This document shows, piece by piece, positions 1 to 48,538 of a stretch of 48,538 nucleotides of DNA. This DNA is from a virus. Lineage: Duplodnaviria; Heunggongvirae; Uroviricota; Caudoviricetes. The translations under genes were made by a program, and so were the position numbers. The notes beneath the pieces were generated by a model that saw only the letters and a program-made list of their open reading frames with translations, did no database searches and was not told the origin of the DNA. Position 1 is the stretch's first letter. Every line of letters begins with the position of its first letter. The DNA is taken from IMG/VR virus record IMGVR_UViG_2740892445_000002. One strand, written 5' to 3'.

Positions 1-675
1 TTATTCCTGTGCCCAGCCAACCTTATATGCCAGTATCTCATCCGCACTGGTCAGCTTTTCCAGCTCTTTCTTCATCATGCGCTGGCGAACGTGGATTTCC
101 ATCCCTTTCTGAAACATCGCCTTTTCTGCCGCAGCACTGAGCGCGATCAAAGCCTCCGCTGTCATCGGCACGTCATTATTTTCTGCATCTGTCCAGAAAA
201 ATCCCTCCGGCAGTATTCCCGCTTTTGCTGCTGCCACCGACGGCTCAAGACGAACCTGAGTCACCTTGCCGTAGTCCCACTTCCGTCCATTGTACTCAAA
301 CACATACTCCGCATTTTCCATGGCACTTCGCCAGGCATTTATTTCTGCCCCCTTCTGTTCACGTGCTCTGTCAGCCGTCAGCAGGTCGGTGATTTTTTCC
401 CCGTCAAATCCCCAGCGTCCGCTCAGGTCAATTTTCAGGCTTTCCGGTGCGTCCGGCACTTCAGCCACACTCTGGTTCACCGGCCACAACAACTTAATGT
501 CCTTACCATATCCCGTAATCACACCACGGCTGTCATACACCACCTTCAGCGTGTCTTCCGCAAACCTGGAATGGCATTCATACCAGTCCTGACCATCCTC
601 AGATTTCAGGTATATCGCACCCGCCACATCCGGCTCTGCCGGTGTGTAATACGAAAAATTTCTGACATGCATCAT
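1..675 (-). CDS. tfa: tail fibre assembly protein (Tfa-like chaperone)
   Basis: 224 aa ORF starting MMHVRNFSYYTPAEP..., N-terminal region resembles the TfaE/Tfa family; sits immediately downstream of the side tail fibre gene. Confidence 0.75.
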   Translation of the reverse strand: MMHVRNFSYYTPAEPDVAGAIYLKSEDGQDWYECHSRFAEDTLKVVYDSRGVITGYGKDIKLLWPVNQSVAEVPDAPESLKIDLSGRWGFDGEKITDLLTADRAREQKGAEINAWRSAMENAEYVFEYNGRKWDYGKVTQVRLEPSVAAAKAGILPEGFFWTDAENNDVPMTAEALIALSAAAEKAMFQKGMEIHVRQRMMKKELEKLTSADEILAYKVGWAQE

Positions 676-896
676 TTTCCCGTGCCCTCTTCCGATACCG
701 GCACCCAGACCGGCATTTTTTCCGTACCGACTCCCCGCTTCATGCCCGCCGGTGCAGCATCCGCTGCAAAAACTTTATACACGGCATAGTCCACCTCTAT
801 ACCATCCACAGGCCAGTTTCCGGTAGTCTCGTAAACGGCACGCAGGGAGGCCGGATAAAACATATTCGCGGACGGTGAAAAAATATAACGCTCCAT
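672..896 (-). CDS. small hypothetical protein between tail fibre and tfa
   Basis: 74 aa ORF, start overlaps stop of next gene (ATGA coupling); no recognisable family. Confidence 0.4.
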   Translation of the reverse strand: MERYIFSPSANMFYPASLRAVYETTGNWPVDGIEVDYAVYKVFAADAAPAGMKRGVGTEKMPVWVPVSEEGTGK

Positions 897-905
897 AATC
901 CCTCC

Positions 906-2312
906 TCAGTATCCGGTCGCTTCCCAGAAAAACTTACCGGAGGTTCCTCTGACAGTCCTCAGTGTCACCGACTGCAATGACGGTGAGGACAGAGTGTATC
1001 CAGGAATTTTCCCGGGCTCCCCCACCGGAGAAACCTGAACATTCAGCACTGCTGAAGGAAAAACCACCGGAAAACGGATGGAGTGCAGTGATAACGCCTG
1101 ACCATCGGATTCACTTATCACAAGCGTACCCCATTGTCGCATCCGTCCGGTAGCCTCATCACGTTCCCAGCCATTGACAGCCAGACTCGCCGTCGTGGGT
1201 TTATTCCTGGTACCGTAATCCACCCGCCAGTGGTATTTCCGGGTATCGCCATAAACCGTACAGGTACAGACCGTGCCATTAATAAACCCCGTTGCACCGT
1301 ATTCACCAATGGTGACCCGTACAATGGCGGCGTCATATGTTCCCATCACTTCAATGGTACAGCCGCCCAGATTGAGTTTCCCCGGTCCGACATCAGTGAT
1401 GGCCTTATTCATCGCCGCTGGCAGTGATGCCTTCATTATCCAGCAGGTATGGTCAAATGCCCCCTGCTCTTTCAGCCAGGCAACAAACTCTTCTGTCGTC
1501 CACTCACCTGCTCCGGTTGAAATGTCACGCCCGTATGCTCTGGGCACACCAAGCTCACGGATGAAAGCTTCCCTGTCTGTAATATCTTCAAGGCTGCCTG
1601 ATTTTCCCTGAGGCCCGGCAGGCCCCTGTGGTCCCGGATCTCCCTTTGGCCCTGGAGGGCCACCCGGATCTCCTTTCTCTCCCTTTTCACCCCGTTCGCC
1701 TCTGGGCCCTGTGTCCCCCCTGTCACCTTTTGGTCCCACAGGACCGGCTTTACCCTCAGGTCCTGTGGCTCCGGTATCCCCTTTGGGGCCCGGAACACCC
1801 TGTGCCCCTGTTGCACCACGCTCACCCTGTGGCCCGGTTGCACCTGTCTCACCTTTCGGTCCCTGTACCCCCTGCGGTCCCGGGTCACCTTTATCACCCT
1901 TCGGCCCCCTGGCATTCTCTGCCCGTTTTTTGGCCTCCTCTGCACTGGCTGCGGAGGCTTCAGCACGCTTCAGTATTTCCGCAGCCACCGCTTCCAGCTC
2001 AGCGAGGGCTTTCGGATAATATGGCGCATCCTCAAAGTCCATCAGGAATTTATTCAGTGTTCCCGGTGCAGAGTCCGCCTTCACCAGAATGTCACCGACG
2101 TATGACGGCATACGCCCTTCTGTGTTCAGGGTCACACGGTACAGCCCCGGTTCAACATCCATACTGTAGCTGCCTGTCTCCCCCGGCTGCCCGTATGCCA
2201 CCGTGGTGACAATCACCGTTTCTGTGGTGCGTCGCGCTTTCAGTTCTATTGTGCATCCCGGTACCGGCTTCCCCGCGCCGTCCTTCAGCACACCCGATAT
2301 TCTGACTGCCAT
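906..2312 (-). CDS. stf: side tail fibre protein with collagen-like Gly-X-Y repeats
   Basis: N-terminus [17 protein letters not shown]... matches lambda Stf N-terminus; central run of about 35 G-X-Y triplets ([13 protein letters not shown]...). Confidence 0.85.
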
Positions 2313-2325
2313 AGATTTTCCCCAT

Positions 2326-2359
2326 AAAAAAACCGCAGTGCCGGTTTCCCGGTCTGCGG
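2326..2359 (-). terminator. intrinsic terminator-like hairpin plus U-run just upstream of stf start
   Basis: Minus-strand read CCGCAGACCGGGAAACCGGCACUGCGG followed by UUUUUUU, about 10 nt before the stf ATG. Confidence 0.55.
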
Positions 2360-2688
2360 TAAAAATCGTGGTTTACAGGATTAAAAAGGTGCTATCCGGA
2401 ACCGGAATTCACACAGTGAACTGTGGGTGATCCAGATAATGAGCACTACCGTGATACAAATCACGGTGGTTTTTAACGGTTTTTGCGACACAGAACTTGC
2501 TCCTTATTACGGAGAGGCGCTAACCTGCCACTTGCTTAAGGTAGACGGTTCAGGGCCTCGGGTTAACATTGAAGTTGACTCGGGGCCTTTTCACATCAGG
2601 CCTTCAGGTGTTCCCTCCGGCCATCAGCCAAAGGCACCCGCGCATACTGTACGGTTTTATATCCTTCCGGCAATTCCGGTCATCATGT

Positions 2689-5600
2689 TCACGAAATACT
2701 GATACCCGCCGTGGATTTTTTCATGACCACAACCAGTAAATCACTGATGTATGTTGTCGGCGTCCAGTGGTTCACCCCGTTCGACCACACATTAAACGTC
2801 AGGGTCACATGACCCCGTCCTGCCGGCATATCAATGACGGACGAAAACACCCGGGTGACATCCGTTGCCGGCTCATGAAAAATTACCCTTCCGTTCATCT
2901 GCACCTGTAACTGACACGTGGAATACCATGTTGAAGTGTGATCTTTGCTGGACTGGTGCTCATGTCTCGCCCCCCGGAACAGTACCGGTGGAATGATGAT
3001 CTGCCTGTCGAAGCCCTGGTCATCATAAACGGTGACCGTTATAGTGCCACTGGCATAACTGTTATTCCGTGGGAAAGCTTTCCCCACTGTTTTGACCAGG
3101 TCACCTTCAATCTGGTTTGCAGACAGTTTTCCCAGAATCCGGCAGTTCTGGTTAATGGTCACATTATTGAGCGTGCCAGAGTTCGCATTAATATTTCCGC
3201 TGATATCCGCATTACGGGCCGTCAGCCTGCCTTCCGGCGTCAGGGAGAACACAGGGGGATTGCCGGACGAGGTGATGCTCACCGCAAACAACCGCTTCAG
3301 GAATACGTCGTTCATGAACAACTGATTCCCCTGCGCCACAAACAGCGGCGTGGTGTTGCCGTTCTCCGGGTTAATCATCGCGATACGGTCAGCCTGCAGC
3401 AGAATATTGCTCAGGGTCTGGCCATCAACATCCTCAATCCCCGCACCAATACCAGCAACATACGGAATACCGTTTTTCGTTTTCTGCACCTTCAGCATGT
3501 ACAGTGCGCTCAGGCTGTCATCCGTCTCCTTCTGCACACGCTGTATCTGCTGTATGGTGACACTCTGGTCTTCCAGGATTTTATTGACCGTCTGTGTGAT
3601 TTCATTGCGGGTTTCTGTGATGGTGGTCTTCATCTCCGCCATCTCATCATCAAGCTGACTGTTATCAATCAGCTCCCACATCCCCTGTGCCAGATGTGTC
3701 TTCCCGATTTCTCCTTTGAAAAAGTCCAGATAACCTTCCGCATCATTGCTCGCCCGTCCGGTTGCTTCAACAAAAACGGATTTACCCACCAGGTTGACGC
3801 TGCGCACATAAAACCAGAAATCTGTCCCTGGCTTAATGTGCGAGCCGGAGACGCTCCACTGGCTGCCGGTCCCCAGATAACGGGCGGACGTTTCCACCTG
3901 TGCCGTGTTCGTGATGCGTTTTTCTGAGAACCAGAATTCAAACTGTACCGTCGGATCATACAACGCAAGACGCGGCACTGCTGTTATCTGGAAATAGCCG
4001 GGGGTCAGTTCAATGGTGGCAGGTGCTGCCGGTGCGTTAATCCGGAACGTGGTGGTGGCAGGCTCCCCCAGCTGGCCATAGCTGTTTATCGCCCTGACCG
4101 TCAGGGTGTATTCCCCCAGCGGCAGGCCACTGAAACGGTGCTCCGTGTCGGCGGTGATGGCGCTGGTCACCAGACGGCTGTTTTCACCGGTTCCGCTGGT
4201 CAGGCGCAGACTGAAGCGCACGCCCTTCACCACCCTCGGCGTGTCCCATTTCGCCGCCGCCAGATACTGACCGTCAGACGCGCTTACCTCCACCGTGAGA
4301 TGCTGTACTGCCGGAGGTGTGACACTGTTCAGCGAACCGGACAACGGCTCAAAGGTGGCACCATTATCCACGATGGCCTCCTTCTCCGGCACATGCTGCA
4401 CCGCCGTGATGGCGAAGGTACCGTCCGCATTTTCGCGGATCGCCACACACCGAAACAGACGGCGGCGCAGTCCCGGCAATGCCAGCCCCCAGATACTGTG
4501 TTCCACCACCCCGTCAGGCAGTGTACTGATCTGTATCCTGTCAGGTGATGGCTGCCCGGTAACATCCACACTCACCGGTTTACCGCTGCCGTTTATCAGA
4601 TTCACCGTGGATGTGCCCTTTTCCGGGAGGGTGACTTCACGGTCAAGCGTCAGGGTCCGGCTGGCGTTGTCGACGGACAGGATCCGCCCGCCGATCACGG
4701 TACCGGCATACGCATTATCACTGATTTCAATGATATCGCCCGGCGTGTGACGCAGTCCCTCCGCCCCCACACTGAAATCCACTGTCTGTGTTTCCAGCAG
4801 TTCGGTCTTTATCACCCACAGGCCTGCCCGGTGAGCCTGACCACGGCTGGTACAGCCGAACGCATCCATCTTCAGAAGATTGCGTCCGTAGCGCAGTATG
4901 GCATCCGGATCCTCCACCAGTTCAGTCGATGTCTGCCAGCCATTCTGCGGATCGGTGTAATTCACCTCAACTGCCGTGTGTCTGTCCTTGAGGGCACTGA
5001 AGCTGTAATGAAAACTTACCCCATCCTCCCCCGTCACCACATTACCGGCGGTATAAGTCCAGACAACATCCGATGGTCTGTCCTGAACAAACGTCAGCGT
5101 CTGTCCGTTCCATACCGGCATACAGCGCATTGCAGAGCAGAAATCCCCCAGCACGTCCCACGCCTTACGCTGTTGTGACAGGTACGCATTAAAGGTCATA
5201 CGGGGTTCTGTACCACCAAAGCCATCCGGAACCGGCTGGTCACAGTACTGTCCGAGGGCATAGAGCGCCCACTTGTCCACATCCGCGGCCCCGAGGCGCT
5301 TTCCCATACCATAACGTGGATGCGTCAGCATATCCCACAGACACCAGGCCGGGTTGTTGCTGTATGCCGGTTTCAGAGTCCCGTCCCAGATACCGCTGTA
5401 TGTACGTTTTTCCGGGTCATAGTTTGACGGCACCTGGATGATGCGCCCGCGGATATGGTAGTTCACCGCCATCTGCTGCCCACCGAACTGCTCCGCATCC
5501 ACCTGCAGCCCCACTATGGCTGTGTTCGGGTAGCTCTGTTTCACATCGATGATTTCGGTGTATGACGACCAGAGCGTTCTGTTCTGCAGCTGGTCCGTGG

Positions 5601-6165
5601 TACTGTCCGCCGTCTCCCTGACTATCCGGATATTAAAGGGACGCTCAGGGAGGTTACCGATTATCACCGACGTCAGGTACTGCGAGGTGGTCTTACCGTT
5701 AATGGTGATATCCTTCTCTGTCACCCAGTGCCCGCTACGCTCAAGCTGAATCAGCAACCGGACAGAAGAGGGATTACGGTCACCCTTTGAGGTCGTCTCC
5801 ACCAGTGACTGAACCCCGAAGGTGACCCGCAGACGGTCAATGTTCGCTGACGTGATGGTGCGCGTCACTGGCTTCGCCTTCGTCACCTCCACGCCCAGTG
5901 CGGTTTCCGCACCAGAAGACTCAAAGCCTTCCGGCGGCGTCTGCTCCTGCTCCCCTGCACGCCAGACGGCTGTCACGCCATGTATCACGGGATTACCGTC
6001 CATATCCGTCAGCGGGGTTTTGTTCACCAGAATACTCTGCAGTCCCTTCACCGGACCTTCAACCGGCCCTTCACCAATGGCATCAATCACGCTCATCATC
6101 TGCGTGGACTTCAGGTTATCCTTCGCCTCACGCGGTGTGTGCCCCTTGCCGCCCCCCTTACCCAT
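2689..6165 (-). CDS. J: host specificity protein J (central tail fibre)
   Basis: 1158 aa; N-terminus [22 protein letters not shown]... and extended colinear similarity to lambda gpJ as I recall it. Confidence 0.95.
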
Positions 6166-6206
6166 TGCGTCACCCTTTAGTGTCTGATATCAGTATCTGT
6201 TTATGT

Positions 6207-6238
6207 ACAAAAACAACAGGCACCCCAGAGGGTGCCTG
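6207..6238 (-). terminator. intrinsic terminator-like hairpin in I-J intergenic insert
   Basis: Minus-strand CAGGCACCC-UCUG-GGGUGCCUG followed by UUGUUUUUGU. Confidence 0.5.
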
Positions 6239-6369
6239 TCTGCTGAGTGAATAAAATTCCTGAATTTCTTCACACTTCCGGCAATTACCTGTAGCCACCA
6301 TAATTACGCTGCGTTACTGTTTTCCTGCCTGAAAAATAACTCCATAACGTTAATCTTCATCGTTTATTT

Positions 6370-6403
6370 CCCGCAGCTCCGCTAACTCTGCGGGATTTTT
6401 TTA
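6370..6403 (+). terminator. plus-strand terminator-like hairpin in I-J intergenic insert
   Basis: CCCGCAG-ctccgctaact-CTGCGGG followed by ATTTTTTT on plus strand. Confidence 0.4.
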
Positions 6404-6406
6404 TTT

Positions 6407-7045
6407 TCATCCCCGCCCGATAACCACCACCTTACCGTCTCCGCCTTCATCACGGGTGCTGATGTCCTGGGATATCCGTCGCGACCCCACAAGCATCTCA
6501 CCATAAGGCACCGGCATCGGGTTACCCTGGGCAATCATGTTGTCCAGTGAGGAGAAATACGTGTTCCGTTTACCATTATCTGTTGTCGTGGCAGACGGTG
6601 TTTTCGCCCTGGGGGTGAGCATCTGCGTGATACCCCCCACCATCATGGCCACCCCAAGATTACCGATGACAGCACCAATACCGGTCCAGCTGAATACATA
6701 TCCCACAACAGCCAGAACAGCACCGGCCACCACCTGAAGAACACCGCCGTTTTTTGCCCCCTCCGTCCGGGGCACCAGATGGATAACATTCCCGTCATTC
6801 AACGGCTCACATACTCTGGAATGAAGCTCCTGTTCAGATACATCCCTGCCCGCAATGCGTAACTGATACCATCCCTCATACAGTTTCTGCCGGAATCCCG
6901 GCACCTGCAGCGACAGGGCACGGATGGCCTCCGCAGCCGTGTTCACATACAGGCTGATGCGGCGACCAAATCGTTGTAAATCCCCGTGAAGGCAGATACG
7001 GACCAGTGGCGGTGACGCCAGACAGAATGCGTTCGTCGTTGCCAT
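6407..7045 (-). CDS. I: tail assembly protein I
   Basis: 212 aa, ...ICLHGDLQRFGRRI... and C-terminal GK(R)NTYFSSLDNMIAQGN motif as in lambda gpI. Confidence 0.9.
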   Translation of the reverse strand: MATTNAFCLASPPLVRICLHGDLQRFGRRISLYVNTAAEAIRALSLQVPGFRQKLYEGWYQLRIAGRDVSEQELHSRVCEPLNDGNVIHLVPRTEGAKNGGVLQVVAGAVLAVVGYVFSWTGIGAVIGNLGVAMMVGGITQMLTPRAKTPSATTTDNGKRNTYFSSLDNMIAQGNPMPVPYGEMLVGSRRISQDISTRDEGGDGKVVVIGRG

Positions 7046-7695
7046 TTTTCAGAATACCTCTCCCGTTTACTCAGTTGTTCAGGTATATGGTGAAGCAGTT
7101 CACCATTGCCACAGTAAATGGCAGCATGATTGGGTACCGATGAACCAAAACAGCACAGCAGAATGTCTCCCGCCTGTGCACCGGACAGGGATACCCGGTA
7201 AAAGCCGTTTTCCGCCAGATTGTCCAGGTACAGGTTCTGACCGTTGCGCCACCAGTCATCCTCACGCGCAAAATCCGGCAGCGTTATCCCCGCCAGATGG
7301 TATGCATCCCGGAACAGGGTGTAACAGTCCGTCACACCGTGTTCAAAACGCCGTCCGGTGAGGTGCGGAACGCAGCGGAAATGATGAATTTCGCCCCGGC
7401 AGACCAGCCACCAGGGAATTGCACTTTTTACCTGCAGCCGTCGGTCCGCCTCGCTCAGCCAGGGCAGACCGCCGGGATGACTGTGGACCAGCGCCACAAT
7501 CTCCCCCTGCATATCCGCCCGCAACCAGTCTTCCGGCGCAATACGAAAATACGCCTCCGGCTCTGCAGAAATATTCACGCACGGCTGATACTGCTCCCCC
7601 TCCGGCGTTCTCACCACGAAGCCGCACGACTCCGCTGGCGCACACCGCCGTGCATGCGCCAGAATGGCTGATTCAGTCTGTTCCATGATAATCAC
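6943..7695 (-). CDS. K: tail assembly protein K (MPN/JAB plus NlpC/P60-like)
   Basis: N-terminus ...QTESAILAHARRCAPAESCGF..., HSHPGG motif; overlaps I start by about 100 nt. Confidence 0.85.
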   Translation of the reverse strand: MIIMEQTESAILAHARRCAPAESCGFVVRTPEGEQYQPCVNISAEPEAYFRIAPEDWLRADMQGEIVALVHSHPGGLPWLSEADRRLQVKSAIPWWLVCRGEIHHFRCVPHLTGRRFEHGVTDCYTLFRDAYHLAGITLPDFAREDDWWRNGQNLYLDNLAENGFYRVSLSGAQAGDILLCCFGSSVPNHAAIYCGNGELLHHIPEQLSKRERYSEKWQRRTHSVWRHRHWSVSAFTGIYNDLVAASACM

Positions 7696-8390
7696 TGTGA
7701 AAGTTTATTAATGGAAAGGAAAAAACCGCCGTTTGCCACATTCCCGCGCATTTCACAACCGCGCAGGCACTTGCTGCATTTGTCTTTCCTGATATCCGTG
7801 GTGGGTTTGTCGAACTCGTCAGCCACTGCCGGGCCGTTATACCCACATTCCTCTCCACGGTAATCCCACGGACAGGTATTGGCCAGCATGATACGACCGG
7901 GAAACAGCGCCCCGTCCGTCTCTGCCGGTGTCGCCAGGATAAAGGTCGCCTTTTCGCAGGTCAGCGCTGACAACTGCTCCACCACCCAGCGATCTGTCAA
8001 CTCCTGCTCAGGGTCTGCCTCCGGGTTTCCCGCAACAAAATTCACGGCATCGAGAAAACGGGCGTACACCCGGCGGCGAACCACCGTGCCCCCGACCAGA
8101 CTCTGCAAATCCTCCGCCATGCCGGTGACCAGTCCGAACAGATTCGAGACAATCAGCGACGGTCGCGCACTGCTGCCCTTGCCGTTCATCTCAAAGCCGC
8201 TGCCCTCTATCGGGTATGCCTGATACTGACGCCCCTGCCAGGTGACAGGCTCGCCCTTTTCATTGATTTCACCGCAGAAAAAATAGCGTTCGCCTCCCTG
8301 CGCCTTCAGGTCGATTTCCCACAGCACCACGCGGGCGGACTGCGCTGATTTTACTGCCTCGTTCAGACTCTCCTCATGAATATCCTGCAT
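7692..8390 (-). CDS. L: minor tail protein L
   Basis: Start placed at internal Met (MQDIHEESLNEA...) matching lambda gpL N-terminus; the longer ORF (to 8459) would read through a terminator hairpin. Confidence 0.9.
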   Translation of the reverse strand: MQDIHEESLNEAVKSAQSARVVLWEIDLKAQGGERYFFCGEINEKGEPVTWQGRQYQAYPIEGSGFEMNGKGSSARPSLIVSNLFGLVTGMAEDLQSLVGGTVVRRRVYARFLDAVNFVAGNPEADPEQELTDRWVVEQLSALTCEKATFILATPAETDGALFPGRIMLANTCPWDYRGEECGYNGPAVADEFDKPTTDIRKDKCSKCLRGCEMRGNVANGGFFLSINKLSQ

Positions 8391-8404
8391 ATGTATCCGC
8401 CCAT

Positions 8405-8428
8405 AAAAAAGGGGCGCAGACGCGCCCC
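8405..8428 (-). terminator. intrinsic terminator downstream of porin moron
   Basis: Minus-strand GGGGCGCG-UCU-GCGCCCC followed by UUUUUU. Confidence 0.7.
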
Positions 8429-8595
8429 GAACAATACGTTCAGTTTTAAATAAAACCAATAAAGGTAATAACAGAAAATTAAATCAGCATATGCATGGCA
8501 ATTGCTGATGCAGTGACCAATGAAAACTATGTTTTCATTGATACAGACCGCCTGTAAGGGCAGACGGTCTGTATTTATTAACTTATCAGCAATAA

Positions 8596-9759
8596 TCAGA
8601 ACTGATAAGTCATCCCAACAGCAACGATATTATCTGTCGCAATACCGGCTTTCTGGGTAAATTCGCTTTCATCAATCAGGTTAATTTTATAATCAACATA
8701 AGTGGACATATTTTTGTTAAAGTAATAAGTCGCACCGACATCAATATATTTAACCAGATCCTGGTCGCCATGGTTCACACCACCAACCATAACATCCTGT
8801 CCGCGGGACTGCAGATAAGCCAGAGATGGACGCAGGCCAAAATCGAACTGATACTGAGCAACCATTTCAAGGTTTTGTGCTTTATCCGCAACCCCGGTAT
8901 CACCAAAAGTGGTCATATTCTGGGTTTCGGAATAAATTGCAGCCAGATACAGATTGTTTGCATCATATTTAAGGCCAGTCCCCCACATCTCAGCATACTT
9001 ACCTTTTGCAACGCTGCCGGAATCAACGGACACTTCTTTTTCCGTCACATCCCCCGTTAAAGGATCTTTGACTTCAATAGTTTTGCTACCATTCAGGCCA
9101 TTAACCTGCTTACCTGTACGATCTGACTTAGTATACGCTGCCACAAAACCAAAACCATCAAACTCATAGCTGGCAGAGAAACCATATCCATCACCATTAG
9201 ACTTCTGGAGGTCATCTCGCTCATTTTTTCCCTGATACTGGGCTGCAAAGTTAAGACCATCCACCAGTCCGAAGAAATCTGTATTGCGGTAAGTCAGCAC
9301 TCCGGAAGTACGAGCAGTCATGAAGTTATCAGTCTGCGTCCAGCCATCGCCACCAAATTCTGGCAGAACGTCTGTATACGAACCGACATCATAAGCGATA
9401 CCATAATTACGCCCGTAATCAATGCTACCTAAATCAGCGAATTTCAAACCGGCAAATGCCAGACGGGTTTTATTGCCTGCCGTCCCTTCAGACTCGGCCT
9501 TATTACCTGAAAACTGATATTCCCAGTGACCAAAACCTGTCAGTTGATCATTGATCTGAGTCTCACCTTTAAAACCAAGACGTGCATAGGTCTTATCGCC
9601 ATCATCACCTTTATCGTCTGAGAAGTAATGGAGAGCAGTTACACGACCATAAAGATCCAGCTTATTACCATCTTTATTATAAACTTCTGCTGCCTGAGCC
9701 CCCGCAGCAAACATCACTGCCACTGCAACAGCAGAAAGTGCCACTGTCATTTTTTTCAT
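8596..9759 (-). CDS. OmpC/OmpF/PhoE-family general porin (phage moron)
   Basis: 387 aa; signal peptide then [17 protein letters not shown]..., C-terminal YVDYKINL...VGMTYQF porin signature; inserted between tail genes M and L with AT-rich upstream region. Confidence 0.9.
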
Positions 9760-9992
9760 TTATTTAGTCCTTTTTAATCTTTTAACCGAACTGTTCACAA
9801 CAGAAACTGTCATAAACATTATTTAAAATATTTAAAATAGCTGCCCATTCAATATTCAAAATGTAAGAGAATGTAAAAAAAAGATCCAGGCAACACTTTA
9901 TAATAAGAAATGAGACAAATAAATATATAAAATAGCAATTTATTATTTTAATTATTTTCACTACTTTTATTTATTTTATTATTTTATCCACT

Positions 9993-10322
9993 TCAGCTTA
10001 CTACCTGTTTAAACTCAGCACTAAATTCCACACGCAGCATATTTATCCTGGAGGTCCATTTAGCACACGTCACCTTTATCTGCCTGTACGTATAAGGCGG
10101 CGTCCACAGAAACGCCTTCCAACCCCCGTGCTCTGCCAGAAAATCTTCCAGCCGTCTGGCATCATCACGGGACACAGACAGCGAAACGTTGTAGATTTTC
10201 AGATCCGCATTCAGCCCGGCAGGCGCACGCTGGGAATACCCGTCCCCAAAACGCACTTCCATAACCGACGGCTCAGAGGTCACTTCCATTCCCGGCTTCA
10301 CTTTCCAGCGAAATGTTTTCAA
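9993..10322 (-). CDS. M: minor tail protein M
   Basis: 109 aa, MKTFRWKVKPGM... as in lambda gpM. Confidence 0.9.
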   Translation of the reverse strand: MKTFRWKVKPGMEVTSEPSVMEVRFGDGYSQRAPAGLNADLKIYNVSLSVSRDDARRLEDFLAEHGGWKAFLWTPPYTYRQIKVTCAKWTSRINMLRVEFSAEFKQVVS

Positions 10323-12901
10323 CGCCCACCTCCGGAGAACATACCGCCATCACGCATCTGTGCCTGGATCTCATCACGGGCTCCCTTACGGGCCATGTCA
10401 TAAACCAGCACCAGTGCCTGCGGACCGATACTGCCATTCGTGGCATCATTCTGAATCACCACATTGTTGTTCTGATTAAAACTGATACCATCTGCCCGCC
10501 GCATCTGAGCCTGACTTCCGGAACCACCCACATAACCGCCATCCGCATACCCCCGCATCAGGCGGTACAGGTTGCCGACACCAATCCGGCTGGTTGCCTC
10601 CTTCGTGAACACAAACTCACCACGGTGAACAATCCCCGCAGGCTCATATTTTCCGCCAGTGCCGGTGAATCCACCGGTCGCAAAATGAAAGTTTGCTGCC
10701 GCAGCCTGAATGGCTGTCCCCGTGGAAGCTGACGCGCCAGCACCACCAATGGCTCCCCCGATGGCGCTGCCGATACTCCCGACAATCCCCACCATGGCCT
10801 GTTTAATCAGGATTTCCGTCATCATGGACAGCACCGAACGGGTGAAACTGCGCCAGTTCTGTTCACTGCCGGTCAGCATTGCCGCCATATTCTGTGCAAT
10901 ACCATCAAAGGTCTGCGTTGCAGCACTTTTAACCTGCGAAAAACTGTCCGTCGCACTTTCAACCCACTCACCCCAGCCAGACTTAAACCCGGCCAGCCAG
11001 TCACTGCGCAGCATATCTTCATCCGCCCATGTCTGCTTCAGTGCCCCGGTGACCTGTGCCAGCGCCTGCGGATTATCGCGGTACACGTCACGAAGACGCT
11101 GCTCTTCAGACTCACGCTGCGCCTGACGATCAGTGAGACCGCGGGCTTTTGCGCTGATGGCCGCCTGCTTCGCGCTCTGCTGCTCTTCAAACCGCGCTGC
11201 CTGCTGTGCCAGCTCATTCAGCCGTTTCTGGTATTCAACCTTGTCGCCCAGGTCAGCCAGCTGGCGTTTGTACTCCAGCGTCTCTTTCTCATGGGCCAGC
11301 AGGGATTTTTCCTGCTCAGATAACTGCCGTTTCGTGGCGGCCTCTTTCAGGACCGCATACTGATTTTCCGCTTTCCATAAATCCCGGCGCTGCTGGCTGA
11401 TTTTCTCATTCGTACCACTGTGTTTTTCCAGCGTCCGGAGCTCGGTATCAAGCGCCAGCAGGGCAGCATGCGCCTGGTCTTCCTGACGCTCACCGGCTGA
11501 CACTTTTACACCTGACGACTTCGGCTTTTTCAGCGTCGCTTCATAATCCTTTTTCGCAGCCGCCATCAGCGTGTTGTAATCTGCCTGCAGGATTTTCCCG
11601 TCTTTCAGTGCCTTCTTCAGTTCCTTCTGGCGGGCGGTATATTTATCCAGCGGCGTCTGCAGGCGTTCATATGCCTTCTGCACCTCTTCGGTGTACTTCA
11701 GCCGTGAGGCCTCTGATTCAGCCCGATCCCGTGCCGCCATTTCGCTGGCTTTTTCCAGGTCTGCCTGCAGTGTCGCCGCTGAAAGACCGAGGCGGGCGTT
11801 TTCGCGGTCGTCCCATGCGCCGCGCAGATTAGAAAGATACGCTGACGTTTTTCCGCGCCGGTTACTGCGACTCTGATACCATTGCCATTTTTTATCCGCC
11901 TCATCGAATGCCTGCTGTGCCTTATTCAGCATTTCTGCAGATGACTCAGGACGCCCGATATCCAGCACTGCATCCCACATGGATTTAAACGCACTGCCGA
12001 CTTTATCCGCCCAGGTCTCCAGCGTTCCCATATTCGCTTTCAGGCGGCGGGTCTGCTCATCAAACCCTTTTGTGGCGGCCTCGTTTGCGGCCTGCAATGC
12101 CCCGGCCTCATCACCGGAACGCTGCAGTTGCGCAACATACGCAATCTGCTCTGCCGTCACGTTACGGAACTGGCGCGCCATCGCCATCAGCCCCGACGTC
12201 GGGTCGGTGGTCAGTTTTCCGAAAGCCTCTGCAATCTTGTCCACTTCCACACCGGATGCAGAAGCAAAACGCGCCACACTCTGATTAATGGCATCAAACT
12301 GTTCACCACCACGCACACCGGCATTCACCAGTGCTGCCAGTGACTCACTCGCCTGATTAAACGTCAGCCCTGCTGCCTGTCCTGCTCTGGAGAGAGTCAG
12401 CATGCGATCTGCGGTCAGCCCGGACTGATTACCGGAAAGAACCAGGGTTTTATTAAACGCTGAAAGCGTGGAGTCCCCCTGGTACCAGGCATACGCCAGC
12501 GCCCCGGTTGCTGCAACGAGTGATGTGATCCCGACAGCAGGCAGCGTGACGGCACCAGCAAGGCTCCGGAACATGGGGATCAGCCCACCGAAGGAGTCCT
12601 TCACCTGTCCGCCCTGCTGCAGCAGGATCAACCACGGACTCTGACCACCGGCAAGCTGCGTGGCGATATCCGTGAACTGTGCGGGCAGGGTACGCATGGC
12701 TGCTTTATACTGCCCGACGGAAATCCCGGCTTTTTGTGCGGCCAGCGCCTGACGGTTCAGACTCTGCTCAACGGCACCGGCGGTTTTTCTGGCGTCGGTA
12801 TCCAGTCCTGAAAAATGACGCCTTACCCGGCTCATCTGCTCATCGAAACGGGCCGCATCCAGACTCAGGTCAATAACAAGATCACCAACCGGCTGGGACA
12901 T
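10319..12901 (-). CDS. H: tail tape measure protein H
   Basis: 860 aa, long coiled-coil middle, Gly-rich C-terminal part; position and size match lambda gpH. Confidence 0.95.
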   Translation of the reverse strand: MSQPVGDLVIDLSLDAARFDEQMSRVRRHFSGLDTDARKTAGAVEQSLNRQALAAQKAGISVGQYKAAMRTLPAQFTDIATQLAGGQSPWLILLQQGGQVKDSFGGLIPMFRSLAGAVTLPAVGITSLVAATGALAYAWYQGDSTLSAFNKTLVLSGNQSGLTADRMLTLSRAGQAAGLTFNQASESLAALVNAGVRGGEQFDAINQSVARFASASGVEVDKIAEAFGKLTTDPTSGLMAMARQFRNVTAEQIAYVAQLQRSGDEAGALQAANEAATKGFDEQTRRLKANMGTLETWADKVGSAFKSMWDAVLDIGRPESSAEMLNKAQQAFDEADKKWQWYQSRSNRRGKTSAYLSNLRGAWDDRENARLGLSAATLQADLEKASEMAARDRAESEASRLKYTEEVQKAYERLQTPLDKYTARQKELKKALKDGKILQADYNTLMAAAKKDYEATLKKPKSSGVKVSAGERQEDQAHAALLALDTELRTLEKHSGTNEKISQQRRDLWKAENQYAVLKEAATKRQLSEQEKSLLAHEKETLEYKRQLADLGDKVEYQKRLNELAQQAARFEEQQSAKQAAISAKARGLTDRQAQRESEEQRLRDVYRDNPQALAQVTGALKQTWADEDMLRSDWLAGFKSGWGEWVESATDSFSQVKSAATQTFDGIAQNMAAMLTGSEQNWRSFTRSVLSMMTEILIKQAMVGIVGSIGSAIGGAIGGAGASASTGTAIQAAAANFHFATGGFTGTGGKYEPAGIVHRGEFVFTKEATSRIGVGNLYRLMRGYADGGYVGGSGSQAQMRRADGISFNQNNNVVIQNDATNGSIGPQALVLVYDMARKGARDEIQAQMRDGGMFSGGGR

Positions 12902-13295
12902 ATCTCACACCTCCTGAAATCCCCGCTGAAGCCATCATTAATGCAACATCATCCTCGCTGACATCCACCACATCTGCAGAAGGTGAAATATCGCCCCCTC
13001 CCTCCCCACCGAACCGGACGCCTCCGGCAAGTCCTGCCGCTTTCTGCATCAGCATGTCTTCCTCATCCGGCATCTCCGTCTGCTCTTCCTCTCGCCGGGG
13101 AGCCAGCAGACTGAAATCCGAGGGATGCATATCCGGATCGCAAAAAAACAGGCTGAGTACGGCGTACATCAGCCCGGAAAAATGCATATCCAGTTGGGTA
13201 TCCTGAAAATAATGCGTGCGGTAAAAATGTCGCCAGTCGGCATATTCGGTGGATGTCATCCCGGCAAGCATGGCGCGCCAGTCAGGCCTCCCCAT
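12882..13295 (-). CDS. T: T frame of the G-T tail assembly chaperone (expressed by -1 frameshift from G)
   Basis: ORF lies in -1 frame relative to G by track coordinates and is open across the end of G. Confidence 0.8.
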   Translation of the reverse strand: MGRPDWRAMLAGMTSTEYADWRHFYRTHYFQDTQLDMHFSGLMYAVLSLFFCDPDMHPSDFSLLAPRREEEQTEMPDEEDMLMQKAAGLAGGVRFGGEGGGDISPSADVVDVSEDDVALMMASAGISGGVRYVPAGW

Positions 13296-13321
13296 CTCAC
13301 GCGCCAGTCTGAGGGCAAAAT

Positions 13322-13753
13322 TCAGCTCGCCGTCGAAAACTTTCCCGCAGAAAAATCATCATCAGTAAGCACGTTATTTTTCGCCACTTCGGTGATATCA
13401 GTATCCGTATGAACAGGCTCGCTCATCCCGGACAGATGCAACACCACATCTTCCGCCCGGGCAATGGCATCGGCAGGCCAGGTGGTGAGCACTTCCTGCT
13501 CGATCTGCATCACGGCCTCATTCATGGACGGCATCTGCGTTTTCTGTGGATGGTTATGCCACAGGGACATCGCCACCAGAAACGCGCCGGTTCTGACGAG
13601 ATCTTCCACGCTCACCTGCAGGTTACCGCTGGCTTCAGCCTGTTCTGCACGCCGTTTCAGCAGGGCAAGATGCTCAATACGCTGCAGCGCAGACAGCTCA
13701 GAAAGCGTGACGGACACACCGTTATATTCAAATTGTTCTGTTTTCAGAAACAT
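13322..13753 (-). CDS. G: tail assembly chaperone G
   Basis: 143 aa, MFLKTEQFEYNGVSVTLSELSALQRIEHLA... like lambda gpG; ends just after a GGGAAAG slippery heptamer. Confidence 0.9.
   Translation of the reverse strand: MFLKTEQFEYNGVSVTLSELSALQRIEHLALLKRRAEQAEASGNLQVSVEDLVRTGAFLVAMSLWHNHPQKTQMPSMNEAVMQIEQEVLTTWPADAIARAEDVVLHLSGMSEPVHTDTDITEVAKNNVLTDDDFSAGKFSTAS
13339..13346 (-). promoter_or_regulatory. programmed -1 ribosomal frameshift slippery site G GGA AAG (G to G-T fusion)
   Basis: Heptamer GGGAAAG in G frame about 6 codons before G stop; coordinates approximate to 1-2 nt. Confidence 0.7.
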
Positions 13754-13772
13754 GCTTTATCACTCCCTCAGC

Positions 13773-14522
13773 TTAACCCGCTGCGCCATCCGTGACGGTA
13801 ATTTCCGCCACTGCCGCAAACTCACCATTGCCGGTGACAACAGGGATCTGCGCTTTACCCGCCGCAACACCTTTCACCGTGATTGTGTTACCCTTCACGG
13901 TAATGGTGGCGAAATTCTGATTTGCCGACGTGGCACGGAAGGTTTTATCCGTCACCCCTTCCGGCTGAACGGCCACGGTCAGGGTGATACTCTGACCTTT
14001 TGCCACATTGCCCGTTGGTGGCGTCACAGTAATCCCCGTGACCGGTGTGATGTCACCCCGATCCTCCGCCAGCGAAGGACGACCGATATTGGTGATCTTC
14101 ACGGTACGGGTGATCACCTCTTTGGCGGTCACCGCTTTACCAATGGCACTCACCCAGCCACGGAACACATCCACCGTGCCATTCGGGAAGCGGATTTTGT
14201 AAGCCCGGGTCTCGCTGCTGTCAAACCAGGCTATCAAATCACGCTGTCCTTGCTCACCCGGTTTCCAGGCCAGCGTAAAACTGGTGTCACCCGCGGATTT
14301 CTGTCCCTGCCCGGTGGATACCCAGTCGGCATCCTCATCATCCAGATAGTTATCGTCGTAGGATTCCGCCGTCATCTCGCCGGGGGTCAGATCCTTTATT
14401 TTTGCCAGACGCGTCCACTCATCATCTGACAACGGGTTTGCATAAGCATCACCCTTGCCGGTGTAAACCCAGAGCGTGGTGCCGGAACCTTTTACCGGCG
14501 CCAGGGGATTTGGTGTTGCCAT
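13773..14522 (-). CDS. V: major tail protein V (with C-terminal Ig-like domain)
   Basis: 249 aa, ...[12 protein letters not shown]... and [14 protein letters not shown] motifs as in lambda gpV. Confidence 0.95.
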
Positions 14523-14529
14523 ATCGTCC

Positions 14530-14925
14530 TCACATTTCGTAGGTAATGGAATAAGTCAGATCAGCAGAACTCCACAATGCCATATCGTCATCACGACGAT
14601 ACTCATAGCCCTGCGTAACCATCGTGGTAATCATGCCTGCCAGTGCAGGGATCGCCGCCATCGCCGGGTAAATCCGGCTTTCCATCCACTGATCAAGCTC
14701 TGAATCCGGTACCTGTGCCGGTAAAAACACCTCAATATGCAGTGTGGCCCGCCAGGTATCTGCATCCAGCTCTTCACCGGTATACTCTGCATCCGTCAGA
14801 TAAACCGCGACCGCCGGAAAATCCTCTTCGTCAAAAACAACGGGGCGACCATCAAACAGCGTCGCCCCGTGTTCATGCTGCTCGAGTGCATCCAGCACTG
14901 CGGCACGAATATCAGTATGTTTCAT
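14530..14925 (-). CDS. U: tail terminator protein U
   Basis: 131 aa, [15 protein letters not shown]... ending ...[13 protein letters not shown]. Confidence 0.9.
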
Positions 14926-15500
14926 CGTTTTATCGCAATCCTCAGTTGTTGTTTCAGCGCGTATGACAGTTCTTCTGGCAGGCGTTCACGCCGGATACGT
15001 TCAATATTCTGTTTAAATGCTGTGGTCAGCGGCACCGCCATCGGGATTTTTACCACATCAATGGGGTAACGGTTTTTCCCGGCCACACGCTGCATGACAT
15101 GCCACCGGCCATTTTTCAGTTGCTGAATAAACGCGCCGGGAATGCGACGGTTACCCACCACAAGCACACTGCCGCCACCTTTCAGGGATGAACGCTGCCC
15201 CTTTTTACGTCGCCTGCGTCGGGACAGGACAACCCGCGCATTACCCAGCCTGATTACGGGCAAATCCCCCCGGTTAACTTTGATTCTGACCTGAGGATTT
15301 TTAACCGTGGCCCTTTTCAGCCTGGCCCTTTCCTTTACCAGTTTCCGGCGTACCTTTGTCTCACGGGCAACCTGTGACGCCGACTGATTTATTGCCGTTG
15401 TGGCCACACTGTTAATGGCCATTGCTGAAGCAGCAGGAATGGCGTTTTTACGAAACCGGCTCAGATTGTCAATAGCCTGATCAAGCCCTTTTATCACCAT
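14922..15500 (-). CDS. Z: tail completion protein Z
   Basis: 192 aa, basic RRRRRKKGQRSSLKGGGS stretch typical of lambda gpZ. Confidence 0.9.
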   Translation of the reverse strand: MVIKGLDQAIDNLSRFRKNAIPAASAMAINSVATTAINQSASQVARETKVRRKLVKERARLKRATVKNPQVRIKVNRGDLPVIRLGNARVVLSRRRRRKKGQRSSLKGGGSVLVVGNRRIPGAFIQQLKNGRWHVMQRVAGKNRYPIDVVKIPMAVPLTTAFKQNIERIRRERLPEELSYALKQQLRIAIKR

Positions 15501-15514
15501 AATTCACCCTGCGT

Positions 15515-15868
15515 TTATCGTCGCCGGTTAACAGCCGGTGGTTCCCCACGGTTGAGCCAGAGATAACAACTGCCCCCGTCATCCGGAGATACACGATCCA
15601 CCCAGAACATCTCGCCGTTAATGGTCAGCGTGTCACCACGCCGCACAGCACGAACCGTATCCGTCCGCACAAATAATGACGGGCTGCTTCCTTCAATACG
15701 GACCCCGCCACCTGCAAACCCCAGCGACTCCGGATCGTCAAAAACCCCCTGAACTTCGCCGCCACGTTGTGCACCGGATGTGAACTGCGCACGGATCCCC
15801 ATCACTTCAACGATCGTACTGTCCACCCCGGCGAGGGCAGCATCAAAGGCATTCTGAAAATCACGCAT
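15515..15868 (-). CDS. FII: head-tail joining protein FII
   Basis: 117 aa, C-terminal ...FWVDRVSPDDGGSCYLWL..PPAVNRRR as in lambda gpFII. Confidence 0.9.
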   Translation of the reverse strand: MRDFQNAFDAALAGVDSTIVEVMGIRAQFTSGAQRGGEVQGVFDDPESLGFAGGGVRIEGSSPSLFVRTDTVRAVRRGDTLTINGEMFWVDRVSPDDGGSCYLWLNRGEPPAVNRRR

Positions 15869-16244
15869 ACTCAGCCGTTCCGTGCTGTATCATGGCCGTT
15901 GCCAGTGATGATGGCACCAGAACACACATACCCCGTAACGCCAGCTCAACGGGACGACCTGTCTCCGGGCAATACCCCATCACTTGCAGGCACTTCCGTA
16001 CCCGGACGGCTTTAACATCATCCGGAGCATCAGTGTTGTTCAACTGCTCACCATCGTCTGTGTAATTTTGATCAGACCCGCTCTCATCAGAGTGCATAAT
16101 GCCTTCCGGTGAAACAGCAAGCTCCTCTTCCCACTCAGACACACGTTGAGCAATATCCGCTGCACTCCCCGACATATCCACCTCGCGCCCCAGCAGGCCA
16201 GCCAGTTCACGAAGACGTTTCTGATTTTCTTCTTTTGTTGCCAT
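15861..16244 (-). CDS. FI: DNA packaging protein FI
   Basis: Position between E and FII, acidic linker region; start set at internal Met MATKEENQKRLREL.... Confidence 0.75.
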   Translation of the reverse strand: MATKEENQKRLRELAGLLGREVDMSGSAADIAQRVSEWEEELAVSPEGIMHSDESGSDQNYTDDGEQLNNTDAPDDVKAVRVRKCLQVMGYCPETGRPVELALRGMCVLVPSSLATAMIQHGTAEYA

Positions 16245-16295
16245 CTCAGCCCCCTGTGAAAAAAGACACGGGGGCATATCGCCCCCACTCACGGA

Positions 16296-17324
16296 TTATT
16301 TCACCTGTACCACCACAAACTCATCCGGATCCGGCAGCACCATCAGCGGAGCGGACTGCGTCATGGTGAATTCACGGGCCGGATCGCCAACGGTCAGCCA
16401 GTGTTTCGGATAACGGGAAGAGGCCACCACACCTTCGGACAACGCCTGCGCATCCTGAATGGCACCATAGCAACGGATGCCATCAGCAACCGTATTTCCC
16501 AGGACCAGCGTGCCCTCCGGCAGATAACGTTTTTCGGTACCGTCCTCTGCCACATAAGACGTTTTCGCCACCACAATGGCCAGATCACCGTAATACCCTT
16601 TGAAAGACACCACCGACCCCAAGTCTTTCACTGCCGTTTCGAGTTGTGAATTTGAGCCGCGACGGGTATCCAGTTTTTCGCGGAACAGCTTAAAGCCATT
16701 CAGCAGACGCCAGACCGTACCGTCCATAATGGCGATATTCACAAGGCCGCTGGCCTGATCGCAGTAGAGGTCAATATCATGCGTCGGATCAAACGTATCA
16801 CGGTCCTGCTCAGACCATTTTTTACCGTCAGCCTGCTCAATGTTATTTCCTTCAGAGCGCCCGAAATCCACCTCGACAGTATCAAACAGCTCCCCTTCCA
16901 TGGTGTATTTGCCATACAGCACGGCATTCACCGCCTGCATTTCTTCCACCTGGACAATGGCGTGCTCTTCCTGTTTGAGGTTATCGGTGATGATACGCAG
17001 ACGACGGTAGGTCGGGTCGTTCAGCTGCGCCGGATCTTCACCGGGAAGGCGCTCCACCGCCTGCTGGTAATTAAATTCGTGTTTCGGCTTGACGTAGCCC
17101 GGACGCAACACGCGGGTTTCACCACCACGATGACGCAGCACTTTTCCTTCAACAACCGGGGAGACATAGGCTGCCACCGGCGTTTTTCCGGTAATTTTGT
17201 CCAGCATCACCTCTTCGGTGTGGAAATTCACCGTACGGCGGAAAAACAGTTCCAGAAACAGCGCACGAAATTTAACTTTTTGTTCGGTATAACCGAGTAA
17301 CTGGCGGGTCGTAAACAATCCCAT
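16296..17324 (-). CDS. E: major capsid protein E
   Basis: 342 aa, ...PGYVKPKHE..., ...KLDTRRGSNS.LETAVKDLG..., C-terminal ...TGDPAREFTM.QSAPLM.L.DPDEFV as in lambda gpE. Confidence 0.95.
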   Translation of the reverse strand: MGLFTTRQLLGYTEQKVKFRALFLELFFRRTVNFHTEEVMLDKITGKTPVAAYVSPVVEGKVLRHRGGETRVLRPGYVKPKHEFNYQQAVERLPGEDPAQLNDPTYRRLRIITDNLKQEEHAIVQVEEMQAVNAVLYGKYTMEGELFDTVEVDFGRSEGNNIEQADGKKWSEQDRDTFDPTHDIDLYCDQASGLVNIAIMDGTVWRLLNGFKLFREKLDTRRGSNSQLETAVKDLGSVVSFKGYYGDLAIVVAKTSYVAEDGTEKRYLPEGTLVLGNTVADGIRCYGAIQDAQALSEGVVASSRYPKHWLTVGDPAREFTMTQSAPLMVLPDPDEFVVVQVK

Positions 17325-17381
17325 AAATCAGTTCCTTTCATTCAGAAATCAGTCAGGCCAACGCAGTGGCCTGATAACGTG

Positions 17382-17729
17382 TTACGGCAGCGCCGCGTGA
17401 CTCAGGGCTGTGCCGACAAAGGCATTGGCCTTTTTGTGTTCATCCACACTTTCAGGCCAGCGGATTGCCTCCGTCGCAAAGGTCCCCGACTTGTAATACG
17501 TCAGCGCCGTCTCTGTGCCTTCAAGCGGCAGTACCAGTATGCCAACCGCACTACCGGCTTTCTGTCCGTCCCAGACCACCAGTTTCCCGCTGGCTTCATC
17601 CAGCATCAGGGGTGTCAGTGCCGGTGTTGCCTGAGAAATCCCGCTGCTGCCTGTGACGGTATGAGCCGGATCATTACCGGCAAAAATACGTACTTCCGCA
17701 CGTTGTTCAGTGATGGTTTTCGTCACCAT
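17382..17729 (-). CDS. D: head decoration protein D
   Basis: 115 aa, ...DPAHT..., ...TPLMLD..., ...YKSGTF... motifs. Confidence 0.9.
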   Translation of the reverse strand: MVTKTITEQRAEVRIFAGNDPAHTVTGSSGISQATPALTPLMLDEASGKLVVWDGQKAGSAVGILVLPLEGTETALTYYKSGTFATEAIRWPESVDEHKKANAFVGTALSHAALP

Positions 17730-17765
17730 ATTGTAAAAACCTCATATTGATGGTCAGCACTGACT

Positions 17766-19271
17766 TCATGGCATGGCCATGAGCATTTTCACGTCCGCAT
17801 CACCGTCTGCCGACGTCTGTGACACGCCCCCCTGTACCGCTGCCGGTGAATGGTTCGCCATGAAATGTTCAAACAGGGCGGTTGTTGATGCAGAAACCGG
17901 CTCTGCCTTACCTGATCCCGCAGCCAGCACAGCCCGGGCGCTCTCCACAGTCATTCCCGGGCAGGCCGCCAGTTTTTCAGCCTGCACCTCAGCCCCTTTT
18001 GCCTCATCCAGAGCCATGATCTGATCACGGAGTGAGAGGCCGGCATCCGCCTGCGGTGAAGCAGCCAGGATCGGGCGGGCTTTTTCCACCGTCATCTCCG
18101 GCATCGCCGCCAGCGTTGCCGCCAGTTGTTCACGACCTTTCGCCTCTTCACACGCCATAATGCGATCGGCTTCACTCTGCTCGGATGCCACCGGCTGCTG
18201 TGGTGCTGCCGCGGCCAGAATCGCCCGGGCCTGTTCAACGCTCATGCCCTGTTGTCCTGCCAGCACCGTGGCAAGCTGTTCACGTCCTTTCGCTTCCTGA
18301 CTCGTCAGGATCCCCATCACTCGCTGGTTCTCCTGCGCGGCAGCTTCCGTTGCGGTTAATTGCGGCATAGTGCCTCCTGTATCATGTGTGTTCAGCGCCG
18401 CAGCCATCACACTGATGGCATCCGACGCATTGATTAATTCATCCGCCAGCCCGGCCTCAATACCGGACTGACCTTCAAAAACGGCAGCCTCTGTCCCCGT
18501 GACCGCATCCACAGACAGCCCGGTATACATCGCCACTTTTTCGGCAAACATACGGTGTGCCGCATCAATGCGCTGCTGCATGTCCTGACGCACCTCTGCC
18601 GGTAAGGCTTCAAACTGATTGCCATCCACCTTGTGCGCCCCGGCATAAATCAGCGTGATATCCACTCCGGCCTGCGCCAGATGACCGGCATAGCTGACAT
18701 GGCTCATCATCACGCCAATAGAGCCGATACGGGATGTCTGGGTAACCAGCCGTCGGGAACAGGCCGACGCCAGCAGCATGGCCGCAGAACAGGCCGTGTC
18801 ATTACACAGTGCCCAGACCGGCTTCTGCTGCCGGAGGCGGTAAATCATGTCAGCGCAGTCAAACGCGCCGGCGGCCTGCCCGCCCGGACTGTCAATGTCC
18901 AGCAGTACGCCCCGCACCTGGCTATCCGCCATTGCCTGCTGAAGACAGGCGACAATACCGTCATAGCCTGTCATTCCGGAAAATGGCCGCATACCACCCA
19001 GCCGGTGCACCAGCGTGCCGGTCACCGGCAGTACAGCAATACCGTTCACCACCCTGTAAACACGGGCCGGTCGTTTACCTCCGGCCATGTACTCGTCCGT
19101 TTCAGCCAGCATTCCGGGAGCATCAAACTGTACCTGCTGTTGTGGTACCGAAAGACTTGCTGCCCCCATCTCGCGCCCGAGCGCGCAAAAGAAAACCCGC
19201 GCATAGGCGGGCTCCAGAAGCAGCGGTTCATTGAATGCTGCGGCAATAATGTGTGAAAGATTACGTCTCAC
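17766..19271 (-). CDS. C: prohead protease/scaffold C (S49 ClpP-like peptidase with nested scaffold region)
   Basis: 501 aa; peptidase S49-like N-terminal half, C-terminal repeated EAKGREQLA / EAKGAEVQAEKLA scaffold-type repeats. Confidence 0.9.
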   Translation of the reverse strand: MRRNLSHIIAAAFNEPLLLEPAYARVFFCALGREMGAASLSVPQQQVQFDAPGMLAETDEYMAGGKRPARVYRVVNGIAVLPVTGTLVHRLGGMRPFSGMTGYDGIVACLQQAMADSQVRGVLLDIDSPGGQAAGAFDCADMIYRLRQQKPVWALCNDTACSAAMLLASACSRRLVTQTSRIGSIGVMMSHVSYAGHLAQAGVDITLIYAGAHKVDGNQFEALPAEVRQDMQQRIDAAHRMFAEKVAMYTGLSVDAVTGTEAAVFEGQSGIEAGLADELINASDAISVMAAALNTHDTGGTMPQLTATEAAAQENQRVMGILTSQEAKGREQLATVLAGQQGMSVEQARAILAAAAPQQPVASEQSEADRIMACEEAKGREQLAATLAAMPEMTVEKARPILAASPQADAGLSLRDQIMALDEAKGAEVQAEKLAACPGMTVESARAVLAAGSGKAEPVSASTTALFEHFMANHSPAAVQGGVSQTSADGDADVKMLMAMP

Positions 19272-20853
19272 GTGGTGTTGTCTCCTCTTCCGGCCTGCGA
19301 CTCTCCGCTATCTGCTGCTGATACGCCTGCGCTATCCACACCGGACGTGAGAGTCCGGCTTTTTGCCGCTCTGCAGATTCCCTGACCTGCTGGCGGAAAA
19401 TGTCCTGATAATCCTCGCCCATTAGCGCCAGCTCTTTCTCATACGTGCTCAGTCCGGCCTCAATGCGCATCACTGATTCCTGGACTTCCTTGAGCCCGTC
19501 AATGGCCATTCTTCCTGCACCAATCCACTCTGCCCGTGACCAGGCTGATCGCGCCTGATAAAAATCAAAACGTGCCCGTGGCGGATGAATAATCCCCCGA
19601 AGAAGTGCCTCTTCCAGCCAGCAGGAAAACATCTGCGTGGCCAGCCGGGCCGCAATAAATTTTCGCCGCCCCATAAAATAGCGCCACGACTCATTGGCGG
19701 AGGCGCGGGCACTTGAGTAACTGACCTTCGAGTAATCACGGGACAACTGTTCGTAGGAAACCCCAAGACCGGCGGCGATATACCGCAGCAGCGCCTGTTC
19801 AAGCGCAGAAAATCCATTGTCTGAATCCTGCGCTGTCTGTAGTTTCAGATCATCCCCGGGGAAAAGGTGCGGAATTTTGACACCGCCCAGCGTCACGCTA
19901 TTCGTGTCATACCAGGTGGAGAACTTCTCCAGAATATTCATAAGCGGATTATCCTTCTGCCCCTGCGGCGCACCAGCGATATATTCAAAGGCCTTTTCGG
20001 TATCAAGGTCACTTTCAATCGTCGCTGCATACATGGCTTTGACAATGGCCGACTGAAGCTGTGTTGCCTGCAGGGAATCGAGCATCTTCAGCCGTTCCAT
20101 GACGCTGTAAAACTGATTGGCCCCACGGGTCTGCCCGTCCTCCACCGGCTCGAAAATATGCAGCATGGCCGGACGCCCGGTGGGAAGTTCACGCGGGATC
20201 CGTTCCCATCGTCCACTACCAGAGAACGGAAAATCATCCTCACAGATATGGTACGCGACGGCACGGCCATATCGATCGACCTCCACACCGGCCCGCAGAA
20301 AACGGTTCCCCATACCGTGTCCAGGCGTGTCCACCCGTTTCGGACTCACGGCTTTAAAACGCGTACGGAATAACTGCGTGGTTTCCGTATCCCAGACCGG
20401 CTGCACAAAGATTTCGCCGTTAAACGCATGAACGCCCACACCTTCACGGATAAATTCCGTGAACGTGCGTTTTCCTTCCACGTCGATCTCGCCAAACATC
20501 CCTTCGGCGTATTCCGACCAGGCCGCCTCCACCTCATCGACAAAGCTTTTTGCTGCGGTCTCCCGCATCCCCAGCCAGCGCCAGTTCGGACGGTAGCTGA
20601 TCAGAAACATATGCCCGACAATGTGATCCTTATGCAGAGCCACCGCATTAGCCGCTATTCCGTTATTGCGCACCAGATCATCTGCCCGGGCATTCCCCAG
20701 ACGCAACGCGGGCAGCAGGGCCGCATCGGCACTCTGCGCCGGTGGCAACCACTCAGCCATTTGCCCGCCAAATCCTGCACCGCCCCCGTTGTAGCTGAGA
20801 CTCTCACGAAGCGGAACGCCGTTCACATCAATCAGGACAGGCGTTCGTTTCAT
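19261..20853 (-). CDS. B: portal protein B
   Basis: About 530 aa, ...LGNARADDLVRNNG..., ...FEPVEDGQTRGAN.FYSVME..., ...LRYIAAGLGVSYEQLSR... as in lambda gpB. Confidence 0.9.
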   Translation of the reverse strand: MKRTPVLIDVNGVPLRESLSYNGGGAGFGGQMAEWLPPAQSADAALLPALRLGNARADDLVRNNGIAANAVALHKDHIVGHMFLISYRPNWRWLGMRETAAKSFVDEVEAAWSEYAEGMFGEIDVEGKRTFTEFIREGVGVHAFNGEIFVQPVWDTETTQLFRTRFKAVSPKRVDTPGHGMGNRFLRAGVEVDRYGRAVAYHICEDDFPFSGSGRWERIPRELPTGRPAMLHIFEPVEDGQTRGANQFYSVMERLKMLDSLQATQLQSAIVKAMYAATIESDLDTEKAFEYIAGAPQGQKDNPLMNILEKFSTWYDTNSVTLGGVKIPHLFPGDDLKLQTAQDSDNGFSALEQALLRYIAAGLGVSYEQLSRDYSKVSYSSARASANESWRYFMGRRKFIAARLATQMFSCWLEEALLRGIIHPPRARFDFYQARSAWSRAEWIGAGRMAIDGLKEVQESVMRIEAGLSTYEKELALMGEDYQDIFRQQVRESAERQKAGLSRPVWIAQAYQQQIAESRRPEEETTPRET

Positions 20854-21056
20854 AACCTCACTCCCAGCGGACGACGGCGACACCGGGTTGTCCCCAGTAC
20901 CGACTCCGCATCATTAATCGCCCGGTTAAGCTCATCCAGAGAAGCCGCCGTATATTCAATTCTGCGACCATCTTTCTGGACAGACACCACCCGTTTACCG
21001 GTTAATAAATCAAGGCGCGCCTGACGCAGCGCCTGCAGTTCAGCGACTGTAACCAT
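20850..21056 (-). CDS. W: head-tail joining protein W
   Basis: 68 aa, ...LLTGKRV..VQKDGRR.E.TA.S... like lambda gpW. Confidence 0.85.
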   Translation of the reverse strand: MVTVAELQALRQARLDLLTGKRVVSVQKDGRRIEYTAASLDELNRAINDAESVLGTTRCRRRPLGVRL

Positions 21057-22968
21057 TCACTCCTCCGGACAGCTTCGCTGCCAGTTCTTTAAGGGTTGGC
21101 CGGGTCGTCTCTTCTTCCCGGGATTTTGCCAGTACAGCCAGATCAAGCTGCCAGCGTTGCACGGACACACGTAATGCCGCGTAGGCATACACCAGGCAGT
21201 CCAGCGCTTCGTTACGCCGCTTTTTGTTATCCCACAGCAGACGCATCTTTCCTTTTTCCCACTTCTCCACAAGCTCCTCCGCGACCAGTTGCTGCGCCTC
21301 TGTCTGCGAAAAAATCTCCGGATCATCAGGAAAACGGATGGCATATGACGTGGCTTCATCCGCAGGCATGGGATCGGCTTTCATACGGGCATAGAGAATT
21401 TCTTTTGCGGTGTCCGTCCCCACTTCACACAGATACACGCCCCGCTGATTGCGGGTTTTTGGCATGGTGATCACCGGCTTGCCATAGACAGATGCGCCTT
21501 TTACCGGCAGCACCCGGAAAACACCGTGTTTTTTTGACCTCTGATAAACGATTTCGCCATCGATCCCCCCGGTGTCCCAGCAGACACGGGAAATGGTTAT
21601 TTCGGTACCGTCTGCATGGCGGTATTTTTTGTTGATCGCCGCATCCACACGTAACAGCGTCTCTTCCTCATCAGGACGCCCCATAATGATGATTTTATCC
21701 ACCAGAAAGGCTTCCTCTCCCGGAGCCCATCCCCAGACATACATCTCAAAACGGTTTCGCTGCGAGTCAATACCCGCCGTCAGATAAACCACCCGGGCAG
21801 GCACCGCCGCCGTGTAATGAACAACCTTATCCATCAGTACCTGGTGATCGAGTTTTTCGCCCACGGCCTCTTCCCAGGTCTCGCCCAGCGTGGTGTTCAC
21901 AAAGGTTTTCAGGCCGTTGGGATCTTTCAGTGCATCCAGCCAGTCATAGACAATCTGTACCCAGGTGGTGAACGGACTGTACGCCGTCCAGATATGGAAC
22001 GTGATGGAGCGCGGCGGCGGAATTTCATTACCCGCAGCGCTGAAAAACGTCAGACCGTCACGGGTCCACATGCCCGTGTTTTCACAGATCCACCGCCCGT
22101 TGCTCTGGTCAAGTTCAGACTGACGGATCACGCAACCATTATGTTCACAGAGGTAGAAAACACTTTCGGGTCTGTCCTTCTCCCATTTAAGGCCAAAAGG
22201 CGTGGACTCATCGCCAAATTTCAGATACTGCTCCTCCCCACAGTGCGGGCAGGGCACATAAAAACGCATGAAATGTGCCGACTCGTTAGCGGCTTTTTCG
22301 ATCTGGCAGGTGCCTTTGATTTTAGGCGTCGAGCCGCGAATGGATTTTGGCCATACAGAGCCCTCAATACGTTTATCCCCCAGCAGGGTTGGCGAACCCT
22401 CTTTTTCGACATCCGGCTCGAACGAGGAAAGCTCGTCATAACAGACCACATCCACGGATTTTTCACGGTAGTTTTTGGCGGCAGCACCACCCAGGCACCA
22501 GAAGCCCACACCCGATGAAAAGCGTTTCAGCGTGAGAGTATTATCACGATGTTTACGACCCAGCCATGGGGAAAGGTCTTTCAGGCATGGCACGTCCCGA
22601 ATCGTCGCCTCCACATGAGACTTCATAAAATCTTCAGCGGCAGAATCCGTAGGCTGAAAAAGCAGACTGTTTCGGGATTTATGCTCAATAAAATACCCGA
22701 TCACCCCCAGCAACATCTTTGTATAGCCAACACGGGCAGATTTAATCAGATTAACAGTGCGGCTCTGATCATTCCCCATACTGTTCATGATGGCGATCTG
22801 GAATGGCAGCGTTTTCCATTCGCCGTCACCGTATGAGGATTCTTTAGGCAGATAATAATTTTGATCAGCCCATTCAACTGCCGTCATCGGTACAACCCTG
22901 ACCAGAGGCTGCAGCGCAACCGAAACGGCAGCCATCATATTATTCAGTTGTTGCTCTGATATATTCAT
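21040..22968 (-). CDS. A: terminase large subunit A
   Basis: Start set at MNISEQQ...; ...TAVEWADQNYYLPKES..., ...KSARVGYTKMLLGV..., ...KRRNEALDCLVYA... as in lambda gpA. Confidence 0.95.
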   Translation of the reverse strand: MNISEQQLNNMMAAVSVALQPLVRVVPMTAVEWADQNYYLPKESSYGDGEWKTLPFQIAIMNSMGNDQSRTVNLIKSARVGYTKMLLGVIGYFIEHKSRNSLLFQPTDSAAEDFMKSHVEATIRDVPCLKDLSPWLGRKHRDNTLTLKRFSSGVGFWCLGGAAAKNYREKSVDVVCYDELSSFEPDVEKEGSPTLLGDKRIEGSVWPKSIRGSTPKIKGTCQIEKAANESAHFMRFYVPCPHCGEEQYLKFGDESTPFGLKWEKDRPESVFYLCEHNGCVIRQSELDQSNGRWICENTGMWTRDGLTFFSAAGNEIPPPRSITFHIWTAYSPFTTWVQIVYDWLDALKDPNGLKTFVNTTLGETWEEAVGEKLDHQVLMDKVVHYTAAVPARVVYLTAGIDSQRNRFEMYVWGWAPGEEAFLVDKIIIMGRPDEEETLLRVDAAINKKYRHADGTEITISRVCWDTGGIDGEIVYQRSKKHGVFRVLPVKGASVYGKPVITMPKTRNQRGVYLCEVGTDTAKEILYARMKADPMPADEATSYAIRFPDDPEIFSQTEAQQLVAEELVEKWEKGKMRLLWDNKKRRNEALDCLVYAYAALRVSVQRWQLDLAVLAKSREEETTRPTLKELAAKLSGGVNGYSR

Positions 22969-23449
22969 CAAGTAAATCCGGTAATTTATCCCCTGCCCGC
23001 GCACACTGATTTGCGCCCTTTGCAATAAGGGTTTTCAGATGTTCAATATGACGTGGCGTTAAATCCGGGAACTGTCGCTGCATGGATAAAGGGATGGAAT
23101 CAAGCGTACTGGATAACGCCATTGCCAGCTTACTGAGGGCAAAAATACAGAATCCGGTGTCGATCAGTTTTCCTTTTGACACCTCATTTTTTAGCTGTTG
23201 TGTAACGGCCTGTTCTGCTGTCAGTTCCCATCTGGCAATAAGCAATTTCTCTTCATAATCTTCTTCCGGCTCACCATCAGACACATCGTTTTTACTTCTC
23301 CTCAGATACGATATGTAAAAATCACGCCAGGCATCCAGATCCAGTTGCCCTCGCTTATTCGAGACCGGAGCACCCGGTAATTTCTGCAATCTGCGAAGCT
23401 GGCGATCGGTCAGACTTAAATGCCTGGCAACTTCAGTCTGCGTAGCCAC
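22940..23449 (-). CDS. Nu1: terminase small subunit (Nu1-like)
   Basis: 169 aa directly upstream of A and downstream of cos; C-terminal half Nu1-like, N-terminal HTH divergent. Confidence 0.8.
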   Translation of the reverse strand: MATQTEVARHLSLTDRQLRRLQKLPGAPVSNKRGQLDLDAWRDFYISYLRRSKNDVSDGEPEEDYEEKLLIARWELTAEQAVTQQLKNEVSKGKLIDTGFCIFALSKLAMALSSTLDSIPLSMQRQFPDLTPRHIEHLKTLIAKGANQCARAGDKLPDLLDEYIRATTE

Positions 23450-23489
23450 TCCTCACCTCGCAAAAACTCTCACCTCACAATCACGACAA

Positions 23490-23680
23490 AACCGGTCATG
23501 TCCGGTTCACATGCTCATTTTTTGCGCATGTCCGGTTCACAGAAGACCTGTTTTTATATTTTTCATATAGTTAACTTGCAGAGAAACCGGACATGGATCC
23601 CGGAAAATTTTCATAAATAGTGAAAACGCGCGAGGTCGCCGCCCCGTAGCCTGCCGGATCGCCGGAAAGGACCCACAAAA
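23490..23680 (-). other. lambda-type cos site (cosQ-cosN-cosB)
   Basis: Minus strand reads ...GGGTCCTTTCCGGCGATCCGGCAGGCTACGGGGCGGCGACCTCGCGCGTTTTCACTATTTATGAAAATTTTCCGGG, nearly the lambda cos junction as I recall it, including the 12-nt GGGCGGCGACCT end (about 23633-23644); three ATGTCCGGTT repeats (two direct, one inverted) in the cosB position. Confidence 0.75.
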
Positions 23681-23843
23681 TGATAATAATTATCATCTAC
23701 ATGTCACAACGTGCATCTACGCCATCAAACCACGTCAAATAATCAATTATGACGCAGGTATCGTATTAATTGATCTGCATCAACTTAACGTAAAAACAAC
23801 TTCAGACAATACAAATCAACGACACTGAATACGGGGCAACCTC

Positions 23844-24038
23844 ATGTCAACTAAGAATAGAACCCGCAGAACAACAACCCGCAACATCCGCTTTCCTAAC
23901 CAAATGATTGAACAAATCAACATCGCTCTTGATCAAAAAGGGTCCGGGAATTTCTCAGCCTGGGTCATTGAAGCCTGCCGTCGGAGACTAACGTCAGAAA
24001 AGAGAGCATATACATCAATCCAAAGTGATGATGAATGA
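23844..24038 (+). CDS. small ribbon-helix-helix-like protein (YlcI/DUF3950-like)
   Basis: 64 aa, MSTKNRTRRTTTRNIRFPNQMIEQINIALDQKGSGNFSAWVIEACRRRL...; resembles small prophage proteins of the DLP12 ylcI type. Confidence 0.5.
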   Translation: MSTKNRTRRTTTRNIRFPNQMIEQINIALDQKGSGNFSAWVIEACRRRLTSEKRAYTSIQSDDE

Positions 24039-24170
24039 ACATCCCGGTTTCTTCCACCATCGCACCGGAAAAGCGACTATGAGGGTAACCCTGCGTCTGT
24101 CAGCACAGTAAAACCCGGTATGCATCGCTTTTGATTATCTCCGCACACTCGTGCAGAGGAGTATCCCGTA

Positions 24171-24356
24171 ATGGCTGCGGTCTCTGTTAATGCGGGAACA
24201 CGGCGACAATACAGCGCCAGTTATGGGTATGAAAATCCTCACCAGCGCAAAGCTATATCAACCTGTAGTGATGCAAAATTACCCGTAGCAAAAGGTATCT
24301 CCGCACATATGCAAGAACACAGCCTTAAAAACTCAGATGAAATAATGATTTGTTAA
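24171..24356 (+). CDS. hypothetical small protein
   Basis: 61 aa ORF with GAGGAG Shine-Dalgarno 9 nt upstream; no family recognised. Confidence 0.3.
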   Translation: MAAVSVNAGTRRQYSASYGYENPHQRKAISTCSDAKLPVAKGISAHMQEHSLKNSDEIMIC

Positions 24357-24403
24357 GATTTATATTATATGTTCGACATGGTACAACACTTAAGGGATGA
24401 AAT

Positions 24404-24946
24404 ATGAACAGATACTCTAAACTTCAAATTCAATTACATTGGCTGACTCTCGTATTAATAGCTATAGCCTGTGCTGCAATGGAACTTCGAGGTTTGTTTC
24501 CTAAAGGGTCTTCCTCCTATTTGCTTATGAGAGAAACACATTACAATGCTGGTATATTTATTCTTCTACTGATGATAATAAGAGTAATTATCAATAATAA
24601 ATATATAACACCAGCTATTACGCCGCCCCCACCTGCATGGCAAATGATATCAGCCAAATTCATGCAAACCCTGTTATACATATCTTTTTTGGTGTTACCA
24701 GTATCAGGACTTGCAATCATGGTTTTTGGAGGTAAAGCATGGAGCCTTCTGGGGATTGATATTCCCACTTTCGCTAACACCGACGGAGAAGTAAAATCCG
24801 TAGCCAAAACTATTCATGAATCACTTGCAAATATTGGTTATTTATTAATCACACTCCATGCTGGCGCTGCATTAATTCATCATTATATTCAGAAGGACAA
24901 TACACTTGTCAGAATGCTCCCTGAGCACCAGCATGATAAAAAGTGA
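24404..24946 (+). CDS. cytochrome b561 family protein (moron in bor position)
   Basis: 180 aa, four predicted transmembrane helices, conserved His positions typical of the CybB/b561 family. Confidence 0.8.
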   Translation: MNRYSKLQIQLHWLTLVLIAIACAAMELRGLFPKGSSSYLLMRETHYNAGIFILLLMIIRVIINNKYITPAITPPPPAWQMISAKFMQTLLYISFLVLPVSGLAIMVFGGKAWSLLGIDIPTFANTDGEVKSVAKTIHESLANIGYLLITLHAGAALIHHYIQKDNTLVRMLPEHQHDKK

Positions 24947-24966
24947 GGAAGAGAAGAATCATCACT

Positions 24967-24992
24967 CTGACAGGTATTTTATAATACCTGTC
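24967..24992. terminator. palindromic hairpin between convergent cytochrome b561 and Rz genes
   Basis: TGACAGGTA-ttttataa-TACCTGTCA perfect 9-bp inverted repeat. Confidence 0.5.
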
Positions 24993-25020
24993 ACACTCTG
25001 TACCTCAGTTTCAGTGACTA

Positions 25021-25527
25021 TTAATACGTCTCTGTCAGATAACTTGAATCTCTGACTGAATTATAAATGCGTTCACATGTCAATCCAGCGCGGTAATTTT
25101 CGTCAGCGCGTTTAGCATAATATCCAGCTTCTTCTGCAAGGCTTCCGAGCATGTCGGCGAGCATTGCGACGTTGCTTTCGATTGTTTTGCTTCTGACGGT
25201 AGCGGCAATATTTGCGGTATGCTCTGCCGCTTCCAGTCTGACGGTAAGCTTTGTTGCTTTTTCCCGCAACTGACTAACAGTGGCAGATAAACCAGCAGCA
25301 GTAGCATTGGCTTTGACAGCTTTCTCTTGTGCATCTTTGACAGCCTCATCACGGGCAACAATACGCCCCTGTTCAATCATCCTGACAGCAATCTGCGTAT
25401 TAACAATCTGCGACGACTCTTCACTGTCCCGCTCAGCCCATTTCGTTTGCCATTCTCTTTCACACCAGACATTTCCAGCAATAAATGAGCCAATTGACAG
25501 CAATACAATGGCCACAAGCTTAATCAA
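25021..25527 (-). CDS. Rz: i-spanin (Rz-like)
   Basis: 168 aa, N-terminal TM helix then coiled coil; start overlaps endolysin stop (ATGA). Confidence 0.8.
   Translation of the reverse strand: MIKLVAIVLLSIGSFIAGNVWCEREWQTKWAERDSEESSQIVNTQIAVRMIEQGRIVARDEAVKDAQEKAVKANATAAGLSATVSQLREKATKLTVRLEAAEHTANIAATVRSKTIESNVAMLADMLGSLAEEAGYYAKRADENYRAGLTCERIYNSVRDSSYLTETY
25080..25307 (-). CDS. Rz1: o-spanin lipoprotein (Rz1-like) embedded in Rz in +1 frame
   Basis: Internal Met then MLLLLVYLPLLVSCGKK lipobox; fully nested within Rz. Confidence 0.6.
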   Translation of the reverse strand: MLLLLVYLPLLVSCGKKQQSLPSDWKRQSIPQILPLPSEAKQSKATSQCSPTCSEALQKKLDIMLNALTKITALD

Positions 25528-26057
25528 TTATCTATCCCCCAGCACGTCAGCATGCTTTCCTGGTCACGCCGTGATACCTGACCAGAGCAGTTGTTTGAGC
25601 GAATACGGCAGTCTTTGCCACCATCCTTAATCCACCAGCGAATCGCCTCGCAGGCACCTTTACGATCACCGGCATTAAGCCGCTTATAAAACGTCGACGG
25701 GAAACACTTACCTGGGCCAATGTTGTACGGACAGAACGACGCGATACCTGCTTTCTGCGGTTCAGTCAGCGGTACCTGGATATTTTCCTCCACCCACGCC
25801 AGCGCCTTATTGCGCTCGATGGCGTTCACCTGCTCGCATTTTGTCTTCGTCAGTTTCATGCCAGGAACGACAGGCTTACCGTCCACCATTGTGGCACCAC
25901 GGCAGATGGTCCAGATACCCGTACCATCACGGTATGCTGTTATGTGGTTGCCTTCCTTTTCATCCAGAAACTGGTCGAGAATTTCAGGCGCAGAAGCCCC
26001 TGCGGCAATCAGCGCCAGAACGGCAGCCGACAGGCCGTATCTGATTTTTGTGTTCAT
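25524..26057 (-). CDS. R: SAR-type endolysin (GH24 lysozyme R)
   Basis: 177 aa; N-terminal Gly/Ala-rich signal-anchor segment, catalytic E...D...T region (EKEGNHITAYRDGTGIWT). Confidence 0.9.
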   Translation of the reverse strand: MNTKIRYGLSAAVLALIAAGASAPEILDQFLDEKEGNHITAYRDGTGIWTICRGATMVDGKPVVPGMKLTKTKCEQVNAIERNKALAWVEENIQVPLTEPQKAGIASFCPYNIGPGKCFPSTFYKRLNAGDRKGACEAIRWWIKDGGKDCRIRSNNCSGQVSRRDQESMLTCWGIDN

Positions 26058-26174
26058 GGGGATTTATCGTTTTTTAATCTCTTGATATGTTAAGTATATA
26101 ATCCAACACTCATGGCAGGTCTCATAAACATATCCCTTGAGACACAACAGATAACAACAAATGAGGCCTTATAA

Positions 26175-26489
26175 ATGAACAGTAAAGAAAGTTTGCGCAG
26201 AAGATTTTTACAACTAATGACAGAAAACGTTAAATCAGAGTTACTTCTTCAGATGGCGGACAATAACGAAGTAACGAGCAGCATTCTTGCAGACCCTTAC
26301 GGTAAACTCTCACATAAAACGCTTGATATTATTACCACAACATTAACACCACTGATGCTTCAACGGCTGAAACATAATATCAACGCATGGGTTAATGAAG
26401 AATTAAGTCCTCCCTGCTTATGGGATTCTCGTTACGCATGTCAGCAAAAAATGCGAATTTTCAACTTACTATCACCAAAGCTCAGGTAG
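26175..26489 (+). CDS. hypothetical protein, YdfR-like (DUF1327-type), opposite strand between holin and endolysin
   Basis: 104 aa, AT-rich gene with GAGG Shine-Dalgarno 8 nt upstream; position matches ydfR of Qin. Confidence 0.55.
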   Translation: MNSKESLRRRFLQLMTENVKSELLLQMADNNEVTSSILADPYGKLSHKTLDIITTTLTPLMLQRLKHNINAWVNEELSPPCLWDSRYACQQKMRIFNLLSPKLR

Positions 26490-26744
26490 CCATAAAATCC
26501 TGCCCTTCATGGCATACAGGATATCAATGGAATCACAATGACCGCCTCTTGCACAGCTGTGTCCCTGACACCCCGACAACTCAAATTTTCAGTATCTTCT
26601 GCTATCTAAAGAGAAAGCATACAAAGTCAAGGACCTTTCATCACATCCTGTTATTGATTGCCTGTTACCTTTGCATACCTCAGGGAACGTTTTTTCAGTT
26701 AGAAATATTCATTTTACAACCAGTTCGTATTTTTTATTCATCGA

Positions 26745-26960
26745 CTACTCTCCCCGCGCCGCCTTACGACGGTCCTCTTTAATCTTGAAGTACAGGTTCG
26801 TCAGGTACGTTAACAGACCAAACAGCAGACTCCCCAGCACGCCTATTGCCGCCCACTGAGACGGGGATACCCTGTCCAGCAACTGCAGGAACCAGTATCC
26901 CGTCCCCACCGCAGACGTGGTGTATGACACACCTGTTGTGATTTTTTCCATCTGGTACAT
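26745..26960 (-). CDS. S: class II holin (phage 21 S-like pinholin) with dual-start motif
   Basis: 71 aa, ...[45 protein letters not shown] as in S21; Met1 and Met4 dual starts. Confidence 0.9.
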
Positions 26961-27037
26961 ATCCCCGCCTCCCGTTCACCGGAAGCGCACGATAATAAAA
27001 GACCACCGCAATATGCTGGTGGCCTGTGCGTCATGTA

Positions 27038-27343
27038 TCACAGCATGGTTGCTGGCTCCGGCTGCAGAACATCATTTGGTTGTTCCTCACCACCGGTTTG
27101 TGCCTCAGGTCGTTCGCTGCTGTTTTCCACCGGAGAATCTGCTGTATTCTCACCATCCCCTGCCTGTGGCGCAGATGCCCCCTCAGCAGGTCCGATAAGC
27201 TCATCCAGAATCGCTTCCACATCCGCATCAATCTGAGCCTCAAACGTTTTACGGATAGACGCTTTCAGCGTCCCGCGGACTTCTTCAGTGCGCAGCGCTG
27301 ACTTCACTGCATCAGCAGTGACCAGTTTTTTCATTTCTGTCAT
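27038..27343 (-). CDS. hypothetical acidic protein upstream of holin
   Basis: About 101 aa from internal Met (MTEMKKLVTADAV...), acidic C-terminus. Confidence 0.45.
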   Translation of the reverse strand: MTEMKKLVTADAVKSALRTEEVRGTLKASIRKTFEAQIDADVEAILDELIGPAEGASAPQAGDGENTADSPVENSSERPEAQTGGEEQPNDVLQPEPATML

Positions 27344-27368
27344 GGTTTTTTCTCGCTGTAAGATGTGA

Positions 27369-27545
27369 TTACGGGAGGGACGTGGACTTTGGCTCTGCTG
27401 ACTGACCGGCACTGATTTTTTCAGCCGCCATGGCATCAATCTTTTTACAGATGTAGTTTCGGATGATTTTATAACCGCCACTAACCAGATACAGTGCACA
27501 CACAGCCGTACAGAAATACAGCTGTATTTGCTGAATAAATGACAT
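27369..27545 (-). CDS. possible small membrane protein (58 aa)
   Basis: Hand-found ORF MSFIQQIQLYFCTAVCALYLVSGGYKII... below the track length cutoff; weak RBS. Confidence 0.25.
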   Translation of the reverse strand: MSFIQQIQLYFCTAVCALYLVSGGYKIIRNYICKKIDAMAAEKISAGQSAEPKSTSLP

Positions 27546-27707
27546 ATACCCTTACCTTTAATATTGACTGGAGAAACAGTTTTAAGGTAAAAAATTACTG
27601 AGTTAATGGTTATCTCTTATTGCAAGCATTGTATCCCTTTATGGGTTGTGAATATCACCCGCCAGTCAACAAATGGCTCTTTGACCGGCGGGATTTTTTT
27701 ATCCTGC

Positions 27708-29642
27708 TTACGCGTTATTCACTTCCACCACAATGCTGTCAATCAGCACCGGGTATGTTGCACCATTAGTGATATCGGTCACACGCAACTTGTCTGCCGT
27801 AAAAATTCCGACAGTGGACTGCGACAGCATGAACGGCGTCCCGTCCTTACCATCAATGACCGGCGTCACCTCAATACTGTTGTTACCGGCGAAACGGAAG
27901 CCCAACGTATGCCATTCGTTATTAAATGCACCGAATGACCCCAGTTTCATGTTTTGCGCCGTATCGCCCTTGTGGTACATCACGTTAAGGTCTGTCGCAT
28001 CGCTCTGAACGTAAAAAGATGCCAGCAGGTTATGACCAGCATTACCTTCCAGGGTAACCCCTTGTGGCAGGGCAGAAACCGGCCAGTACAGCGCCAGTGC
28101 GTACTGATTAGCCGTAAGCGCGCCATCAAGTTTAAAACGACAACTGACAAGGCCGCCTTTGCCCAGCAGGTCGGCACCATTACCGGCATCATGTTCCAGG
28201 TACCAGGAGGATTTTCCCGTCGCTTTGGTAAGCTTCATCGCCTTACCTCCACTGGCTCCGGCATCATCCACAACAGCGGCACTACCTCCGCCAGCCCCCC
28301 AGCCCTGTGGAGTCAGTTGTCCTTCCGAATCGCTGGCCCTGTATGCAAACAGTGTTGTCATCCCGGTAGTTTCACCCGGTGATGTTGATGGAGTGTCAGG
28401 TGATGGCTTCTCATCCGGTGGTGTCACGGCCTGCCCGCCCAGCAGTTCAGCCGTGCGCCCTGCATGGAGCAGAATAGAGGAGGCCAGACGGTCAGAAATG
28501 ATGCCCCTGCGTGCCCATGAACTGAAATGGCTGTCACGCTGTGTCGAGACAAAACTGCCCTGGGTACGGGATGCCGCACCGTAATACCCGACAGCCACAA
28601 TATCCGGATCTTCCGTCGGAGCATTCGTTGGCGTGTTCTGTCCATTCTCATCCGTCAGGAACGGTACAAAGAAAATATTCTGAGTTTCCTTGCCTTTGTA
28701 GCCACCGTATACCGCCTCATATTTATCGGTGCCAGCGTTTTTCCAGTAATATGTCGTATCACCACAAATCCACGGCACCGTGCCAGCATTTCCACTCACA
28801 CACTGCACAGCAAGCGGAGACAGGTCAGTTCTGAACTGCTGAACCATGGTCGTGAATAAACCATTATGCTGCTGACTTCCCGATGCAAGGTCTGCTTCTC
28901 CCTGCATCCAGACCACTGCCAGAAGTTTGTTTTTCGGGTTCTTCGCCAGCGCCGCTCTGGTACGGCTTACCAGGTCCTGATACAGAGGTTTACCGACTCC
29001 CCAGCGTGAAGAATCAGCGGAAGCACCGCTGGCCTCACTGAATGAACCGTCCGGCCCGGTGGTGAATGCTGACCCGCCACGGCAACAGGGCACCAGAAGT
29101 ATCCCGGCATTCTGCGGGATATAAGGCAGCAGTTTTTTGGCAATATGCAGCCCCTGACTCACACAACCATACTGCCCCTTGTTCAGGTCAGCTTTTGGGT
29201 GGTTTATCCCGCTCATGTCCTGCACATCATGCAGGCAGTGGTCTGCCGGAATGATGTCATTGTATTTACACGGCGTACCACCTGGCGTGACCGTGCTGCG
29301 GCGTGCCAGTTGCTTAATCCGTGGATCCGGGCGGTCAAATGAATCCGGTAACGGAAGCCCTTCACCATAGGCCATGCCATTTGACTGCCCCGCCAGAACA
29401 ACAACAAAGTAATATTCTGGCTCACTGACTGTGCTCATTACCGTACCGCTGTCACCCGACGGCTTCACCACAACAGGCGTGGTGACATCACCCTCCGCTG
29501 CAATCGCCTGCATCAGGGTATAAGGCGTAATAGCAACCGGACTGCCAAACGGCTGCCAGCCTTCCTTCAGTTTTTGTGACAGTCGCTCCGCAAGCTCTGA
29601 CGGTGAAGCCGCCCTGACCACACCATAATGCTTAAATGTCAT
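27708..29642 (-). CDS. nanS-p: prophage sialate O-acetylesterase (NanS-p-like, SGNH hydrolase)
   Basis: Start set at Met35 behind GGGAGGAG Shine-Dalgarno; protein resembles the NanS-p esterases found downstream of stx in Stx phages. Confidence 0.8.
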   Translation of the reverse strand: MTFKHYGVVRAASPSELAERLSQKLKEGWQPFGSPVAITPYTLMQAIAAEGDVTTPVVVKPSGDSGTVMSTVSEPEYYFVVVLAGQSNGMAYGEGLPLPDSFDRPDPRIKQLARRSTVTPGGTPCKYNDIIPADHCLHDVQDMSGINHPKADLNKGQYGCVSQGLHIAKKLLPYIPQNAGILLVPCCRGGSAFTTGPDGSFSEASGASADSSRWGVGKPLYQDLVSRTRAALAKNPKNKLLAVVWMQGEADLASGSQQHNGLFTTMVQQFRTDLSPLAVQCVSGNAGTVPWICGDTTYYWKNAGTDKYEAVYGGYKGKETQNIFFVPFLTDENGQNTPTNAPTEDPDIVAVGYYGAASRTQGSFVSTQRDSHFSSWARRGIISDRLASSILLHAGRTAELLGGQAVTPPDEKPSPDTPSTSPGETTGMTTLFAYRASDSEGQLTPQGWGAGGGSAAVVDDAGASGGKAMKLTKATGKSSWYLEHDAGNGADLLGKGGLVSCRFKLDGALTANQYALALYWPVSALPQGVTLEGNAGHNLLASFYVQSDATDLNVMYHKGDTAQNMKLGSFGAFNNEWHTLGFRFAGNNSIEVTPVIDGKDGTPFMLSQSTVGIFTADKLRVTDITNGATYPVLIDSIVVEVNNA

Positions 29643-29814
29643 TGCTCCTCCCGGACGGGATAATGTGTTAACTAAGATGAGAGAGCAGGTGACAGCCCCG
29701 GCCGCATGAAAGTTCTGAGAGGGAAGTGCTGCCTGCTGCTCCATTGCACAGATTAATTACTGTCTGGTAGTATTCAGTGGCTGATTAGAATACTTCACAT
29801 TTTGTTATTTTGTG

Positions 29815-29846
29815 CAGCCCGTTACCATTCGTAGCGGGCTTTTTTT
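29815..29846 (+). terminator. plus-strand hairpin plus T-run upstream of nanS-p
   Basis: AGCCCG-ttaccattcgta-CGGGCT followed by TTTTTTT. Confidence 0.4.
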
Positions 29847-29851
29847 GTCCA

Positions 29852-29876
29852 TAAAAAAGCCCCTCCGGAGAGGGGC
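29852..29876 (-). terminator. intrinsic terminator after repeat unit 1
   Basis: Minus-strand GCCCCUC-UCCG-GAGGGGC followed by UUUUUUAU. Confidence 0.6.
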
Positions 29877-29898
29877 ATACTAGCTATATATCCATTTA

Positions 29899-30026
29899 TC
29901 ATTGGCTGCGTGGTGCCGGGTGCCTCCCGGTGAGCTCAGTCTGGTGTCACTGAGCCCGCACATTCTCGATCCAAGTTATCGTCGGAGATAATACCTGATA
30001 CACCAGACGCCCCTCCGCACAGGGGG
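29899..30026 (-). repeat. tRNA-like cloverleaf repeat unit 1 (candidate structured ncRNA)
   Basis: Conserved blocks GGTGCCGGGTGCCTCCCGGTG and CCCCTCCGCACAGGGGGATTCACCA; terminal stem CGTGGTG/CACCACG; variable interior. Confidence 0.5.
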
Positions 30027-30263
30027 ATTCACCACGCGCAGAGAAGGATACTGAACACTATTTTCTCCAGGCAATATGCAATAACATGAAGTGTGAGATG
30101 ACTTACAATTATAAAAAACAGCCTACAGAATACTCCTAAATAAAGCCATATCAAAATGAGTAACACAAAAAGGAACCAGGCAAAAATTTACGAGCAGGTA
30201 TTATCCAGCAACAGTTCAGACGCCATAACTTATTGCCGATAGCTACCATCAATAATTTCTTTC

Positions 30264-30289
30264 ATAAAAAAGCCCCTCTGAAGAGGGGC
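30264..30289 (-). terminator. intrinsic terminator after repeat unit 2
   Basis: Minus-strand GCCCCUC-UUCA-GAGGGGC followed by UUUUUUAU. Confidence 0.6.
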
Positions 30290-30316
30290 TGACATACGCA
30301 TTTGCTTTCATCATCA

Positions 30317-30439
30317 ATATGGCGCCGGGTGCCTCCCGGTGCTCCATAACTGATTAATATGGAACGCGGTTTCATTCAGTTGCATTCATGAATAACACTC
30401 TAATCAGTCCGCCCCGCCGCTTAGGGGGATTCGCCATAT
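30317..30439 (-). repeat. tRNA-like cloverleaf repeat unit 2 (candidate structured ncRNA)
   Basis: Same blocks with compensatory changes (GGCGCC... / ...GATTCGCCA); terminal stem ATATGGCG/CGCCATAT; interior closed by ACTGATTA/TAATCAGT. Confidence 0.5.
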
Positions 30440-30574
30440 AAATTGAAAGTACTGAACACATCTGTCACAAACAATATGCAATTGTATGAATTGTGAGATT
30501 ATTATCAATAACACAAAATTACAGCTCTAGTACATAAACAGCAGATTAAACAAGAACAACAAAAGTATTGAATT

Positions 30575-30697
30575 GCACGGTGCCGGGTGCCTCCCGGTGA
30601 ATTCTGCAATGACCAGACAGAATCCGCAACTTGCTACTAACGCTAATGCGACCAAGCCTCAGTCATTATGCCCCTCCGCACAGGGGGATTCACCATG
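30575..30697 (-). repeat. tRNA-like cloverleaf repeat unit 3 (candidate structured ncRNA)
   Basis: Same conserved blocks; terminal stem GCACGGTG/CACCATGC (one mismatch); interior closed by AATGAC/GTCATT. Confidence 0.5.
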
Positions 30698-30827
30698 CGC
30701 TAAAAAAATACAAAACGTCACGTCACTCTGACAATACGAAGCACCATAAAATGTGAGTTATTTATCAATTCTTAATTCTGGTTACAGGAATATTCCGAAT
30801 CAAATCTTTAAAAAAAGAAATTCAAAT

Positions 30828-30930
30828 GCATGGTGCCGGGTGCCTCCCGGTGAACAGACCGTCCGTGATACCAGTAGGCAACACAGGAAATTAATGGTAT
30901 CACCCCACCGCACAGGGGGATTCACCATGC
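30828..30930 (-). repeat. tRNA-like cloverleaf repeat unit 4 (candidate structured ncRNA)
   Basis: Same conserved blocks; terminal stem GCATGGTG/CACCATGC; interior closed by GTGATACCA/TGGTATCAC. Confidence 0.5.
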
Positions 30931-31320
30931 AGGCGTTTTCTTAGCAAACTAACTGCGCGCCCGGCAACTCCCAACCACATAAAACGTGGAGTTTGTAGCA
31001 TTTATGCACATAACTCACAGGGGTTATCTTAAAAAAAGCTGACCATGCTTCCCCGGCAACGCAATAACTTTATTCCCTGAAGTGGCATCCCCCGTATTGT
31101 CGGCAGGCTCAAAAAGGAGCCAGTCATCTGAGGATGACTGGAAAAAGGAAAGATAAAAAATTATTCATCATACAACCTTCGTTGCAGGGGAGAATCCTGC
31201 GGTGCAGCAACATACAAAAACATAAGCCAACTAACAATATGCAGGCATAGCATTTTCGGATTTTGTTATATGGCACGGTAACTGAATGCTTACCTGATAT
31301 ACAGTCCGGTATAAAGTTGC

Positions 31321-31342
31321 AAAAAACCGCCAGTTAAGGCGG
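31321..31342 (-). terminator. intrinsic terminator downstream of tRNA genes
   Basis: Minus-strand CCGCC-UUAACU-GGCGG followed by UUUUUU. Confidence 0.55.
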
Positions 31343-31582
31343 CATTCAAACAGACAACAGGATTTTTTCGTAATTTTAACAACTTCGGGGTGGCGCATCG
31401 TCAGCCCCTGTCAGGAAGTACCAGAACTCCCACCAACAATATCCCCCCATTCAGCGTTATCAAACACAGCACAGAAACTATCAATGTTTGCTGTTACAGT
31501 TAGGGAAAAAACGATAAATACGCCACAGGCTCTTTTTGCTGTGAAGTAAAAACTGATCTGAAAGACTGCTCATCATTTATTT

Positions 31583-31660
31583 TGCTGGACCGTCACCGGG
31601 GACTCGAACCCCGCATTTTCAACATAAAAAGGTTGATGCTCTTTCCTGATGAGCTAGTGA
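31583..31660 (-). tRNA. tRNA-like gene with 8-nt anticodon loop CUUUUUAU (Lys-UUU-like; possible variant or pseudogene)
   Basis: Acceptor stem CCGTCAC/GTGACGG, D arm GCTC-ATCAGGAAA-GAGC, T arm CGGGG-TTCGAGT-CCCCG, encoded CCA; anticodon loop one nt too long. Confidence 0.55.
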
Positions 31661-31662
31661 CG

Positions 31663-31737
31663 GCATGGTTGCCTTGCTGGATTTGAACCAGCGACCTGGC
31701 GATTATGAGTCTCTCGCTCTCACCACTGAGCTAAAGG
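31663..31737 (-). tRNA. tRNA-like gene with CAU anticodon (Met/Ile2-like), imperfect acceptor and anticodon stems; possible pseudogene
   Basis: D arm GCTC-AGTGGTGA-GAGC, anticodon loop CTCATAA, T arm GCTGG-TTCAAAT-CCAGC, CCA; only 4 of 7 acceptor pairs form by my reading. Confidence 0.45.
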
Positions 31738-31780
31738 GCCGGGAACAGAATAATAATGGTGCGTAATTAATTCTGCAATC

Positions 31781-32839
31781 TCATCCCTTCTGGCTGACTA
31801 AATCCTGAACTTCCCTGACCGTCTGCTCAAAACGCTCAGTCTCCAGCTCAACGCCAATCGCACGACGCCCCAGTGCCAGCGCCGCTTTGACTGTCGAACC
31901 CGACCCCATGAAGAAATCCGCAACCAGGTCACCCGGACGACTACTCGCTCTGATTATCTGCTGCAGCATTTCTGCCGGTTTTTCGCACGGATGTTTCCCG
32001 GGATAGAACTGCACCGGTTTATGCGTCCACACATCGGTATATGGCACCTGCGCCGTCACGCCAAAATACCGCCGCAGATGCTTATATTCACACTGCAGTT
32101 CCGCATACTGCCGGTTCAGTGAGGTATACGCGGCAACCAGCTGGTGGTGTGGCTTTTCCAGTTCACCGCACTGATGTTTCTCTTCTGCCACCCTGGCAAA
32201 CAGCGCCTGCAATTTCAGATAATCGCGTTCATTCGGTAACTGCCACTGACTGGTACTGAACCAGTGCGACACCATATTTTTCTTGCCCGTGGCCTCTGCA
32301 ATCTGTTTTGCCGTTATCCCCAGGGCTGCACGCGCATCACGAAAGTAAGAAATCAGCGGGGCCATCACATGCTGTTTCAGTTCCCTGCCCTTCGCACCAT
32401 AGCCATCATCTTTCGGAAGGTACGGCCCCTGATAATGTTCCGCAAACAGAATGCGCTCTGTGGCCGGGAAATACGCACGCAGGCTTTCCTTGTTGCACCC
32501 GTTCCAGCGTCCGGATGGCTTCGCCCAGATGATATGGTTCAGCACATTAAAGCGTTCACGCATCATGATTTCGATGTCGGATGCCAGGCGATGCCCACAG
32601 AACAGGTAAATGCTTCCCTCGGGCTTTAATACCCGCCAGAAGTGCGCCAGACACTGGTCCAGCCACTTCAGGTAATCATCATCGCCATTCCACTGGTTAT
32701 CCCAGCCATTGGGTTTTACTTTAAAGTACGGCGGGTCCGTGACTATCAGATCGACAGAGTTTTCAGGTAAGGTCTGGATAAATTCCAGGCAGTCAGCGTT
32801 GATTAACTCACAACTGGATATTTTTACAGTGTTAAGCAT
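31781..32839 (-). CDS. DNA N6-adenine methyltransferase (orphan, beta-class)
   Basis: 352 aa with DPPY motif (IVTDPPYFKV) followed later by FxGxG-like FFMGSGST; no adjacent restriction gene. Confidence 0.85.
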   Translation of the reverse strand: MLNTVKISSCELINADCLEFIQTLPENSVDLIVTDPPYFKVKPNGWDNQWNGDDDYLKWLDQCLAHFWRVLKPEGSIYLFCGHRLASDIEIMMRERFNVLNHIIWAKPSGRWNGCNKESLRAYFPATERILFAEHYQGPYLPKDDGYGAKGRELKQHVMAPLISYFRDARAALGITAKQIAEATGKKNMVSHWFSTSQWQLPNERDYLKLQALFARVAEEKHQCGELEKPHHQLVAAYTSLNRQYAELQCEYKHLRRYFGVTAQVPYTDVWTHKPVQFYPGKHPCEKPAEMLQQIIRASSRPGDLVADFFMGSGSTVKAALALGRRAIGVELETERFEQTVREVQDLVSQKG

Positions 32840-32988
32840 GGATCATTAAGCCTGTCTCTGATAGGCTCATTCTGCTTTTGCGCAAAGCAGTGGGCCTGAG
32901 GTTTGCTTGTGATCCCGATGCATGAGCAGATGGCTGGTGAGTGCCTCTAACACCACCAGCCGCCCATTTACCACAAATAAAAAAGCCT

Positions 32989-33186
32989 TCAGGACTGAAG
33001 GCGTCTGTAACAACCGAACTGATAGTCTGCCAGACCCGCCATAACAAGCTGGGTCAGTATTAACTGGCAGCGCTCGCGTGAAAGGTAAGTATTCTGCGCA
33101 ATCTCCCCGACTGTCGCCGGTTCGGTGACACTTAATTCATTAAACACCACTCTGGCGGTTTCGGTCATATCCTGCTGTTTTAGCAT
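32989..33186 (-). CDS. small protein (about 65 aa), first ORF after tR'
   Basis: Internal Met MLKQQDMTETARVV... preceded by AAAGGGAAAAAG; longer ORF would begin inside the terminator region. Confidence 0.45.
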   Translation of the reverse strand: MLKQQDMTETARVVFNELSVTEPATVGEIAQNTYLSRERCQLILTQLVMAGLADYQFGCYRRLQS

Positions 33187-33308
33187 GTCTTTTTCCCTTT
33201 TCCGGTTAACGTGACACACCAATAACTCTTGTCGAAAAAGCCAGCAAGCTGAAAGACCGGTATTCACCACCACCAGCGCGTTTAACGTACTGGACCGATT
33301 TCAGTCAT

Positions 33309-33330
33309 AAAAAACCCGCCAGGCGGCGGG
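33309..33330 (-). terminator. tR'-like intrinsic terminator downstream of late promoter
   Basis: Minus-strand CCCGCC-GCCU-GGCGGG followed by UUUUUUAU. Confidence 0.65.
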
Positions 33331-33379
33331 GTGTAAAAACTCTTCTAACGTCAGGCATAAAACGCCCATTGTTAGAGCA

Positions 33380-33407
33380 AAATTACCACAGATTCCGGAA
33401 AAATCAA
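33380..33407 (-). promoter_or_regulatory. late promoter pR'-like (TTGATT-16-TAATTT) immediately downstream of Q
   Basis: Sigma70-like hexamers with 16-nt spacer between Q stop and tR'-like terminator; coordinates approximate. Confidence 0.55.
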
Positions 33408-33412
33408 CAACC

Positions 33413-34234
33413 CTATCGCGTTACCCTCTTCAACTGCCACTCTGCCCATGCCTCTGCAATATCAAACCGGACCACCAGCGTGTCATAGAATTGCTTAACT
33501 GTTTTTTCCCATGAAGCGCGTGTTATCTGATTTGTCACCTCACATATGGCATCAAATGCCTCCGTTGAAGGTAATCTTTCATAGCCACGCCCACCACAAC
33601 GCTGACAGTTTCTGAAAACCGGCATACCTCGTTTTTCAGACTCTTCACGATGAATGGCAACACCGCGCCCACGGCAATCTTTACAGGCAGTGGAGACCTC
33701 CCCCTTTCCACCACACTCCGGACAGGCAACTTTTACCACCTCCCTGACTTTTTTCCATTCCTCCCAGTAAGACGGATACACGCCTTTTGTACACTTTGCC
33801 CATACTGGCGGCTTACCATCCGGATACTGAATCTTGTTTGTAAAAATCTCGCTTTCAATAAATTTTTTTCCGTGACAGCATGGGCACTGTTTTTTGCTCG
33901 CCGCGCTCCGGGCATAATCCTCAAACGCATACGAAGCCATAATGCGCATCACTACCGGTTTTATTTCTGCCGGAAGTTTTCTTAACGCTGCCACGCGATC
34001 ACACCGACTGAGAGCGTATTCTGCCAGCAGTTCTGTTGCCCGCTCCCTGTCATTCATACTGATGCCCATTTTCCCAAGGAACGCAGAAAACCCCATCTCA
34101 GCCCGATTCTGTGTCATGCCCTGCGCTGCCATCACATCAGTGATACTCAGCGCATCTTTTGACGTTGAGGCCGATGCATCCGTCAGACCCGGTGATTTTG
34201 GGGAATAGTATTTTGGTAAATCTTCCAGTTTCAT
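33413..34234 (-). CDS. Q: late-gene antitermination protein Q (zinc-finger Q family of lambdoid prophages)
   Basis: 273 aa, four CxxC motifs (CPCCHGKK, CPECGGKG, CKDCRGRG, CQRCGGRG); located directly upstream of pR'/tR'. Confidence 0.8.
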   Translation of the reverse strand: MKLEDLPKYYSPKSPGLTDASASTSKDALSITDVMAAQGMTQNRAEMGFSAFLGKMGISMNDRERATELLAEYALSRCDRVAALRKLPAEIKPVVMRIMASYAFEDYARSAASKKQCPCCHGKKFIESEIFTNKIQYPDGKPPVWAKCTKGVYPSYWEEWKKVREVVKVACPECGGKGEVSTACKDCRGRGVAIHREESEKRGMPVFRNCQRCGGRGYERLPSTEAFDAICEVTNQITRASWEKTVKQFYDTLVVRFDIAEAWAEWQLKRVTR

Positions 34235-34605
34235 TCTTTTGCCTGCCCGCCATGCGTTATTTCGTAAATTTTCACACCAAGCCGTCCGCCTGGAACAGGC
34301 AGACCGCGCACAATATTAATTTCATCAAACTGCTCGTCGTCGATAAGTAGTCCTGCATGCGTCAGCGCATCCAGTAGCGCTTTCAGAATGTTGTCCAGGT
34401 CACGACTGCGCTTATCCGGTGGCTCTGCAATAATTTTTATTGTCAGCCTTCCGGGCAGGCTTAATTTCAACCGCTGCTGGCGAACAATAAGCGCTACTGC
34501 CCGGCGATAGCGCTTTCCCTCCTCAGATATAAAATATGTGCTGCCACGGCGTCGCCAGTAAGTGTTCACCGTCGGCGGGTAAGGTAAAACCAAATCTATG
34601 AGCAT
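34231..34605 (-). CDS. rusA: Holliday junction resolvase RusA
   Basis: 124 aa, ...PPTVNTYWRRRG..., ...RDLDN.LKALLDALT.AG...DD.QF... RusA motifs. Confidence 0.9.
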   Translation of the reverse strand: MLIDLVLPYPPTVNTYWRRRGSTYFISEEGKRYRRAVALIVRQQRLKLSLPGRLTIKIIAEPPDKRSRDLDNILKALLDALTHAGLLIDDEQFDEINIVRGLPVPGGRLGVKIYEITHGGQAKE

Positions 34606-34617
34606 CAGTCACCTCTT

Positions 34618-35667
34618 TTACCCGAGCACGCCAGTCGCAAAGGCGTGATCAAGAAAACGAAAAATTAACTCAACCTGGGACCCGTACTTTTTCTCAAACT
34701 CCAGCGGGTCAGCATGAAGTTCGTTGTGGTGCTCCCGGCACAACGGTAGCGTGAAAATATCGTGGGATTTTGTCCCCATTCCGCCCTGACCATGACCAAT
34801 CAGGTGATGCGGATCGTCGGCTGGCTTACCACAACACACGCACGGCTGTGTCTTTACCCAGCGCGTGTATTTCTCATTTACCCAACGGCGACGTTTAGGC
34901 CGCTTCATGAACGATTCAGGAGACTCCGGATCAACGGCTATACTGACCACCGCTTTTTTCTGTGGTGGATTTTGTTGCTGGTGGACGTGAAGTGGCAGCG
35001 CAATATTTTTTGTGCGCTGCTTCAGTATGCTGGTGGCGGTCTGCGCTCCCGGAATGATGTCACTCTCACGATATACGGAGCGGATTTTTTCCACCGGTAA
35101 TCCCAGCGAACGACGCAATACAGACTCAGGAAGCGCATCAGCCACCTGATTGCAGACCGCCCACCAGGATAATTCAGCCAGCGATAATTCACGTTCCTGT
35201 GCGCCATTCATTGCATGCCGAATGACGTCAATCATCCAGGCAACCAGATTCTGTTGAGCAAGTTGCTCCAGTGAATCAGATGTCTGCTCCCGCAGGTGGT
35301 TGTCGCAGTGCCAGCACAACACCATCGCGCCGGTACCGTAACGGTGAATGACGGTTTCGCTGTGATGATAATCGCCGTGTGGCCACTGGCAGGATTTCAC
35401 GTGACGTAATAACCAGTCAGACAGTACACCAGCGCCACCCGCAGCACGGATCACCCGCTCATCGCTGAAAAATGGCAGTAATGATTTATCTTCCGCCAGC
35501 GGCTGGCGAACGGCAGGTACACCCCCAGACGGCAGAGCACGCATGCTTTTCGGTTCCGGCTCCACCAGCACCCTGCCGCAATGAAAAACAGGCAGTGATT
35601 CGCGTCCGGGCTTAAGGACCACCAGGCCAAGTTCCGGCACCAGAACAGGTCGAAGTAATACCCGCAC
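34618..35667 (-). CDS. DUF968-type prophage protein with C-terminal HNH-like zinc motif (YdfU-like)
   Basis: 349 aa; C-terminal ...CVCCGKPADDPHHLIGHG...CREHHNELH... Confidence 0.65.
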   Translation of the reverse strand: MRVLLRPVLVPELGLVVLKPGRESLPVFHCGRVLVEPEPKSMRALPSGGVPAVRQPLAEDKSLLPFFSDERVIRAAGGAGVLSDWLLRHVKSCQWPHGDYHHSETVIHRYGTGAMVLCWHCDNHLREQTSDSLEQLAQQNLVAWMIDVIRHAMNGAQERELSLAELSWWAVCNQVADALPESVLRRSLGLPVEKIRSVYRESDIIPGAQTATSILKQRTKNIALPLHVHQQQNPPQKKAVVSIAVDPESPESFMKRPKRRRWVNEKYTRWVKTQPCVCCGKPADDPHHLIGHGQGGMGTKSHDIFTLPLCREHHNELHADPLEFEKKYGSQVELIFRFLDHAFATGVLG

Positions 35668-35668
35668 G

Positions 35669-35959
35669 TTACCTCCAGATACGTTGCTGGAATGTGCGGG
35701 ACGGACGCGGTGGATGTTCGGAATAAGGGAGCCTGACAGAGATTATCCAGTGACGATAATCGAGGCTGATGGCTTTCTTAACCTCGTATCCGCGCCTGCG
35801 GTAACACTGAATCAGCCATTCGGCCTGTTCTTCAGTGCATGGGGGATGCTGGTACCAGTCGGTTTTAAATACGTGCGAATGCCGCCCCCGCTTAATGGCC
35901 GGGACGGCTTCAGAATTGTGGGATTTTATACGTTGCGCCATCGGGTTCTCCGGTGACAC
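35669..35959 (-). CDS. hypothetical protein
   Basis: 96 aa ORF, start overlaps upstream gene stop; no family recognised. Confidence 0.4.
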   Translation of the reverse strand: MSPENPMAQRIKSHNSEAVPAIKRGRHSHVFKTDWYQHPPCTEEQAEWLIQCYRRRGYEVKKAISLDYRHWIISVRLPYSEHPPRPSRTFQQRIWR

Positions 35960-36107
35960 AGCAGGTGCCAGTTGTTCAGGCTGGCGTGCGAATTGTAAAC
36001 CAGAATGTCAAGAAAAAACAAAACCCGCAGAAGCGGGTTAAGTGCGGGTGCGTTGAGGATGCCTGACACATCAGAGGTGGCGAGGGATTTCTCCCTCGCC
36101 GGGTCTC

Positions 36108-36263
36108 TTACTTCTCAGATTCGTAAGCTGTGAAGACAGCGACCTCCGTCTGGCCGGTTCGGATTCGTACCTCGCAGAGGTCTTTCCTCGTTACCAGTAC
36201 CGTTACAACGACGGTAATACAGATGACGATCAGGGCGATTAGCATCGCCTTTTGCTGCTTCAT
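36108..36263 (-). CDS. hokD: Hok-family type I toxin (HokD/RelF-like)
   Basis: 51 aa MKQQKAMLIALIVICITVVVTVLVTRKDLCEVRIRTGQTEVAVFTAYESEK, near-identical to my recollection of HokD. Confidence 0.9.
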   Translation of the reverse strand: MKQQKAMLIALIVICITVVVTVLVTRKDLCEVRIRTGQTEVAVFTAYESEK

Positions 36264-36440
36264 AGCCTGCTGCTCCTTGCCTTTCGGCGCGTAAGAGGCT
36301 AATCTAAGTGTGCAAGTCATAGATATGGCCTCAGATTAATGTTAAGCGTCCTGCAAGACGCATAATGTTAACTGGGGCTTTTCTCTGTCTGCCTTACGTC
36401 GGCATGCCCGAGGCAGACAGCCTCAAGCACCCGCAGCAAT
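36264..36440. promoter_or_regulatory. hok mRNA leader / mok start / antisense Sok region
   Basis: Minus-strand leader GGGUGCUUGAGGCUGUCUGCCUC... resembles hok mRNA 5' end; in-frame upstream start MTCTLRL... Confidence 0.45.
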
Positions 36441-36513
36441 TCTACTTAACTCTCGCTTTACCGCAAACCGTTTTACCCGATATGGGAATGCCCATATCGC
36501 AATGAATTCAGTT

Positions 36514-36612
36514 TCACATCCGATCCATCAAAAACACAACCAGGCAGTAAACGCCCACAACAGAAATAACGGCCAGCGCGCCTTCCATTGCCAGTGAAAT
36601 ATCATCCGACAT
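36514..36612 (-). CDS. small hydrophobic peptide (32 aa)
   Basis: MSDDISLAMEGALAVISVVGVYCLVVFLMDRM behind AAGGAGGG Shine-Dalgarno; below track cutoff, found by hand. Confidence 0.35.
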   Translation of the reverse strand: MSDDISLAMEGALAVISVVGVYCLVVFLMDRM

Positions 36613-36647
36613 ATTCCCTCCTTTGGTGTTAATCCCGGCGAACGTTT

Positions 36648-36731
36648 TTACCCCCACCGACAAATAACATATACTAAAAAAGCGATAGCCATAGCAACGC
36701 CTGTAATTGCAAATGCTTCAGGCCAGTTCAT
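36648..36731 (-). CDS. small hydrophobic peptide (27 aa)
   Basis: MNWPEAFAITGVAMAIAFLVYVICRWG; ATG overlaps stop of upstream 189-aa gene (ATGA). Confidence 0.3.
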   Translation of the reverse strand: MNWPEAFAITGVAMAIAFLVYVICRWG

Positions 36732-37297
36732 TGGCGCACTTTCTGCGGCGGTTCAGGTAGAAGCATCCGATTGATTACATCGCATTCAGGGATGCTGATA
36801 TCATCACCAAGCCATCCTTGACCTTCAGACCAGCATTGCACGTAATACCCGTATTCTGTGTTCACTACGCACCACTGCCCGTCATCCGGCATTCGCTCAC
36901 TACAGCTTATCCAACCATCCGGAGTTACCGGATGGTTGGTTGACGTTTCCGAGATTTCCCGAAAATTATTGGTTGACGAACCCTTATGTTCCCGAAAGTT
37001 TCCAGCCTGAAGCATGGCGGCGCGGTGACACCAGATAATCCAGCCAAGCGCCATATCCCATGCCATGTATTCTCTATCGCCATTTTTTGCTCTGCGGCGA
37101 TCTACAGATTCTCCGAAACGCTTCTCCATAAATAATTCATAGGCTGCTCGTTCATCCGATACTGCTGCCAGTGATGCCAGTGCAATCCGTGCCAGCTCTT
37201 CCGCTTCTTCTGCTGGAAGCACAACGTTGCTACCAGGTCCGTATGTTTCGCGCCACTGCTTGATTGTCAGTAGTCGCTCTTTGGTAATAGTGATCAT
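36728..37297 (-). CDS. DUF551-like prophage protein
   Basis: 189 aa; C-terminal Trp/Cys-rich WISCSERMPDDGQWCVVNTEYGYYVQCW... Confidence 0.55.
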   Translation of the reverse strand: MITITKERLLTIKQWRETYGPGSNVVLPAEEAEELARIALASLAAVSDERAAYELFMEKRFGESVDRRRAKNGDREYMAWDMALGWIIWCHRAAMLQAGNFREHKGSSTNNFREISETSTNHPVTPDGWISCSERMPDDGQWCVVNTEYGYYVQCWSEGQGWLGDDISIPECDVINRMLLPEPPQKVRQ

Positions 37298-37809
37298 GCC
37301 GCGTTTCCTTCTTTCTTATTAACAATTACACCGTCATATATTTCATTAAGGTGCCCTCTCAACTCCATGCGCCTTAATGCAGATAACATGTAATCGCATT
37401 CAACCTGCTTATTTCCGGTAAATGGCTTATCGTCAGGATTACCCCAACAGCAATTACCCTTGGGCCACCCATATACTTTCCGTACTCTTCCATTAACAAC
37501 GTGAAGTAATCCCCAGCCAGGTGGTAAATCCTCAATTGAAATAATTCCCGGCTCACTAATAAAGAATCGCCAGTCCCCCATGCCAAGAGAGGGATTTTTA
37601 CGGAAACGCTTTTTTCTATCTGCCAACAAGTCAGCACGAGAACACTTCGCCTCTATCAGGCATGATGCTGAATTTCTGAATCCCATAGCATCTGGTTGTT
37701 CTCCAGTACTGGTTACAGCAACAAAGCGGTCATGAAAGCAAACCTTGAACCCGTTGCGCTTAAGGAACCTGTAGGCAATCTGACAGAGTTCGCGGTGTGT
37801 TAACGCCAT
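37294..37809 (-). CDS. hypothetical protein with PD-(D/E)xK nuclease-like motif
   Basis: 171 aa; ...EQPDAMGF...CLIEAKCS... (PD then E-x-K 12 residues later). Confidence 0.45.
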   Translation of the reverse strand: MALTHRELCQIAYRFLKRNGFKVCFHDRFVAVTSTGEQPDAMGFRNSASCLIEAKCSRADLLADRKKRFRKNPSLGMGDWRFFISEPGIISIEDLPPGWGLLHVVNGRVRKVYGWPKGNCCWGNPDDKPFTGNKQVECDYMLSALRRMELRGHLNEIYDGVIVNKKEGNAA

Positions 37810-37810
37810 C

Positions 37811-38170
37811 TCATTCTCCTTTGATGCGAATGTTTACAACCTGACAAGCCTCTTTGAGTACCCAGTCAACAGCATCTTTCCATGCACCTGTTTCGACTGG
37901 TGGATTCTCACGCTTTACCTGTTCATAAAAGCGCACGGCTTTAACTAGTCCTTCTGATGTCACCGGGGCTGGCGGGGCCGTGAATAACGCCTGAATTTCA
38001 TAGTTCGGTCTGTCGTTACAATCTTCTTTTGTCTGGACATATTTCCAGTCACCAGCCCACTGCTTCCCCTGAAAGTCTGTAACGCCTTTTTTCACGTAGC
38101 GATATCGCCATGCCACTGGTTTTGCCTGCCCTGCCTTTTCATGCCCTTCCTGATAATTAATCTCGCTCAT
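37811..38170 (-). CDS. hypothetical protein
   Basis: 119 aa, start overlaps stop of upstream small ORF. Confidence 0.45.
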   Translation of the reverse strand: MSEINYQEGHEKAGQAKPVAWRYRYVKKGVTDFQGKQWAGDWKYVQTKEDCNDRPNYEIQALFTAPPAPVTSEGLVKAVRFYEQVKRENPPVETGAWKDAVDWVLKEACQVVNIRIKGE

Positions 38171-38343
38171 TCATCGCCCCACTCATCACAATATGCTTCG
38201 ACCGGAGTTTTCCCTGCTTCATAATCATCACGCCATGCTTCAGCATCAGCGGCACTTCCACCGCGTAACTCTGCATAATCCATTAACAGTTCATGCCATT
38301 CTTCAAAACTGGCGTTATATTTAGTTGAACCAAAATCAGCCAT
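38171..38343 (-). CDS. small hypothetical protein (57 aa)
   Basis: Hand-found ORF MADFGSTKYNASFEEWHELLMDYAEL..., coupled to both neighbours. Confidence 0.35.
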
Positions 38344-38518
38344 TTTGTCCTTCCTCTTCGTCTTTTATTTCGTGGTATGAGTAATTGCAGTAGTTAAAGA
38401 AAATTTCTTTTGCTTCGTCATGAATTTCATCAGGTGTTGCGTCATCATCTACTTCGAATACATCCTCAAAATCTCCACCAGCTATTCCCGTTTCAATAAT
38501 TATTTTGAATTTTCGCAT
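38336..38518 (-). CDS. small acidic hypothetical protein
   Basis: 60 aa, highly acidic. Confidence 0.4.
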   Translation of the reverse strand: MRKFKIIIETGIAGGDFEDVFEVDDDATPDEIHDEAKEIFFNYCNYSYHEIKDEEEGQNG

Positions 38519-38611
38519 TTCACTACCGCCATTTCGAACGGCCTCCTGATGTTCTGAGGGTGCAGAAATCCCTCCGGTTAAGGATTAAATTTTTAACAGT
38601 GCTAAATTTAA

Positions 38612-38968
38612 TTATTCAGTTCTTGATTTTGCCGCCCTGCGTATCCGCGCTTTCGCGTTACGCTCAATCTGAATTAGCTTTTCTATATTTCTCCGCCTTT
38701 CCCGTTCCTCCTGGCGCAAGAGCCTTACATCATCTGCCAGTCTGGTTTCTCTTTTCGCCACAGAGAGCATCCAGTCAAATGGCTCCACAACTGCACCGCA
38801 GATTTTACAGCGGACCTGACGCTCTTTTTCGTCAACCCGGACAGAGGCGTGATGACAATATGGTCTTTCCGATGGCTCATAAAGAAAATTAACCTGATTA
38901 CGTGGGTCATCCTCTTTTACCGGAAATAAAACAATATTACTTAACTCATCTTCTGGTTTTATTTCCAT
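38612..38968 (-). CDS. hypothetical zinc-ribbon protein
   Basis: Start at internal Met behind AAAGGAGAGG; C..HH...C..C motif (CHHASVRVDEKERQVRCKICG). Confidence 0.5.
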   Translation of the reverse strand: MEIKPEDELSNIVLFPVKEDDPRNQVNFLYEPSERPYCHHASVRVDEKERQVRCKICGAVVEPFDWMLSVAKRETRLADDVRLLRQEERERRRNIEKLIQIERNAKARIRRAAKSRTE

Positions 38969-39025
38969 GCTCCTCTCCTTTGATGCGAATGCCAGCGGCA
39001 ATTGAAGCCTGATAGCTAATTTCAC

Positions 39026-39451
39026 TCACAGCACCACCTCCTGAAAATTCCCCTGATAAAACGCCAGCACGCGCTGCATAACTTCGCTCTTCCGGCACTC
39101 GCTACAGATTATGTTCTGACGCCTGTCATAACGACGTATTTCTCCGTCTGGTAACGACCAGATAAGGTCCGGATCAACCACAGGTGTTTTTTTCTTCAGC
39201 TTTGCCCTTGAGAGTTTTTTGCGGGCGTTTTGCCAGTCCTTACGAGCCTGTTCAGACGGGAATAACCCGTAACCAGAGTTGTATACATCACCACTGGCAA
39301 CCAGCTCTCTGGCGAGAACGCTCATCAGATATCTTGTCGCACCTGTCTTGGCTTCCAGTTGCCGTAACGTCTCGCGCCCACTCCGGCGTACTAGCTCAAC
39401 AACCTGCCCTTTAATTTTTTCTCGCTCTTCTTGTGTAAAAACTTTTGCCAC
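39026..39451 (-). CDS. hypothetical protein with C-terminal CxxC
   Basis: 141 aa ORF in early operon. Confidence 0.45.
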   Translation of the reverse strand: MAKVFTQEEREKIKGQVVELVRRSGRETLRQLEAKTGATRYLMSVLARELVASGDVYNSGYGLFPSEQARKDWQNARKKLSRAKLKKKTPVVDPDLIWSLPDGEIRRYDRRQNIICSECRKSEVMQRVLAFYQGNFQEVVL

Positions 39452-39491
39452 AAGCCCTCCTGAAAATTACCTCATGACCTGAAATAAACAC

Positions 39492-40577
39492 TTACCCCCT
39501 GAAGCCTGGCGGAATTTCGGTATCCGGTTCAGAAACATGATTCACACAACGCTGGTTGTTCGTGCCGCTTACCGGGAGCAACCAGGGGTTTTCAAAATTC
39601 CGATCCGGTCCAAAAAACGTCGTCGCTCGCTGAACAAATTCCGTTCCCGTTTTCCCGGTAGTCGCCAGGTATCTTGCGTAACGCCTCACGCCATCCAGCA
39701 TGGCCTCTGGTGGCACCCCCTCGCGTAATCTGGCCTTCCAGGCACTGAAAGCGGATTTCTTCGGGTTTGCCCCGGCACGCAACGGGTATTCCCGCCAGAC
39801 CTGTTCGAACACATCCGGATAATCCACTCGTCCCACAGGCTGCCCGGTGTTTTCCGGGACTACCTGATCGGCTTCCCGCTGAATGGCGGAATCGGCTTCA
39901 GGCTGCTGCAGTTGGTGTGATTGTTCCGGCCTTGCGGTCATCGCCTGCTGCACAGCGCCCGAATCGGCTTCCGGTGTCGTGCCTGCTGGCTGACCAAGAT
40001 TGACGTTCTGAACATCCCCTGCCTGGTTCGTGGCGATTTTTTCGCCATGAAGCATAGTATTTTTATCCTGCTCCTGTTCTTTCTCCTGTTCCTGTTCTTG
40101 GCTTAGAAGCCCCTTTAAAGCCTCTTCGAAGCCCCTTGCTGAATTCCGGCGATTATTCCGCCTCACATCCAGATGGAAATCCGTTTTATATCTGTCGTAA
40201 AAGGCTGACAGAAAGGCGTTTTCAGGTAATGATGCATACTCATTCCTGACACCTGCACAACGGTTATCTCCAGGCTTCAACGTTTCCCCAACCTGCCAGG
40301 CTGCCATTTCATGGACCCAGACCATCTCGGCATCATGGTCATAGCTACAAAAACCAGCTTCAACAGCCCTTTTAAGCCCCTTCGAAGCCCCTTCCGGACC
40401 AAGCCCGGTTTCATGAGCAAGGTACAAAACTGGCAGGTAATACAAACCCAACATATTTGCGTGAGGGGATGTCATCAGGTAAAAAGCAACAACTTGCGCT
40501 TCTGCACCCGCCTTTCTAAGTTCTCTCCCCGTTTCTCCCAGCCAGAATCGCGGGGAAACTTTTGCATAATCACGCAT
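39492..40577 (-). CDS. putative replication protein (YdaU/DUF1376-like)
   Basis: Start set at MRDYAKVSPRFW... behind GACGAGGTG; N-terminal region resembles Rac YdaU-type proteins. Confidence 0.55.
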   Translation of the reverse strand: MRDYAKVSPRFWLGETGRELRKAGAEAQVVAFYLMTSPHANMLGLYYLPVLYLAHETGLGPEGASKGLKRAVEAGFCSYDHDAEMVWVHEMAAWQVGETLKPGDNRCAGVRNEYASLPENAFLSAFYDRYKTDFHLDVRRNNRRNSARGFEEALKGLLSQEQEQEKEQEQDKNTMLHGEKIATNQAGDVQNVNLGQPAGTTPEADSGAVQQAMTARPEQSHQLQQPEADSAIQREADQVVPENTGQPVGRVDYPDVFEQVWREYPLRAGANPKKSAFSAWKARLREGVPPEAMLDGVRRYARYLATTGKTGTEFVQRATTFFGPDRNFENPWLLPVSGTNNQRCVNHVSEPDTEIPPGFRG

Positions 40578-40603
40578 GTTCACCTCGTCTGGAGCCAAAC
40601 CTT

Positions 40604-40647
40604 CCTCTGGTTATAATCTGTGATTCACTAATCAACAGAACCAGAGG
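40604..40647. promoter_or_regulatory. 9-bp perfect inverted repeat flanking a TATAAT hexamer upstream of the plus-strand gene
   Basis: CCTCTGGTT-26 nt-AACCAGAGG with TATAAT at about 40612-40617 and GAGGAGG Shine-Dalgarno at about 40643. Confidence 0.45.
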
Positions 40648-40656
40648 AGGTTCGAA

Positions 40657-41052
40657 ATGGATTTTGCAACTATCACAAGTAGCGTTGTGTTGAGTGCGTG
40701 TGTTGCTGGCGTGGTTTCGCTGGTTAATGGTGCCTGGCAACGCAAATCGGAACGAACCATTGAAGCGCAACGCCGGGCTGCTGAAGCCAGAGCAAAAATA
40801 AGAGAAATGGCTCTCACCCTCGCATTGAAAGAATGGGAGCTCCACCAAACCATATCGAAGGCAAAGGGGTATGGTGTCAGCGGCCCAGAAGTTTACGTCT
40901 TTCGATACTTTCGTATGCTCAACCTGATGGAGGAAGACAAATTCACGATTGAAAATCTCAGACTGATCCAGTACGACTCCATGTGTGCTGTTGCAGCAAT
41001 TCAGGCAGAGATCGAGCGATATCGGGAGAAAAACGGCCTCCCGATGCCATAA
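40657..41052 (+). CDS. membrane-anchored hypothetical protein (opposite strand to early operon)
   Basis: 131 aa, N-terminal TM helix (FATITSSVVLSACVAGVVSLV) then helical domain; strong Shine-Dalgarno. Confidence 0.55.
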   Translation: MDFATITSSVVLSACVAGVVSLVNGAWQRKSERTIEAQRRAAEARAKIREMALTLALKEWELHQTISKAKGYGVSGPEVYVFRYFRMLNLMEEDKFTIENLRLIQYDSMCAVAAIQAEIERYREKNGLPMP

Positions 41053-41056
41053 ACAA

Positions 41057-41278
41057 TCAGCGTTTTTCATCTTTCCAAATCCTCATATCAGGCTTGCGCC
41101 CAATGAACCGACGAAGACAATTTAAAGTCCATCGGGTGAAGTAATCCCTGAAACCAAAGAGATACCAGGTGAACAGATTCACGATAAAATGTCCGGCCAG
41201 AGCCCCACCAATACCACAGGCAAGAACAGTAAAAAAATCAGGTAGATTCACAGCCCCCTCCGTCATTGTTAACGCCAT
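41057..41278 (-). CDS. small membrane protein
   Basis: 73 aa with hydrophobic segments (FFTVLACGIGGALAGHFIVNLFTWYLFGF). Confidence 0.4.
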   Translation of the reverse strand: MALTMTEGAVNLPDFFTVLACGIGGALAGHFIVNLFTWYLFGFRDYFTRWTLNCLRRFIGRKPDMRIWKDEKR

Positions 41279-41286
41279 CCGTGCTT

Positions 41287-41712
41287 TTAGTGCATCACCA
41301 CGGCATTTCCTGCAGGGCCACCACGGTTCATCTGATTGAAACCGGCAATCGCCACTGCGACAAAATCATCAGCGTCTCTCACCAGTCGTTCCCGCGTCTC
41401 CACCAGCTCCCGAAAATAGGCTGAACTGTGGCTGCGCATTCGGGCCACCAGCAAAGGTGGCATTGCCTTTTCGATCGCTGGTAACAACGCCTGAATTTTT
41501 TCAACAGCATCAGGGGTGTCTTTCTCTACCCAGCGGAAAATTTTCTGGGTATTACGAGCTAGGGCTTCCGGATGGCTGTCGCCGTACAGTTCCGGAAATG
41601 TCATTCCCAGTTCAAAATACGCTTTGGTAATCTTCGCAGTTGGTACTTTCTCGCCATCCGGATGCGCCCAGGCATTCATCGCCATGCGGATGTGCTCATG
41701 GCTGATTTTCAT
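41287..41712 (-). CDS. YdaT-like protein (CII-position regulator of Rac-type switch)
   Basis: 141 aa starting MKISHEHI..., immediately downstream of the Cro-like gene. Confidence 0.55.
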   Translation of the reverse strand: MKISHEHIRMAMNAWAHPDGEKVPTAKITKAYFELGMTFPELYGDSHPEALARNTQKIFRWVEKDTPDAVEKIQALLPAIEKAMPPLLVARMRSHSSAYFRELVETRERLVRDADDFVAVAIAGFNQMNRGGPAGNAVVMH

Positions 41713-42019
41713 GAATCATTTGCCTCTTGATATTTCGGGTATGCTCGTTTTCGTCATTTGGTTGCTTCATCAACATATTCAGCGAATAGCATGACGAGCG
41801 TCGTAAGTATGACCAGTCAACATCAGGACGAAGTTCTTCGCACAGAACACCACCTCTTGTTGCACGTTCAATTGCTGGACATCGCTCAGCAGGCAACTGA
41901 CGTACACCTTTGATCCATTGATTTACGCTTGGAGGTGATACACCTAAAAGCCTAGCCATTGCAGATTGCCCACCGACAACAGCACACGCTCGTTTGAATG
42001 AATAGTTCTCTTTTTTCAT
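41696..42019 (-). CDS. Cro-like HTH regulator (YdaS/DicC-like)
   Basis: 107 aa, HTH ...QSAMARLLGVSPPSVNQWIKG...; divergent from repressor gene across operator repeats. Confidence 0.7.
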   Translation of the reverse strand: MKKENYSFKRACAVVGGQSAMARLLGVSPPSVNQWIKGVRQLPAERCPAIERATRGGVLCEELRPDVDWSYLRRSSCYSLNMLMKQPNDENEHTRNIKRQMIHENQP

Positions 42020-42040
42020 CGAATGAACTCCAAAAAAACA

Positions 42041-42125
42041 CGAAACAATATTAGGCGACGCCTAATACAAATGTCAATAGGCGTCGCCTAATACAAATGA
42101 AGTAGGGATTGCCTAATGCAATGAG
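42041..42125. promoter_or_regulatory. operator region (OR-like) with repeated palindrome TTAGGCG-N-CGCCTAA
   Basis: Two full copies (about 42051-42065 and 42077-42091) each followed by TACAAATG, plus a degenerate third. Confidence 0.7.
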
Positions 42126-42144
42126 CATAGGAGAGTATTAAGCA

Positions 42145-42621
42145 ATGCTTAGTGGTAAAGACTTAGGCCGAGCGATAGAGCAGGCCATTAACAAAAAAAT
42201 TGCATCAGGATCCGTCAAATCAAAGGCGGAGGTAGCGCGTCACTTCAAAGTCCAACCACCATCAATCTATGATTGGATTAAGAAAGGTTCGATAAGTAAA
42301 GATAAACTTCCAGAGCTATGGCGTTTCTTTTCTGATGTGGTTGGCCCAGAGCATTGGGGGCTTAACGAATACCCCATACCAACCTCCCTCATTTCAGATA
42401 CAAAAAGTGAACTTTTAGACATAAACAGCCTTTATCAAGCCGCCTCTGATGAAAAAAGAGCCATTGTGGCTTTTCTCTTATCAGAAAATGCCACGGAACC
42501 TAGTTGGGTTGATCATGACGTTCGCGCCTACATTTCCACAATGGAGATGAAGGTAGGTAAGTATTTGAAAGATCAAGAATCAGAACGGAAAAGCCAGAAC
42601 ATCACCAAAACGGGAACTTAA
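42145..42621 (+). CDS. CI-like prophage repressor (RacR/DicA-like HTH, no peptidase domain evident)
   Basis: 158 aa with N-terminal HTH-like region; divergent arrangement with Cro-like gene. Confidence 0.7.
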   Translation: MLSGKDLGRAIEQAINKKIASGSVKSKAEVARHFKVQPPSIYDWIKKGSISKDKLPELWRFFSDVVGPEHWGLNEYPIPTSLISDTKSELLDINSLYQAASDEKRAIVAFLLSENATEPSWVDHDVRAYISTMEMKVGKYLKDQESERKSQNITKTGT

Positions 42622-42714
42622 ACTTATATGGTCTGATGGGAATTTCCTAGAGCCCGTTATCTAGCCCCCCATCACCTCTTCCACATATCATCGCCTATTA
42701 GGTTTGCGTCAAAA

Positions 42715-42760
42715 ACATTAGGCGCAGCCTATTGACAATTAATTAGGCATTACCTATAGT
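42715..42760 (+). promoter_or_regulatory. pL-like promoter TTGACA-17-TATAGT overlapped by operator half-sites
   Basis: Near-consensus sigma70 hexamers; TTAGGCG-like half-sites at about 42717-42734. Confidence 0.6.
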
Positions 42761-42940
42761 TCTCCCATACCAACCCACCCCGCCCACAGAACACCGGGCA
42801 ATACTTCGAGTTACCCGGCAGTGATTAGGGGTTAAGTAGCCAGCCCGAGGCGTATGAACATGACGGCGGGAACACTTTGTATAACAGCGCAGCAGGTTTT
42901 TAGTTCCGCTACCCCGGCGTTAAGGGGAAATGAGGTCAAC

Positions 42941-43093
42941 ATGGATACGCTCAATCTTAGCAACAACGAATCTCTGGTATGCGGTGTGTTCCCTAACCAG
43001 GACGGCACCTTCACCGCGATGACGTATACCAAAAGTAAAACGTTTAAAACCGCAGCTGGCGCGCATCGCTGGTTAGCAAGAAACACTGACTGA
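42941..43093 (+). CDS. small protein, YdfA-like
   Basis: About 50 aa from internal Met (MDTLNLSNNESLVCGVFPNQDGTF...), first gene after pL-like promoter. Confidence 0.4.
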   Translation: MDTLNLSNNESLVCGVFPNQDGTFTAMTYTKSKTFKTAAGAHRWLARNTD

Positions 43094-43464
43094 TGAGGTT
43101 GACGATGGAATTTAAATATTTACCGCCTTCAATCCAGGAGATTGCAGCACACACACTTCGTCATCGTCTGAACGAACTTGAATTGGAATCGGTAACAAAA
43201 AAAGACACTGATAATATGGCTCGTAATGTGCGCGATGCGTTTACTGGGCTGTTTTCAGATACAGCTTTAAATATCCATGGCACAGAGGATACAGCAAAAC
43301 AATTTGCAGAAAAAGAAGTGGAAGATCTCAGTTCAAAGAGCCAGAAACAGCCAAACAACCATGAAATTAACGAACTGCTTCTGGCAACAGGCTTCATAAA
43401 TATTAACGAATATGAACGCCGTAAAAAAATGTTATCTGATCAATCCATCAAGATATCTTTTTAG
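43093..43464 (+). CDS. hypothetical protein
   Basis: 123 aa ORF in pL-like operon. Confidence 0.45.
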   Translation: MRLTMEFKYLPPSIQEIAAHTLRHRLNELELESVTKKDTDNMARNVRDAFTGLFSDTALNIHGTEDTAKQFAEKEVEDLSSKSQKQPNNHEINELLLATGFININEYERRKKMLSDQSIKISF

Positions 43465-43626
43465 CATCAGCGTTTCTACGTTATTAAAACCATCAGATTT
43501 TAACATAGCTTCGATTCGCTGATTTAAATTGCCAACTAACTGTTGATACTGAGTAGATGGAAGCATGTGTACCAGCTCCTTGAGAACACAATAACATGCA
43601 CCAAGTTTTAACTCCTGCTCTGACAT
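43432..43626 (-). CDS. small hypothetical protein (about 64 aa) antisense-oriented within the leftward operon
   Basis: Internal Met MSEQELKLGACYCVLKEL... behind GGAGGA Shine-Dalgarno. Confidence 0.4.
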   Translation of the reverse strand: MSEQELKLGACYCVLKELVHMLPSTQYQQLVGNLNQRIEAMLKSDGFNNVETLMLKRYLDGLIR

Positions 43627-43962
43627 TTTATCCTCCATTGAGGTTACTGGTTGAGAATGGAGACCTCTCGTGACAGCGTGTGGTCGTGCGCCGGACACGG
43701 ATAAGAATCCGACACTGACAGTTTACTGAAAGGATATATCCCTGAAAAGTCAGGGCATAACACGAAAGCGCACGGCGAGATTCCTTTGCATATAAGGCTT
43801 GTCGTTAAATTTCTTCAACCGCGCGTTTCCGGTTGTGGCAATCCGCGAAATAGCGCGGCGGTAAGTATGGCGGGGCTATTCCTTCCCCCGTTGAGGACAC
43901 CGGGTTGTCAGGTTGACCATACGCTTAAGTGACACCCCAGCCACAACAACCTCTGTTATCAC

Positions 43963-44002
43963 TTTTCTGGTGATTCGGCGGAAATGGATATCCGCTCTTT
44001 TT
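43963..44002 (+). ncRNA. dicF: DicF-like small RNA
   Basis: UUUCUGGUGA 5' seed then GGCGGA-AAUGGAUA-UCCGC hairpin and U-run; downstream TTTTTAAAGTGAATTTTGTGATG..GGTGAATGCGGC matches the dicF-dicB spacer as I recall it. Confidence 0.65.
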
Positions 44003-44179
44003 AAAGTGAATTTTGTGATGCGGTGAATGCGGCCATGCGCACGCAGAACAGTTAAAACAAGCGGTCTTTTACTCGCGTAACAGACATCAACTAACAATCC
44101 GGCGTTAATTGTTAACTGGTTAACGTCACCTGGAGGCACCAGGCACGGCATCACAAAATTCATTGTTGAGGACGCGATA

Positions 44180-44368
44180 ATGGAAACGTTATTACCAAAC
44201 GTTAATACGTCTGAAGGTTGTTTTGATATTGGTGTTCTGCTCAGTAATAAAGCGTTTACTGAGGATGCCATTAATATGCGGAAATATGAGCCTTATCTGC
44301 TCAATGATAATTCCATTCTTTCCCGAATTGCCCTTATTAAACTTGGTATTTTCGGAGAACGTCAATGA
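44180..44368 (+). CDS. dicB: cell division inhibitor DicB
   Basis: 62 aa, METLLPNVNTSEGCFDIGVLLSNKAFTEDAIN... like Qin DicB. Confidence 0.85.
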   Translation: METLLPNVNTSEGCFDIGVLLSNKAFTEDAINMRKYEPYLLNDNSILSRIALIKLGIFGERQ

Positions 44369-44553
44369 CTTCAGCATTTGCACTGGTGATGACGGTTTTT
44401 CTTATAACGGGTGAATCACAGAATGTGATTACCGGAATTTATGCCAGTAAAGAATCCTGCCTCCAGGCAAGAGACGAGCAAAAAATTTCTGGTGAATGCC
44501 TCCCGGTAAAAAAAGTATCGCTGTACCTGAATAACGAAACACCGGCTGGATAA
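44365..44553 (+). CDS. YdfD-like small membrane protein
   Basis: 62 aa, N-terminal hydrophobic segment; ATGA-coupled to dicB as ydfD is in Qin. Confidence 0.55.
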   Translation: MTSAFALVMTVFLITGESQNVITGIYASKESCLQARDEQKISGECLPVKKVSLYLNNETPAG

Positions 44554-44648
44554 CCCTCCAGCCATATTAACGCCATACCAACGGATTAAAAATGCCAGCA
44601 ATGGCAGGGATTCGTTCACCCTGAAATCTGTAATGAGGTTAAAACACA

Positions 44649-47120
44649 ATGAGTAAAATCTTTATTTGCGCGGCTATTCCTGATGAACAGGCCATAAAAG
44701 AAGATAGCGCTGTTGCGGTGGCCACTGCCATTGAAGCCGGTGATGAGCGTCGCGCACGCGCAAAATTTCACTGGCAATTTCTGGAGCAATTCCCGGCAGC
44801 TCAGGACTGCGCTTATAAATTTATTGTCTGTGAGGATAAACCCGGCATACCCCGCCCTGCCCTCGATTCCTGGGATACCGAATATATGCAGGAAAACCGC
44901 TGGGATGAGGCGTCTGCTTCCTTTGTCCCGGTCGAGACTGAATCCGATCCGATGAACGTCACCTTTGACAAGCTGGCCCCTGAAGTACAGAACGCCGTCA
45001 TGGTTAAGTTCGACACATGTGAAAACATCACTGTTGATATGGTGATTAGCGCACAGGAATTGTTGCAGGAAGACATGGCAACATTCGACGGCCATATCGT
45101 TGAAGCGTTGATGAAAATGCCAGAAGTTAACGCCATGTATCCGGAGCTTAAGCTGCATGCCATCGGGTGGGTTAAGCATAAATGCAAGCCTGCTGCTAAA
45201 TGGCCCGAAATTCAGGCAGAGATGCGCATCTGGAAAAAACGTCGCGAAGGTGAACGCAAGGAAACCGGGAAATACACATCTGTCGTTGATATCGCCCGTT
45301 CCAGAGTAAACCAACAGAACACTGAAAACTCTGCTGAAAAAACCGGGGCTGTCACTGTTGCCGTTCGCCGAGAATACAAACAGACATGGAAAACACTCGA
45401 CAATGAGCTGGCCTGCGCCCTCTGGCCCGGTGATGTGAATGCGGGAAATATTGACGGTACCATCCATCGCTGGGCGACAAATGAGGTTATCGACAAGGAT
45501 CGCGAAGACTGGAAGCGTATCTCAGCATCAATGCGCAAACAGCCCGAAGCACTTGGCTATGACCGTCAGACTATTTTTGGCCTTGTCCGTGAACGTCCGA
45601 TCGACATTCACAAAGATCCCGTTGCACTGAACAAATATATCAGCGAATACCTGACAACAAAGGGCGTGTTTGAGCATGAAGAAACAGACCAGAGCTCTGC
45701 TGATGCTCTCCAGCCGTCAGCAGCACAAACTGCTCCAGTGGAGACGGCAGAATCCGATACTCAAAAAAATGAAATCCTGGTGGAAGCTGAACCATCTGTA
45801 GAGCGTGAAGGACCATTTTATTTCGTCTTTACCGATAAGGGCGAGGAAAAATACGGCAGGGCAAACAAACTTTCTGGTCTGGACAAGGCGCTGGCTGCCG
45901 GCGCTACCGAAATCTCAAAAGAGGAATATTTTGCCCGAAAAAATGGCACATATACGGGCTTACCGCAAAATGTAGATACCGCTGAAGATTCCGTACAACC
46001 AGAGCCGGTAAAAGTTACCGCTGACGAAGTAAACAAAATTATGCAGGCAGCCAATATCAGCCAGCCTGACGCCGATAAATTGCTTGCTGCATCACGTGGT
46101 GAATTTGTTGAAGGGATTAGCGACCCTAATGATCCGAAATGGGTGAAAGGGATCCAGAGTCGCAACGCTGAGGACCAGAATCAGCCCGGCGTGAAACAAA
46201 ATGAGCCAGAAGCGGAACAAAACAGCCCGGATACGCAACAAAACGGGTCAGAAGAGCAACAACCAGAACCAGCAGTGCAACAGGAAGTGGAGAAAGTTTG
46301 CACCGCATGCGGTCAGACCGGTGGCGGCAACTGTCCTGACTGTGGTGCGGTGATGGGCGACGCAACCTACCAGGAAACATTCGATGGAGAGAGCCTGGTT
46401 GAAGTTCAGGAAAATGCTCCGGAGGAAATGGAAGGCACTGAAGATCCGCACAAGGAGAACACTGACAGCGATCAGTATCACGCCAGCGATAATAAAACTG
46501 GCGAGACAGCAAATCCCTTAATTAAGGTGAACGGTCATCGTGAAATCACATCCACCAGCAGGTTGTGGCACCATCTGATGATTGACCTTGAAACAATGGG
46601 AAAAAATCCTGATGCGCCAATAAACGCTATAGCCGGTAAGTTTTTTGATCCGGCAACCGGAGAGATGGGGCCAGAATTCAGCAAAACTATCGATCTGGAA
46701 ACCGCAGGCGGGGTCATCGAACGGGACACCATTAAGTGGTGGCTGAAACAGTCACGCGAAGCACAATCCGCCATTCTGACCGATGAAATCCCGTTGGATG
46801 ATGCACTGCTGCAATTCCGGGAATTTATCGACGAAAACTCCGGTGAATTTTTTGTTCAGGTCTGGGGTAACGGTGCAACTTTCGACAACGTGATTTTACG
46901 CCGTTCATATGAACGGCAGGGGATCCCCTGCCCGTGGCGTTACACCAATGATCGCGATGTAAGAACGATGGTTGCTCTGGGACTGGTGATGGATTTCGAC
47001 GCAAGAACGACTATTCCATTCGAAGGTGAACACCATAACGCCCTGCACGATACGCGTTACCAGGCAAAATACGTTTCAGCCATCTGGCAAAAACTGATCC
47101 CGAGTCAGGCTGATTTTTAA
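44649..47120 (+). CDS. large protein with C-terminal DEDDh 3'-5' exonuclease domain
   Basis: 823 aa; C-terminal motifs IDLETMG (Exo I), GNGATFDNVIL (Exo II), HNALHDTRYQAKY (Exo III); central CxxC...CxxC. Confidence 0.75.
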   Translation: MSKIFICAAIPDEQAIKEDSAVAVATAIEAGDERRARAKFHWQFLEQFPAAQDCAYKFIVCEDKPGIPRPALDSWDTEYMQENRWDEASASFVPVETESDPMNVTFDKLAPEVQNAVMVKFDTCENITVDMVISAQELLQEDMATFDGHIVEALMKMPEVNAMYPELKLHAIGWVKHKCKPAAKWPEIQAEMRIWKKRREGERKETGKYTSVVDIARSRVNQQNTENSAEKTGAVTVAVRREYKQTWKTLDNELACALWPGDVNAGNIDGTIHRWATNEVIDKDREDWKRISASMRKQPEALGYDRQTIFGLVRERPIDIHKDPVALNKYISEYLTTKGVFEHEETDQSSADALQPSAAQTAPVETAESDTQKNEILVEAEPSVEREGPFYFVFTDKGEEKYGRANKLSGLDKALAAGATEISKEEYFARKNGTYTGLPQNVDTAEDSVQPEPVKVTADEVNKIMQAANISQPDADKLLAASRGEFVEGISDPNDPKWVKGIQSRNAEDQNQPGVKQNEPEAEQNSPDTQQNGSEEQQPEPAVQQEVEKVCTACGQTGGGNCPDCGAVMGDATYQETFDGESLVEVQENAPEEMEGTEDPHKENTDSDQYHASDNKTGETANPLIKVNGHREITSTSRLWHHLMIDLETMGKNPDAPINAIAGKFFDPATGEMGPEFSKTIDLETAGGVIERDTIKWWLKQSREAQSAILTDEIPLDDALLQFREFIDENSGEFFVQVWGNGATFDNVILRRSYERQGIPCPWRYTNDRDVRTMVALGLVMDFDARTTIPFEGEHHNALHDTRYQAKYVSAIWQKLIPSQADF

Positions 47121-47172
47121 TGTTCAACCGTCGCCAGTTGTAGTTGCTATTCTGCAACTGGCGCATTCCGGA

Positions 47173-47451
47173 GTGATGGCCATGAGCGAACAGTACCTGA
47201 TAACGCTCGACGAGTGGAAACCTAAACGGTTCAGTCTCCCAATAACAAACACTACCCTGGTGAAATACGGAAAAATGGGATACATCGTTCCAAGGCCACA
47301 AAAAATCCGTGGGCGTTGGCTGATAGATCGCCGAGCAGTATTTGTGGGTCCTGGTGAAACAGGAATTGCGCCGGAAATTCATACTGACGATGATGACGCA
47401 CTGAAGGAGATTTTAACTCATGTCACCGAGGCCACGAAAAAACAGCACTGA
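47173..47451 (+). CDS. xis: excisionase-like protein
   Basis: 92 aa basic protein immediately upstream of and overlapping integrase. Confidence 0.55.
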   Translation: MMAMSEQYLITLDEWKPKRFSLPITNTTLVKYGKMGYIVPRPQKIRGRWLIDRRAVFVGPGETGIAPEIHTDDDDALKEILTHVTEATKKQH

Positions 47452-48538
47452 CATAGCATGTCTTTACGAAAAGTTTGATCGCAGAACTGGCAAGGTTTAC
47501 TACCAGTATAAAAATCCAGTGACTGGAAAATTTCACGGACTCGGAACAGACAAAGGCAAGGCAGAAAAAATCGCTTCCACGGCTAATCAACGAATAGCTG
47601 CAGCAGAAGCGGAATATTTCATGCGCAAAATTGATGAAAGTCCATCAGCAACAAAACGTCGGGGTATCAGATTAAAAGCATGGGTTGATCGATATCTGAA
47701 AATACAGGACTCACGACTGAAAAATGGAGATATTGCAGCTACAACCCACAAAGAAAAGGCGCGAATGGCTGCATACCTGGTTTCCCGCCTGGGAAATCAC
47801 CCATTGATAGACCTGGAAGTAAGAGACTTTGCATTAATACTGGATGAATGGCTGGATAAAGACATGGTCAGCACAGCGAGAGTAAATCGCGGATTATGGG
47901 TTGATATTTATAAAGAAGCACAACATGCAGGGGAAGTTCCTCCTGGATGGAATCCTCCGGAGGCTACCCGTAAACCGATCCCTAAAGTAACCAGAGCCAG
48001 GCTCGCCCTAGAAGACTGGCAAAAAATTTACAACGCAACGCCGGAAAAACACTTTATCCGTAACGCAATGCTTCTTGCGATTGTCACTGGTCAGCGCCGT
48101 GATGACATTTGCCACATGCGTTTTTCAGATGTGTGGAACGAACACTTGCATATCACCCAGGGAAAAACCGGAATGCGTCTGGCGTTACCGCTTACACTAC
48201 GCTGTGATGCCATTGGGATAACGTTAAAAGACGTTATTGATGGATGCCGAGACAGAATATTAAGTCCATATCTAATCCATAGTCGGCACCAGAAACAACC
48301 AAAGCCGATGAGTAAAGACAACCTGAGCGACTACTTTGCCAAAGCGCGGGATCTGGCTGGAATAATTCCACCAGCAGGAAAAACACCGCCCACATTTCAT
48401 GAACAACGCTCTCTATCTGAACGGCTGTACCGTGCACAGGGTATCGATACAAAAACCTTACTAGGACATAAAGTCCAGGCAACCACCGATCGCTATAACG
48501 ATACCCGAGGTCAGGAATGGGTTAAGTTGGTTATTTGA
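47420..48538 (+). CDS. int: tyrosine site-specific integrase
   Basis: 372 aa; C-terminal ...HEQRSLSERLY...LLGHK....TDRY... with catalytic-type R, H-x-x-R and Y positions. Confidence 0.9.
   Translation: MSPRPRKNSTDIACLYEKFDRRTGKVYYQYKNPVTGKFHGLGTDKGKAEKIASTANQRIAAAEAEYFMRKIDESPSATKRRGIRLKAWVDRYLKIQDSRLKNGDIAATTHKEKARMAAYLVSRLGNHPLIDLEVRDFALILDEWLDKDMVSTARVNRGLWVDIYKEAQHAGEVPPGWNPPEATRKPIPKVTRARLALEDWQKIYNATPEKHFIRNAMLLAIVTGQRRDDICHMRFSDVWNEHLHITQGKTGMRLALPLTLRCDAIGITLKDVIDGCRDRILSPYLIHSRHQKQPKPMSKDNLSDYFAKARDLAGIIPPAGKTPPTFHEQRSLSERLYRAQGIDTKTLLGHKVQATTDRYNDTRGQEWVKLVI

Follow-up and report, generated by a model that had tools for sequence, protein, structure and literature searches.

Introduction

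RecE, encoded by the Rac prophage, is a workhorse of recombineering, and its N-terminal 560 residues boost linear-linear recombination. RecT is reported to bind the nuclease domain at the C-terminus of RecE, and a recT-type gene lies directly downstream of recE in HK225 and adjacent to recE in K-12 too.

Among lambdoid phages, DnaQ-like nucleases have also been reported in Rec modules (PMC12315714), and phage Tritos has been presented as the prototype of a class of modules that are nuclease-only, anti-RecBCD-less and Chi-rich (Zheng, Casjens, Davidson, Amundsen & Smith, 2025, PMC12315714). The main text of that paper describes no fusion of a RecE scaffold with a DEDDh domain and assigns no mechanism. 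On the enzymatic side, the nearest characterised phage relative is T4 DexA, a 3'-5' DNA exonuclease that takes part in recombination-dependent intron homing, while its E. coli homologue EcD (HAK9828821.1) cut the DNA of T4, left unmodified DNA uncut and gave cells protection against T4 (PMC12153337). A literature search on Rv2179c, ydfE and exoD returned nothing functional.

Here we describe a prophage locus within a window of 48,538 nucleotides (the whole stretch of DNA analysed; IMG/VR record IMGVR_UViG_2740892445_000002), for which an earlier note, made from the sequence alone, had pointed to an 823-aa early protein with a C-terminal DnaQ-like exonuclease domain in the position of a recombination gene. 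Both the gene and the nuclease-only module are already known, and the window offers an ordinary example of a module that has been catalogued; what is added here is the homology to the RecE scaffold, the exchange of the heads that this scaffold carries, the lack of an annealase at 24 loci with the fused gene, and the Chi-rich, oriented character of the prophage.

Genomic context and distribution

The exonuclease gene is the last gene before xis-int in an early-left (pL-type) operon of the dicB type, within a lambdoid prophage resembling Rac and Qin, with the following layout:

42732 to 42760, plus strand: promoter-like sequence TTGACA-17-TATAGT (11/12), downstream of a racR-like repressor gene
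44180 to 44553, plus strand: dicB (44180-44368) and a ydfD-like DUF1482 gene (44365-44553), upstream of the exonuclease gene
44649 to 47120, plus strand: exonuclease gene, 823 aa, complete; predicted RecE-type scaffold plus DEDDh exonuclease
47173 to 48538, plus strand: excisionase gene (47173-47451) and integrase gene (47420 to the window end), immediately 3' of the exonuclease gene

The promoter-like sequence is likely to be the start of the operon, to which the exonuclease gene would belong. The layout matches dicA-ydfABC-dicF-dicB-ydfD-ydfE of Qin, and the order cI, small genes, dicB, ydfD, exonuclease, xis, int is the same in the window, Qin and Tritos. The gene does sit, as had been proposed, in the exo/bet or recE/recT place, directly upstream of xis-int. 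A search of the operon for DicF gave no Rfam match at the gathering threshold; its DicF-like sRNA region is 82% identical to the dicF region of K-12.

The open reading frame begins with the ATG at 44649 and its stop codon ends at 47120. PHROG 2082 spans the protein from end to end, NCBI assemblies contain it in exact form, and the length of 823 aa is intact in several species and in viable phages. Against the copies of Tritos, E. albertii and E. ruysiae, folded domains have a dN/dS of 0.07-0.13 and linkers one of 0.2-0.8, which shows purifying selection; the gene is functional. A compensated frameshift, considered for the unusual strand 'PINAIAGKFF' after Exo I, was rejected in favour of ordinary allelic variation.

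Full-length homologues are present in 3535 of the 5426 complete E. coli genomes. The number of places matching the gene has a median of 2 per E. coli genome and reaches 9, and recE-like DNA is likewise found in about half of E. coli genomes. In Tritos, whose 'exonuclease VIII' gene stands in an identical operon layout (cI..dicF-dicB-ydfD-exonuclease-xis-int), DNA identity is 87% over the whole gene. K-12 YdfE of Qin corresponds to aa 1-255 of the 823-aa protein at 90% identity and occupies the same operon position, but it is a pseudogene cut by IS2 and lacks everything downstream, including the nuclease. DLP12 exoD, considered as a remnant of the same gene, gave no tblastn match and was rejected.

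The C-terminal exonuclease domain

The domain at the C-terminus can be placed as follows:

46569 to 47087, plus strand: predicted 3'-5' exonuclease domain of DEDDh (DnaQ-like) type, Rv2179c/T4 DexA family (PF16473, 8kel, motifs)

Residues 641-813 match PF16473 (Rv2179c-like 3'-5' exoribonuclease domain) with an E-value of 7e-61 and 205.4 bits against a cutoff of 27, covering all profile positions (1-177 of 177), and dN/dS in the domain is 0.11. Exo I is DLET at 645-648 (D645, E647), Exo II is NGATFD at 741-746 (D746) and Exo III is HNALHD at 796-801 (H796, D801), so that the DnaQ-like domain with three Exo motifs announced by the earlier note is confirmed with all its catalytic residues. The only solved relative found by sequence is T4 DexA (8kel, E 9e-6); D645, D746, H796 and D801 pair with DexA D7, D119, H186 and D191 as listed in PMC12153337, and E647 pairs with DexA residue 9, whereas the same paper gives E12 for the glutamate of Exo I.

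Judged by these residues, the C-terminal 180 aa are predicted to form a DEDDh exonuclease of the Rv2179c/T4 DexA family that is catalytically complete. Its choice of DNA or RNA as substrate, its polarity and its oligomeric state would follow DexA and Rv2179c, from which they are extrapolated. Rv2179c is an RNase, and PGAP names the 823-aa protein '3'-5' exoribonuclease'. DexA has in common with it the PF16473 DEDDh family and all catalytic residues, but is a standalone protein of 227 aa from a lytic phage with modified DNA, and the match is remote. The host enzymes ExoI and ExoX, which come from the same superfamily, act with the same polarity and are known for trimming 3' tails, yet are housekeeping enzymes without a RecE-type scaffold.

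The RecE-type scaffold and its other heads

The region preceding the nuclease domain divides into several parts:

44649 to 45263, plus strand: alpha/beta domain A (aa 1-100) and helical domain B (aa 105-205), approximately the YdfE_N region
45381 to 45668, plus strand: conserved helical module C (aa 245-340; BLASTP, alignment, pLDDT 83-90, dN/dS about 0.1)
45810 to 45944, plus strand: small domain D (aa 388-432) of two beta-hairpins and helices (pLDDT 76-86)
46035 to 46523, plus strand: acidic, partly low-complexity central region (aa 463-625; BLASTP, PRK09709, dN/dS 0.38)
46299 to 46343, plus strand: putative zinc ribbon CxxC-x7-CxxC, CTACGQTGGGNCPDC (motif, alignment to RecE)

Module C, which is probably YdfE_C and whose 85-aa stretch 255-340 is homologous to part of the non-catalytic region of RecE, is common to all RecE-like proteins (K-12 RecE 288-351, HK225 RecE 445-525), and the motif GPFYF..GRANKL of domain D falls in nearly invariant alignment columns. 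The central region closely resembles RecE aa ~443-591, with about 80% identity to K-12 RecE (BLASTP), and has a partial match to PRK09709 (NCBIfam, aa 453-625). The CxxC...CxxC motif that had been noticed there is real, with CTAC at 551-554 and CPDC at 562-565; it is also present in RecE, and the four cysteines may bind a metal.

Taken as a whole, aa 273-625 align to RecE 288-591 (BLASTP, E 1e-57). The alignment ends at RecE residue 591, and the RecE nuclease domain (aa 564-866) was not found, with no match to PF12684. The RecE equivalog NF007259 scores 245.7 bits and does not reach its curated cutoff of 1269, its matches being limited to aa 453-625 plus a second stretch. Precomputed newer-Pfam matches for the exact protein and its relatives assign YdfE_N (PF27430) and YdfE_C (PF27432). 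The N-terminal region, described in the earlier note as unassigned, is thus assigned at the family level. That note had also held that a match to a known recombination or replication domain would reduce the gene to an ordinary module, which is borne out only in part: the stretch that matches RecE is RecE's own unexplained region, so the match places the gene in the RecE lineage and leaves its role unexplained. Structure prediction, which had been suggested as a check of this part, gave a pLDDT of 83-90 for module C and of 76-86 for domain D; the N-terminal scaffold domains matched no solved fold.

Homology thus identifies the N-terminal 640 aa as a predicted RecE-type, non-catalytic scaffold, and the architecture and family assignment of the whole protein are held with high confidence. 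RecE of Rac and the RecE proteins of Gifsy-1 and HK225 have the same genomic position as the 823-aa gene, and RecE and the 823-aa protein have module C and the central region with its four cysteines in homologous form. They differ as follows: the PD-(D/E)XK 5'-3' nuclease of RecE (aa 564-866) is replaced by the 3'-5' DEDDh domain, the first 250 aa are of YdfE type rather than of the Exonuc_VIII (PF06630) type, and no recT lies downstream, unlike next to recE of HK225 and K-12.

Elsewhere, the scaffold occurs with a PD-(D/E)XK nuclease, a DEDDh nuclease or a Rad52-like annealase fold. One protein (P0124) combines aa 1-290 of K-12 RecE, at 100% identity, with a DEDDh domain, two others (P0139 and P0156) join a YdfE-type N-terminus to a RecE-type nuclease, and in Enterobacter a fold search revealed the scaffold fused directly to a Rad52-like domain. 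For this third C-terminal module a sequence search of the PDB returned no match and Pfam only a sub-threshold Rad52 match, so that the fold search alone is informative. Such swapping of heads on one scaffold ties the scaffold to recombination.

Absence of an annealase and enrichment of Chi sites

No annealase was found among the ORFs from 27.7 to 47.5 kb of the window (PHROGs), in a prophage of 99.4% identity as annotated by PGAP, between the exonuclease gene and xis-int, or beside the exonuclease gene of Tritos. In a neighbourhood survey of 78 DEDDh loci, gathered with the DEDDh domain as query, the 24 fused loci (24 species, Enterobacterales) had the same layout, with no annealase-sized gene and no RecT match. 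The suggestion that no RecT/Bet-like annealase is encoded nearby therefore stands for the window, for Tritos and for all 24 fused loci. Neither an SSB nor a recognisable RecBCD inhibitor was found among the early ORFs of the window (PHROG, and PGAP of the near-identical prophage); judging by small ORFs that lack PHROG or PGAP annotation, a RecBCD inhibitor appears to be absent. The exonuclease gene is the only recombination-type gene of its operon.

Chi sites are distributed as follows:

25632 to 48375, both strands: every Chi site (GCTGGTGG) of the window, 14 in total, with none in the structural-gene half (1-23500)

The 14 sites compare with 1.9 +/- 1.4 expected. They all lie in the half from the lysis genes to int, with zero in the 23.5 kb of structural genes, and 10 are on the minus strand, which corresponds to the conventional lambda top strand as set by the terminase and lysis genes, against 4 on the bottom strand. 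At the 24 fused loci the counts are 78 against 16 in 198 kb; standalone-DEDDh loci have nearly the same bias (121 against 28), which is therefore not specific to the fused gene.

With an early-left nuclease, no SAP, SSB or recognisable anti-RecBCD gene and Chi enrichment, the window falls into the Tritos-type class B. Tritos-type module and window alike have many top-strand Chi sites and lack those three genes; nothing material differs between them, the window carrying this module in prophage form. The lack of an annealase and of Gam, together with the oriented Chi sites, indicates that the phage probably relies on host RecBCD-RecA to form packageable concatemers.

Proposed role and alternative functions

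On this basis, we tentatively favour an early lytic enzyme that trims DNA ends in the 3'-5' direction on a RecE-type scaffold and serves host RecBCD/RecA; the trimming mechanism itself is put forward with marked hesitation. After induction, transcription of the gene would start at the promoter that lies downstream of the gene for the repressor, and the enzyme would strip nucleotides 3'->5' from DNA ends. The scaffold would bring it to whatever the RecE scaffold targets, plausibly linear DNA ends, where the trimming of 3' tails or flaps could leave ends close enough to blunt for the loading or reloading of RecBCD. The enzyme would then be an accessory to a host pathway rather than half of a phage exonuclease/annealase pair.

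A host precedent is that blunt ends for the reloading of RecBCD are recreated by the 3'-5' exonucleases ExoI and ExoX (PMC5592934). Against trimming counts that the usual effect of DnaQ-like 3' exonucleases of the host is inhibition of recombination, since they destroy 3' tails (PMC12315714). The targeting step draws on the co-occurrence of the scaffold with recombination modules only, since its domains have no known fold. Lambda-type cos ends carry 5' overhangs, and if the ends of this phage are of that type there would be no 3' tail to trim at the packaging end.

An unlikely alternative is that the protein is half of an exonuclease/annealase recombinase whose partner acts in trans, either host RecA or a RecT, Beta or Erf protein encoded by a co-resident prophage; 5' single-stranded tails for annealing would then come from the 3'-5' nuclease. 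The recombination position and RecE homology of the gene speak for such a pairing, as does the scaffold-Rad52 fusion of Enterobacter, and the multiplicity of the gene and the frequency of recE-like DNA in E. coli mean that partners in trans would often be available. However, the nuclease domain at the C-terminus of RecE, to which RecT reportedly binds, is absent from the 823-aa protein, free-living phages such as Tritos and 24 of 24 fused loci lack an annealase, and the known annealases of phages load onto 3' tails that 5'-3' nucleases generate (PMC11611040).

It is likewise improbable that the enzyme is a DexA-like scavenger that degrades host DNA or oligonucleotides in lytic growth for the nucleotide pool, with a scaffold irrelevant to recombination. 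Such scavenging is documented for DexA, the closest solved relative (PMC12153337), and the YfdR-like dNMP phosphatase that adjoins standalone homologues hints at nucleotide metabolism. The fused form, in contrast, is always found on a RecE-type scaffold interchangeable with recombination modules, and within the window no endonuclease was noticed that recalls the system by which T4 degrades host DNA. Temperate lambdoids are not generally known to degrade host DNA, which also counts against this function.

A target in RNA or other non-genomic nucleic acid, with the protein acting as an exoribonuclease on RNAs of phage or host, like Rv2179c, or as a destroyer of nucleic acids involved in defence, for instance retron msDNA or primers, is quite unlikely. 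Both the Pfam family and the PGAP product bear the name of an exoribonuclease, and a DicF-like sRNA is encoded in the operon as well; on the other hand, DexA, the nearest characterised phage member, is a DNase, and in other proteins the scaffold carries enzymes of DNA recombination.

Very unlikely, too, is an anti-phage defence nuclease of the HREX type, which would destroy the 5hmC-modified DNA of superinfecting T-even phages. EcD is of the same domain family as the 823-aa protein and appears, from its numbering, to be a standalone protein of about 185 aa; the present gene is fused, lies in a repressed lytic operon and retains the defence determinants only in part. Conservation covers the catalytic residues and an Asp that aligns with DexA D169, but DexA W152, needed for cleavage of 5hmC DNA, is not conserved and corresponds to T766 in a remote, moderately reliable alignment, while D90, whose change to A defines the dimer-only defence form, is retained as D717. 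PADLOC gives no match, and an early-left gene downstream of the repressor is expected to be silent in lysogens.

Finally, that the gene is a decaying prophage relic without current function is hardly credible, for although K-12 ydfE is a truncated copy and databases hold many fragments, the intact ORF, the full set of catalytic residues and the selection analysis (dN/dS 0.07-0.13 in folded domains) already contradict it.

Implications

About two thirds of complete E. coli genomes harbour the gene at full length, often more than once, and viable temperate phages carry it too. Should the scaffold be a platform for targeting whose enzymatic heads can be exchanged, the handling of DNA ends by Chi-rich lambdoid phages that lack Red/Gam would be explained, widespread 'exonuclease VIII' misannotations could be corrected, and new parts for recombineering would become available.

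A broader and rather doubtful possibility is that the non-catalytic region of RecE and YdfE serves as a general adaptor platform of lambdoid early-left operons, delivering interchangeable DNA-transaction modules (5'-3' PD-(D/E)XK nuclease, 3'-5' DEDDh nuclease, Rad52-like annealase and at least one further module) to one target, with the DEDDh version representing a recombination strategy in which a 3'-5' nuclease of the phage works together with RecBCD of the host and Chi, and not with an annealase of its own. Were this true, the scaffold-Rad52 fusions, annotated 'exodeoxyribonuclease VIII', would be an unrecognised class of annealases, and the role of the first 560 residues of RecE would become testable by module swapping.

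Architecture and conservation of the exonuclease gene

The exonuclease gene runs on the plus strand from an ATG at 44649 to a stop codon ending at 47120 and encodes 823 amino acids, just as the earlier note had placed it. The C-terminal DEDDh exonuclease domain described there is borne out by a PF16473 (Rv2179c-like 3'-5' exonuclease) match at aa 641-813 (E 7e-61; 205 bits against a Pfam cutoff of 27), and all three Exo motifs (DLET 645-648, NGATFD 741-746, HNALHD 796-801) as well as the central CxxC...CxxC motif (pairs at aa 551-554 and 562-565) are present. The six-residue deviation after Exo I is ordinary allelic variation; a frameshift was rejected as its cause. The description of the N-terminal region as unassigned does not hold at the family level, where newer Pfam releases assign YdfE_N and YdfE_C. 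An AlphaFold2 model of aa 1-450 (input alignment A3, 46 sequences; mean pLDDT 76) divides this part of the non-catalytic scaffold as follows.

Predicted domain map of the scaffold (AlphaFold2 model)
aa 1-100: alpha/beta domain
aa 105-205: helical domain
between the aa 105-205 and aa 245-340 domains: disordered linker
aa 245-340: helical module
between the helical module and the beta-hairpin domain: second disordered linker
aa 388-432: small beta-hairpin domain

Relative to the Tritos, E. albertii and E. ruysiae copies, each folded domain shows a dN/dS of 0.07-0.13 and the linkers one of 0.2-0.8, and the gene is functional rather than decaying; this contradicts its reading as a dead relic. Within 46035-46523, a DKLLAASRGEFV(E/D)GISDPNDPKWVKGIQ stretch and the Cys4 segment are near-identical to K-12 RecE while the flanks have diverged, which could reflect either a conserved partner-binding peptide or recent prophage-prophage recombination. 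Altogether, the architecture and family assignment can be held with high confidence; the earlier observation is confirmed and its interpretation supported.

Prevalence and published classes

Of 5426 complete E. coli genomes, 4781 gave a Megablast match to the gene and 3535 one that covered at least 80% of it, the median genome having two places, and the matches carry the PGAP product names 'exonuclease' or '3'-5' exoribonuclease'. The exact 823-aa protein occurs in NCBI assemblies, PHROG 2082 covers it end to end, and viable temperate phages (Tritos, HannyBb, PhiR42_1, mEp460 and the PPompW phages) carry the gene at 84-87% identity. K-12 ydfE corresponds to its aa 1-255 (90% identity), cut by IS2; DLP12 exoD proved unrelated and was rejected as a relative.

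In their analysis of 325 lambdoid phages, Zheng, Casjens, Davidson, Amundsen and Smith (Genome Res 2025; PMC12315714) made Tritos the prototype of a type with a nuclease and without SAP, SSB or anti-RecBCD genes, and this listing makes the gene a catalogued module type. It is ordinary and very widespread, and its biochemical role is a predicted one.

Module exchange on the RecE/YdfE scaffold

Relatives recovered by an exhaustive HMMER search numbered 10,327 and varied widely in architecture, as resolved by piecewise BLASTP and Pfam. The 805-aa relative P0124 joins K-12 RecE aa 1-290 (100% identity) and the RecE middle (91%) to a DEDDh domain 86% identical to that of the window's protein; judged by these identities, it is a natural hybrid and gives direct evidence that the nuclease domain was exchanged recently. 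A Gifsy/HK225-type N-terminus is joined to the DEDDh domain in many proteins, and two others (P0139, P0156) join a YdfE-type N-terminus to a RecE-type PD-(D/E)XK nuclease.

Proteins of a large Enterobacter/Klebsiella/Kosakonia group go under the annotation 'exodeoxyribonuclease VIII'; YdfE_N and YdfE_C are present in them but a nuclease domain is not; 'RecE-2' proteins lacking a nuclease domain have been reported, with roles unknown (PMC12315714). The Enterobacter fusion of the scaffold to a probable Rad52-like fold occupies the same locus position as the exonuclease gene, and a Sipho_Gp157 gene comes next. Fold-search matches for its C-terminal model lie amid helical-repeat noise that stems from the long helices at the model's ends, and the model points to a Rad52-like annealase as probably hidden in proteins annotated exonuclease VIII. 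P0129 (702 aa, Enterobacter roggenkampii) has a fourth C-terminal module at aa ~437-697 (PHROG 26058), which lacks a Pfam match and resembles neither the nuclease modules nor the Rad52-like one. What is attached to a single scaffold is therefore a 5'-3' nuclease, a 3'-5' nuclease, a probable annealase or this fourth module.

Operon context and absence of an annealase

The window is a Rac/Qin-like lambdoid prophage at potC, whose early region begins with these features.

Start of the early region
42145-42621: racR-like repressor
42732-42760: candidate strong promoter-like site

The order continues through DUF1391 and other small ORFs, a DicF-like region, dicB, a ydfD-like gene, the exonuclease, xis and int, as in the Qin dicB operon and phage Tritos. 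The DicF-like region (43815-44057) shares 82% identity with the K-12 dicF locus but has a diverged sRNA body (TTTCTGGTGATTCGGCGGAAATGGATATCCGCTCTTTTT), and it contains a terminator-like hairpin (43977-43996, +); Rfam made no DicF call there at its gathering threshold.

A PHROG scan of every sizeable ORF between 27.7 and 47.5 kb identified a replication initiator, Ren, an HNH/DUF968 protein, RusA and Q, and no annealase, SSB or Gam, in agreement with the earlier note that no RecT/Bet-like annealase lies nearby. A species scan with the DEDDh alignment (one genome per species) gave 80 loci, 78 of which were analysed: 24 encode fused proteins (641-851 aa) and 54 standalone proteins (about 185-300 aa). 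All 24 fused loci read repO-cII-cro / cI - small ORFs - fused exonuclease - (xis) - int, and in none does a gene of annealase size lie in between; RecT was matched in 0 of the 78. HK225 (RecE-type), by contrast, has RecT directly downstream. An E. coli prophage likewise located at potC, whose DEDDh protein is a variant with a RecE-like N-terminus, also continues directly into xis-int. Standalone genes (L019-L090, about 182-296 aa) sit in a different, CPS-53-like early-left module beside YfdQ-like (DUF2303, PHROG 210), YfdR-like dNMP phosphatase (PHROG 318) and PHROG 204 genes, some with SSB or ParB-like genes.

Other features of the window

Two ORFs oppose their neighbours' strand and may be morons.

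40657-41052 (+): 131 aa, PHROG 36733, between the replication gene and ydaT
24404-24946 (+): 180 aa, PHROG 31729, between terminase and lysis

Downstream of Q, two adjoining tRNA genes (31586-31741, -) were called by ARAGORN as one with an odd four-base anticodon 'tttt' and one tRNA-Met(cat); for the homologous pair of a related prophage, PGAP gives tRNA-Arg and tRNA-Ile. A 678-aa protein (27708-29744, -; PHROG 143) is encoded between the lysis genes and the tRNA/Q region, where Shiga-toxin phages carry stx; in this position the related prophage L001 has a 'SASA family carbohydrate esterase'.

Chi sites, proposed mechanism and alternatives

The window holds 14 GCTGGTGG Chi sites against 1.9 +/- 1.4 expected (0 of 100 shuffles reached 14), all within the lysis-to-int half (25632-48375) and none in the 23.5 kb of structural genes (1-23500). 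Ten of the 14 lie on the minus strand, which the orientation of the terminase and lysis genes identifies as lambda's top strand by convention. Chi counts were 78 versus 16 in 198 kb of the 24 fused loci and 121 versus 28 at standalone loci, nearly the same bias, so that Chi goes with the phages' way of life rather than with the fusion in particular. Lambdoid phages that lack a RecBCD inhibitor have been shown to be rich in Chi and are proposed users of host RecBCD, and 4/4 Tritos-like members have at least four top-strand Chi sites (PMC12315714); the window's pattern fits this class.

Architecture, RecE homology, position, purifying selection, Chi enrichment and the lack of an annealase partner are established; the mechanism is offered here only tentatively. 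The protein would be made early after induction, its RecE-type scaffold would carry the exonuclease to DNA ends, and 3'->5' degradation would trim 3' tails or flaps, allowing host RecBCD to load or reload and, at Chi, to hand over to RecA. Trimming by the host 3' exonucleases ExoI, ExoX, ExoVII and SbcCD is known to enable RecBCD reloading (PMC5592934).

Among the rivals, an annealase partner might act in trans, or the enzyme might scavenge nucleotides like T4 DexA (8kel, E 9e-6), the only solved structure reached by sequence; RNA or another substrate is a further alternative. HREX-type defence is suggested by the E. coli homologue EcD, reported as a 5hmC-specific anti-T4 nuclease (Kang et al.; PMC12153337), which probably belongs to the standalone DEDDh group. 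The 823-aa protein, however, has T766 at the position of DexA W152 and retains D90 as D717, which place it outside the EcD criteria, and no PADLOC model matches it.

Implications

Of all the evidence, the module swaps argue most strongly for assigning the scaffold to recombination. Three by-products should be of use: an explicit domain map, evidence for module swapping on the RecE/YdfE scaffold, and the probable Rad52-like annealase among proteins annotated exonuclease VIII.
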